Shown here piece by piece: positions 1-64,000 of a DNA stretch of 64,000 nt. The notes beneath the pieces were generated by a model. The model saw only the letters and a program-made list of their open reading frames with translations, made no database searches and had not been told where the DNA came from. Origin of the DNA: Neoechinorhynchus agilis. Taxonomy: Eukaryota; Animalia; Acanthocephala. The stretch covers positions 14,052,784 through 14,116,783 of the forward strand of contig CM121341.1 in assembly GCA_051530055.1 (NCBI GenBank). Reading direction: 5' to 3'. A program made the position numbers and the translations under genes. Each line of letters opens with the position of its first letter. Position 1 is the stretch's first letter.

Positions 1-1215
1 TCTCTTGGTTCACGCCACCCCGATCCCTTCCCTAATTTTACATCCAACGGATTAAAACAGGTTCTAGATTCCATTAATCAGAACCTCTGCCCGAACTCAG
101 TTTAAAATCAATGCTCCACATCTGACACCACACAATCTTTCACGCCCACACCCGAAACTTTTGTCAACTCGCCGATACTCCCCTTAGTTTCTTCATGCGA
201 AGTACTACAGTACCTCAATAAATTACCTCGAAATTCGTCCTATCAATCCGAAATCCCGAGCTGGGCTCTTCGCTACATCATCCCCGATCTCATCGACCCT
301 TTTACCCACATTATAAACCCCTGAAAAACTGCCAAAGTAATCCTTATTCCAAAAACGGACATCCTATTTCCGCCGAATCATTCCGTTTAATATCCATTCT
401 AACCGTTCTTTAAAAAAATCACCTAAAAATGTTCTAAATCTCGCCTTCTTTCACTTTTTAACGAAAAGTTATTGCCCCTACAATTTGGCTTCCACTCCTA
501 CGCGACCTCGACAATCACTCGTTTACCACACCACCTCTCCCTCTTCTTAACCTATAACGAAATCACACAAGTAAAGGATTTCTGCACCAATCACAAACTC
601 CATCTCAATTTCTCTAAATGCTTCGAAATGATCCCCTCTCTCCCGCAACCCCAAACCATCTCCCGAGCTTCTTAATGACATCCTAAGAGTTACCTCCCTA
701 AGAATTCTCTCGCCTAGGGTTATCCCGCCTTTTGCAATCTATCGAAATCTCAAATCCGTCGTCTTGAAATGTTTCATAAGTGAGCATCTAAAATTTGCAC
801 AGCTGACTTTCCCCCTCTCACCGAAAGTTTGATGCTATGTTCATAAAAGAATCCAAAGGTCCATCAACCCTACCACCACAATTTCTACCACATATCGCTC
901 CTTTTTCACACGAGTACAACTATCGTAATCCTAATTCGTTTCACCCTTCTATACCTCGCACCTCCCTATATCTACGCTCCTTTTTCCATGCTGCCCAATC
1001 TCCTCGGATATCATAACCTGAAATGAACCTGAGGAAAGACCAACCTTACAAGCGCTTCTGGAAACAATAACCACTAATTCCCACCAGAACGGACCTTCCA
1101 ACCCAACCGGATATTCTCAAACGAACGGACATATTCTCACCCGAACAAACATCCCCCGGCTGAATAGTTACCACCCGAACGGACTTCCCCCGACCGAATA
1201 TTCCCATCCTAACGG
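1..1215 (+). mobile_element. Decayed APE-type LINE (family A) RT/3' fragment with internal deletions and a short-repeat 3' tail
   Basis: Highly similar to 42480-43900 (+) and 16190-17940 (-), which encode RT motifs (QLDLSKAFDSVDH, GVPQ..LSPLLF, YADD). This copy lacks the block between 'gacctcgac' and 'aatcactc'. Confidence 0.8.
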
Positions 1216-1627
1216 ATACGCTTTTTTGAGCAACTCTGAACTCGAGTGCTTATGAGAACCCAAAGGTACATGAGTCCTATTCTGTATTTTTTTATCAATA
1301 AACGTGCTATTATTATCGGTGCTTAAAATTGCTCTAATAGTTAGATGATTTTTATTGAATAAACTGTTGTTCTTTGTCTCAGTATGGTCCTCGTGGCTAA
1401 AAAGCGCATCTATTATCGACACTTCTCCGATAGAATGCGCAGATGCTTAAGAAAGTAATTCACAAACGACTTTGTGCATATATCATTCCTACCGATCAAA
1501 ATTGGACATTTCTGCATTAAAAACAAGACAAGTACTTTACGCTTAGGTATTTTAGTCCTTACACATCAATGATGAAGACAGTCATTTAGTTTTGCTTTTT
1601 GCCAATCGTTCCAGTGCACCCCTTTCC

Positions 1628-4462
1628 TCAACAAAATCCTATATTTCGCTTCAAAGCTTGCCTAACGGCCATTGTTGCGTACGCTGACGTCGGTAAAGAG
1701 AATGAAATAACACAAGCAAGTTTCGGTTTGAAATCAACTAATTTAGTATCCTTTTGATTGTTAATTTGGTCCCAATCCGATTCGATGAGCGATTCATCTG
1801 CAGTTGAATATTCTTTGAAGCTCAAAGAATTGCAGCCGGTTCTTTCAATCAGTTTTCGATAGAACCCTGGGGAATCGTATTCCCTAGAAACAAATAAGTT
1901 TAAATACTTGATAAAATGCTTACTTATATTTAGATCGAAAGCTGTTATAAATATTTTCAAGTTTGTCTTCTTTACAAATCAACCGCTCGTATTCCGATTT
2001 GCCTGTTTTTTAAAGAGGATTGTGGAAGTTTATGTATTATGATGACCTACAATCATTCTCGGGATACATAACTTCATAACCTGGAAGTGGTAAATATACA
2101 TCGTGAATCGAGTATTTGCCTTCATCACCACTTTGCAAACACTTAAATTTCTGATCTAAATCATGAAATCAGATACCGATAAAATACATAGTTTAAAATT
2201 ACGAAAAACAAGCAGAATCAGAAAATAACGTTTCGTTGCACCATGTCGGTATGTGAACTATCGAAGTATATGATTAGAATTATTGTTTAGGTCTTCATCC
2301 GGTAAATAATTTTTTTTATTAAAAACGTTATTCTAGAACTTATGATGAACCAGACAAGGTTCGATTTTTTTAATAAAAAATTATTTACCGGGTAAAGTTC
2401 TTTGTACGTTTGAATTAATGACACGTCTTTGATTTTAGCTTGAAATATGCATTAGCAATTTGAGAATACAGCCTTCGATATCAGTTAGTGAATTAAAGAG
2501 GATCCTACTTACCTTTTTTAACAATATCGCCAACAGCGGCCTGCTTTGCATCCATCTTTGTAAGGCGGTAAGTGGCCAATTTATTCCAAATTTTTGACTG
2601 GTATGCGTGGACATACAGTGTTCTCATTTTAAAAGGAATCTATTTTTGTAATTTTTAGGCAACATCAATTTTATATTCACATACTTGGCTCAGTTGACCT
2701 AAAGTATCGCTAGATCCGCATTTTGCTATTCCATCTAATAGTTGGATTTGTGGAGACTTAATTTGAAAGCACTTAAGTCTTTGCTGAAGCTCTGATTGAT
2801 CAAAATGTTCGGAGCGGTAGTAGTCCACAAGACAGCGAACTCTATCGTCTCCTAAAATGCAAAAGTTCAGGGATAAAGAACATAAAATGTTACAGTCACA
2901 AAAAATCGAGAATTGATTCCAAGAATTCCCAAGCAGCTCTTTTTATTTAGTACATTTTAAAGTTGTCCAAATATAGATTTTCTGAGCTTAAGATTTTCGA
3001 GATTTTTTATAAATATGCATAAATGTTGGCTTGTGCCGAATGGGTCAAAGTGAACGATACAGAGAAGATTGATAATTTACGCCTTCTTTTACAAGTTGGT
3101 GAGAACCTATAAAATAATTTTTTGTAATATTTATGTTTTAAAGGAGAATAAAAATTTGTGCTCAAGAGGCTTACCTATTCCATCTTCATTCAACAACGCA
3201 TCGACCGCCCTTTCGAATTCTCCTTTGATTAAAAATCTGATAACGATTAAGTGATAAAAATAGTTTGTAAGATAAAAATAATAATACAATCCAACTTTAT
3301 CCGTTGAAATAGTACCGTGAATACCAAATCTCTGACTTCCAAAATAATTTATAAATCCATTCATAGAAAGATTACGGAATCTTCGCTCAAATAGCAATCG
3401 TTTCTCCGGACATTTTGGGAAATTCCTGCATAAAATTGTATATCCTTAACAAATACTTAAAACTTACCTCAGGGCAATCGTAAAGAAGTTGCCTAAACAT
3501 TCTTTGACCGGATGTTCTGTAAATCTAAACGTTACCCATCGCTAAAATCTTACGAATATACTTTTCAACAAGAAATACCTAAAATTTCCTAATTTGATAG
3601 AATGATTGCTACCATTTACGAGCACGAGTCTCGATGGCAAAACTTTGTGAAATGATATCAATTGACTTGTTTTCCCTCTCTTGTCTTTCAATCCACCAAA
3701 AGATGCGTGACTTCCCAATTTTCGGATTCTACAATAAATCATATGTATTTAAATTAACGGCGTACTTGTACAAACTTCAGAATCTTTCCTATTCGACTAA
3801 TAGCATCAAAAGTGTCGATATTTTCTTTATAGAGAACACAAGTACAATATTTTCCATTTGAAGATGACCAACGTTCGTTTGCTGTCATTTGACCTCTTGT
3901 AACTCTAATAACTTGCTCTTTTTGGCCTTCACTCTCAGAATTTGACTTTTTAGATTTGACAGCCAGCGTTGTATTTGAAACAAGGCCACAACCCGTGGAT
4001 TGCGCTACATGTTTAACCAACTGATGAATCTGCGTCCTTAAGGATTTGTCGAATCCGTCAACGATTATATCTAAGTATTGTTTTCTGTGGGGATTTGATA
4101 TGCAAAACTGTCCTATCCTCTCTCTCGTTTGACGAAGAAAATTTCGTTGCTTGTCCTAATGAAAACACTTTAAAGAAAGATAAAGAAATGCACTAACAGA
4201 TTCAGTGTTCAACTCTTCTTTATTTTCGATTTTCGGTATATTCAGATCGGTCAAGTGTACAATATTTCCGTCCATGTCAATCTCGTTCACAAGAAAATCT
4301 GAAAATCTTCGAGGATGGTGTTTTTAAGGATTTGCTAATCACATGAACATTTGAAAATTACCTTTCTTTTATTTTTACTTCAGTAAATATGTCTGCATTG
4401 CTGTAATCATCGTCCAGAAAAGTGGTGACTCCAAACTCTTCTGCTGAACGTTTTCTTTCCAT
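1628..4462 (-). CDS. PUS7: tRNA pseudouridine synthase 7 (TruD family), multi-exon
   Basis: Spliced translation MERKRSAEEFGVTTFL...KER|FSDFLVNEIDMDGNIVHLTDL, GLKDKRGKTSQ, GFINYFGSQRFG, C-terminal FSLPTSAYATMAVRQALK. GT-AG introns of 42-55 nt. Internal exon limits were only partly traced. Confidence 0.93.
2299..2391. repeat. Short inverted repeat (about 27-bp arms) in a PUS7 intron
   Basis: ccggtaaataat(t)nattaaaaa at 2299-2325 versus tttttaataaaaaattatttaccgg at 2366-2391. Confidence 0.75.
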
Positions 4463-5185
4463 TATATTGATCTAAAAAGGAAAATTTCAAAAATTAATTG
4501 ATTAGTAAATATATGCTGAGGGGTTCGCAATTAAAAATAGACAAGTTACCATAAAAAAATTTGGAGTTCCAGAAATCCCAGAAATCTCTCAAAAAATTAG
4601 TGCTATTTCCGTTCCACACAAGTTCTCACATTTTGATACTTTTTGTCCGATTATTGAAAATTTATGCTATGTGAGCATCTTTTCAAGATTTGCTAAATTT
4701 GTACTGTATTAGTTATTTTATGTATACATTTGAGAAAATAATATAAAAGGAAATCCGGTAACGAATGTTATGGAACAGCTTGGCAAAGAAATTTGAAACA
4801 TGATGATTAAAAATTCCACAAAATAAAAATTCAGATACTGTTGACATACAACAAAACAATTCCAAGCCTCATTTAACAAATAACGATTCTGCTTCACAAG
4901 AAGAACGTGTAAAAGAAGGCTGGAATCTGCAATTGTAATTTCAACCTCCGAATAGTCCAGACCTAAATAGTTTGGATCTTGGTTTTTTAATTCAATACAA
5001 GGACTGCAACATGAAATTGTAACTAAAATACTGATGGTTTAATCAGTAGAAACAGTTTTCCAACAATTGCATTGGAAATTATCAAACGGAAATAACTGCT
5101 ATTAGATTACTCGTATAAATAAAGAAAAACATCGAAAAGAAAGTCGACTTCTGGTAAATTAAAAATGTAATGTCGGAGATGTGGA

Positions 5186-5247
5186 TGATAACCCAGCCCT
5201 GAGGAAACTCGGTGCCGGCCCCAAGCCCGAATAAATGGGGAGGGTTG
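5186..5247 (+). ncRNA. Twister ribozyme motif (type P1 with P3) at the RTE 5' end
   Basis: TAA-CCCA-GC-[P3 with GAAA tetraloop]-TG-CCGG-CCCCAAGC-CCGA-ATAAA-TGGG-AGGG matches the twister core (compare GCCGGUCCCAAGCCCGGAUAAAA...GAGGG). P2, T1 and T2 pairings are intact; one P4 mismatch and a weak P1. Confidence 0.8.
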
Positions 5248-8117
5248 ATGTCAGGAATTGCATCCGACCGCAAAAAACCGTACACCAATAAAACCAAAAA
5301 TGAGCAGTCTAACAAACACACAAACAAGGATAAGGGCGTACTTTGTATGCGATGCGCAGAGAACTCGTCCGATCTCTGTGAATAAATTATCAAATGGACA
5401 AAGACCTTAACGCGAACAAAAACTGAGAATTGAATCTTTAAACGCCGGAACAATGAAGGGTAAATCGATGGAAATAGTGCATATGATGAAGAGAAGGAGG
5501 ATTGAATGTCTATGTTAAGGGGCTGAAATGGAAAGGAGCCGAACCACGCCATCTTGGAGACGGCTTCAAACTATTTTATAATGGTTCATCTTCTGATCGA
5601 AATGGAGTTGGAATTTTCTTGAGTGATAAGCATGCAGATGGATTCATAGAAGTCTATAGGAAAAGTGATAGGACAATGTGGATGCGGATAGACCTTGGAG
5701 GGCAATGCCGGGACTTTCGAAGCAGGACAAAGACCAGTTTTGGCTAGATCTATATGATGTGGTCGATGAAAACAAGGAAAAAAAATGTATAATATTTGGA
5801 GATCTCAACGGTCATGTAGGCGCGGAAAACTCGAGCTGGTGTCATGCACACGGTGGAAGAGTCTTTGGAATCCGAAATGCAGAGGGAAAAGCCATTTTTA
5901 ACTTTGCGTTGGCAAATAGACTTCGAAAAAGAAGAACGACAACTTGTGACTTATAGCAGCGGCGGGAGAAAAACGCAAATCGATTATATCCTCTATTCAC
6001 AAAGTGAAAAACGTAAAAACTATACCTGGAGAGACGTGCGCTTCGGAACACCGTTTACTGCGTATAAACCTGGAGATCAAGAACATTAAACGGCCCAAAT
6101 AAAGGATGCTTAGTAAAATCGAATGGTGGCGACTTGATCAAACTCTATATCGTCAGGAATTCACGAAGCAGGTTATTAGCATTCTAAATCACGACATTGA
6201 GGATACAAACAGATTGTTTATTAAATCAGCAGAGGAAATTTGTAAAATAGGCAGAGAAACCCTTGGAATAACCCCAGGTAGAAAAGGACCGAAACAAGAA
6301 ACATAGTGGTGAAACGACGAGGTTCAAAGGACGATAGCGGACAAAAAGAGCGCGAAAAAGAAAATGAATGCAGATCTTTATAGGGGGAATAAGGAAATAT
6401 ATAAGGCGAGAAAAAGAGCCAAGAAAACTGTGGCGATAGAGAAGCAGGAGGTAAATTCAATCTTCTATTCAAAACTGCAAGAAAACAAAACAATGTAATA
6501 TGTGTTCAAAGTGACAAATATCAAAGATCAGGGATCGAAGGACATTACCAGGGTAAAGCAAATTAAGGACAAGGAAGGGAACATTTTGAGAGAAAAAGAA
6601 GTTAAGAAAGGCGGAGAGAATACTTCGATCAACTGCTAAACAGTAAGAATGGAGCAGAAAGAGTGGAAGAGCAGGAACCTAACGAAGGATTAGTCAGCGC
6701 AATATCAGAGGTCGAAGTTAAAACAGCACTTTCCAAGATGAAAAACGGAATAGCTACGGGCCCAGACGAAATATCCATAGAAGTCTGGAAAGCGCTTGAA
6801 GTTGATGCTTTTCCACTATTAAGAAATCTCTTCCGACGAATACTTACTACTGAAAAGATGCCAGACGAATGGGGCAGAGCACACTGGTACCGATATACAA
6901 AAAGAGAGGAGATGCCAGAGTTTGTTCAAGCTATCGAGGAATCAAATTGTTGAGCCACACGATGAAGCTATACAAAAGGAACGCCTGCGAAGCAAAATGT
7001 CAATATCAGAGGAGCAGAGAGGATTTATGCCCGGCAGAAGTAGTACCGAAGCTGAATTCGCGTTACGTCATTTATATGAGAAATGCCTTGAAAAACGAAA
7101 GGAAATACACAGCGTGATCATCGATCTCGAAAAAGCCTATGACACTGTAACTAGAAAACTGGTAATGGAACTGTCTTAGAAGAAAACTCTGTCCCGAGAC
7201 TTATATCACAGCGATTCATAACATGTACAGGCAGAGCAAATGATAGCTTCTCGGTGAACGCAGGATTGCATCAAGGTTCAGCTTTGATCCCTTATTTGTT
7301 TGTAGTCACTATGGATGAAATTAGCAAAGTATCAGTAAAGGTCCGTCATGGAACATGCTTTTCGCCGACGACATCGTCCTCTCCAGCTATAATTCCCAGG
7401 ATCTCAACAATGACCTATAGAAATGGAGGGAAGCTCTAGAAAGTCAAGGTCTAAACATTTCCCCGGGGAGAAATCAGTCTACGTGGGAACGGAAAGCATT
7501 TTCCTTCAAGAGACACCGCTGCAGAAATTCGACAAATTCATGTACCTTGGCTCTCTATAGTGTCGATGCAAAACGATATCACCGCCGAGATTTCATCGAG
7601 AATAAATAGCGAATGGATGAAGTGAAAAAGCCTAACTGGGATCTTGCGTGATAGCAAAGTGCCTGTGGAGTTGAAAGGTAGAGCCTTCAAGATGGCAATC
7701 AGACCAGCCATGTTATATGGGGTGGAGATATTGAACACCACTGCCAATCACATCAAGCGAATGCAGGGGAACCGAAATGGACATGATTAGGTGGATGTGT
7801 GGGGTGACCAGGCAAGAAATGATCCCAAATAATGCGGTCTGGGGCTCAGCGAAGGTGGATGACGTGAAGGAAGCAATCGCGAAACGGAGGATCAAATGGA
7901 GCGATATGGTGAAAGGTGAAGAGCCGAATGGATTTATTCGAAAAGTTGAGCAAATGGAAATCGAAGGGAATGTGGAATGCCGAGAAAACAATGGAAAGAT
8001 TGTGTGGCTGAGGGCCGACGTTTGAAGGAAACGGGTTGTAGGAGCGTGTAAAGTCTTAGGATTGGAAGATTTTGTGCAACCCCGAGAAGGGAAAAATATG
8101 AAGAAAGTTGTTGTTGT
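5187..8117 (+). mobile_element. Full-length but decayed RTE-clade non-LTR retrotransposon (APE + RT)
   Basis: APE (GLKWKG...FKLFYNG...RNGVGIFL, GDLNGHVG, TQIDYIL) and RT (ATGPDEI, YRGIKLL, GFMPGRS, IDLEKAYD, GLHQGSAL) fragments in shifted frames. 16-bp TSD tgtcggagatgtggat at 5171-5186 and 8118-8133. (GTT)n tail. Confidence 0.92.
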
Positions 8118-8319
8118 TGTCGGAGATGTGGATTATAAAATTGGTTTAAAAAATATCGAATTGTGAAATGACTACTATAAAATCGATAAGGAACTTTTTC
8201 TGACTCGTTTTTTTGTTAGCATTTTTTACGTACCCAAGCTTGTTAGAAAGTCTAAACCCTTTTCAAGAAGACATTAATTATGAAACTCGGTCAAGAATAG
8301 TTATTGATTTATTGTTCTC

Positions 8320-8468
8320 AATATTTCGTCGGTCTCGTCGGACTTCTTCAGGTTGTTAAAGTATTGAGAAATAATAACGAAATTTCAATGCGAAAAAGCT
8401 ATAACTTTCTTTATCATTTCTCAATACATTAACAACCTGAAGGAGTCCGACAAGACGGACGAAATATT
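8320..8468. repeat. Fold-back element: two inverted Penelope-type pLTR fragments, each with a hammerhead-like core
   Basis: Arms 8320-8378 and 8411-8468. Each reads CTGAAG(A/G)A-GTCC...(G/C)GAC-GAAATATT. Confidence 0.75.
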
Positions 8469-8805
8469 AAAAATAAATTAATATCTATTTTTCTCATCAC
8501 AACGGAACGCATATATAAATGAGCACCTTCTTTACAATAACAATAATTCTGTTGCAATAAAAAAATCAGAGATCTACCAAAAAATTACGCTCAGGGCAAA
8601 ATTGTTTTTTTATGACTTAAAATTTAAAGCAATTTATTAGTTCCTATATTTCAGCACTGCCGAATTATCGGACCTAATAAATTACATCAAAAATTTCCGC
8701 CATATAAAAACATGAATAATTCAATTTTTAAACAAAAGCTTTTTTCCATAAATAATATTCACCTGAGGAATTCATTCTAAACCCAATATTACAGACTTAT
8801 ACGTT

Positions 8806-8975
8806 ATGATTGTTCGGCAGCTTCCCTGATGGCCGCGGCATTGCCGCGTTGGATCGCCGCGCTGATTCGCTACAGCAGGAAGCTCCTAGAGCGCATATCG
8901 CCGGTGGCGTGTTTTAGCATCTTTCCCAGTCGGGAGAGAAAATAATCGGCTTCTTTTCCAAGGCATCCCAGTGTT
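8806..8975 (-). mobile_element. CRE-like non-LTR element, 3' end (RLE C-terminus)
   Basis: Translates LGCLGKEADYFLSRLGKMLKHATGDMRSRSFLL*RISAAIQRGNAAAIRE, the same terminal motif as the other CRE-like copies. Confidence 0.7.
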
Positions 8976-9244
8976 TCCACCGTAAAATAAAAATTATCGA
9001 TATTTATGCATACTTTTCTTATTATTTCAAAAATGCGTAACCACAACGATACACCAAAAAAAATTTAACGTCCAATTGATGTTATTTTCACATTCTTTAA
9101 TTTGCTCACCGAAATTGAACCAATAAGCGATGCAACGTCTTACGGAAACAAGACGAAAGAATCCTTTCCCGCGATTTTTAGTGCTATATTCATTAGAGCG
9201 CCACGTTTTTCGTGCTGTTCAATCAATTTTGAGCTTCCAAGGCT

Positions 9245-9961
9245 ATGGGTCTCACGCTTTCAAGGCTCTGGAATCAATTTTTCGAGAATAAAAATGCTCG
9301 AATTTTAATGGGTATATTCATATTCTTACGTTGATTGCTTCACATTTCCGTTTTGAGTCGGACTTGACGGAGCGGGTAAAACGACGATTCTGTACAAACT
9401 GAAATTGGGCGAGATCATTTCTACGATTCCGACGTTAGGTTTGTTTTCTTTACTCTACCTAAATCCATTGTTCCATTTGTCCATTTAGGCTTTAATGTTG
9501 ATACAGTTGAGTACAAGAACATAAAATTCACCGTTTGGGACGTTGGAGGACAGGATCGGATTAGGCCATTGTGGCGGCATTATTACGACGGTGTTCAAGG
9601 TATTATTTACGTTGTTGATAGCATCGATCATGCCCGGATGGATTTGGCTAAAAAAGAACTCGATCATATGGTAAGCGATCGGTTCATCTCTTACTTTGTG
9701 TGTTCACTGAGAAGCTCGCTGAGGAAAAATTGTCCAATGCGATCGTTCTTGTGTTCTGTAACAAACAGGATTTACCCGGTGCTTTAACTCCTGGTGCCAT
9801 TGTGGATCAACTTGGTCTTAACATGAATTCTAGACAGAAGGTTAGTTTTGGATTTTTGATCTCACGTTCACAAATTCCGCTAGTGGCATGTTGTCGCGAC
9901 CGTCGCTACTACCGGACAAGGACTCTATGAAGGACTTGATTGGTTATCCCGTGAACTGTAA
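9245..9961 (+). CDS. ARF: ADP-ribosylation factor family small GTPase (divergent ARF), 5 exons
   Basis: Exons 9245-9311, 9358-9438, 9489-9670, about 9715-9840, 9884-9961 give MGLTLSRLW...[18 protein letters not shown]...[17 protein letters not shown]...NKQDLP...[13 protein letters not shown]. Confidence 0.95.
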
Positions 9962-10962
9962 TGGATTCAGAGAAAGCGCGGATCAGAATTTGTTTTAAAC
10001 AACATTAAACCGGAACGGTTGTCGTGGGCTTTAGTTTATCTAAATTAAGTTTGCCCACTATTTGCGGCGTGGAAAGGTATTAACGATAATCAATTAATTC
10101 CGATTGAATGAATTATTTTAAAGGACAGTGGTGAATCTTCTATAAAAATTTCTTTTATGAAGAATTACAAAGAAAAATAATTGCTCGATATCCGATGCCT
10201 GTCATTAAAGATGTTAAATTTAATTTTTGCAGCCCTTTGAGTACTCATTTTGCAAACTCATGGACAGTACATCAAAGCTTTGATTTGCGGACTCATCACG
10301 TATCGTAAAAAATCATTCATCGGCACTATTAGCATTCAATAAGTTCGGTAATAAACATTATCACGGCTGGTAGCTTTGTGTTTCTTAAATGTTATTCGGT
10401 GTGGCATCCATTATCCGAACGTCAATTACCGGATCAGAATGTTGTCGAGAAAAATAAGTGATTATTTTCAACTATAAATCCCCAATTTCGCTCTTTTTAA
10501 ACCACTTCCCCGCATGTTAAGAACCCATCTCATTGAGTTTTCGGTTATCCCAAAAATCTCGTATCCGAACGGTATCAAGAACCAATTAATTCGGATAAAC
10601 GACGTTCTACTGTTATATTTTTTGACGCCAATGCTGAAACGTTTGAGCACTCTGTATATTATGGCCCATTTTCTACATTAAGAGAATTTTTAATCCGTCT
10701 GCCTGGTTTAATTCTATCCGGTAAATATTAAAAGGATAGAAAATCGGACTCAAATACCTTGCAGTATAAATCTAAAAATGCATTGAGAAGATCCATTTGG
10801 ATGAGCTTTCAAACTCACATTTTGCACGTTGAATTGTGAAATCAAATATTAAAAAGTTCCCTAATCAAGGTATTAAAATAAACGACATTTATGACCTCTA
10901 ATTAAAGTTTCTCATATTTGACAACCGTTGTATTTAGGAAAGTGCAATAAAATCAATTATCT

Positions 10963-13900
10963 TTACCCGAACAAATCCTCAAGTTCGTCTCTTGCACTCT
11001 TCGTCTTTTTTTGTTCACCGTTCGTGGCCACTAACCCGTTCATAAGTGCAGATAATTGTGCCACTGAGGTGCGCGGATTAAGCAAATCCTTGAACGGATC
11101 CAGTTCTTTACGGTCAATCGGCGTATCATTGCGCTTCTCAACCTGTTGACAAAGCGCAAGACCTTTATCTAAATTATTAATGATATCGTCCATCAATGAG
11201 GTTGCTTTATCCTTCGTCTCAGATTGTACGCTTAATCTTAGGCTCGTTGACGACGATGACATAATTGTATTTGCGAATAGTGCCGCTCTGTTATTACATT
11301 CAATATCCTCCATTTGAATAAATTTCTTCTTTCGATCAATTTCGATCATTTCGATTGCACTTTTGATCGTTGTCATAATGGAATTGAACTATGCGATATA
11401 ATAGCAAAATTGTGGTTTGTTTTAAAGAAAAATTGCACCTGATCAGCGTTTAGTGAATTTTCCATGCTCAACGGAAGCAACAGTGGAACTATTCTCTTTG
11501 CAATTATCTCAGTTGGGATTTTGTCTCTTGTCTGATACATGACCGTCTTTATAATTCCTTTGATGAACAAATTAACAATCTTAACTTATATAATGCAGTT
11601 CTCGTAAAAACATGCGATTCTACACTAAACACCGACTTCTACAGATCATCTGAGACTCAGCATGTATAGTTTGTTGGATGGACTTTTAAAGAGAAAAAGT
11701 TACATCTGAGATCAGAAGTAGGCGTTGGATCACGGTTAACTTTAAAATTTCGCTTCCCGGTTATTTCAAGCGTTTAGAATTAATATGTTTCTACAATTCC
11801 AATGATTATCAACAATCATTTAAAATATAAGCATGCGGTTTTTCTTATAATCGCTTTCGATTGTATATACAGCTTACCAAGCACGGTCATGATTATGGCT
11901 GGCTCACGATATGGAATTGATTCCAAAAGAGGTAGAATATCATCAACCATCATCCATTTATCGAATGTTTTCACAAGCTTGCCAATGCAAAGCAAAGATC
12001 CAGTTCGAGTCTAAAAAATAACCAGCCATAAATTCAACAAAGTCGATTTGGTCTTTAAGAATTAAAAACAAATTTGTCCAAAACACGGAAATCATTAGAA
12101 ATGTGATTTATTTCGATAACGAATATTTATTTTTAGGCCTCACGGCGGAAAGATTTGGTTTACTCTGATTTAATTTTTTATAACTTAAAAAATTTCATCA
12201 ATTGAAGCCGGCATATAATATTTTCAGTAAATTTTATTTAAATTATAAGAAAAAGTTGCAAACAAATTACCGAAAGAGTTGAAGCAGGATCCAAGCAAAT
12301 CTTTTTTAACCTTGGTAAAATGGCAGTCCTGATATGTGTATCGGAAAGGTTTTCTGAAGTCTAGTCCACTTTAAATAGAAAGCCGTTCATCGCGTAGTAT
12401 CAAGAGCTGGAGCAAAGTCCGGTATTGTTTGTAAGCAGACATCCTAAAGATTTGAAAATCAGAGAGGTTTTTGTATAACATGTTTTTTACCTGAACGTGC
12501 GGCGCTTGAGAATCTAAACCGTTTCGTACAACAGGAAGCAGATAGTTTCTTATATCATCTTGAGTACAGTTCTTTAGTATTAGAGACATGTTTCGCATTA
12601 TGATAAAAACAGTCTCAATGCTCATTTGTTGCATTGTTAAAATAGATTTCAAACTCATCAGAACTCGATCGGAGTAGTCCTTATTTTTCTCGCACTTTTC
12701 CAAAATCGTGAAAATGTTTGGAAGTATAAATGGTATCATGCTGACGTTTACAAATTCAAGTTCAAATGCGGTCAAGAGTCGATGAACACTTAATTTCTTG
12801 AAGCGCATGATTATGATATTATTTAAGAGTATTATAGCCAAAAATTACACTTACCAATGGGAGTACGTCAATTATTGGAGAAAGACTTTTGTAGAATACT
12901 GATCGCTGAGCTTCGTCTACATCGCATAACCGTGCGTTATTCACTTTAAAGGCGTTCAGAGGTAGTCCCGAAAGTCGTGAATAGTGCTCGGTTAAAATAC
13001 TTCGAAAAGTGAGTCGAGGCATTCGAGAGTTCTTACACTGATGTCATCAAAGAAGTCGCTCTAAATACATTTTTTGAACTATTGGTATAAAGTAACGAGT
13101 GTTCCAGTAAAAATTCTATCAGGACCCAAAGGTACATGTTTTCTATTCTTTGTGGATTAAGAAATAAACGTGTTATTATTACGCCTTTTCAATTTCATTG
13201 TATTCACTCAGAAATCTTAACTCATCCATTAATTTTTTTTCAATCTACGTTGTATAAGTATAGTGTTAAATTTGAATTTAGTAAAAATGCATTTTCAGAT
13301 TGATTCTACAAACCTTGATAAATTCTGCAATGATGGTTCGATGTGCCGGATCAAATCGAAGAAGACCCATAAGGGCATTTTCAATCTGTTCGTTACCAGA
13401 GCGAGTTGCTAAACTTAGCCTAATAGTAGACAATCTCTTCATTTTGCTAATTTTCGGTTGGTTAATTTCCGAAGGAAATAACTCTTTTCCGTGATTGTAG
13501 AGGGCGTACGTAACGAGTCCAAGTGAGTACACATCTGATTGAGGAAGGTTTCGTTCGTTGACGCGATTTTGAATGCATTCTGGTGATCTATACGCAGGAT
13601 CAGGACTCGATATTTCATCAGATTTATCGGTGTCCATCCAAACTTGTACGGGATATGAGGAATCCGTACTTCCCGCAATACCCTTTCCCTGAACACCAAA
13701 CTCAAAACAAGCCAGTTTCCATTGAAGGGATTGAGTGGCCACGAGTATACTTGACGGACAAATATTTCCATGGACGATTCTGGCGTCTTTGTGAAGGAAC
13801 AATAGAGCTTCGGACATCTAAAAAAAATTATGTCGAGAGCAGTTTATCGAATATAATAATTTGAAATACCTGAAGGAGGCCGTATCTGATTTCAACGTCA

Positions 13901-14535
13901 GAGAAGGACTCATGCCTTTCGATTGCGTCCGATAAGCTTCCTTTTACGGGTTCACTCGCAAATGCTATGCTGTCCCTTCAAAAAGATGAACACATTAGGG
14001 CTTAGTCTGAGGACCCGGAACCATAAAAATGAGTCCTTAACCTAATATGCTGAAAACTTACCTAGACTCTTCCAAGGTTTGTTGAACACTCAGAACATGT
14101 GGATGCTTTATTCTAGCCAACATCTGAACAGATCTCCTGAATCTTTCCAAAACAGCTTCTTTAGTCTGTTTGTCATACTTGCCGAGATTTTTCTTTTCCA
14201 ACACAAACACTGAAGCTTCCTTCTTTGAAACAATTTATTTAAAAACCTTCCTTTAACCGACTAACTTGTTTATTTGACCGTCTTACTGCACTATACACCG
14301 CCCACATTCCTCGCGAACCCGCACTTCCAACCTTGTGCAAGATCTGATACAAAGCTTAATGGTAAAACTTATTGGTTTGACAAACCTCGTAGTCTCGGTT
14401 CAAAGGGTTTCCCGGTAAAACATCTCTGACTGTGTTCTGGACGCTATATACAGTATCAACCACTCCCCGCATCAACACATTCTTCATTGTGCCACCGTAG
14501 GACTTTATTTTGTCAAAATATTCGTTGGTTTTCAT
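10963..14535 (-). CDS. SCYL2: SCY1-like pseudokinase 2 (CVAK104), multi-exon
   Basis: N-terminal VLPGNPLNRDYE|ILHKVGSAG...EASVFVLEKK...LARIKHPHVLSVQQTLEES, kinase-like IVHGNICPSSIL and WKLACFEF, HEAT-like middle region, C-terminal ELEDLFG*. Confidence 0.9.
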
Positions 14536-14864
14536 GATATTGTCGCTTTAGCGTTATGATGAACTCTTTAAAAAAATTAAAATTCGCCTCTCGTTCTAAA
14601 AGAAAGTTTAAAGGAACAAGACGTTAACCAAATAGTTTCACCCCTGCCGTTGCTTAAATTTGCGAACAACTGCTACGTCGAACCCTCCTTTTTTCAATGC
14701 TCATCCGTTCACGTGGTTTTCTTCCGGTTTTAGACCACCGCTACTTCCACGTTCAGTTTGAAGTCATATTTTGCAAAAAAATGAAGCGATTAGTCCTCTC
14801 GTATATTTTTTTGATGTCTTTAATTTAGCAATTTACGCGGTTGAAACGAATGTTTTTGCATTTT

Positions 14865-15260
14865 TGACCAATATTTCGTTTTACTTCTTCAGCGTCTTCC
14901 AAAAATCTACAAAGGCAGTTGGAAAAAGGTCAATGATAAGGCTAACTCGTACCTTTCGTTAAGCGCCATAACTCTTTACTGCGATTACCAGTCCCACTTT
15001 TCACCTCAACCGAAAGTTCCAATGGGTCATTTGATTGGTACCTCGCGGAAATCGAAAGTTTGACTTTTGACCCGGTTGGATCGGCCGCGTTTAGCTTCAA
15101 TGTGTTCCCGTCTTCTCCCATATCGTCAACGTGAATACAAAGAATTGGTCTTTCCAAAGAAAACGGATAAATACAATCGTATCCGCGTGTACATTAACGT
15201 AAAAGCAGAATGCCCGGGAATTGTATGCCCAGACGATCACCAGCTCGATTACTAACTAGC
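14865..15260 (-). mobile_element. Heavily decayed Penelope-like GIY-YIG 3' end with a hammerhead remnant
   Basis: Stop-interrupted frame VFFGKTNSLYSR*RYGRRREH...SQTFDF resembles YIGQT..R..EH..H.FDF. It is followed by ctgaagaagtaaaacgaaatatt at 14870-14893. Confidence 0.4.
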
Positions 15261-16189
15261 TCAAGATACGGTTGATGTGCTCGTAGTATTTGTTCGCCGT
15301 ATCAGATACATAAACCATCGCAATTCGGCAGCAGAATAAAACTTCATGCGATAATAGCTGCATAATACTTCGATCCAAGTTTTCGACAGAATCTAAAAGT
15401 TCTGTCTCCATAAACGGCACTCTGGAGCACCAATATAATTACTCGTCGCACACCAAGTTTCAATCGTCTGATAATTAGCATCAGTTATCTGTTCATTCCA
15501 GGACTATAAGTAGTAAGCCAAGGCTAAAAGGTGTCCAGTAAATACAAACACCGCCCCTTTTCCATCAGGATTTCGGAAAGCTATTTGAGTTCGATTCCGA
15601 TGTGAACCGGTTAACTCTAGTAATGCACGATACTTCAGAAAAAATGTCTTATAATACACAATCGTGATCGCTTATCTATGGGTGAAACGTCAACCTGCCC
15701 GCTTTAATATCCGCTCCAAAACAATCTACAAGGGTATTTTTCGTTAAACACCATAACACGTCTCATGTTGGCCTTATCCTCTCTACGACACTCCCAGTGT
15801 TGTATGCAATGATCAAAACGCATAAGATGCCCAATGTTGATATCGCAGGGATAATTGGATCATCGCTGAAATCTACGCCAATCATTTCTGCTATGAACGA
15901 TATCGGTTCTCAAAACCATTAGCCCGCATATCCATTCGACTCACGATTGTGAAATTTCATCCAAAGACCAGGCGGCTTCTCTTATAAGAAGTTATTTTTG
16001 GGCTCGTTTGATAGTTTTAATGCTGTGATAATTTCTCCGTACTCAATATATAAACGAGTTTATAGTTTTCACGCCACGTTTTATTGCTGCACAAAGAAGA
16101 GGGCACCATGTAGCTTTGGGTTATCATAAATACTCGAGTTCTGATTGAATAAATGAATCTGGCTATTGATTTTGGAGTGATTTACGAGT

Positions 16190-19100
16190 CCGGGCGGGTG
16201 GGAATATCCGGTCGGGTTGGAAGGTCCGTTCTGGTGGGAATTAGTGGTTATTGTTTGCAGAAGCGCTTGTAAGGTTGGTCTTTCCTCAGGTTCATTTCAG
16301 GTTATGATATCCGAGGAAATTGGGCAGCATGGAAAAAGAAGCGTAGATATAGGGAGGCGCGAGGTATAGGAGGGTGAACCGAATTAGGATTACGAGAGTT
16401 GTACTCGTGTGAAAAAGGAGCGATATGTGGTAGAAATTGTGGTGGTAGGGTTGATAGGCCTTTTGATTGTTTTATGAAAATAGTATCAAGGCATTCAGTG
16501 AGAGGGGGGAAGTAAGTTGTGCAAATTTTAGATGCTCACTGATGAAACATTTCAAGACGACGGATTTGAGATTTCGATAGATTGCAAAAGGCGGGAAAAC
16601 CGTAGGTGGGGGAGGGTAAAACAAAGCAGAAAATTTGTAGAGATCGGGTGAAGAGATTCCTAAACGTCGAAGGCGTTTGAGGAGATAAATTTTAAAGATG
16701 TTGAGCTTGAGGAAGAGAGTAATGTACGAGTCTCATTTCAAATTTGATTGAAATTGGAGACCTAGAATTCTTAGGGAGGCTACTCGTAGGATGTCTTTCA
16801 GAAGCTCAGGGGAGGATGTGGGGTTACGAGAGAATTAGGGGAACATTTTGACGCATTTAAAGAAATTCAGGTGGAGCTTGTGATTGATCGTCCGCATAGA
16901 AGAAAAGTTTAGAGTGAGAGGAGAGAAGTTTGTTGTCGTTTAGGAAAATATTAAAAAGAAGTGGTGACAGCACAACACCTTGAGGTACGCTTTTGGTGAT
17001 GGATATGCTGATAGAGGAGGCAGAACGGCTATGAATGTACTGTTTGCGATTGTGAAGATAAGATTCGAGCCAGCGGATCTGAAACAAGTTGAGACCAAGA
17101 TCAGAGCTGATCCGGAGAAGGAGTGAATGGTCAACTGAGTCGAAAGCTTTGGATAAATCAAGTTGAATGAGACGGGTGACGTGGGTGGGAATATTGTCAA
17201 CGTTACATAGGAGTGTGTCATGCAGAAAATTTGGGCCTGAAACTGCATTGAATAGGTGGAATTTTTCCATTGAAGGTTTGCAGAAGGTGTGCTTTAAAGC
17301 ATCTCTCTAAGAATTTAGCGAAGGAAGGTAATATAGAGATGGGTAGAAAACTTGAGGTGGATATAAGTTTACCTGCTTTCGGGAGCAGGGTTACCCGAGC
17401 TATTTTGAGGCAATTCGGGAAGATTCCGGTCTTGAAACTTTGGTTGATTATATTAGCAAGTGGATCAATTAAATCTGGCATAATAAAACGTAGAGCCCAG
17501 TTGGGAATTGGATAGTTAGGATATGATTTGCGTGGTAGTTTCCGTGGAAGCAAGAGAGTATCATACGTGGAAATCATGGGAGGTGAAGCTGTAGAAGCCG
17601 AGAACAGTGATGTAGATCTGGAAGGCGATGATGGTTTGTTTCTGTTCGGGTGAGAGTCACAAAGTTACGCATTGACGGAGTTTAGTGTAGCACGGATGTC
17701 AAAGTTTGAGAGGTTGGAGAAGGGTTTTTGTCTTTTGATACCTACGGCGTTTTCCCTGCCAGAGGTGAATGGGAGAGGAGGCGAGTTTATGTGCAAGAAA
17801 GGTCTTGCGCGAATTGAGAATGTGATGCGCAAGGGAGGTTTGAAGGTGGGGGAAATTGGGATTGCATGCGTAGTATGCTTTATTCACCGTTATTTGGAAA
17901 ATTTTCAAGAAAAGGGACATTCAATGTGGGTCTCGGCTTCATCGTGTCAACGCTTGATCGCTGTTTTGCGTTCCTAACTCACATATCAGACGAACTCACA
18001 TGTTTAAAAACTTACAAACAAAAAACTTGCGAAACGATTCCGCTCCACAACAGCCACTAAATCGTTCGTATCGGTCAACTCCTTGTCCCCCACTATCAAC
18101 GTCGTCACACGATCTAACGTCGTAAACACTTGCAAACGATGCCGAGGCCAAGGCTCCCAACCACCAAGCTCGTTCCCTGTGACGTGGACGATTGTCCGAT
18201 TACAACTCAAATATTCGTCACAAATACTTGGGCAGCAGGCCGGAAATTTATTTGCGGTTTCTGTACTGCCGCCTTGCTCAAACCGTGTTCTCCGGTTCCC
18301 CCCTTTCCCAATAAGTATTCAAACCCTAACCGCTCCCAAACCCCTAAACCCCAACCCCCTTCCTCCTCGACATCTTCTAAATCCTCCACCTCCTTTGTAG
18401 CACCCCGTACCGCTAGAAAAAAACATAAACCCCTCCTATCCTTCTACGATTACGTTTCAACATTAGCCCATCAAACCCTACCACCTTCTCTCATGTACCT
18501 CGATTTTCCAGTAAAAAGCACACACCCCTACCATCCTTCAACGACTACACTAAGCATCCCTCGCTGCGTAAATTAACTCCTCCTAGACCCCTCTCATCCT
18601 TGCCACCACTCATTCCGCACCCTACCAAATCTGGAAATTTTCGCTTCGACCCTCAGAAGCGAAAAATACCCTGGACGCGCACACTACATCACCTCTTACC
18701 ACCACCTCTTCGACTCCCAATATCCTCTTCCCCCCGAGTTCATCCCGTATGCACAGTTCCCACCCTTATGGTCGCTTCACTCAAATCACCCCCTTACTAC
18801 AATGACCACCAACGAATCCCTTACCCCAGAACTACCCCATCGGTCAACTCACATCCCTTCTCTCTGCGCAGCTTCAACCCCCTCCGTCAGTGTCCACCCC
18901 TCATGTCCCTTCTAAACACCCCTTTCCAATAATCTTTTATTCTAACATCCGCAGCCTCCTCCCCAAACTGGATGAGCTCCATGTAGTTGCCTCTTCTTGC
19001 AACGCCGACATCCTTGTAATTACGGAAACATGGCTCTCACCCCATAGCAAATTATCTGCCTTCCTTCCAAACTTTCAAGCTTTTCACCTCACAAGGGACT

Positions 19101-22100
19101 TCCGAAACGGGGGAGGCATATCGAACTTCATCCGCGCTTCTCTCCTTTACCATTGCTCTTCACCCCACTTTTTCATCTCCGACGATCTTGAATGGCTTCA
19201 CATCCAACTTCATCTCCCCGTCCGCAATGGCCAACGTGAGATCTCTATCGCTTGCCTCTATCGCCCTCTTTCCTCAAACATCCCCAACGCACTTCAACAA
19301 ACAGACCAACTATTTACTGACCTACTTTCCATTTCAGCAGATCACTTTATCATATTGGGCGATTTTAACAAACTGACGATCCCGCCGTCGCTCTCTCATC
19401 TCTCCCAACTCGTTACTTTCCCTACACGCTTCTCCTCCCGCCTTGATAAAATTTTCTGAAACATCAGGCAATATTCGTGCACTACCAAACTTCCCCCGAT
19501 CGCCTCGTCTGACCATTGTTCAATCCTTCCCTCCCCCACATCACCCCAAAAACGTTCCTTTTCCGACCACTACGTTGTCTGGGATAAACGTGATCATCAT
19601 ACCCGCGCCTTTGCTGCATGTGTCAATTATCTTATCACGCAAAACCGCTCTACCATCTTTGGTCGATTGCAATGGGTTCTTTGTTAAATCTAATAGAATC
19701 TGCGATGAAGGCCTCGTTTCCCCGCAAAACAATACGAATCTCGAACCGCGACCCTCCATGGTTCTCGCCTTTTCTAAAAACCCTTGAAATCCAGGTCACC
19801 AAAGCTTTCCGGTCAGGAATCCTGCTTTTTCCTCCCTCCACTACACTGACAAAACGCATCCGTATAGCCCGCAAATTATTTTTCTCATCTCGTCTCTCTT
19901 GTTCTGACGCCCTCCTCTGCATTTACGATACGCTTGTGCGCAGCTTAGATTCCAGTCCAGCATCAACCGGTCGTCTTGTGCAACTCGATATTTCCAGGGC
20001 GTTCGAGTCGGTAGATCACTCCCTTATCCTCCAATCATGTGCTTCCTTTGGCCTCTCAACTTGGCAACTCGCTTGGATTTCCTCTTTCCTCTCCAACCGC
20101 GAACAATATATCCAATGTGGAGCTTCATGTTCTCCCTCTCTGCCCATATTTAAAGGGGTCCCCCAAGGTGCCGTACGTTCTCCTCTCCTCTTTGACATTT
20201 TTCCAAATGACCTCCATCCCCTCACTCCCCCTACCAAATATTTTCGCTATGCAGATGACCTCACAGTCATTACTATCGCATCTGCCTCTCTCCCCTCTCC
20301 ACAACCATGGGCGAGCTCAACCAACTCATTTCCTCGCTCTCCACCCTAAACCTCTCCCTAAATTTATCCAAATATTTTGAGCTTGTCCCCCACATTTCCA
20401 AACGCAATCTTATCCCCGCGCCTCTCCCTCTCCCCATCCAACGCTCCTCTTCTCTCCGAATACTGAGCCTGATTTTACAAGAAAACCTTAAATGGGATGC
20501 CCACATTTCTTTTACACTCCCTAAAGCAAACCCTCGTCTTTACCTTCTTAAACTCGTCCGGCGTCTCCGCGTATCTTTTAGACACCTTGCTTACTTTTAT
20601 CTTTCTACCATCCTTCTTATCCTTACATACGCTTTCCCCACTTTCCTCCCCTCTCCGTCAATGCTCTCAATTCCCTTGAAACCTTCCACAAGAGAGCAGC
20701 TAGAATATGCGGGACTTCACTCCCTCCTCTCGACGCCCACCTCCACTCCATTTTCTCCATCAACCCCTTCACAATTTTCTTTCATCTCTAAATACTCTTC
20801 TTTCGTAAACACCCGTAAACCCAACCTTTTAATCCCCCCCTCGCCCGTACCACCCTCTACGAAAAATCTTTCTTCCCTCAAGCCCAATCTTTCCTTAATA
20901 ACCGGAGAACAAGGCAAGACTCCTAATCTGTCATCTTCTTTACAAAGCACCCGATCCCACGTCAACACCCCTTCAAAAACAGTCCCAACTCCCTTGCCTT
21001 CAACATCCGTCATCCATACACCGTTTAGCAAAGATAGATGCTGACAAGTGTGTGGATCGTGCATTTTTCATATAAATAAAACGTGTTTATAAAGGCGAAT
21101 TGGTTTCCTAGGAATAGCTGTAGTCATGCAAGAAGAGATTATATTAGTTAGAGAAAGCATAGCCTCCGAAGGGTTCGGGTGAAAAATAGATTTTCTGTTT
21201 GAAGAGAGATTACGCGAGACCTATTTGGTAAATGCGAAAATGTATTGATCTCTCTTATCCCAGACCGTAAAGGGGCTGACCGTACACGTTGAGGAGAAGC
21301 GGAGGGAGAGAGGATTATTGCGTAATGGTCTGAGGATGAGAAAGATTTAATCGAGATGTGAGTTGTGGCGGGTAGGAAATTTTACTAACTGGACGAAGTC
21401 AAGGAGAGATGGTGATGTTGGAAGATTATTGAAATCACCAGGAATGATTCGATGTTCAAGACCAAGAGAGTGAAGATTTGCTATCATTGCATCAATCTCC
21501 TGTGATACCAGACCGAATGAAAATGGAGCTCCACCTCCTGCGCGTTCGTCTCTGTAAGAGTGGAAATAAGTGTACTCAGGAATTAAGGCGATGTAGGAAT
21601 TGGAGGAGTGCAACCACGTTTACACAATGACCAAACGCGAAAGATGATCTATTTTAGATAACAGACTTCTTATGTTAGTTAAAAGAATGTAGGGAAATGG
21701 TTGTTTGAAAGAGCTTGAAGGTGATGTATTTTGTGGGAGTTGGTTGGTGGAAGAGTTCGATGGATAAGTTTCTGAGCGTTTTTAGAGTGAGTAGTAATTT
21801 TTGATTCTGCCAACGTACAGTAGGGATTTTCGAAGGTGCCCAAAAATTTACTTGTTTTGCTGATTATAAATTATTGGAAGGGGGAGAAGACGGTTGTACA
21901 TAGGCGAATGATGGATGGAGTTCACAGTTTGAAGTGAGCTATCTGGGTATATTCGGTATGGTAGGGAGGAATTGACAAGTAAGAAGTGCTTTTGAACGGA
22001 GGATGCGGTGTTTCGTAGATGGAAAGTGATTTCAGTTGACGAGGACGAGAGTTATTAGAGTTTTTGTCGGGGATGCGCTGGAAGGAGACCGGAAAAAGAA

Positions 22101-22380
22101 AGGGAAAGAAGGATTGGGGAAAAAAATTGTCGACATGTGGTGTTTCTGAAGGTCTAATTTGCATAATGCTGTGATTTCGTGGATACCTGAGAGAAGATAT
22201 TATGTGTAGGCCCATAGTGGGATGATATATCATGATATTGTTGGTTGCTGTAAGTCTGTTGCGGTGTTTGGGCGGTAACTGTGAGTGGTAGAGGGGGAAG
22301 GATGTATTGGAATTAAAGGTTTCGTGGGAGAAGCTATTTTCGTAGATAATCAAAGATGGTGGAAAGTTTTAAGAGATTTT
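16190..22380 (-). mobile_element. LINE family A (APE-RT), interrupted by a family B insertion at about 17940-21090
   Basis: APE at 21100-21700 (GDFNNLP...FPTRHNSHLD). Linker IPRKPIRL at about 21090 resumes as SRDPH*MSLFLK at about 17938. RT at 16857-17577 (LPISIL, LDLSKAFDSVD, YADD). Confidence 0.8.
17940..21090 (+). mobile_element. LINE family B (PHD-like ORF1 + APE-RT; CR1/L2-group-like), decayed
   Basis: ORF1 with CKRC...CDVDDC...FICGFC. APE YSNIRSL, ITETWL, GDFN, FPTR...LDKIF. RT LDISRAFESVDH, GVPQG, YADD. AATAAA near 21075. Confidence 0.85.
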
Positions 22381-22419
22381 GACTTGTGATGAAGATAATC
22401 CCGATTAAAAATCATTTTA

Positions 22420-22775
22420 TTGTACTGAAATATTTCGCGAAGAAACCTCGCCTTATCAATTATCTAAAAAAGTATTTGGTTATTGCTATTTGTCGATAGG
22501 CGAAAATAAACGAAATTAAGATTTTATTGGATATTTCGATCCATTATCTCGGATCTTCTTCAGCGATTCTCAATTCAAGCGTCACGTTACATGCGGTGGG
22601 AGTTGCATCCTTAATTTGAAATCAGGCTTATTGCCCTCGAACGTTTCGAACCTATTTATATATAAGGATTCGATGACAATACGTTCGAAACGCCGACCAT
22701 TGCGAACTAGTGTTGTAGCGGCACTAAAATCAATAGTGTGCCCTGTGTTTTGCATGGGCCACCACTGCGGAACTA
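22420..22775 (-). mobile_element. Penelope-like element 3' end (GIY-YIG C-terminus + pLTR)
   Basis: QNTGHTIDFSAATTL...RIVIESLYI...FEGNKPDFKLR, similar to the ORF at 60153-60524. Confidence 0.8.
22526..22575 (-). ncRNA. Minimal hammerhead ribozyme motif (Penelope pLTR type)
   Basis: CTGAAGA-A-GATCC-gagataat-GGATC-GAA-ATAT-C. Stem I is interrupted. Confidence 0.65.
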
Positions 22776-22779
22776 ATAT

Positions 22780-25700
22780 CCAACTAATACCAATGTTTTC
22801 GCAACCACCTAGTGTTGCGACGGAGGATGGCATACGGCAATCCAACTCACTGAAAATTAGGGTACCTCCGGACATACGGAGGCACCTTCTCAGTGATCGT
22901 TCAGAGGGTGACACACGGCCACCCACAAAGCTTCAAACTTCATCTTCAATAGGTGATACACACAAAATTATATACTTCGATCGGCCCGTTAAAAAGGACG
23001 ATTACGTAACCAAAATATCTGCGATTCCAATCGCATCAAAGGAAGCCACCTGGGGATGTTTCCTCAAACCATGGCTGAACACAAAGAAGGATAGTATACT
23101 AAGAATCAGATCAACTTCATTCTGGAATGGTACTTTAAAAATTGTCTTCGTCAACAAAACTGAAATGGACGACTTCGAATCCTTTGTGAAGGGTCGGCAC
23201 GACGAAAAAAATTTCAACATTCAATCCTTCCGAAACAAAGCAACTTTCATTGCTCACAACATTGGGAATTTATCTTCGCCTGATAAGATTCAAGACTTTG
23301 AGAAACAATTTCACCTAAAGTTTAAATTTTTCTTCAAATCCAGGAAGACGGGAAAGGCAATTCCAGTGGGAATAGTTGAAACCGACATGGATCAAATGGA
23401 AACTCTTTGCTCCCGCAAATGGATATTCCAGTGTATGGAAATCACATTCACAAAAAATTCAAATACAGAATCAAATCTCGTGTACCCACATTGCAACATA
23501 TGCCTACAGTGGGGACACTGGAATCAAAACTGTCCCAATAGAATCCCAAAAATGTTGCTTCTGTGCTGAGGATCACCACATGTCCTCGTGCACAAATAAA
23601 ACAAGCAAATGTGCCAATTATGGTGGATCGCACCGAAGTTATTATAAAGGATGTTCATGCTTTAAAGCTTACGTGGAGGCCTGGAAAACGGACTCCGAAT
23701 TAAAAAGAAATTCGAACAATATAAAGATCGCCCCATCAACACCCTCCTATCATACGAGTAAGATTACGGTTTCGAATAACGCCGGACCTCCATCCCAACC
23801 CGTCTGTAATGAAGAGGAGATATGCCAAAGAATCTTTGACAAAGTCCTACATGAAGTTACTCATCGGATATCAACACTTTTCAACAGCCTGCAGAAACAA
23901 ATCGCTCAACAAATACAAAATTTACTCGCCATCACGATTCCGAATGCGATTATAAATCCGACACCGAATAACAATAACCTAGCAGCACCAGATTCGCATA
24001 AGGTCAGCAGTAACCCACCTGCAACGGCCAATCCATACAGGGGAAAGAGACAACCGACTAAAGCTAGTAAAGCAGGTGGAAAAAACTTTCGTCGCTCGAT
24101 AAATGAAGGAAATAACAAATTCATCACTAGCGACTCTGACGCTGTGATGGATGTTGTAGAATAACGATGAGTTGGTCCTCGCCAACGCCGCTTAACCTGC
24201 ACTGCTTACAATGGAATTCGGGTGGAGCCGCGGCTCTAAACAGGTTTGATATTTTTACTTACATCACAGAAGATGTTATCTGTATTCAAGAGGCCAAAAG
24301 GCTGCAGTAGGATCCTATGTTTTACCACAAGCATTTTTTCTAAAATACGATGTTTTCCCAACATTTCCGTTGAATCATTACTGTAGCGGTCTCTTAACAA
24401 TCTTTAAAAACATCTTTCAGCGTCGCTGATCCAAAATTACATTAGTGAAAATCTTTCCTATGCCATTTTTAAAATTCACGCGAACGGAAAGGCTGATTGG
24501 CAACATTTACGTACGTCCTAAATTTATGCATAAGAAAGATACGAAGGACATCATTTGTAACCTTTTAAGCTTGGGCAACATCTTTTTATTTGGTGATTTG
24601 AACGACCCTACAGGAAAATGGACGAAAACTATAGCAAATAGAGAGGGCTCTCATGTATTTTTAACACCCACCCAACCCACATTTCACAGGATATCGAGTA
24701 ATGTTCATTCTTGGTTGGATGGATGCTATGTCCCATCCAACCGACAGGAAAGCATTACAGTTGCAAAACAATGCGATTTGTCGGAAGTATGCTATCATGA
24801 TCTGATAACATGGTACTTATCCAGCGACAAGTCTTTAAGCCGCAGATTCCGGTTTTCGCCCATTAACGTAGCTTTTTTCAATTTCGCCATTAAACGCTCC
24901 CTTCACGAATTTCTGAATCTCCAGGACTGGAATTCTTTACTTTTTAATTTCTCGAACAAATTTCTATCTATCCCCAATCATTTTTCAAGAGGAGTAGTTA
25001 CCTCCAACTATCTTAGATACTGTGCATCCCAAATTATAAAAGCTAATACACATCAGGATGCTCCTATGCAAAAACTTTGGTCAAATAAATACTGGGCTTC
25101 TGCAACGAGAGCTATCTATGACTCCCTATGTCAAAATTTTAGGTATCGCTGCCTCATTTCATTCGATTTCACCGCAGCATATGACAACATTGATCTGCAA
25201 TTTTTAATGCACTACATGGTCCTTCTCAACTTCCCACAGGATATTGTAGTTCGTATCAGAGATATTCTAGCCACCAAATAATTTTACCTCGAGGACGACG
25301 AGGATCATAAAATCTTCTATCCTAAAAAAGGTTTACCGCAGGGCTCCCCTCTATCCCCTATTTTATTTCTAATAGCTATGCAATTTATAGCCAATTTTTA
25401 TAAGGACGGTGTTAACATTTTTATATACGCTGACGATATAAGTGCAGTTTTATTTACCAATAACCCCTGGGAATTACCTATATTACTGAAGGAATTGTTA
25501 GCTTTTTTCAATAGAAATGCAGCACATATGGGCATCGGGCTGAACCTTAACAAAGCCAATATTATGGATGTAGCTGGCAGCAATTATGTTAATAAGAAAC
25601 TTAATTTAATAATTAAAAATCAATTTTTACGTATTTTATATCGAACTAACAACGTTGGTAATTTACATTTTAATAAAATTAAAATTTTAGGTTACAATTT

Positions 25701-25850
25701 GAACGCAAAATTGAATGAAAATTTAGAAATGAAACATTTTAAAAGAATTTTAAAAACTTCCAAACTTTACTGTACAAGAGCGTTGAGGCTGCAACTGAGC
25801 TACGTTGAGACGGGCAGTCTTGTTTCGAACAGGCGATGAAGCTTTGTTTT
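22780..25850 (+). mobile_element. Two-ORF LINE (family C): gag-like ORF1 with CCHC knuckles, ORF2 APE-RT; decayed
   Basis: ORF1 CNICLQWGHWNQNC and CFCAEDHHMSSC, stop at 24164. ORF2 from 24167: LQWNSGG...ICIQE, GDLN, SFDFTAAYD, GLPQGSPLSPILF, YADD. Frameshifts plus an in-frame TAA at 25279. Confidence 0.85.
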
Positions 25851-26899
25851 ACTCTTATCTCTTTTGTAATTGTCGAGAGGAGAAATAGGCTGAGCGTTGA
25901 CGATGGGCTAAGCGTTGTTAAAAAGAGCTAGAGAATAAACGTGATTTGTTTCATTAATTTATCAAGAAATGTTCTTGTGCTTTCATTTTTCGCTTAATGG
26001 CTATTATCGCAAAATTAGAATAATGTTCATTTTATTCAGGTCAATCGTTTAGCATGTCAATTACAGTAGCTCTTTTAGCAGCGATTCTATGGAGGAAAAT
26101 CTGCGCTTAAAAATTAGTATAAAATAAGTGATTGATGGATTTCTTAAAACTCGGCATTGTATTCACTTTCTCTTAGACTACTCACGTGTCGCGCTGATTC
26201 CACACGCGAGAATCCTTTATGCTTTCTCGTGGCAGTTCGTCCTATTTTTAGGGTTTCTCGCAAAATTATTTTAGCTGTTAAACTTCAATAATTTTTTCTA
26301 AAGTGGCTCGTATTTTCACGAAAACTTATTGATTTAACGATTGCTCCTGTAATAACTACCAGCATCTAAAATTTTAGAATCTTGTCCGAGTTGTCTTCGG
26401 AAAATCGTCGTTCCTCTCAATATTCAACAAAAAAATAATACAATAAATACATCGTAATTATATTTTAACCCCCGATTCTCTTACTTTTTAAGAGGATGGA
26501 CAAGATAACGCTTCTAAGAAGTGCGCATTCTACTTTAAGTCTCATTGGTTGCAAGATTATGCTTACAATGACTCGTTTTTCGAGGTAAATAACATATTTC
26601 AGTGCGATTTGTCGAGGCTGTACCTAGCAAAAATACAGCTCTAGCTACACATTTTTTGAGCTGCGCAAATGAAAGTTGAGCTTGAAGATAAGCATATAGA
26701 TTTGGTTTTTCAATCAATCATCCCTAAGCGTGCTTTTTATCGATTTTTTTAAAACGTTTGAGATATTCGCAACTGGATTGCACGCTCGCAGTAACTTTCT
26801 AGCTCAATGTTTACCTTAATTTATCTTGTTTCAATTCTGCTAATTAATTTAATTATAAAATCATCTCATGCTTTTAAATGCTACCCTTGATTTTGTGCA

Positions 26900-29830
26900 T
26901 TATTTATTTATTTTTACAATAATTTATTTTTTTATTAAAAAACTCAATCGTACTTCACCGTCCCCAAGACGCTCGCTGCGTTTCCTCGCTGGATAGCCAA
27001 GGATATGTTCTGCACTAGGAACGAACGAGCCCTCCTGTCATTGGTCGAGTTGATCAGTCGATGCCCCAGTTCGAAAACAAAACTCCTCGCCGCACGTCCG
27101 AAAGCTCCTAAGGTTTCCACTGCGAAGGGGAAAAAATGATGAGAATTCGTACAATCAGCGTATTTTGCAACCTTACGGAGCTCAGCTGCTGATGTGGCTC
27201 CCCCAGCCCCAGAGGATGCATCTCGCAGATTGCTGGCTGCAAGGGAGTCGACGCATGTTGCGTCCCATAGGAGACATCTCCCCCTGCTCCAAGGAAAAAC
27301 GGTAACTCAGTCCGGCCTACGCCCATCGATCCTGCAGATGTTGCTAGGCTCGAGGATATTCGGAGAGTTAGCCGTTTTCAAAGCGCGGCTCAGCAATGCG
27401 TTTATTTCGGCGTGTCTAGCAAAACGGCCACTTGAGCGTTTACAGGCTAATCCGTGCCTGCCCGAGGGGTCAACTTCCGTCCCGCATCGGCAGGTGTGAG
27501 GGATACAAACCGGGAGCCCGAGCCCCAGAGACACTGCGATTCTGAGAGCCTCGCCGTCTAATCTCGAACCGAGATTTGCTGATGGTACAGCTTTCAACAA
27601 GGCACCGGACTGTTTGCAGGAAACTGCAGTTAATCGCGTTCTATCCACGTCGGAGAGCGAGTCAAAAAGTGAGGTGTGAACACGCTCCACTAACGGAATG
27701 TCCCACGATTTCTGTTTTTCCGGGAGGTCTGGAATCTTGTCGAGGTTAGACAGACACATCCAAAGATGAAGAGCGGGCTCCAGGCTGATGTCCTCCTCAA
27801 AATTATGTCTCAAAATCAATCTGGAAAGGCGCTTGGACCTACTAAGAGACGATGGAAAGGCTGGAAGCGCAATGGCTGAGCTGGCACGAATACCGATCCC
27901 TCCGCAGCTTGTGGGCAAAGATGCCTGGGTCCAGCCAGTGTCGGGGAGCATAATATTAAGGATCTTACATAGACCATCCCTTAAAGAACCATCAATCTCT
28001 TTCAATTCGGGCTGACATTGAAAGGAAGGGGTTGACCGCAGTTTATGGAGGATGCGTGGAATGAAGATGCAATTTTTTAAAAGGAAGAGAGCATCGTGAG
28101 GGGAAAGTTCAGAGGCCCTTGAACAGATGAGATCAATGGAAGATCTGATTTTCCTGATCTCGGCCTGCATATTCTCCTCGAGAACGCAGCTTCCCAGCAG
28201 TTCTAAGCTGGACTTGGTGATAAGTCGGATATTAGGTGCGGCCTTTTCAAACTCTCTCAAAATTTGTGCGCGTTCCTCGTCCCCACAATTCAAAACCAAA
28301 ATTTCGCACTTGCTTGGGTTCAGTTTGAGGCCAATTTTTTACATTCTTCTAAAAGAACCGTTAAATCTTGTAGGACTTCAGACGGGGAACCTCCTAGAGT
28401 AGCGTCATCCAGATACCAGGCGTTGCATGGTGATCGAAGAGATTGCGCCAGATTGTTTGTCGTCAGAGCAAAACCTAAAGGCCCCAGAGGGTCCCCTTGC
28501 TGCACACCCGATTGAAACCAGATCAGTTCATTATTATATACGAGCGGGGTGTGAGAGCAATATGCTAACTGAAAGTAGGGGAGAAGCTCTGGAATAGTGT
28601 TTCCGACTGTTGAGATTAAGATGCCTCGATCGATAGTGTTGAAGGCATTTGCGAAATCGCACTTCAGGATTACCTGAACGCCCCTACCAGAATTAATAAA
28701 AGAACGCAGCGCGTGGACTATAGCCTCTGCTCCACAAGGAGAGCAACATCCGAGCTGGACGGGCCTAAGGATCTGGCCTGCTTTTTCCGCGACCCTTTTT
28801 GACAGAATCTTTCCGGTGAGACGGCGAAGGGTAGTTCCGATTGCTATGGGACGAATCCCACCGTCCTTCTTATTAAGGGCAGTGGTAATTGTGTCCCCCG
28901 CAAAAGTATCCGTTGATGAGAGAAGGCGCACGGCTCCACGGATGTCGCCGTCGGACAACTTGGCCGATACGCGTTCTCCTAAGCGTCTAGATGAAAAACG
29001 ACGAGAACCTTCAGATTTCGTCGAAAAGGATGTTGGATCCTCGGCAGATTTGAGCACAGCGAGGAAATTATCAGGGAAGTTGGCGACTCTGGACTTGACA
29101 ATTGATGTCAAGGATTCCTCTGAGGACTCACCGGCGAATAATACGAGTCGAGGGAAGGCGAACAAACGCATCCGGGATATTGCGCTATTATTACAGACAC
29201 ATTCATTTAAAAGGTCCGCAAATGCGGAACCTACTTGATACCGGGCGCCTTTAGGAATTCGTTTGAGGACGTGATTGGGAAGGACACGAAAAAGTTTCGC
29301 AATTAAGGGAAGATTTTGTGAATCAAAGTCAAGTTCACAATTTGGTAGGGGAAGAGCTGATATCTTCAGGAGACATGCCCGACCCTTCGCAGCGTGAAGA
29401 ACGGGGACCGTGAACATGGAGGAGACCTAATTTCGTGACTCTGACTACTTTTGAGCAGATCTTACACAAACCTGTGGAAACCTTGGAGGCGGACGTAGCA
29501 TCGATGCCGGAAGAAGTAGGTTCGCAAAAAGACATTCTCCAGTACGAGCGTCAGTGAGTTTGTGTGTGTCCTTTGGATTGTTTTGGGTTGAATAATTGCT
29601 TGTAAGTTTTGCTTTCGGAAATTGGGTAATAGATTGTCTTGTTTGCAAGTGTTTACGAGGTTGGAGTTTCGTTCAGTTGTTTGCAAGTGTTAACTTTTTT
29701 GAAAGAGCCGCGGTTTAGTATTTGGACTTGCTTGTGGCTTGTAAGTTCGCTTTTAGGTGACTGATGAGGTGAGATTTCCTTGTATGCAAGTTTTTTCATG
29801 TAAAATCAGCGATTATTACCGTTGAGCTAG
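26900..29830 (-). mobile_element. Near full-length CRE-like non-LTR element (zinc finger + RT + RLE), decayed
   Basis: ATG at 29535 with CKICSK...HVHG..RC.GS. RT GGIRPIAIG, DFANAFN, GVQQGDPLGP, YLDD. RLE CRCG...GRHGLAC...RH...EP...DGRRPD...AIQRGNAASV, stop at 26944. AATAAA and A-rich tail. Confidence 0.9.
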
Positions 29831-31460
29831 ATTTCTTTGCAGCGACCAATTGACACATATACATTCATTGTAATTTTTGTTTCGTTTGATTGACATAAAT
29901 TGAGGCACCGAACAAAGCCAAGTGTCGGATTGATATAATCCCTTGGTCTTTATTCTTGCCTCATGTTCATCGGAATCGTAAAAGCATGCGCAATTAGACA
30001 TTCAATATAGCGCAAATATCATAAAAATAATCGTCTTGCATCTCTTTCTGTTAGGAAGCCGATTAATTTGAAAAATATATCACTTTCTGCTGATAACAGC
30101 TTGTGTATTCGGCTCCGTACCGAATTGCAGTCCAAGTTATTCGAATCTTTTGAACACAGAACTCTAAAGACTGAGTTCCCCATCTTCACGTACTTACACG
30201 TATTCAGAAAAGGGGAGTAGAACAATATTTTGGGTAAAAATAATTTGTTTAAAAAAGACTGTAGAGGATCGCCATCGAATTTCAATTTCAAAAATATTTT
30301 ATTTAATTTAAAAATAAAGATTTCAAAAACCTCCGTTCCGGAGGTCTGCCGCGTGCGAAAAAGCACAAAGACCCTCCTATGATGCTTTTGAGCAGTCGTA
30401 ATAGAATTGGAATAGGCACTAGAAGATACCTTGAGCGCTTTATGAGTGATTTAATTTCTTAAAAACTGCTTTTCAAAGAGGTGTTAATAAAAATTCAGTT
30501 TTTAGTTGAATGGAAATCAATTCCCAACACACGAGAGTGTCTCTTAATTGTAAACGTTTTGTCAAATGGAGATGTGGTACATAAGAGAGCCAGCGATTTC
30601 CTTGATCCAACAGACTTGGTAAGAGGAATTATAAAAGATTTATTAAGATTTAAGATAAGATTGCCTTTTGATAATGCAGAAGATGGATCGACTTCATAAA
30701 AAAAGGATTTTGATTCTATTAAATGCTGGGTTTGGTAAACAAATATTAAGAGGAATCTTGTAAAAGGTAAGGGCTTCATATAAGAAAGTTCTGCCCAAGG
30801 CATCAAAAGCCTTATTCAAATCGAGCTGGATCATAACTTTGTTTGTATTATAAGCCGCATTTAAGTCGTGTAACTCTGTAGAAGGGAATGAACTCCCCGC
30901 CGGCGTACAAATCCATGAAAATATTTAGGGATTATGCGTCGTTTTTCTAAGAAATCCAACAATTCATAGTTAATGATTCTCTCCAGACAGGATATGATGG
31001 GATTCTGAATCGCAATTATTCTAATATGACTGGGCGAGTAACACATCCCTTGGATTTAGGGATAAAAACTTTCTTTACAACATTTATTTTTAACAAATCC
31101 GCAAAGTTAAGTTTAGATTCAATAAATTTGTTGGAAAAAGCTGATCTATTATCAGGATTGATTCCAGAAAAAATATTAGGGAAAACAGAAAAGTCATTGT
31201 GTGCGGTAAAAGAAAATTGAAGCAAATTTCGTATTAAATGATTTTTTTATGTTGTATTCGATATTATTTTGGAGTCCTTTGGGGTTCAGATATTTCTGGA
31301 AAAAGGTTTTTGATAGGGATGAAGGGGTGTGGATTCCCATGTCTTCTTTTGCAACTTTAATCATATAGTTCTCTTTACGAATGGGGCGGTCTAAACTTTT
31401 GGGAATGACAGCTGAGGGGTAGAAAGGCTTTGAGGGAGTAAAACGGGGCACAATCACTCA
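29830..31460 (-). mobile_element. Heavily decayed non-LTR RT remnant
   Basis: VVKKVFIPKSKG, RIIAIQNPIISCLERII, HGFVRRRG, LDLNKAFDA, NLILNLNKS, RVLGIDF. Confidence 0.6.
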
Positions 31461-31789
31461 AAACTTCACTTACCCGCGGAGGGGGGGGTTAACCAAACTA
31501 ATTTGGGAGCCTCTCGGCATCCCATCAGGGGGGTCCGGTGTTTTTGAGACATCTTCGTCATCGACTTCCGTCGATTCACAAGGACCTCCAGCTCTATCGT
31601 CAGGAGAATCCGGATCTTGCAAAAGTACCTTATTTTGCGGAGCGCAATTTTTTTAACACAAAAACCGCGCATGTCCAAATGTCCATTAAAAAATATTTTG
31701 TATGACGATGCAATGCGAATATTTGCAGTCGAATGAAACTAAATAAATAAATCAGTGTTTAATAATTTAAGATTCATAACTCGTTAATT

Positions 31790-32310
31790 TCAGATTCTCG
31801 TGACCTGGTGAACCGAATTCGATTGGCGGCAGTCGCTACAAGAGAATCGGGTGCTTGATTCAACGCAATCCCAATCGCTTCTGTGGGATTACCGATGTGC
31901 ACATCCCGTCGCTGCCGTTGTGAAGCGACTGTTGAACCACCGTGGCGCCATGGTATCGGCTGTCGGCAATCAGGTGGGAGGAAACGTCGAAGTGAACGTA
32001 ATTCTTAGCTGTGCCCTGAATGCTGTGAAGGCGCCTAACATCCTAGAACCGAGCAATCTTTGCCGATTCGATGGCCGTAGGACGGTGTCACAGTATTCTC
32101 GTGGAGAGAAGGAAAATGCCTTCTCTGGGACGCCATTCGCAGCCAGCAACATGAAATTCGCGGCTCGCCGCTGAAGACCCCAAAAGAAACTGGGAAATCA
32201 TTATTTCGTTCCCTATGACGTCGAGACACTCGGGTGGTTTCTTACGATACGAGGGCGTGCGATGGGGTACGCTGCATCCGTCCTTTCGACCGTTACACCA
32301 GGACGGCAAC
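31790..32310 (+). mobile_element. Degenerate CRE-like RLE fragment
   Basis: NVILSCALNAVKAPNILEPSNLCRFDGRR and LAAVATRESGA-like sequence, similar to the other copies. Confidence 0.7.
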
Positions 32311-32619
32311 TGAGTGATCCAGAGCGGTAGTGTGAATGTTGGTAATCTACAAATTCTGCCAGTTTATACCTTTTATCTTGTCTGGCTGGGCGGTTACATT
32401 TTTATCCAAGTGTTAAGAACATACCTTACACGGCTGATAATTTTGTTTTTATCGCATTTTTTAGATCGACTAAACAGTCAGACTAAAGTGCGTTATTTTC
32501 CTTTTTAATCTAGGTTGCTCGTTAAACGTGATGCCACGCGTCCAGTTCACGAAAATAATGCATTGAACTAAGCTATCATTTTTAGTCATCATTAAATTAA
32601 TAGAATATCGATTATTGAT

Positions 32620-33720
32620 AACGTAATCGATTTAAATGATCATGAAGTTGAGCTTGAAGATCGAAAGGACACTTCGAGTATGCCTCGAGCGTATTTTAAA
32701 TGTCCAGCTCTCAAATGAGGCGTGGCGACAAGCTTCTTTGCCTGTGTCATCTGGGGCATTGGGAATTCGGGCACTAGTCGATCTTGCTTTGCCGGCCTTT
32801 CTTGGATCGTTTGAGGGGAGCCTACCAGTCTCGAAGAACATTTTGAAGGAAAAGTTCTGTCTCTACCGGGATTTCGTGGTGGCGGTTGAGGAATGGTGCC
32901 AGCAGACAGGCGCTAACCATGCTCCCTTGAATGGCCTCAGACAGTCGATCTGGGACGGACCTCTTGTCCCGAGAGCTCACAGCTCTTTACTTTCCGGTTC
33001 TCGCGATGGGGTCGTCCGAGCTAGACTGTTGGCAGTTTCAACACGAGAATCTGGGGCGTGGTTGGAGGCTGTTCCTCTGGCATCAGTGGGAACTCTTCTT
33101 ACTGACGAGGTAACGAGGATCGCAGTATCCTTGAGACTTGGTCTCCCGATATGCACGCCCCATCGCTGTCGATGTGGGTCTTTGTTTGATGCTTTCGGTC
33201 GACACGGTCTCGTCTGCAGAAGGTCAGCAGGAAGGTTCTCACGCCATTCTGAAATCAATAACGCAATTTCTCGTGAACGCCGAACTTCCCGAACATCCTG
33301 GAACCCGCCCACCTCTGTAGACTAGACGGCCGTAGGCCCGATGGAATTTCGGTCTTCCCGTGGCGGGAGGTCAAATGCCTTCTCTGGAATGCCACGTGTG
33401 TGGGCACCCTCGCAGTAAGCAACATCCCCTACTCCCTCGAAATCGCCGGTGGTGCTGCCAGTGCAGCGGAAGGGAGGAAAATACGGAAATATCTTCACTT
33501 ATCGAGGGCTCACTATTTTGTCCCCTTTGGGGTAGAGACGTATGGAGCGCACGGCAGCTCAGCACTCTCTCTGATCCAGGATCTCTCAAAGAAATTGAGA
33601 GAGGCAACCGGAGACTCAAGAGCAGGCGTATTCCTTCGACAAAATATCCCGATAGCAGTACAACGGGGCAATGCTGCCAGCGTGATGGCGACGGTCGAGG
33701 AAGGATAAAAGCTGGAATTC
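32620..33720 (+). mobile_element. CRE-like element, 5'-truncated (subfamily C2)
   Basis: AWRQASLPVSSGALGIR...CRCGSLFDAFGRHGLVC...SGRFSRH, FVPFGVETYGA, AVQRGNAASV. Confidence 0.9.
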
Positions 33721-33899
33721 GGCGGGATTTTCGAATATTAAAACTCGAGGAATCCGTCTTCTTAGCATTTATGGAATTGTTCAAAGCTGCAAAAGTTGTT
33801 CGAATCATTGCCTTTATCTCAATAATTTTGCACTTTCTAAAGTATTAAGAATACGCCTTCGATCTGCACTCGGGAAATACTCTTTTGAATCCTGAAAGC

Positions 33900-36540
33900 T
33901 TCATCTTTTTATCGCAAAAGGACGATTTAATGAGACTTATCTGAGTCCTCCGGGTAATATCTTTGATACAAAAGAAAAGAATCCGCAAGGTTTACATTGG
34001 TCAATGACAGGGAAATGCAAAAGCGAAAAATGTTCAGAACGAAGTCAATGATGCTGTTATCAAAAGCTTTCCTGATGTCGAATGGGATCAAAATATTCAC
34101 TGCCCGTTGAGAATTGTAGCACATGTCAATTATTGGTGTCATCGCGGTCATCAAAACCCTTTCATAAATAGAGATTGGCGCATTTTGAATGGAGATCGGC
34201 CTAATCCCAATAGCCAGTGTGAATGACTTGCCCTTCTATTTGCACAAGAAAACCCTTTTGGCTATGTAAATCCTCACCCACACTTAACGACGGGCTGACA
34301 TCATGTAACTAGCCAAGAAGTTGATATTCGTAATGTTGACCACATTGGGGGACTAAAAACAGGGCGAAATACCATTATTTGAAGTTCGATTTTTTGATCT
34401 CTACTACCTGGCGAAATCCTTCCGGCCAATGGGGAACCTGCGAGCACATCTTGGTGTATTTCGCTGGCACTGTTAGCATGCTAAGCGCCTAGAAGTGCAA
34501 TAACAATTATCTGCTTCAGTAGTCTTGATCTAGTGCGCTGCAGTTCTTTTCCAAGGATAAAAATTTCGTCGGGGACCAACGGCCAGCGACCACAGGAATA
34601 CGGTTACAAAGAATCCCAATTTCATTGTATCTTGCGCTATTTGAAAACAGGTCCTACATGGCCAGTACAGTGAAGGCGAGGATTTTATTGACCCCCTGAT
34701 CACCACTTGTCTTAACTTTATATAGCTCTAGCACAGTCGTCGCCGGTGGAACAAGTAACCACAGTCAGCAACGCATCACTGGTATTCACCATAAACTAGT
34801 TAATATCTCCAAGATCGACAAAAAGAACTAGGAATGCGTATCAAATCGACAGCCCGTTTAAAAAAGCTGAATATTGAGCCCGCTCAACTTGAATTTGCGC
34901 GATAAAAAACATTCTTGCTCAACACCCAGACAAAGATTTCATTTCCATCAATTCTGAAAGGAGAAGATTGGGCGATAAGCTTGGGTTTCAAGTGCGAGTT
35001 CTTATTGTGGTAGATGCAAAGGTCGAGGACAGAATGCGTCCGCCCATCAATGAAAATGGGTTAATAAAGCGATAAAAGGCTATGCGAGTCTCCTGACCGA
35101 AAAATGGAATTGATCTATTTCTAAGTCGAATCGTTAAAATCTCCAAAACCATAATCGCCCCCGGAAGCAAAAAGACTCTTTAAGATAAATTTGTTATGAG
35201 CTAGGTGAATCTTTTTTGGATTGGCCAGTTAGTGAATCCTCCCATGCCAACATACGAAAAATATGGCGTTCGACCGAAAAATAGATAGAAGGCCTTGTGA
35301 GTTTCTTGAAAGAGGCCGAGTGCAAAAAATTAATACTCGTCCAACATAATCCGGAAACAGGCTGGAAGATTAGCCACATCGTATAGCGAATTAGTCTCCT
35401 GGATTAGTATTATATCGCTCCTCCGTGCTTCGTAAAGCAAATTGGTCACTCCCAGGAGCCCGTCAGAGTTGCACTGTAGTATTTTCAGTTCCATTCTTAA
35501 CTACCCTTTATGAGATTGTGGACCCCTTTCTTCGATAATATCGCAGACGAAAACTTCTGCTTCCCCCATATCCACGTCTTCGTTTATATCCATCTATTCA
35601 GTCGGAACAACGATTTTACTTGGCTTGCAGGGTGTGACGAAAACTCTGTTCAATTTGTTTACGATTGACTCCATTAAAGCGGTAGGGTGAGCAGTTATTT
35701 AAAGATAAAATTTATGAGTATGTGGAAGTGGCGAAAAATTATATATCCAAGAATCACTTTAATTGAAATATTTCGTCCAATCACGCTGGACTTCTTCAGT
35801 CAATTATTGTTGGTAAGTTTTACATAGAGTGAACACTTCGTGTAAAACTTACCAACAATAATTGACTGAAGAAGTCCAGCGTGATTGAACGAAATATTTC
35901 AATTAAGGTGATTCTTCGATATATAATTTTTCTCCACTTCCACATGAGCAGTTATTTTCCTCTCCAGAGTTTGGATCGCCATGATAATCCGAAGGTCCAC
36001 CATTTAAAGAATTCTGTCAAAAAATCATGGAAACGCTTATCTAGTGCCTCTCCTATATCGGCACGTATGGGCTCGTTGTTCTGTGGATTCATCGTGACCG
36101 AAGCGGATACCCAGATCGATTCGTTCATATTCGACCTCATGGCCTTATATCTACTCCGGCTAACCGGCCTGAACTCTTGCGCATATAAAATTTGTGTTTC
36201 AAAGTTAACGATGTCAGTGATTTCAGTAAGCATCGAAGTTCCCATTATTCTGGGTAATGAAACAGGCAAGTTATGCTGATATGCACATGACAGCACTGGT
36301 TTGCTCATCGTCATTAACGGAGAAACGATTGGCGATAGCTCAATTTTCGCAGATAATGGATACAAGCGCAACGAGATCATGCGGTTCCAGCAGCGGTGTA
36401 ATTCAAGAGAGGAGAAACGGAAAGATTATCTTTCACGGAATCCATATGGAGGAAAACCGATTCTCAAGGTTCCATATATCAGTGAAAATTCACAAGCGGC
36501 GTTCGAAAAATGCTGCGACGATCGAGAAATGATGTCCCAA
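33900..36540 (-). mobile_element. Decayed two-ORF LINE (family D), ORF1 interrupted by a palindromic insert
   Basis: APE start MELKILQCNSDGLL...DIILIQET near 35487. RT KGK...IRPISIQNAPISIYERVL and FDIRKAFD at 33930-34250. Confidence 0.7.
35720..35945. repeat. Near-perfect 105-bp-arm palindrome carrying two inverted hammerhead motifs
   Basis: Arms 35720-35824 and 35841-35945, 16-nt loop. Plus-strand core CTGAAGA at 35866-35872 to GAAA at 35891-35894, with a 7-bp stem I (taattga/tcaatta). Confidence 0.88.
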
Positions 36541-37420
36541 TTTTTTTAGAATCATAAGTTTTATTATACATTCCAATATTAACTATGCAATCACTATGGT
36601 CCGCAAAATCTTAGCTTCTCTCCTTCCTCGGCTGTCGCTATCACGCTAGCAGCATTGCCTCGTTGTACTGCGAGCGAGATATTTTGTCGCAAGAATACAC
36701 CTGCTTGTGCGTCGCCGGTTGTTCCTCTCAATTTCTTCGAGAGATCCTGGAGCAGAGTGCGTGCCGAGCTGCCAAGCGCTCCACATGTCTCTATTCCGAA
36801 AGGGACAAAATAGTGGCATTTTCGTAACTTCCTCCCTTCCGCTGCACTAGCTGCGCCTCCAGCGATTTCGAGAGAGTGGGGAATGTTGCTTACTGCGAGG
36901 GTGCCCACACACGTGGCATCCCAGAGAAGGCATTTGACCTCCCGCCACGGAAAGACGGAAATTCCGTCAGGTCGACGACCGTCTATTCGACATAGATGGG
37001 CAGGTTCCAAGATGTTGGGGAAGTTCGCCGTTCTCAACGCCCGAGAAATTACGCTATTGGTCTCAGAATGGCGTGAGAACCTTCCTCTTGACTTTCGGCA
37101 AACGAGACCGTGCCGCCCGAAAGCATCAACCAAAGACCCACATCGACAGCGATGGGGCGTGCATATCAGGAGACCAAGTCTTAAGGACACTGTGATCCTC
37201 GTTACCTCATCAGTGAGAAGAGTTCCCACAGATGCTAGAGGAACAGTCTCCAACCACACCCCCGATTCTCGTGTCGAAACTGCCAACAATCTAGCTCGGA
37301 CGACCGCATCGCGAGAACCTGAAAGTAGAGAGCGTAACGATCATTTCCGCAGACATTGCGAGGGAGAGTTCTGCACATCAGCTAGACAAAGCTACAGAAC
37401 TGCTCAACAAGAGGGATGAA
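36541..37420 (-). mobile_element. CRE-like element, 5'-truncated (C2), with AATAAA and A tail
   Basis: ORF 36594-37289 (RLE motifs DGRRPDG, LLWDATC, AVQRGNAASV) and an A7 tail at 36541-36547. Confidence 0.9.
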
Positions 37421-37474
37421 CTTTCCGTTTCGATGTCGCTACTATAACACACTTCAAAACTCCACGTGCCTTTG

Positions 37475-37520
37475 TAGATTTCTGAAGAAGCCGTAAGACG
37501 CCGAAAGCTCGAAAATATTG
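37475..37520 (+). ncRNA. Solo minimal hammerhead-like motif
   Basis: CTGAAGA-A-GCCGT-aag-ACGCC-GAA-AGCT-C, with one stem II mismatch and a short stem I. Confidence 0.5.
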
Positions 37521-38129
37521 ATTTATCTTTATATCTACAACAACCCGTCTAAGTGTCCAATAAAAAAACCTGGTCAATCACGCGGCTAGCAAATAAACTT
37601 GTATTGCACATGATTTTTCGAATTGATGCCATTAAACTTTATTTTTTAAATGCCTGCATGGAAGAGAACTTTATAAGTTAATAAAGTCAAATATGTGAAC
37701 TTGAAACATATTTTCATAAATTCCGGAGTATACGAAAGCTTTGTTTAAAGCAGAGACGTTTCTAAATATTTCATAAGAGTGCAATTTAAGTATGTTCATT
37801 AAAGTGAAGTTCTAGCAACAAATCGTGTTCCATGTTGGTGATTTTCAAATTGCTTCATTTTTGATTTAAAACGGTCAAGCTGGTCGCCAACAAAAATTGA
37901 AAAAAATGATAATCAGTTTGTTCGGTTTTCTTGAAGCCTACTGATTGTAGCCATAATCCATATAAAGCAGCATTTTAATTCTCTTCTGAATTCGTCGCAA
38001 CCTTCAAGGCAAAAGCGTTTATTGACCGAAACTCTTCGAATCGACTTTTGCCTGAAAATAAGCAATAATATTTGCGTTCCTCGCAAGCGTTCAATGAAAC
38101 CAAAGATCAATATCAAGAACTGTAAACAT

Positions 38130-39768
38130 CCTCTTCCAATAAGAATGTAATTGAGTGGAATAGGAAAGTCCAAGAATACATCTTGTCAGCGTATTTTTTC
38201 GGATATCTTTTAACTCAGGCAATTGGAGGCGTCTTAGCCTACAAACTGGGATCGCAACGAGTATTGATCATATCAGTAACCGGAAGTTCTTTGTGTACAC
38301 TGGCAACACCATTCGCAGCAAAAATGAGTCCAGTGCTAATGTTTATTGTTCGATTTATTCTGGGATTTCTTGCAAGCGTCAACTGGCCTGCGCTCTTGCA
38401 TTTACCCAGTGAATGGGCTAAGAAAGAAGTCAATTAATTGCCATAAGCAATTTCGGGGCACAATTGAAGGGAATTGTCGCTCTTCCGTTATCCACCATAC
38501 TTTGCGAGCAATCGTTTTTGGACGAATGACCTGTGGTTTTCTACGTGTCTGGTACCATTGGAGTAATCTGGACGATTACATGGGCGCTTCTGGCCAGATC
38601 GCGGCCAGAAGATCACCACTTTATCCCAAAACGAGAACTTGAGTATATTTGCCGGCGAACTTCCCAACATCTTGGAACCCGAACATCTTTGTCGACTAGA
38701 CGGTCGTCGACCTGACGGAATTTCGGTATTTCTGTGGTGGGATGGCAAATGCCTTCTCTGGGACACCACGTGTGTGGACACCCTCGCAGTAGGCAACATT
38801 CCCTACTCACTCGAAATCGCTGGAGGTGCAGCCAGTGCAGCGGAAGGGAGGAAGGTACGAAAATATAGGGTTATAACAAGGGCCCACTGTCATTGAGAGA
38901 CACGACCTGCGACACACGTGCAGGTGTATTCCTGCGACAAAATACCTCGCTCGCAGTACAAGGAGGCAATGCTGCAAGCGAGATAGCGACAGCCGATGAA
39001 GGAGAGAAGCTAAGGTTTTGTGGACGGTGGTGATCGTATCGGAACTTACAAATAAACGTTCTTTTTGGAAAAAATTTCCTTAGCAAGTGGCGAAGCTCCA
39101 AAAGTTCCATCCAAGGTCATATTAACATCAATCCCTTGTTGGGAATGTTTACATCCCATTTTTTCAAAGCTGTTGGATTTTTTACTCTTCTAACAAACAT
39201 AAGTACGTACAGCAAGGACGTTCTGAATTTCAACGTAAAGAAATGCTAATTTCTGAGTTCGGTACCCTACATCTTCTATTGGCTAATGACTCTGATCAGC
39301 GGAGTAACGTGTGATAAACTTATTAACGCCGGAACGATGGATCGTACAATGGCACAAAAAGTCTTTACAGCGCTCGGAAACTTTCAACCTGGAATTTTCA
39401 TATTCCTTACAAGATTTGTGACTGCTAAAACAGCTTCGGCCCCGCTACCCTGCTGTTTACGCTGGTCTTGGTGACGAAGTGGGTTGTCTTGCGACATGGC
39501 GGCAAGATTTGCTGGCATAATCTGGGGTATTTCTAACACGTTTGGAATACTGTCAGGAGTATTGTGCTCGACAATGTTCGACGTGGTAGTGAAAGATGGA
39601 TTGGCAAGTCAGTGGCGCATTATATTTGGCATTTGTACCGTTTGCTATTTCATTTCGGGATTATCCTTTATATTGACGGGAACCTCGGAGGTGCAACCAT
39701 GGGCTCTCGATAAGGACGAACACGAGATAGATGAACAGGAAGAGGATGATGAAATAGCTACTTTGTGA
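38130..39768 (+). pseudogene. SLC17/sialin-like MFS anion transporter pseudogene, apparently intronless, split by a CRE insertion
   Basis: EWNRKVQEYILSAYFFGYLLTQAIGG, NWPAL..L.SEWA, VFYVSGTIG, FAGIIWGISNTF, EVQPWA. Frameshift near 38430, TGA replacing the expected Trp near 38527, further stops and deletions. Confidence 0.85.
38651..39074 (+). mobile_element. CRE-like 3' fragment inserted in the SLC17 coding sequence
   Basis: NILEPEHLCRLDGRRPDG...AVQGGNAASE, then AATAAA and A6. Removing it restores the in-frame EYIFSLASGEAPKVP. Confidence 0.85.
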
Positions 39769-40019
39769 TACATCCATTTTAAATAGTTTTAGTAGATCAC
39801 TTCCAATGCCCGTGATCGAAGTAAAAACAATTACACACTCTTGTAAAGCTTTACGTTCTTCAGTTATTCTCGTTGTTCTCAACAGCCTTCTTGGCTTGTG
39901 ACTACAAGTGACCAATTATGTTAAATCTTTCTTGGTCGATGAAAATAAAACCAAAGCGATTTTAAACCATAATCACGTATCTTAACTTACGACTTACAAA
40001 GTTTTCGCCAAACCTATCA

Positions 40020-40502
40020 AGCAACACAAATTTTAGTGTTTGAAGGAAATCATCTATGTGAAAAACCTGATATCAATGATAATCTAATAAACGTGACTTA
40101 TGGGAATATCTGGTTTTGAGCGAAATAAGATTTCGTTCGCCAAAATTAAAATCTATGAAAAGAATCAAGGAAAATACATCTTCGATTGTGCACAAGAAAG
40201 GGAGTCAGTTAATGAATACGAATCGCAATTTTTAAAAAATTGCAGATTCAACTAAAATATTTCACTAAGACGTGCTTGAGTGTTCTTTCAAACTGTATTC
40301 AATGATTGTTATACGTTTGTGCTCTGAACTATTATAAGGCATAAATTATTATTGACTAAATTTTAATAAAAAGAAACGACTATGAATAATTTTTACAGGC
40401 ATTGCTTTAATTTAAGGTTTTTACGACCTTCAGTTTTCTGCCGTGACCCTGGGACTAGAAAAAATTAGTGGCCCGTGGTGCTAAAAAGGTTGGGCAGCAC
40501 TA
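40020..40502 (+). mobile_element. hAT (Charlie/Buster-like) DNA transposon 3' remnant
   Basis: Transposase C-terminus similar to 45380-45500 (ending SH*/FH*) and a hAT-like terminus aaaaaggttgggcagcact. Confidence 0.6.
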
Positions 40503-41661
40503 ACTTAAAACGATGTTTTCAGAGCTCTCGACCACAACAAAACCTCAGCTGCGGATCTTTTAACTTAAAGATCGACAATATCTGGGCCATCCAACGCTTT
40601 AAGCAACAAAGAACACTGACTCCATAGATCTATCTTTTGTGGCACAAGAAGACTCACCAACACCATCAAAGGAGAAACAGCGTCATTGTTGCATCGACGG
40701 ACAGCCGAAAGCAAATAAGCAAAAGTCCAAATGCTTATAAATTTGCTTATATTTATAGCTTAAGAAGCTGCAATGCTCGACGTCTTTTAAAATCATTTAT
40801 AGAAAGAGCACAACGAAGCCGTTTTCGAAATTACGAAACATAGTGCTGAGTCAATTGAAGTATGAGAGTGAAAATGGTGTGAAAACGGAAGAATAATGAC
40901 TTAATTTTTTAACGTCGATCGTGTTACTTCGATATTTTGAAGGTTTGGTTTCACGATGTTTCATTGTTAAAGAGTAATAGACAAAAAAATGTTTCATTGT
41001 AATTAGAAAGTTTATAAGCCATTGAATGTCATCTTTGAACCACAATGTCCTTTTCCTAATCACAATCTATATGTCGATCGATTATTTCTACCCATTTTAA
41101 CTGCCCTTTTTATATATATTTTTAAACACATTTAAACCTTTAATTCAAAAAATTCCGTAATTTTGCTATCAGCTTTTACACCAGAATTCACAGTCCATTA
41201 TTTTCAGGCGATATTTTTGCTGTAAGAAATTCCGTCGGCTACAATCGCCGATTCTCCAAAAAGTAGGTTTCGATGATTAATATTACATTTTCCATTTCCG
41301 CTTCTCGTGCTAGATTTCGACGTTTTGGGGTTTGGTTGGCAAGTCGGAATGTGCAAAAAATATTATAGTGAATTTTTTAAGTTTTTACTGGCAAGCCGGT
41401 TGATGAGTTCCGCCTCCTGGAGGTATCTGAGGATCCGGAGGAATGTACAAACTCTTAACCGACATTAGAGACTATGTGATTATATCACTTCTCTGATGTA
41501 ATTGGTTTGGCTTTATGCCTAAATAAATAAGCCGGACAAGAAAGGGATTGACTAAAATTGAATGATGATAACATACCGGCTTGCCAGTAAAAACTTAAAA
41601 AATAGAACACAGCGCTCACCCTGAGTCGATAAACTGGCTGAGTTTGACATTTCGTAGTTGT

Positions 41662-41733
41662 GTCGAGGTGGTCAAGTGGACTAATGCCCGTGATCCCGAT
41701 TAGGGGTCAAGTGGTTCGAATCCGTTACCACCA
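41662..41733 (+). promoter_or_regulatory. tRNA-derived Pol III internal promoter (A and B boxes), ending in CCA
   Basis: A-box-like TGGTCAAGTGG and B box GGTTCGAATCC at tRNA spacing. The acceptor stem does not pair, so this is not called a functional tRNA. Confidence 0.75.
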
Positions 41734-41750
41734 ATGACGCACAGCCAAAG

Positions 41751-41815
41751 GGGACGAAATACCGCTGAAGGGAGGAAACTCACTGATGAGTCCCGCCTCC
41801 TGGAGGTATCTGAGG
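41751..41815 (+). ncRNA. Hammerhead ribozyme strands in non-canonical order
   Basis: gggac-GAAA-tacc (41751-41763), ctca-CTGATGA-gtccc (41779-41794) and ggta-TC-tgag (41805-41814). All three stems are perfectly complementary. Confidence 0.65.
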
Positions 41816-42138
41816 ATCCGGAGGAATGTACAAACTCTTAACCGACATTAGAGACTATGTGGTTATATCACTTCTCTGATGTAATTGGTTTGGCTTTATG
41901 CCTAAATAAATAAGCCGGACAAGAAAGGGATTGACTAAAATTGAATTATTATAGTGAATGCAAACCTTTCTAGTTAATTTGCTAAGAAATGGTTTCGTGC
42001 TTATTGAAACTTTTAATGAATATGGATGATATTCGAAAAACAAATAATTTTTTGTCAAGGTGCGCAGTTTTTGAACTTAATTTTGATTTCCTCCGCCGCT
42101 AAACACGTTGATGAGGTCTCGATTTTCGCGCCTATTCG

Positions 42139-42469
42139 ATACACTTTCTTAAATCAATCACTCCTGTTCTTAGGTTTTCTCGCTGAATTGTCTCTGTTAC
42201 CAGAGATGTTTTCTCGTTTGAAAGATTTTTTATTTTAGATGTAGAAATTCTAGAATTATTTTCACTCGTTTTTGTGCGAGTTGGCAGAATTAAAAATGGT
42301 AGTGCGCACCAGAAAATAACAATTGACTGAAGAAGGCCAACGTAAAGGTCGAAAATTTTCAAGATAAATCTAAAATAAAAAATCTTTCAAACGAGAAAAC
42401 ATCTATGGTAACAGAGACAATTTAGGGATAAAACCTAAGAACAGGAGTGATTGATTTAAGAAAGTGTAT
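42139..42469. repeat. Inverted repeat (102-bp arms) enclosing a minimal hammerhead motif
   Basis: Arms 42139-42240 and 42368-42469. Hammerhead ttga-CTGAAGA-A-GGCC..GGTC-GAA-AATT-T-tcaa at 42323-42362 (+). Confidence 0.8.
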
Positions 42470-42479
42470 GGATCAAGGA

Positions 42480-43900
42480 TTTTCTTGGTCTACGCCACCC
42501 GGATCCCTTCCCTAATCTGTCCTCCACTAAATTAAAACAGGTTCTAGATTCCATTAATCAGAACCTCTGCCTTGACCCAATTTACAGTCACTGCTCAACA
42601 TAAGTCGTTTGTCAACCAGCCGCTACTCCCCTCAGTCTTGTCATACAAAGTATTTAAGTATCTCATGAAATAACCTAAAAATTCGTCCTCTCAATCCGAA
42701 ATCCCAAACTGGGCTCTTCGCTGCATCATCCCTGAACTTCTCGACCCTCTTACCCACATTATAAACCTCAGCTTTATATATGGAATCTGCCCCTCTTGCC
42801 TGTAAACTGCCGAAGTTATACTCGTTCCAAAAAAGGGCATCCTATTTCGGTCGAATCATTCCGTCCGATTTCCATTCTACTCGCTCTTTTAAAGATCATC
42901 GAAAAATGTTTTAAATCTCGTCTTCTTTCACTTCTCCACGAAAAGTTATCGCCCTTACAAATTGGCTTCCGACCCAGATTTTCTGCAACCGATGCCCTAC
43001 TTTGTATTTATGACACGCTCCTACGCGACCTCGACGACTCCATGGACCATTCACTTCTTCTACGGGCATGCTCCGATTTTGATATCAACTTTTGGCAGAT
43101 CCGCTGGCTCGAATCTTATCTTCACAATCGCAAACAATACATTCACTGCTGTTCTACCTCTTCTATCAGCCTATCCCTCTCCAAAGGCGTACCTCAGCGT
43201 GCTGTCACCACTTCTCTTTAATATCTTTCCAAACAACCTCAAACCTTTCTCCTCTCACTCTAAACTCTTCGTATATGCCGACGATATCGCCATCATCACT
43301 CATTCACCGACCTACCTCTCCCTTTCTTTAACTTCTAAAGAAATCACATACATAAAAGATTTCAGCACCAATCACAAACTCCATCTCAATTTCTCTAATT
43401 GCTTAAAAATGATCCCATCTCTCTTCCGCAACCCCACAACATCCCCTGAGCTTTTAAACGACATCCTACGAGTAGCCTCCCTGAGAATTCTGGGTATCCA
43501 ATTTCAATCACTCGCACATCACTCTCTGTCATAATTTATCTCCTCAAACGCCTCCGACATTTAGGATTCCCTTCACCCGACCTCTACAAATTTTACTTCC
43601 CCACCTACGGTTACCCCGTATTTTGCAACCTTTCCAAATCGCTAATCCACAGTCTTGAAATTTGTCACAAAAGAGCAACTAAAATTTGCACAACTGACTT
43701 TGCCCCTCTCACGTAATGTCTTGATGCCATTTTCATAAAACAATCAAAACGCCTCTCAACCCTACCACCAAAATTTCAACCACATATCGCTCCCTTTTTA
43801 CACGAGCACAACACTCGTAATCCTAATTCGTATCACCCTTCTATACCTCGCACCTTATCTTCTCGCATATCATAACCGAAAGACTACATTCAAAAGCCGA
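42480..43900 (+). mobile_element. LINE family A, 5'-truncated RT fragment
   Basis: FRPISILL...QIGFRPRFS..DALL, YADD, LRILGIQF. Collinear with 1-1060. Confidence 0.85.
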
Positions 43901-44989
43901 TAACACTGTGCATGTTTGTCTAATTTCGAGAACTCTGCATTCGTCAACTGAGATGAAACATGGAAGCTCACACTCGATACAAAATCATGAGTGATCTCAT
44001 TAATGGTCAATATATGATCGGCATACTCATGGTGCACCCATACATTTATTGATTATTTTCTCATTTTACATATTTGCAGCAAGCTTCATTTTCCAACCCA
44101 TAAAAAAGTTGATATCTAAAATCAAGATAATTAATTTCTGAGTGTTTGAAAATCTCTGACGTTCGTTAACTTTTTTCGGGAAAAATCTCCGTAATTTTTT
44201 AATCGACACACAACAACGGTCAAATGAAAATATTCAAAAGCTTTTCTCGTTTAAAAGGATAGATAATCTTACAGAGAACAACTTTGACTTCTCAACGGGG
44301 GACGATCTAAATACTACTGTAAAATCCTCTAGTTTGTCATTTCCAGCATATTTCAAAGTTCCTTAACAGATTCTTGTAAATTCCACAATAATACGCTGCT
44401 TAGTAATGATGAAATATATAACACATTGTCTCAGTAACATCTTTTACGCACGATAAAAATTTCAAGAAAACATAAGAAACTTCGACGCTTAACTTTCATA
44501 AAACGTTATTCGGTTTTCATCCCATCTTCGAAATTCAAGACTGTAAAGAGTTTCAGAAATTTTCGGGAAGAGATTTATTGCGTCATTGTAAACTCAACTC
44601 ACAAGTAATAACCCTGCACAGTTGTAAAACTTATGCCTGACCACATCGCTTGGTTATATTGCATGAGGGAATGTGTGCTATGTTTATAGGTTACTTCAGT
44701 GCTCAATGTTAATCCCTGATTAAGCAACGACAAGCTCGATTTCCCCACCTTGTTCCCACGATACGCTATTCCTTGATCGTGTTTGAGAAGAGGTTGCGTG
44801 TCGATAAAATACGGTCGTGGTTCCTCCAAATCAGTGCTGTACTCAAGGAATTTTTCGGGAAACTTTTGAAGTCTATTTACTTTGTTTTTCTAGAAAAATT
44901 ATTCTTACCCTATTGAGATTTTCATGATAACACTATTCGTCCAGTAGTGCTGTCATTCTATAAATATTATCGTTTGCTGTATTTGTTTG

Positions 44990-45060
44990 ATCTTCTAGTC
45001 TAGCTGGTTAACGTGCTCTCAGAAAACCAAATCTTGAGTTCGAATCCCAAAATTTAAGAA
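44990..45060 (+). other. Second tRNA-derived (SINE-head-like) remnant
   Basis: A-box-like TAGTCTAGCTGG (44996-45007) and B box GAGTTCGAATCCC (45036-45048). Confidence 0.5.
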
Positions 45061-45149
45061 GTCGACTGGTGGTGCGCCTGAAAAAAATAACTGCAGCACT
45101 TGATAAATATATTTATTCTTAACTCGTTTCAAAGACATTCGCGGTCTTA

Positions 45150-45520
45150 ATTCTATGTGATATTTCCATCGCAACAACAAATGAGATGAAGGTACAATAC
45201 AGTTTAAAATAATTGAAATGCAACATTGTATGGCTCTTCGTGAGAAACTCAAGGATACGCTATCAACGTAGTTCTGGCTGATGAATTTCTACAGATATCG
45301 AAATGATGTAAAAAGTTATTGACAATGTTTGGAATTACCTACGTTTGTGAAACTGGATTTCTAAAAAATAATAACATCAAGTCGAAAAAAAACTCTTACT
45401 GACGAACATCTAGAAAATCTAATGAGGGCGCCAGTTAATGAATACGAAGAGCAATTTTAAAAAATTGCAGATACAATTCAAATATCTCACTAAGAAGTGC
45501 CTGAGTGTCTATTTCAATTT
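45150..45520 (+). mobile_element. hAT (Charlie/Buster-like) transposase C-terminal remnant
   Basis: KLLTMFGITYVCETGFS and LTDEHLENLMR...QISH*. Confidence 0.75.
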
Positions 45521-46070
45521 TGTAAGGGAGTGTAGAAGAGCGTGTATAAATTTCACTATTAACATCAACACACCAAATCCGATAATTCTAAAAAGCTCGG
45601 CAACTTATAATTAAAACCAACATAAAAAGTGTTTATCCTGAAAGTATTAGAAATAAAGCTACGGTTCTAAAATGAACCTTTGTTTTCACTTTCTATTGGC
45701 TGTTTGGAAAAGATAATTACGGCGAATCCTTAAGCTTTGAAAATATTGGAAAATTAAGGTTTTTAGTCACAGTGAAAAACGCTTTTAATAACTTCGTCGT
45801 TTCCTTTGAAGATACCTAGCCATCTTACCTGTAAAATATATTAGATTAGTTTAGACATCAATAAGAATACAGTTAGCACTAAAGAGAAAAATTTGCATGG
45901 CCGGCTTTATTAAAATTTTCATAGGTAAGTTTCGTATAATTTGCAGACATTTTCGAGACCAGTGATTGTTGCCGAAAACTCATGTAAAGCAAATGATGTA
46001 GATCATCTATCGTTCAGCGGCATTTTACTTCAATCACATCACAATCGTTCATGTCTACATTCAAAAAAGT

Positions 46071-46898
46071 TCAATCACCGTATGAGAACGTATGATTCAC
46101 GATTACTAACGAAGGTTTATCTACAAGAACTCTAAACCTTTTATCAAGATTATCTTTGAATCCATTCGCAGTGCTGACCATTCCAACTCCAAATTCCAAC
46201 TCCGATTTATGCATTTCGTATTTCAATCCACGTGAAGAAACAACCGTTTTGCCGAGCATTGGTACAACACCACAATAATTTCCACATTGGTGACAATCAC
46301 TCGCATCGACTTCATTTTCGTCACCGTCTTTTATCATGAACACAATATCAGTGTCTGTAAGAAAGTAAATCGGGCACGAAAATTCAAAAGAATGAAGATG
46401 AAGAGCATGAACAATGTTTAAGGTATGATCGAACCTCTTCGCAAGAAGGCCGATGATATAAACGCAATTCAAATCATTAGATAGCACCTTATCGCTTTTT
46501 AGCAGCATCAATGTCTTTTCGAAATCTGTATAATTTTGGTTTTCAAGAGGAATTACCGTTCGTTTGTTATACCCATTCCTCAATTGAATAACAAACGAGT
46601 TTATCTCGACGCCTTGGTCAATGAAAAATGCCTTTGCCTCATCTGAAATTGAGTCCATGTCTCCACAAATCATTGTGGGAATACGTGGTTTCTCAAGACG
46701 AGCACCATTACGAATCTCTTCACAAAGATCATTAGCAGCTCCGTCAACACAAAGCCGAACCGATGATCGATTCCAAATATATTTGCTGTGGAAATCAGTT
46801 GGGCGAAATTGACCAACTCGATTGAGGAGAATCGATGCCATTTTGTTTGGAGCTGATTTAGCAAATCCCATGAACGGTTTGAAATGTTTTGTAAGCAT
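46071..46898 (-). CDS. TPK1: Thiamine pyrophosphokinase
   Basis: VRLCVDGAAN, GDMDSI, QNYTDFEK, GLLAKRFDH, CGVVPM, SRGLKY, VSTAN motifs in one ORF. The start codon could be a nearby downstream ATG. Confidence 0.92.
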   Translation of the reverse strand: MLTKHFKPFMGFAKSAPNKMASILLNRVGQFRPTDFHSKYIWNRSSVRLCVDGAANDLCEEIRNGARLEKPRIPTMICGDMDSISDEAKAFFIDQGVEINSFVIQLRNGYNKRTVIPLENQNYTDFEKTLMLLKSDKVLSNDLNCVYIIGLLAKRFDHTLNIVHALHLHSFEFSCPIYFLTDTDIVFMIKDGDENEVDASDCHQCGNYCGVVPMLGKTVVSSRGLKYEMHKSELEFGVGMVSTANGFKDNLDKRFRVLVDKPSLVIVNHTFSYGD

Positions 46899-47289
46899 CT
46901 TAAATCACAGCGAGAGAGAGAGCTGAGCCTTACCAAAAGGATGTGTGAATCCACCAGCCTTGATGAGAAGAACTGCTTATAACAACGTTAGTGATGATGA
47001 TGATGATGAAGCAGCATCATCCAAGCAGAATTAACGTGCCTGAGGAACAAAATAGGCAACAAGGACGAATTTTCTTTGGATGCGTGCGAATACCACAAAT
47101 TACGCATATTGTCCATCAAATCAAGCTAACAAAGTCATAAAATCTTTTAGGAACATTTCCCGTCTGCGTAGAAAAGAAGTAACGCTCATCCGTTTTATGT
47201 TGAACATCTAAGAGTTTGCTCAGCCCTGCGACATGCAAGTGCGGTGCCAAGACGGACAGTAACGGAACTCAAGGACTCGACTAACCTAA

Positions 47290-49815
47290 AAAGGTAGCGG
47301 GGAGGAGAGCGAGGAAATGAGATGGTTGAGCTCGTCCATGGTTGTGGAGAGGTAGAGAGAGGGAGATGTGATGGTAATGACTCTGAGGTCATCTGCATAG
47401 AGAAAATATTTGGCAGAGGGAGCGAGGTGATGGAGGTCACTTGGAAAAATGTCAAAGAGGAGAGGGGAAAGTATGGCGCCTTGGGGGACCCCTTTAAATA
47501 TGGGCAGAGATGAGGAACAAGAAGTTCCACATTGGATATATTGTTCGCGGTTGGAGAGCAAAGAGGAAATCCAAGCGAGTTGCCAAGTTGAGGGGCCAAA
47601 GGAAGCACATGATTGGAGGCGAAGGGAGTGATCTACCGACTCATCCAGTTGCACAAGACGGACGGTTGGTGCTGGACTGGAATCTAAGCTGCGCACAAGC
47701 GTATTGTAGATGCAGAGGAGGGCATCAGAACAAGAGTAATTGGAACGGAAAGCGAATTGGGAAGGGGAGATGTTTTTGAGGAAGAAGGGAAGTAGGCGGG
47801 TTTTAAAACATTTTTCTAAGATTTTAGAGAAAGGTAAGAGGATAGGGATGGGACGAAAGGATGTGGGAGAAATCGGCTTATCGTTTTTGGGTAGGGGGAC
47901 GACACGGGCTTCCTTTAAGACTCGATGGGAAAGAGCATAGTAGAAAGCTAAGGTTCGTTAAGTGCGTTAGAGGATCGATAAGTTCCGTTATGATGAAACG
48001 ACTGGCCCAATTTGGGATAGTCGAATTAGGGGAAGAATGACGGGGCAGGCGTTTAAGGATCCCTAGGATTTCGAGAGGGGAAACTAAGGAAGGGCATGTA
48101 TGAATGGGCGGGTCAAAAAGTGAGAAGGGAGGTTGGGACAATGGATGGGAAATTTGGGGAGGACAGAGATGCGAAGGGGGTGGATCTACCAATACCAGTG
48201 ACTTTTTTTATTTCACGTCAGCAGTTTCGATTGGGAACGGACGAGAGGCGAGATGAGAGAAATAATTTGTGGGCTATACGGATGCGTTTTGTCAGTGTGG
48301 AATGGAGGGAGGGGTAAGCAGGATAACCTGACCGGAAAGCTTTGGCGACCTGAATTTGAAGAGTTTTTAGAAAAGGCGAGAACAATGGAGGGTCGCGGTT
48401 CGAGATTCGTATTGTTTTGCGGGGAAAGGAGGCCTTCATCGCAGATTCTATTAGATTTAACAAAGAACCCATTGCAATCGAGGGGGGCCGGTGGCGGTTT
48501 TGCGTCATAAGAAAATTGACACGTGCAGCAAAGGATTGGGTATGATGATCACGCTTATCCAAGACAACGTAGGGGGCGGAAAAGGAACGTTTTGGAGGTG
48601 ATGTGGGGGAGAGAAGGATGGAAAAATGGTCAGACGAGGCGATCGGGAGAAGTTTGGTAGTGCACGAGTATTGCCTGATGTTTGAGAAAATTTTATCAAG
48701 GCGGGAGGAGAAGTGTGTAGGGAAGTAACGAGTTGAGAGCGATGAGAAAGCGAGGGCGGGATCGACAAATTGTTAAAATCGCCCAATATGATGAAGTGAT
48801 CTGAGGAAGTGGAAAGTAGGTCAGTAAATAGGTGGTCTATTTGTTGAAGATAGTTGGGGAACTTTGAGGAAGGAGGGCGATAAAGCCCAGTGATAGAGAT
48901 CTCACGTTGGATATTGCGGAGGGGGAGATGAAGTTGGATGTGTAGCCATTCAAAGTCGTCGGAGATGAAAAAGTAGGGTGAAGAGCAATGTTAAGGGAGA
49001 GAGGCGCGGATGAAGATCGATATGCCTCCCCGTATCGGAAGTCCTTTGTGAGGTGAAAAGCTTGAACGTTTGGAAGGAAGGCAGATAATTTGCTATGGGG
49101 TGAGAGCCACGTTTCCGTAATTACAAGGATGTCGGCGTTGCAAGAAGAGGCAACTACATGGAGCTCATCCACTTTGGGGAGGAGGCTGCGGATGTTAGAA
49201 TAAAAGATTATTGGAAAGGGATGTTTAGAAGGGACATGAGGGGTGGACACTGACGGAGGGGGTTGAAGCTGCGCAGAGAGAAGGGATGTGAGTTGACCGA
49301 TGGGGTAGTTCTGGGGTAAGGGATTCGTTGGTGGACACTGTAGTAAGGGGGTGATTTGAGTGTAGGGACCATAGGGGTGGGAACTGTGCATGCGGGATGA
49401 ACTCGGGGGAGAAAGAGGATATTGGGAGTCGAAGAGGTGGTGGTAAGGATGAGAGGGGTTTAGGAGGAGTTAATTTACGACGCAAGGGATGCTTAACGTA
49501 GTCGTTGAAGGATGGTAGGGGTGTGTGCTTTTTACTAGAAAATCGAGGCACAGGAGAGAAGGTGGTAGGGTTTGATGGGGCTAATGTTGAAACGTAATCG
49601 TAGAATGATAGGAGGGGTTTATGGTTTTTTCTAGCAGTACGGGGTGCTAGAAAGGAGGTGGAGGATTTATAAGATGTTGAGGAGGAAGGGAAGTTCGGTT
49701 TTAATGGTGGAGCAAAGTGAGACTTAGAGTGCAGGGACGAGGGAAAAGGGGTATGAGAGATGATAGGAACGGAATTAAGGAGGGGAGAAGATTGTTGAGT
49801 GGACGTAATCGGCAT
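47290..49815 (-). mobile_element. LINE family B, second copy (ORF1 part, APE, RT), decayed
   Basis: Near-identical to 18290-20345 (YSNIRSLLPK, ITETWLSPHSK, DALLCIY, YADD) and retains an RT N-terminal block missing from copy 1. Confidence 0.88.
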
Positions 49816-50190
49816 GCAGTATCGTGAAGGATCTCGGACGCTGGATGTTCCGATTATAAATCAGGGGCGAAGGGCGCCGTAGGCTGTGAAGAAATATTGT
49901 AGACTGCCGGATGTGCATTTTAACCTCGTCAAGTAGGGCATTCCGTTCCAGAGAGTTGAAAGCATTTTTGAAGTCCACCTTCAAGACTACGTATAGATTC
50001 GTGGACGTTTCAACGAAGTTCCCTAAGGCGTGAACGATTGCTTCGGCTCCACAAGGAGAGCGACAGCCGAGAACAGCGATGGGACGGATGCCACCTTTTC
50101 TTTTCGTTAGGGCGTAAAGGGAGGCAGAGAATAGAAGCTGAGTAGGAAACGATCCTAGATTGTGGTTAAACAAGAGATCGAACAACTTTC
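49815..50190 (-). mobile_element. CRE-like RT fragment
   Basis: KGGIRPIAV..GAEAIVHAL..LKVDFKNAFNSL. Confidence 0.8.
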
Positions 50191-50529
50191 ACAATGCTAG
50201 TTGGAATGAGATGCCACACCCAGCTGAAGTGAAGGAGACCATATCTATTTTCAAGTTTGTTTTTCCCTTCATATTGAACAAAGACAAAAAAATAAGCAAT
50301 GAAAATGTTTTAACAAATATAGGTCAATAAAGGTGAATGCAGCAAAAAACTCATTTAAGCAGTGGAAACCAACGGTCTTAAGGTAAATAGGTTGAAGACG
50401 ATATGCAGTGTGGATTTGACGATGAGAAGAACAGTGAAATATGTAGGCAGCGAAGTAAATACGACAAATTACCTCGAACCCGAAATAACTGCTCTTATAC
50501 AAAGCGGGTAGCTCAACTGGAGGAAGATG

Positions 50530-50900
50530 TATTGTGTATTATGCGACAAAAGGATCTCACCGAAACTGAAAGGCGGGTGCTCAAGACCGCGGTGCGACCA
50601 GCCATGATATATGGCGCCGAAACTTGGACGACCGAGCAAAACGACCTCAGAAGATTAGAAACGAACGAGATGAGGAGGGAGCTGCTCGACATCTGCCGCT
50701 GTTTAGAATTTATCTTCCAAAGAAGGTTGTGCCGGCACGATAAAGTTTCAAAGTGCGAAGCAGATCGCATACTGCGCAGCACGGAGAGACAGGAAATAAC
50801 GGGAAATCGCCGACGAGGAAGGACGAAGAAACGATGGGTGAATTGCATCAAACAGGATAAATTATTTGTCGAGCAAACCGCAACCTCTCGAGAGAAAAAA
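50530..50900 (+). mobile_element. RTE-clade 3' fragment
   Basis: KTAVRPAMIYGAETW...LETNEM and GNRRRGRTKKRW..CIKQD are typical RTE C-terminal motifs. Confidence 0.7.
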
Positions 50901-51789
50901 TGCGTGAGTGAAAAGGAGAAGAACGTGATCAATTTTGATAATAGGGCGTTAACAGTTCGAATGCAACGATGAATTTATGTTTGCCAACAATCAACCTGAA
51001 AGTTAATTAGGTGTACACAATTGTAGGAACCAGCAGGCTTCATCGTCAATCTATTGCGTACGACTGTTTTGATTCCTGCTTGTAATTATTCCATCCATGA
51101 ATCTCAGGATATCTGTTTTCTTTACAAATATACTCCAATTTTCATGCTGCTGGTCAATAAATGAAGAATGTTCGCTATGCTGTGTCAACCAGCCGTTATT
51201 TAAGGAATCCCGGAATCCATCACGACTATCGACCTCAAACGAATTTCTTTGACTGTCACAATTGGCTGACTGTCGGGCACTATCTTGTGCTTCTGCTACA
51301 CTATCGCCCTCTGAAATCGCATTCAACTGAATTTGTCGGATATACTCGTCATATTCGGTGGCTCATTCCACCACTCATAAATCTCAGCTTCCACAAGGTT
51401 ACTTTTTATTGTCCTGGAACTGGGAATACGATACTTACTCCTTCAGAGGTGGTTCCTTTGAATTTCTATTACGCGCTTGTGCGCTAGCAGCAGTTTGATC
51501 GTATTGGAGTATTCAGATTTGCTGGAAAGTGAGTATCATTTATTCCAATTCCATTATTCGTTTGTCGATTTGTACCATCATAACCCCATTGTGTGTTCAT
51601 AGTATTTTGAGTTATAATATTGTTTTGGTGCTGTAATTCAAATTGTTGCCAAATACCATTTTGTTGAAACTTTCCGTTATATATTTGTGCGTGTTGATAC
51701 CACGGATTATAGTTCATGGCAAATGTATTAGGTGGGATATGATTATAAGTTTGAGATCTAAATTGTGGTAGCTGATTGTATTCATTGGG

Positions 51790-53345
51790 CGGATACAAAT
51801 TGGGAGCAAATTGCTCCTGAGTATCATGGCTTTCGGTCGTAAACGGGTTGAGTGCAACAGGGTGACCCCTAGGCCCGATGCAATCAATCCGTTGGTGAGG
51901 TCACCAAAATAGAACTTCAACACGTGGTACCTGGACGACGGCACACTTGGAGACGACCCTCTCTGTTCTGGGTGATCTTAACCGCAACATCGAGATCAGC
52001 TCCAAGATATGCCTCGAGTTGAACAGCTCAATGTGTGAATTGCTACTCCTGAACATGGACGAAACAGAAAGCTCGCAGGTATATGAGCAATTCCAAAGTG
52101 TAGCTCCGGGCATCAAACGAATCAATATTTGTGACTTCAGTTCCGAAGGACGTAACAAATATCTTTGCCGCCCTCAGTTTGCTGTGTGAGAGATGTCCAG
52201 AGCTAGTCTCACGAAGCCGTTTTTGATTAAAAATTGCCTCTACATCCCAACGTTTTTGCACGGACTGAGATCTGCACCCGCCTTCGCGTGCAAGGATGAT
52301 CCATCGAGCCGGGATGATCTTATTCGGAATAAGCTCAGCCAGATCGTCAATATCGATTTCGGCCATTCCTCGTGGAAACAAGTGATGTTACCCTCCAACT
52401 ACGGAGGTTCAGGATTCAGACTCATGAAGGACGTCGCATTGCCGGCCTTTCTTTCTTCGATTTCGGCTAGTCGAAAGAACTCCCTTAGTATCTATCCCGA
52501 GTCCAACGAAGAGCATTTTAATAATGCTCTCGCTTTATGGACATCTAAAGTAGGACAAGACCCAATACCGTAGAAATGCTAAAAGCAGTCATCGTGGCAC
52601 CTACGGATCGTGCAGAAGGTTCACAAATCACTTCTAGACCAACTAAACGAGAGGCCACGTTCTCGGCTCATTGCTTTTTACGAAAGAGTTCGGCGCTTGG
52701 CTGGAAGCTATCCCGGCCGACGAAACATTCCGGGTAACTTTCTTTTTGAGGCTGGGTGCTCCCATCTGCTTCTCACACGAATGTCGCTGCGGCTCGCAAG
52801 TGGACGCCAAAGGATTGCATGCTCTATCATGCATTCGGTCAACTGGACGGTCGCCTAAACATGCCGAAATCAACGCGATCCTGAGTAGAGCCCTGACCTC
52901 CATCAACATTCCAAATATCTTGGAGCCGAGCAATCTGTGCAGGTCTGATGATAAGAGACCAAGTGGTTTTTCAGTCTTCCCTTGGAGCCGAGGGAAGTGC
53001 CTCTTATAGGATGCAACCTGCACCGACAGCATTGCCAAGTACTTCGCAGATTTAGCCAGTAAAGGTCCCGGCGCTGTAGCGACCGCAGCGGAGCGTCCGA
53101 AAGCGGCAAAATTCGCTGAGCTGATGGAGAGATTCCATTTAGTGCCTTTCGGGATCGAAACGTTAGGGGCTCTTGGAGAATCCGCACTTCAGCTTGTATC
53201 CGATTTAGCAAGGAGGTCGATGGCGATGACAAGGGACTCGCGTGCGACAGCATTCCTTAAAAAATATCTCCCTCGTAGTACAATGAGGGAATGCTGCCAG
53301 CGTGAGGAAAACCACGGCCCCGCAGAACATCATAAAAAACCTTGA
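51790..53345 (+). mobile_element. CRE-like element, RT domain 4 to 3' end, decayed
   Basis: GVQQGDPLGP, WYLDD, LPSNYGGSG, CRCGSQVD..GLHALSC, EPSNLCR, VPFGIETLGA. Confidence 0.85.
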
Positions 53346-53919
53346 AAATTCATTGCAAATTACATAGAATCATGGACTTTGCATTTCAAATTTACAACCG
53401 AAAATGCTTACAAAATACCTTGAACACAAAACGTAAAGGGTAAGAAATAAGGGCACTGACGTGCATGAAAAAAAGACCGATCATTTTTAAAGGAAAAAGA
53501 TTTCAACTAAGGAATAGGTTGTTTTTGCATCGCCGACAAAATTCTTCGTTTCGTCAAATGTGTTTTAATTGACTAATGTGGTCACGGCGACCAACCGACA
53601 ATGATTTAATCAGTCATGATTCTTTGAAATTAAATACAATTGCTTATTGGTCAAATATAAGTGCGATCTTACTTTCTACTACTTTATTCTCGCCGTTTGT
53701 CGATGGTTATTGTAAGAGTCACAAAATTCTTAAAGATTAGAAATTATTTGGTGCTTCTAGACTTATAAAAAATCTCATCACAGAATAATGCTTTATTAAA
53801 AATTTTACTGTTCCTTTTAACATGTGATATAGTATTGATAATTCGGCTCAGAGTAAACAGTTAGATTTAGATTCGTTGTTTCAAAATACAATTTGTAATT
53901 GTTAGTTCTTTAAAATTCA

Positions 53920-56900
53920 TTGTGAACCTAGAAGTGAAGAGGTTTCCTTACTTTTCGATTGACTCGTTGTCGCACTTGATCACTGAGATATTCTCCTTTC
54001 CCTTGTTTAAGATAAATGAACTTCAAGGAAACCTTTAAAGGATGCTTAAACAAATGTGACATCTTTTACTCGCGAGACAATGCTAAGGCATCACGACTTC
54101 CTGTAAATATAATAAAATCATGGCACCGTAAATCTCTACTTTGTAAATTGTAAAAAATATATATTCAAACACTTACATTATCGGTCTATTATAGAATTTG
54201 AAAAGTACACTGAGCATGAAATATTTTATGTTATTACTTGTGAGATTTCTAAATTCATTTGGTTTAATCGAATGCTAATTCGTTGAGAGGACTTACAATA
54301 ATTTTAAAGATGGTAGATAAACGTCGCTATCCAATACATACTCGATGAGATTATTGGAAAGGTCCAAAGTTGTAAGATTTTTTTGATTATTAAAAAGATC
54401 GAAATCAAGATGCTTTAGATTGTTGTGAGATAAGTTTCTATAAGATTTAAGGTTGTTATCCTTTATTGTAACACAATGCATGCAACAACAATAATTTATA
54501 CGGCTATTGTTTAAAACTATAGCTTTTCTACGCTAACAATTAATGGCTCGAAATCGAAGAAAAACGGAGGTTATGAATGCCGAAATTTAATGAACAACAT
54601 CATTGTAACCTTTGAAAGTCTATATCATTTCTCAAATAGGGCATTTCAATTAATTCATTCTAGATCTGACTGAAGAATTCAATAATTTTTCTGGTAGGTG
54701 AAACAATAATGTTAATTTCTTTACAATAAAGCTAAAGCGTCGATACCTAAAAAAGAAAGTGAAATATCGGAATTTTGGTTAACTCTTTTTTTTTAAGAAA
54801 AAATTGCCATTGTGGATGGCTAAACTTACAGATAAATAAGTTTGGACATTGTGGCCAATGATCGCTGCACATCTGAATCGAGTTGGTTGTTGGAGAAATC
54901 TCTATCGGAAATGGAATTGCAAAGGTAAAAAATTAGAGATGCACAGTAGAAGTACTCACATAACGATCATATTCGCTCCGAATCCATTTGAATCTACTGT
55001 TTTGAGCTCATTACCGCTCAGTCGACTAATTGGGAATCAATTCAAAAACGTGAAGGTCTAGACTTACAGTTCGACAATATAAGATTGGTACAGTAAAACA
55101 GTATGAGTAATTTGGTGGATTCGATTGCCATTTAGATCTCTGCGAAATTTGGGCTTTTGTGTTAAAGAAAAGGTTATTCTTACAGTAATTTTAGAAACGG
55201 AATTCCGTAAAGATGCGGGACGTAAGGTAATCGATTGTCAGCTAAATGTCTGAACACGATTGCTTTGCATTGTACGTCGTATACTTACATTTCTTCAATC
55301 TGATTACAAGAGTGAAACGCATTGAATTCTACGAACCAAATATCGTTTCCATTCAAATTACTTTAAATTTCTTTTTATTAAAACGAGTGCTGAAAGTATG
55401 GACCTACATAATCCGTAAATTTCTCAGACGGGTTGTCATTCCGGTCAATATGTTTTTGATTTTGTTGTACGATATGTCTCTAAATAAACCATTATCATAC
55501 TTTGTGAATCAGTCGATTTTTGAAACACGCTTTGTCCCAATAAAACTAAGGTAAAACATTAAACCTAGGCAACCTTTGAATGTCTTGAATTCTATTCGAA
55601 TGCTACAAATACCCCTAACCTTAAAATGACATGAAAAAGTTGATCGAAATTCTCCAACGGTTTTATTGACATATGGAGCATGCCTGCTACTGTCATCAAT
55701 CCAAAGTGTTCCAGTCCGTTTTCCAATGTGACGTACGATTTACGAATGATGATTTCGATATAAACTTCGAAAATCAACTTTAATGGAGTTAAATATAAAA
55801 TACAGTGTTTTCCTTGGGCAAAAACACTCTGGTGTGCGCAATGGGTTTAATCGCATTTTATGTGGAATTTTATGGAGTCAATGACTGTCCTTTAACTAAA
55901 ACTTCGCGTGCGTCTGGTCTGAGTGTTAAATAAATGAAAAACAAAAAAACAGTGTCTTCGGCACCCAAGATTTCGTCCTACTTTAAAATTCAGGCCGAAG
56001 GTAAAATGGAGCAGTGTAACCGTTTGAGAAATTCAAGATATTTTCCAAATTATTTCTGGATTAGTTTCAAATTAGAACACTTAATCATAAAATATTTTCA
56101 ATATAAATAAATTTAGGAAATTCGAATATATATACAAAATTAGGTGAGTAATTCAATCTAACTAATTTTGTCTTCACTATTTGTTTCATCCTAAACTCAA
56201 ATTTCATACACAGTTACTTTTGCACTCATTATTGCCGCTAATTCCACGTGGTTTTTAGATATCGATCTAAATTCAGAGCATTTAATGGTTCTTTTATGTT
56301 AAGCAATGGAATGAACATAGGAAGATTTCTGAACTACAGTCAGATATTAATGGATTCATTCCTCGACTTTTCTCCATTGCTGGCAGCCCACCGCATATTA
56401 AAACAAGAAATAAAAATTATGAAACGCCGTTTCTTACAGCACTCTTAAGTTTGCAAGACCTGTCCACAATCCAGTTTCTGAAAATTCTGCCAATTTATTA
56501 TGAGACAAGTTTCTAAACGTAAAATATTTAAACTAATACAATCTTTTGTTAAACTTACAATTTAACAAGTTGAGGCATAACGGTAAACGAATTTTGATCG
56601 ATTTCCCGGATCCAATTATAAGACAAATCTCTTAATACGACCTTGTTTAAGAGGCAACGGCGCCAATTTCCGAACTTACAACATGCGAAGGGAATGCAGA
56701 CCAACAAAGGATGACTTGTTAACAACAGTCAAATAATTTCTCATTAGACTGAGATGTCGTAAAGATCGTGCATTGAGAAATGTGGAGGGTTCAATGTGAA
56801 CTATAAAGTTGCCACCTAGATCCCTGGAAGCGCAGTATTTAAATTGCAAATCAAGAGATTATAACGACGCTTAAAATTTTCAAAGCAAAATCTTTTGTCA

Positions 56901-58799
56901 GAATTCGTTGAATAGCCAAAACAGGGTTTCTTTAGTGCTACTGATTTTGCTTTGAAGACATAAAGCGAACAGAAATATTCAATAAAATGTTCAGAGAAAT
57001 ACAATTTCCTCAAGCAGATCATATTTCCGAAGGCTTTAAATGATAAAGATATAACATTGCAGTTATAAAGATTTAATTTCTCGAGTCCTCGGAATTCCAT
57101 TAACCCATTTGTCAGATCTTTTATTGAATTGTGGGACAAATCTCTAAATTTCGATGTTTAAATTTTAGTCACTTCCAGGTTGACTGACAATACTCTAATC
57201 CTTCTGAGTTTGTCTGATATACGAACAAGGGACCTAACTCTTGTCTTGTGAACATTCCTAAATGCTTAACAATTTGTAAAATGTTTACCTTTGTTGTAAT
57301 TATTTACAAACTGCGGAGTTCACCACACAACTGAAAGCATCTTCGTGTCAATTTTATTTGTGTTTCACTGATGTCTCTAAATTGAGTTTATACTTTGAAT
57401 TTGTGCATAAAACAAATTTCGCTTTAATGTTTAGAATATCATTGATAAATGTTGGGAGATCGAAAATCATCGTGTTTAAGGGGGGGCTTAGACTAGAATT
57501 GGAAAGTTGTTAAGTAAAAGAAAATTGTTTTTATCATGGATCTCAAATTTGCACTTTAACTAATGTCAGTTCGCATGAATCCATTATGTTTCCTACTATT
57601 CATATTAATATCTTTATTTTCTGCCAAAAAACGTATCCTAGTAAATCCGAAATTCTTGTTCCATTAAAGATTTAGCTGATTTTATGCATGAAAAGATACA
57701 CGGGTGATTTTTTATTTGTTTTCTTTAGCTAGAAAACCCATTGATTTGAACCTTTGCAGAATCTCTCGCCGGTTAATATCCTAAACGATTACTTTTACCC
57801 GAAAAAAACAGATCGAGCTTTTTGTTAGAATTGGTCAGTTTTAAGCAGGTTTAAATACATAAAATTACAAACAGAATTCTGAGTTTTTTTAAATGAAAGA
57901 TAGAATTGCATATCTGTCGAATCGGATTATTGCTCAAATACCTAAAATTCTCAAACGATGTTCGCAGAAGACCAAAAAGATAACTTACAATTGCTTTAAT
58001 TCCGGTAATTCCAAGAATGCCGTGCGACTTACAGATTCAATCATATTATGTCGTAAATTCCTAAAATAAGCGACAAATATTTCAAAGTTAAAATATTTTG
58101 CAGCTGCAGTTGTGGTGATCATAATCAACCGGACTGGGGGATTATTACCACATCTCCAACTCTATCATCCCGAAGGATTTTCTCTTACAGCATCCGTATA
58201 CAACGATTGATCGACCCGAAATCATGCTCGAAAATAATTTGGATTTGATTATGTGACAGATCACTAAAATAAGCACCGGTTGCATTATATTTCTTCGCGA
58301 AATGGCTTTAAAATAAGATTTTAATTCCAATTATTTCTACTTCTTTATAATGGTTTTTTTTATAAAAATAATGTCTTTAAGAGGGCATACTAAACTTTAC
58401 TTACAGATAAGCCAGTCGAGGTAAACAATCAAAATTGACATTGTAGATATTTTTTATTTGATTATAACTCGCGTTTCTAAATTCAACGTTAAAATAAAAA
58501 TTGACAGATTTTCGTCCAAGACCAACAGAAATAAAATATAATCCGCGTTGCCGCAAACTCTTTTGACAGTTAAATGATTCGACCTTAAAAAGGTAAAAAT
58601 CAACAATAAAAAAATAATCTTACATGTAAAGAACTTTTGTTGCATTCGTGCTGCTTAGACGACAGTTTAGTATAGAAGCGTTTATATGTTGAATTTTGCA
58701 GGATTCCCAAATTAGTAAGAAGCGACGAATATGACTACTCATTACGGGTACAATACCGATTAAAAGTGATATTAAGGCACAAAGATTAATGGTTGACAT
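53920..58799 (-). CDS. Multi-exon leucine-rich-repeat protein with an N-terminal signal peptide; 3' limit approximate
   Basis: First exon MSTINLCALISLLIGIVPVMSS. Many about 72-nt exons each encode one LRR (NLRHNMIESV, DLSYNWIREI, DLNGNRIHQI, DFSNNQL, NLSHNNLKHL, NLTSNNIKYF). Integrity of all exons was not verified. Confidence 0.7.
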
Positions 58800-59458
58800 T
58801 CTGAAAAATGTGTCGCTCAGTGCACTTTTTCCTTTGCTTATTCAAAAGACGAAAATGTTCGTTCGTGCATAGAGATTCGAATTCATCATCTACGTTTAAA
58901 GAGAACAGCGAACTCAAATCGGTTTGGAGATAAAAAGATACCCATTCTGCGATATTAAATAATTTATTTTAATCTTCTATTAATGTGTTCGATTATTGTC
59001 ATGCGATAAGACATTTGATAGCTTAAGTATTTGCATTGATTTCCAATCTCAACACTTTGAGCACTTCATTTCCTTTAAAAGAAATCGATAAAGAACCTTT
59101 TTCTCCCTTTTAATTTAAAAAACAAAAAATATAAAATTTTGGTAAAATCGGAATATCTTAAGCGATTAAGAATATTGTCTAATCACGAAAATTAAATGGA
59201 AAGCGCAACTGTGATACTACGAAAAAACCTAATATTGCGACCTAAGAACATCGGCGTAGTGCCATCAAAACGACATTTGATAAAAGTTGAGCTTTTTTAA
59301 GAAATTCCGAATATACATTTGTGATTACTCAATAATATTCATTTCTCAGACGCTCTTCAGTTTCGTAATTTTGGCCTTTCCATCTTGACAAAGTGACGAT
59401 AGCATCTCCAAAAGATCGTTTTTCTTATGCGGAGCGGTGGTGTGAATGATTTCATGAC

Positions 59459-60010
59459 AACAAAACGTTTAAACAATCACCATCGTCCACGAAGAAGAGC
59501 TATCGCTTTCCCCTCTGTGGTCGCGACCACACTCGCTGCGTTTCCTCTTTGGATCGCGAGACCAATGTTTTAGCGCAGGAAGACACCAGCTCTCGTATTT
59601 CCTGTCGTGACATGGCACATTATTAAAAATTAAAATTGACAAATAAACGAAAATAAAGCCCCAAAACAGAGAATTGAATCGATGTTTGTCAAAAAGAAGC
59701 TTAGTCAATGCTCCCTCATATGGCAGTAATAAATCAAAATAAAAATCGATCTAATAAATAAAATACAAAACGAAAACAAAACGAGGACGTTACGTAGCAA
59801 AACAACAACCATTCTTCCATGTGATAATCAGCCAGTTTGGTGTATACTTTTCAGCGGGATATTAAGATTTTTTCGCTACCAATAGTTCATTGTTTAATGA
59901 TATTGGTTTCGCGATTCAAGGAGAAAGTGCAGCGAGTGTGGTCGCGACTACCGAGGAACGAACGATGCCTCTTCTTCGTGGACGGTGATGATTGTTTAAA
60001 CGTTTTGTTA
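59459..60010. mobile_element. Two head-to-head CRE-like 3'-end fragments forming an imperfect inverted repeat
   Basis: 59459-59630 (-) NIGLAIQRGNAASVVAT and 59895-60010 (+) DIGFAIQGESAASVVAT share the UTR ttgtttaaacgttttgtt. Confidence 0.7.
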
Positions 60011-60074
60011 TTGCGTGTGTAAATGAAAAAATAATATGTTTGAGATATGGGAATTTGAGGTAAGAATTAATTTA

Positions 60075-60122
60075 TTGAATTGAATATTTCGATCCAAACT
60101 AGGATCTTCTTCAGCAATTCAA
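60075..60122 (-). ncRNA. Minimal hammerhead ribozyme (Penelope pLTR) with all stems intact
   Basis: ttgaattg-CTGAAGA-A-GATCC-tagttt-GGATC-GAA-ATAT-T-caattcaa: 8-bp stem I, 5-bp stem II, palindromic stem III. Confidence 0.8.
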
Positions 60123-60783
60123 AAAGAGAGCGGCAGGGAATGTCAAAAACTATCACACGTTGATCTTATCGGGTGGAATCCGAAGCTTCAATCTGTAATC
60201 CGGCTTGTTTCCATCAAAAATGGATGACGACTTTATATACACAGCTTCCATGACCACACGACTGAATCGATCGTGACTTCGTAATAACACTTGTGTGTTA
60301 TCAAAATCGATATGATGTCCAGTATTCACAACGTGTGAGACCACTGCAGAACTCAAGTCATTCTTTCTATTTATCGATCGCCTGTGCTCCTGAATTCTCC
60401 TATTTAGATCGTTCGTTTGTCCGATGTAGACCTGATTACATTCACTACATGGGATCTTATATACTGATCCAGATTGAGGCTCGCCTTTTTGTTGGGACAA
60501 AGCAGTGGATGCGACTATGACCAAAAAGATGGCTTGGCAATGAGAAGTCCTCTATCTCCTATCTTAGCTGAGTTATATATGAGGCAATGGGAATCTGATT
60601 TCCTAAAGGCCATCCCTGGGATCGCATTCTGGGTTAGATATGTGGACGATACCTTCATATTGCTAGACTCTTCTGTCTTGTCTCCTGAGGAGCTTCACAA
60701 TCAGCTGAATGGTAAGGACGAACACATACAGTGGACAATGGACATTGAAGAACGAGGATATTTTTCGTTTCTCGATGTATAAA

Positions 60784-61770
60784 TTTTTTTTGTCAATCAA
60801 TGATTTATTCAAATACTGAAAAAGTAACTTTATTTTGGTGGTTTCACCACCTCCCACCAAATTCCAGCTTTTGTCCTTCCTCGACCGTCGCCATCACGCT
60901 GGCAGCATTGCCCCGTTGTACTGCCAGCGAGATATTTTGTCGAAGAAATAAGCCTGCTCTTGAGTCTCCGGTTGCCTCTCTCAATTTCTTCGAGAGATCC
61001 TTGAGCAGAGAGAGTGCCGAGCTGCCGAGCGCTCCATACGTCTCTACCCCAAAGGGGACAAAATAGTGAGCCCTCGATAGCTGCATATATTTTCGTACCT
61101 TCCTCCCTTCCGCTGCACTGGCGGCACCACCGGCGATTTCGAGGGAGTAGGGGATGTTGCTGGCTGCGAGGGTGTCCACACACGTGGCGTCCCAGAGAAG
61201 GCATTTGCCCTCCCGCCACGGGAAGACCGAAATTCCATCGGGCCTACGGCCGTCTAGTCTGCAGAGGTGGGCGGGTTCCAGGATGTTCGGGAAGTTCGCC
61301 GTTCTCAACGCCCGAGAAATTACGTTATTGATTTCAGAATGGCGTGAAAACCTTCCTGCTGACCTTCTGCAGACGAGACCGTGTCGCCCGAAAGCATCAA
61401 CCAAAGACCCACATCGACAGCGATGGGGCGTGCATATCGGGAGACCGAGTCTTAAGGATACTGCGATCCTCGTCACCTCGTCAGTAAGAAGAGTTCCCAC
61501 AGATGCCAGAGGAACAGCCTCCAACCACGCCCCAGATTCTCGTGTTGAAACTGCCAACAGTCTAGCTCGGACGACCCCATCGCGAGAACCTGAAAGAAGA
61601 GAGCTGTGAGCTCTCGCGACAAGAGGTCCGTCCCAGATCGACTGTCTGAGGCCATTCACGGGAACTTGGTTAGCGCCTGTCTGCTGGCACCATTCCTCAA
61701 CCGCCACCACGAAATCCCGGTCAAGACAAAACTTTTCTTTCAAAATGTTCTTCGAGACTGGTAGGCTCCC
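60784..61770 (-). mobile_element. CRE-like element (C2), 5'-truncated, open RLE ORF, A8 tail
   Basis: ORF 60844-61791. Inserted into gatgtataaatt|ga|acgaaggg of the Penelope RT (uninterrupted version at about 62020-62045). Confidence 0.92.
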
Positions 61771-62216
61771 ACGAAGGGAGAATTCATACACAACGAGCGT
61801 GTATAGGAAATATGGTGTCCCGCATCGTTTTGTTCCATGGAGCTCAATGCAACCGCAAAAATATAAAATGTCTAGGATTAGATGTTTATTTCACAGAGCT
61901 TTTACACACTGTAGTGAGGAATTTATACGGGATGAAGAGCTTAATTTCCTATTCGACTTGTCGGGACGAACACATACAGTGGACAATGGACATTGAAGAA
62001 CGAGGATATTTTTCGTTTCTCGATGTATAAATTGAACGAAGGGAGAATTCATACACAACGAGCGTGTATAGGAAATATGGTGTCCCGCATCGTTTTGTTC
62101 CATGGAGCTCAGGGAATGATGCCGGGTAGCGGGAGAGAGGGGATCATTTCGACGCATTTAGAGAAATTCGGATGGAGTTTGTGATTGCTGCAGAAATCTT
62201 TATGAGTATAATTTCG

Positions 62217-62430
62217 TTAGATATTAAGAAGTGGAAGAGGTGAATGGGTGATGAGGGTGAAGTCGTCGGCGTATAAGAAAAGTTTAGAGTGAGAGGAGAG
62301 AGGTACTAGGTCGTTTAGGAAAATATTAAAAAGAAGTGGTGACAGAACAGCACCTTGAGAGACACCTCTGGTGAGGGATAGGCTGATAGAAGAGGTGGAA
62401 CGGCAGTGAATGTATTGTTTGCGAAAGCCC
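62217..62430 (-). mobile_element. LINE family A RT fragment
   Basis: GVSQGAVLSPLLFNIFLND...LYADD. Confidence 0.8.
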
Positions 62431-62437
62431 TCGACAA

Positions 62438-63075
62438 AATAAAAGTTGGCGAACATTTGAGTTTGAATAGCGTTTCCCTCCTTTTAGGTCAGTAATTTTT
62501 GTTCTTTTTCGATTTATTCGATGTATCGGTTGATGCGATGATGATTGCTTCTATGCATGCATGGCACTGATCACTTTGTGATCGATAAAAATTCAATCTG
62601 AGCTGAAATCGATTATATTTCGAATAACAATTACTGAATATTTTATATTCCATCTCTTCCTCTATTTAACTTTTTCTTTAAATAATTGGACATGGTATTA
62701 ACCAAATAAAAGTTGTCGAAGATTTTAGTTTGAATAGCGTTTCCCTCTTTAGATCAATAATTTTTGTTCTTTTTCGATTTATTCGATGTATCGGTTGATG
62801 CGATGATGATTGCTTTTATCCATGCATGTCACTGATCAATTTGTGATCGATAAAAATTTGATCTGAGCTGAAATCGATTATATTTCCTTAATAATTACCT
62901 AGTATCCTATATTCCATTTCGTCCTCTGTTTAATTTTTTCTTTAAATAATTGCACATGCCATTAACCAATAAAAAGTTGGCGAACATTTGGGTTTGAATG
63001 GCGTTTCCCTCCTTTCAGATCCGTAATTTTTGTTCTTTTTTCGATTTATTCGATTTATCGATTGATGCGAAGTTG
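62438..63075. repeat. Tandem repeat, about 265-bp unit, about 2.4 copies
   Basis: Units start at 62438, 62705 and 62968 (aataaaagttg.cgaa.attt..gtttgaat.gcgtttccc). Confidence 0.85.
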
Positions 63076-63739
63076 CTAAGTTCAAAGAGAGCGGCCTGAA
63101 AATAATGCGCAGCAACTAACAAATAATTGAAAATATTAAGCCCATAAACGTCCAAACTCAGATCAGGATGTTGCCTTATGTTTTAGCATTGAACCAGCAC
63201 TAAACGCCTCAATGTTAGGAGGAATGTCTTTGACCGGGCAGATGTAACCACTGGCGATGGACGTCTTCACAAGCCTTTCCAGTTATCCAATAAATAGTCA
63301 GATTATCCATTGACGGCGTCGATTAGGTCTTTGTAGAAGAGATATAACAAAATAATTTGTATCGGACACGTGAAAACCGTTGGTGAGAGATTTAATGCGA
63401 GCTAAATCACTGATCTCAAGTTGCACTAGCAGTTAAAAGCAACAAAAAGTATTGGCCATGCACGCAATCCACATACCTGATTCTGTATTGTAAATCGTTT
63501 AATAGGCGGGTTAGTGTCAAGAAATAGATTATCAAACGTCTTCATTTTCCCACTTGAAGACAGTTCTAGAATCTAAGTTTTTTAGGTCTGCTTAACCTAG
63601 CAATTATGATCGAATCAGTATTTCCTTAATTTCGCTCATTACCCAGTCTAGCATGTGCTTCATACCAATCTCGGATTCTGTAAAGACGTTATTCATGGAT
63701 ATATTTTTTGTTTGGTGATGAGAAACAGAGATCAATTTA

Positions 63740-64000
63740 TTGATTCACTTTCACAATATTTCGTACTTCTCGTCGGACTTCTTCAGGTCTAAAAGGTAGA
63801 TTAGGGTGGCTCTATTTTTTGCCAATATTAGCGTTTTTTGCAGTCGACGCTATTCAATATTTTGTCATTCCTTTTGATTGAGATTTCTATAAATCGCTAT
63901 AAGATCCGACATTCCTGAGGGAACTGTGATATTTTCGGTATTAGTAATAACAAACGCTACTACTAGACCAATATCTTCCAACGCAAAACATATTGCCTAT
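63740..64000 (-). mobile_element. Decayed Penelope-like 3' end with a hammerhead-like motif (63753-63790)
   Basis: TENITV...RFIEISIK..KILN resembles a GIY-YIG C-terminus. ctgaagaagtccgacgagaagtacgaaa belongs to the same family as 8320-8468. Confidence 0.55.

What the first reader, a model, noticed from the sequence alone, without database searches (positions are those of the whole stretch)
5186..5247. Twister ribozyme whose cleavage site coincides with the RTE 5' boundary
Seen: P2 (CCCA 5192-5195 / TGGG 5236-5239), T2 (GC 5196-5197 / GC 5225-5226), P3 with a GAAA tetraloop, P4 with one C-A mismatch (5215/5230) and T1 (CCC/GGG 5241-5243). The predicted U|A cut at 5189/5190 is 3 nt inside the TSD boundary (5186), so the 5' strand of P1 comes partly from the target site and is weak here. 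Established: twister variants process 5' ends of RTE-clade elements in Schistosoma. Inference: this host lineage uses the same mechanism, and activity of each copy depends on the flank.
Basis: partly seen in the sequence, partly recalled or inferred. Interest (0 to 1): 0.75.

Follow-up and report, generated by a model that had tools for sequence, protein, structure and literature searches.

The report
Twister-headed dead RTE retrotransposon copy
A decayed RTE-type jumping gene in the thorny-headed worm Neoechinorhynchus agilis begins at the exact base where its built-in self-cutting "twister" RNA would cut, a 5'-end trimming mechanism already published for blood-fluke elements, so this is a clean example in another animal phylum and not a new principle.

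Summary
Window 5185-5248 matches Rfam twister-P1 (45.8 bits, E 2.4e-9, below the 67.2-bit gathering score), with all catalytic positions, P2, P3, P4 and both pseudoknots present.

It heads a 2.9-kb, frame-broken endonuclease/reverse-transcriptase element (5190-8117). The element ends in (GTT)4 and is flanked by a 16-21-bp target-site duplication.

Two corrections:
- The duplication runs to 5189 (one mismatch at 5187), so the U5189|A5190 cut is exactly the element boundary, not 3 nt inside it.
- The T1 GGG is at 5242-5244.

Genome-wide there are at least 51 copies of this twister type. In 22 of 23 independent insertions similarity starts at AA (+1), and the base before it is random.

The mechanism is known: Perere-3 T-variants (Liu 2021) and "truncated twisters in RTE" (de la Peña 2020). 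This scan has already reported the same thing on other DNA of this genome.

Pairing of P1 with the flank is at chance level. The nominal P1 3' strand (UUGG) is instead the base of a covarying, element-encoded 3' hairpin followed by GUAAAA. That hairpin is shared with intact RTE-like elements in metagenomes and appears undescribed in the papers read here.

The parts
5171..5189 (+). 5' copy of the target-site duplication. The unambiguous core is 5174-5189. It also supplies the nominal P1 5' strand (5185-5188) and the -1 base U5189.
   Evidence: (D3: 20/21 identity with 8118-8138)
5190..5244 (+). Twister ribozyme core. A5190 and A5191 form L1; the cut is 5' of A5190. P2 is 5192-5195 with 5236-5239. 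T2 is 5196-5197 with 5225-5226. P3 is 5198-5214 with a GAAA loop. P4 is 5215-5217 with 5228-5230 (C.A mismatch). L4 is 5218-5227 (U to C at 5219). T1 is 5220-5222 with 5242-5244. G5240 is the general base.
   Evidence: (RF03160, 45.8 bits)
5245..5248 (+). UUGA (family consensus UUGG), the nominal 3' strand of P1. Its G5247 starts the 3' hairpin.
   Evidence: (P1 54% paired, chance level)
5247..5269 (+). Element-encoded 3' hairpin. Pairs: G5247-C5269, U5249-A5267, C5252-G5266, G5254-C5265, G5255-C5264, A5256-U5263. A5248.C5268 is mismatched in this copy. The stem is irregular and thermodynamically weak in this class.
   Evidence: covariation; the single-sequence fold gives a partly different register
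5270..5275 (+). GCAAAA, a decayed copy of the conserved GUAAAA box that follows the hairpin. It marks the end of the 86-nt conserved head (5190-5275).
5190..8117 (+). RTE-like non-LTR retrotransposon copy, 2.93 kb. The single EN-RT reading frame is broken into many pieces: endonuclease about 5502-6090, reverse transcriptase about 6660-8025.
   Evidence: (weak Exo_endo_phos_2 and RVT_1)
8107..8118 (+). (GTT)4 microsatellite 3' tail. Its last bases overlap the start of the TSD.
8118..8136 (+). 3' copy of the target-site duplication, followed by AA at 8137-8138.

Best explanation
Window 5190-8117 is a dead copy of an RTE-like non-LTR retrotransposon of Neoechinorhynchus agilis whose RNA began with a twister self-cleaving ribozyme.

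Proposed cycle, following the Perere-3 work:
1. In the active ancestors the element was transcribed together with upstream sequence.
2. The twister fold cut between the last flank base and A(+1), releasing an RNA that starts 5'-AACCCAGCC.
3. The single EN-RT protein then copied that RNA to its very first base at a new nicked target.
4. This produced a (GTT)n-tailed insertion with a 16-21-bp target-site duplication abutting the cut site.

Everything upstream of the scissile bond is replaced at each jump, so the ribozyme must work without an encoded P1 5' strand. Here the bases that would be the P1 3' strand instead open a conserved hairpin inside the element, followed by GUAAAA. This suggests a self-contained ribozyme that cleaves at its own 5' end, as HDV-like ribozymes do.

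Shown here: the motif, the boundary, the TSD, the family-wide clustering of 5' ends, selective conservation of the 86-nt head, and covariation of the hairpin.

Inferred: actual cleavage, co-transcription, and the role of the hairpin.

This particular copy is a fossil. Its coding frame is shattered, and the motif carries two substitutions away from the family consensus (U5219C and G5230A), both of kinds that are mildly tolerated in published assays.
For: - Rfam twister-P1 match over the full model: 45.8 bits, E 2.4e-9.
- 61 such matches in the genome, up to 60.4 bits. 51 copies of the type-1 core against 0 in the control.
- Similarity among copies starts at window 5189/5190.
- Mean pairwise identity among 23 independent insertions: 0.29-0.30 in the flank, 0.74-0.89 over +1 to +64, 0.72 over +65 to +85, and 0.34-0.48 beyond.
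- EN/RT homologues lie on the same strand about 300 nt downstream in 21 of 28 loci, although the proteins are only 35-45% identical between subfamilies.
- The TSD abuts the cut site in the window and in L051; plausibly also in L037 and L053.
- 90 metagenome contigs carry the same core. 19 have same-strand EN/RT downstream, and three have intact single ORFs of 969-998 aa; APE and RVT_1 both score in two of them and RVT_1 alone in the third, L090.
- P2 covaries: 8 pair combinations, and CCCA/UGGG against CUCC/GGAG between the two N. agilis types.
- Published mechanism: PMC8501958. PMC7761336 states that truncated, active twisters are conserved at the 5' end of RTE-superfamily elements.
Against: - No cleavage or transcript data were examined.
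- The score is below Rfam's gathering threshold in all 61 copies.
- Within the N. agilis family there is no significant covariation in the twister helices; the copies decay neutrally.
- No intact element was seen in this genome. The longest open frame around the RT is 379 aa, so the system may be extinct here.
- Clear TSDs were found for only a few of 17 older copies.
- Clade assignment to RTE rests on architecture, not on a tree with reference sequences.
Confidence: 0.88

Rival explanations
1. Flank-dependent model. The TSD supplies the P1 5' strand, which must pair with the embedded UUGG. Each new copy is therefore active or dead according to its insertion site.
For: Liu et al. report that P1 composition changes T-variant cleavage rates in vitro. 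L001, whose flank happens to give 3 P1 pairs, has the best Rfam score.
Against: - P1 pairing across copies is 54%, about the 50% expected from base composition.
- The -1 base is random.
- CHiTA found that P1 imperfections and all four -1 bases are tolerated, and that P1 is dispensable.
- The GG of UUGG pairs with element-internal CC in a covarying hairpin, which excludes a 4-bp P1 while the hairpin is formed.
Confidence: 0.15
2. The conserved 86-nt head is primarily an internal promoter, a translation signal or a protein-binding signal. The uniform 5' ends then reflect transcription initiation at A(+1), and the twister resemblance is vestigial.
For: The head is conserved beyond the ribozyme, through +65 to +85. 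Many LINEs have internal promoters. Liu 2021 and Ruminski-type work link 5' ribozyme folds to translation.
Against: - The match covers the full twister model with every catalytic base in dozens of copies, with E down to 6e-12.
- P2 covaries across elements.
- The homologous fluke motif cleaves in vitro and in vivo.
- The roles are not mutually exclusive.
Confidence: 0.05
3. The motif is a chance match to the twister model in a GC-rich stretch.
For: The score is under the gathering threshold. The single-sequence fold energy is unremarkable (z = -0.22).
Against: E is 2.4e-9. The motif is multi-copy, with 0 hits in reversed-pattern controls. Its position relative to EN/RT is fixed.
Confidence: 0.01

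Closest known systems
T-variant twister ribozymes at the 5' end of Perere-3 (RTE clade), Schistosoma mansoni (Liu et al. 2021, PMC8501958)
   Same: - Twister core with AA after the cut, located at the element's 5' end.
- The TSD abuts the cut site.
- The P1 5' strand comes from the target.
- Identical L4 (GUCCCAAGC), GAGGG and UUGG.
- Single EN-RT ORF element.
- The second N. agilis type even shares the fluke P2 (CUCC/GGAG).
   Different: - The host is an acanthocephalan.
- The window's type has P2 CCCA/UGGG and a short GNRA-capped P3.
- All copies seen here are decayed.
- Flank pairing is at chance.
- An element-encoded 3' hairpin that uses the UUGG bases is documented here and is not mentioned in that paper.
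'Truncated but catalytically competent' twisters at the 5' end of RTE-superfamily retrotransposons (remark in de la Peña et al. 2020, PMC7761336, citing work in preparation)
   Same: Exactly this arrangement, stated as general for the superfamily.
   Different: Only a one-sentence statement is available. No sequences, hosts or structure were available for comparison.
HDV-like ribozymes at the 5' end of R2, RTE, Baggins and L1Tc elements
   Same: Same job: co-transcript 5' processing, with the cut at the ribozyme's own 5' end and no upstream sequence requirement. Possibly also a role in translation.
   Different: Unrelated fold (nested double pseudoknot), not a twister.
Rfam RF03160 twister-P1
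   Same: Full-length alignment; all conserved nucleotides; P2, P4, T1 and T2 present.
   Different: P1 is not encoded. All 61 genomic matches score below the gathering threshold, so standard annotation misses them.

Membership tests
Twister ribozyme (Rfam RF03160, type P1) | Covariance-model score at or above the curated gathering score (67.2 bits) | tested here: not met
   45.8 bits, E 2.4e-9. The best genomic copy scores 60.4 bits. The shortfall is largely the missing P1.
Twister ribozyme (Rfam RF03160, type P1) | Conserved catalytic and core nucleotides: A1 and A2 after the cut, the general-base G of GAGGG, and the L4 sequence CCCAAGC | tested here: met
   A5190, A5191, G5240 and 5220-5226 are all present. 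One L4 substitution, U5219C, relative to the family consensus.
Twister ribozyme (Rfam RF03160, type P1) | Helices P2 and P4 and pseudoknots T1 and T2 can form and are maintained by compensatory change | tested here: met
   84.7% of cells are paired, against 26-50% when partners are slid. P2 shows 8 Watson-Crick combinations in related elements and CCCA/UGGG against CUCC/GGAG within the genome. Within the family alone, covariation is not significant.
Twister ribozyme (Rfam RF03160, type P1) | Closing helix P1 between the 5' and 3' ends | tested here: not met
   54% paired, which is chance. The 5' strand is target DNA. Published data say P1 is dispensable.
Twister ribozyme (Rfam RF03160, type P1) | Site-specific self-cleavage | not testable with these tools
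   Needs an in vitro transcription and cleavage assay.
RTE clade of non-LTR retrotransposons | Single ORF with an N-terminal AP endonuclease and a reverse transcriptase, with no large ORF1 | tested here: inconclusive
   The window copy is broken and gives only weak Exo_endo_phos_2 and RVT_1 hits. Metagenome elements with the same head have one ORF of 969-998 aa; APE and RVT_1 both score in L085 and L130, while L090 scores RVT_1 only.
RTE clade of non-LTR retrotransposons | Short element (about 3 kb) with a short simple-repeat 3' tail and a TSD | tested here: met
   2.93 kb between TSD copies, (GTT)4 tail, 16-21-bp TSD.
RTE clade of non-LTR retrotransposons | RT groups with reference RTE sequences in a phylogeny | not tested
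   No reference RTE sequences were at hand. The best protein hits (42-57% identity) are unnamed EN/RT proteins of fishes, insects and plants.
Perere-3-type ribozyme 5' processing | TSD directly adjacent to the cut site, and family 5' ends clustered at A(+1) | tested here: met
Perere-3-type ribozyme 5' processing | Co-transcription with upstream DNA and cleavage in vivo | not testable with these tools
   Needs RNA data.

The most novel reading that the evidence does not exclude
Retrotransposon-borne twisters may be a distinct architectural type.

The bases annotated as the P1 3' strand (UUGG) do not pair with upstream RNA. Instead they open an element-encoded 3' hairpin, followed by a conserved GUAAAA. 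The hairpin takes the place of P1, or switches with it after cleavage. That would make the ribozyme cut at its own extreme 5' end regardless of the insertion site, giving an HDV-like topology in a twister fold.

The hairpin itself is well supported by covariation in three sequence classes, from N. agilis and from unknown metagenomic hosts. Its function is conjecture, as is the claim that it is undescribed. In the window's own class it is an irregular, weak stem, and an alternative pairing of that box with the P4/T1 strands cannot be excluded.
Probability: 0.35. Interest if true: 0.55.

Novelty: new member of a known kind. Interest (0 to 1): 0.3.

Why it matters
- **Wider host range.** It extends the twister/RTE 5'-processing system from blood flukes to Acanthocephala. 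Together with the metagenome contigs, this supports the view that the module is an old, widely carried feature of a lineage of RTE-like elements.
- **Missed by standard annotation.** Gathering-threshold Rfam annotation misses every one of these ribozymes, because P1 is not encoded.
- **A testable alternative.** The covarying 3' hairpin plus GUAAAA gives a concrete alternative to the published idea that the insertion site tunes ribozyme activity.

Tried and rejected
- **Default Rfam scan of the window.** Nothing was reported; the motif is sub-threshold.
- **Single-strand fold of 5175-5260.** Uninformative (z = -0.22), because the fold is pseudoknotted.
- **Within-family covariation of the twister helices.** Not significant, because the copies are neutrally decaying relatives.
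- **RNAalifold on the N. agilis heads.** It proposed pairing the downstream box with the P4/T1 strands. This was neither confirmed nor excluded.
- **RNAalifold on the mixed hairpin alignment.** Class-wise counts were used instead.
- **TSD search in 20 further copies.** Only L051 was clear. L037 and L053 are plausible. L038 sits in a tandem repeat and is uninformative.
- **Pfam on the ORF pieces after a type-2 twister (L025).** Silent. The APE reading there is by eye only.
- **An early guess of a flatworm host**, prompted by the hammerhead notes. Rejected once a paralogue named the host.

Full report
**The motif**

The stretch 5185-5248 reads AUGA-U|AA-CCCA-GC-[P3 with GAAA loop]-CCG-GCCCCAAGC-CGA-AUAAA-UGGG-GAGGG-UUGA.

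An E-value-thresholded Rfam scan of 5100-5350 gives one hit. It is twister-P1 (RF03160) at 5185-5248 on the plus strand, covering model positions 1-68 at 45.8 bits and E 2.4e-9. Non-standard pairs are flagged only in P1, at the base of P3 and at one P4 pair. The default gathering-score scan of the whole window finds nothing, because the family cut-off is 67.2 bits.

Against the family consensus this copy has two substitutions: U5219C in L4 and G5230A, which gives the C.A pair in P4. A minimum-energy fold of the single strand is uninformative (z = -0.22), as expected for a pseudoknotted ribozyme.

**The element and its ends**

Downstream ORF fragments on the plus strand carry endonuclease and reverse-transcriptase motifs, with weak Exo_endo_phos_2 and RVT_1 hits. 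They are scattered over all three frames, so the copy is dead.

A 21-nt direct repeat, 5171-5191 against 8118-8138 and 20/21 identical, brackets the element. The 3' copy is preceded by (GTT)4 at 8107-8118.

With that mismatch allowed, the duplication ends at U5189. AA 5190-5191 is ambiguous, because the empty site also continued with A's. The element is therefore 5190-8117 (2.93 kb), and the predicted scissile bond is exactly its 5' junction.

**Family census**

The window lies at G000:C1:14052784-14116783 of a 46.2-Mb assembly. Searching that genome with RF03160 gives 61 matches, the best at 60.4 bits and none over the cut-off.

| Pattern searched | Matches | Reversed control |
|---|---|---|
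| Shared core, exact (GGUCCCAAGCCCGG, 3-12 nt, GAGGGUUG) | 21 | 0 |
| 33-nt core of the window's type, up to 3 mismatches | 51 | 0 |
| Second, P3-less type (AACUCC... with P2 CUCC/GGAG) | 69 | 0 |

After orienting 30 loci, every copy shares sequence from AACCCAGCC onward and nothing before it.

Among 23 independent insertions the mean pairwise identity is as follows:

| Region (relative to A+1) | Mean pairwise identity |
|---|---|
| Flank | 0.29-0.30 |
| +1 to +64 | 0.74-0.89 |
| +65 to +85 | 0.72 |
| Beyond +85 | 0.34-0.48 |

The base at -1 is T in 8 copies, G in 7, C in 5 and A in 3. One copy (L009/L045) starts with a single A.

Endonuclease and RT homologues follow on the same strand, about 300 nt downstream, in 21 of 28 loci. 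The subfamilies are only 35-45% identical at the protein level and share no detectable DNA similarity beyond the 86-nt head. The head has therefore been kept by selection in the lineages that were active, while the individual copies decay.

A clear TSD abutting AA, again after a (GTT)n tail, was also found for L051. Plausible ones were found for L037 and L053. No intact ORF was seen: the longest open frame around the RT is 379 aa.

**Host**

A thiamin pyrophosphokinase ORF in the window (46071-46898, minus strand) has one database relative. It is a 44%-identical protein of Neoechinorhynchus agilis whose contig length, 16,375,937 bp, equals that of G000:C2. The genome is therefore almost certainly N. 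agilis, of the phylum Acanthocephala. No paper in the library combines twister, ribozyme and Acanthocephala.

**What is already known**

- Liu et al. 2021 showed that T-variant twisters sit at the 5' end of the RTE-clade element Perere-3 in S. mansoni. These cleave in vitro and in reporter constructs, are co-transcribed with the element, and have TSDs right next to the cut site. The TSD is said to form the P1 5' strand and so to modulate activity.
- De la Peña's 2020 review already states that truncated but active twisters are conserved at the 5' end of RTE-superfamily elements.
- The 2024 CHiTA study found that P1 imperfections, P1 absence and any base at -1 are tolerated. It also found that an A.C mismatch in P4, or one mismatch in the longer pseudoknot, costs only part of the activity.

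This scan has already reported the same arrangement on other pieces of this genome, with the same conclusion. I reached mine before reading those notes.

**Beyond this genome**

One exact-pattern scan of metagenome contigs returned 90 contigs.

- In 19 of them an EN/RT reading frame follows on the same strand, 90-700 nt after the ribozyme (mostly 100-210 nt). Only one contig, L097, showed any additional hit that was not same-strand and downstream.
- L085, L130 and L090 carry intact single ORFs of 969-998 aa. Pfam scores APE plus RVT_1 in L085 and L130, and RVT_1 only in L090. They are about 35-41% identical to the N. agilis RT.
- Their 5' similarity again begins at AA.
- P2 takes eight different Watson-Crick combinations. 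The exact complement of the 3' strand occurs in the A-NNNN-GC context in 31 of 63 sequences, against 2 for a control.

**The 3' hairpin**

In all these sequences GAGGG-UU is followed by a stem that begins with the GG of "UUGG" and ends just before a conserved GUAAAA.

On a MAFFT alignment of 60 distinct tails, the three basal pairs behave as follows:

| Measure | Observed | Controls |
|---|---|---|
| Cells paired | 91% | 77% shuffled (0 of 500 shuffles as high); 38-67% when partners are slid |
| Covariation score | 0.448 | 0.187 shuffled (0 of 500 as high) |

The third pair occurs as GC 15, CG 13, UA 12, UG 6 and AU 3.

Inner pairs covary within each of three classes, for example GC/AU, UA/CG and CG/UA. 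Classes A and B fold convincingly on their own, with z from -1.9 to -4.1.

The window's class is an irregular stem with conserved bulges and an AGGGCA loop, and it is weak by energy rules. In the window it is 5247-5269, followed by GCAAAA. An alternative pairing of this box with the P4/T1 strands was suggested by RNAalifold and is not excluded.

Pairing of UUGG with the flank is only 54%, which is chance. I therefore conclude that P1 is not a maintained feature of these ribozymes, and that the flank-dependence idea is unsupported. Whether the hairpin stands in for P1, forms after cleavage, or serves translation or protein binding is inference only. Neither Liu 2021 nor the CHiTA paper mentions it. 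The latter knows only P0, P3 and P5 as auxiliary stems.

**Limits**

- No experiment or RNA data were used.
- RTE membership rests on architecture and on unnamed homologues, not on a reference tree.

**Verdict**

The main interpretation is right, but the mechanism is already published. The flank-dependence inference is not supported. The 3' hairpin is the one point that may be new.

Noticed in passing
G000:C2:3484215-3488379 (minus strand); also G000:C1:4587627-4589667 and 4572830-4573979: Tandem arrays whose units carry the 5' half of the second (P3-less) twister type. One has about 29 or more units at a period of about 145-150 bp. The others have 220-320-bp spacing. They were seen only as pattern hits; the DNA could not be fetched.
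   Followed up: partly
L023 and L025 (G000:C2:7368298-7368352 and C2:11595050-11595104): A second, 55-nt twister type without P3. Its P2 is CUCC/GGAG, as in S. mansoni, and it again starts at AA with unrelated flanks (42-43 bits). L025 has endonuclease-like ORF pieces 700-1000 nt downstream by eye, but Pfam is silent.
   Followed up: partly
L033:3380-3460 and L034:1420-1500 (G000:C34 and C2:13878000-13885000): Two copies 82-83% identical to the window element, in which the P3-P4-L4 part of the twister is missing but the downstream box and GUAAAA remain. Their shared sequence extends about 12-20 nt upstream of the AA. This is what one would expect if 5' trimming was lost, but the two may simply be duplicates of each other.
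   Followed up: no
window 6527-8573 versus L031 (G000:C1:14045000-14051500, minus strand): An inverted local duplication, 95-99% identical. It contains the 3' two-thirds of the element together with its TSD and 450 nt of flank, so it arose by segmental duplication and not by retrotransposition. Similar multi-copy flanks occur around L016/L018/L019/L020/L030 and L007/L008.
   Followed up: no
window 8289-8540: A 74-nt-arm inverted repeat (8312-8385 with 8403-8476, 86% complementary) just beyond the element. Related short repeats lie upstream of other twister copies, for example in L006 and L015. It looks like an unrelated MITE-like repeat.
   Followed up: no
window 46071-46898 (minus strand): An intronless 275-aa thiamin pyrophosphokinase ORF (TPK_catalytic plus TPK_B1_binding). 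Its only database relative is a 44%-identical N. agilis paralogue on another chromosome-scale contig.
   Followed up: partly
window 19618-29417: Several further reverse-transcriptase ORF fragments on both strands (RVT_1 hits at 19618-20349, 24445-25281 and 28320-29417). These are other retroelements, not headed by a twister.
   Followed up: no
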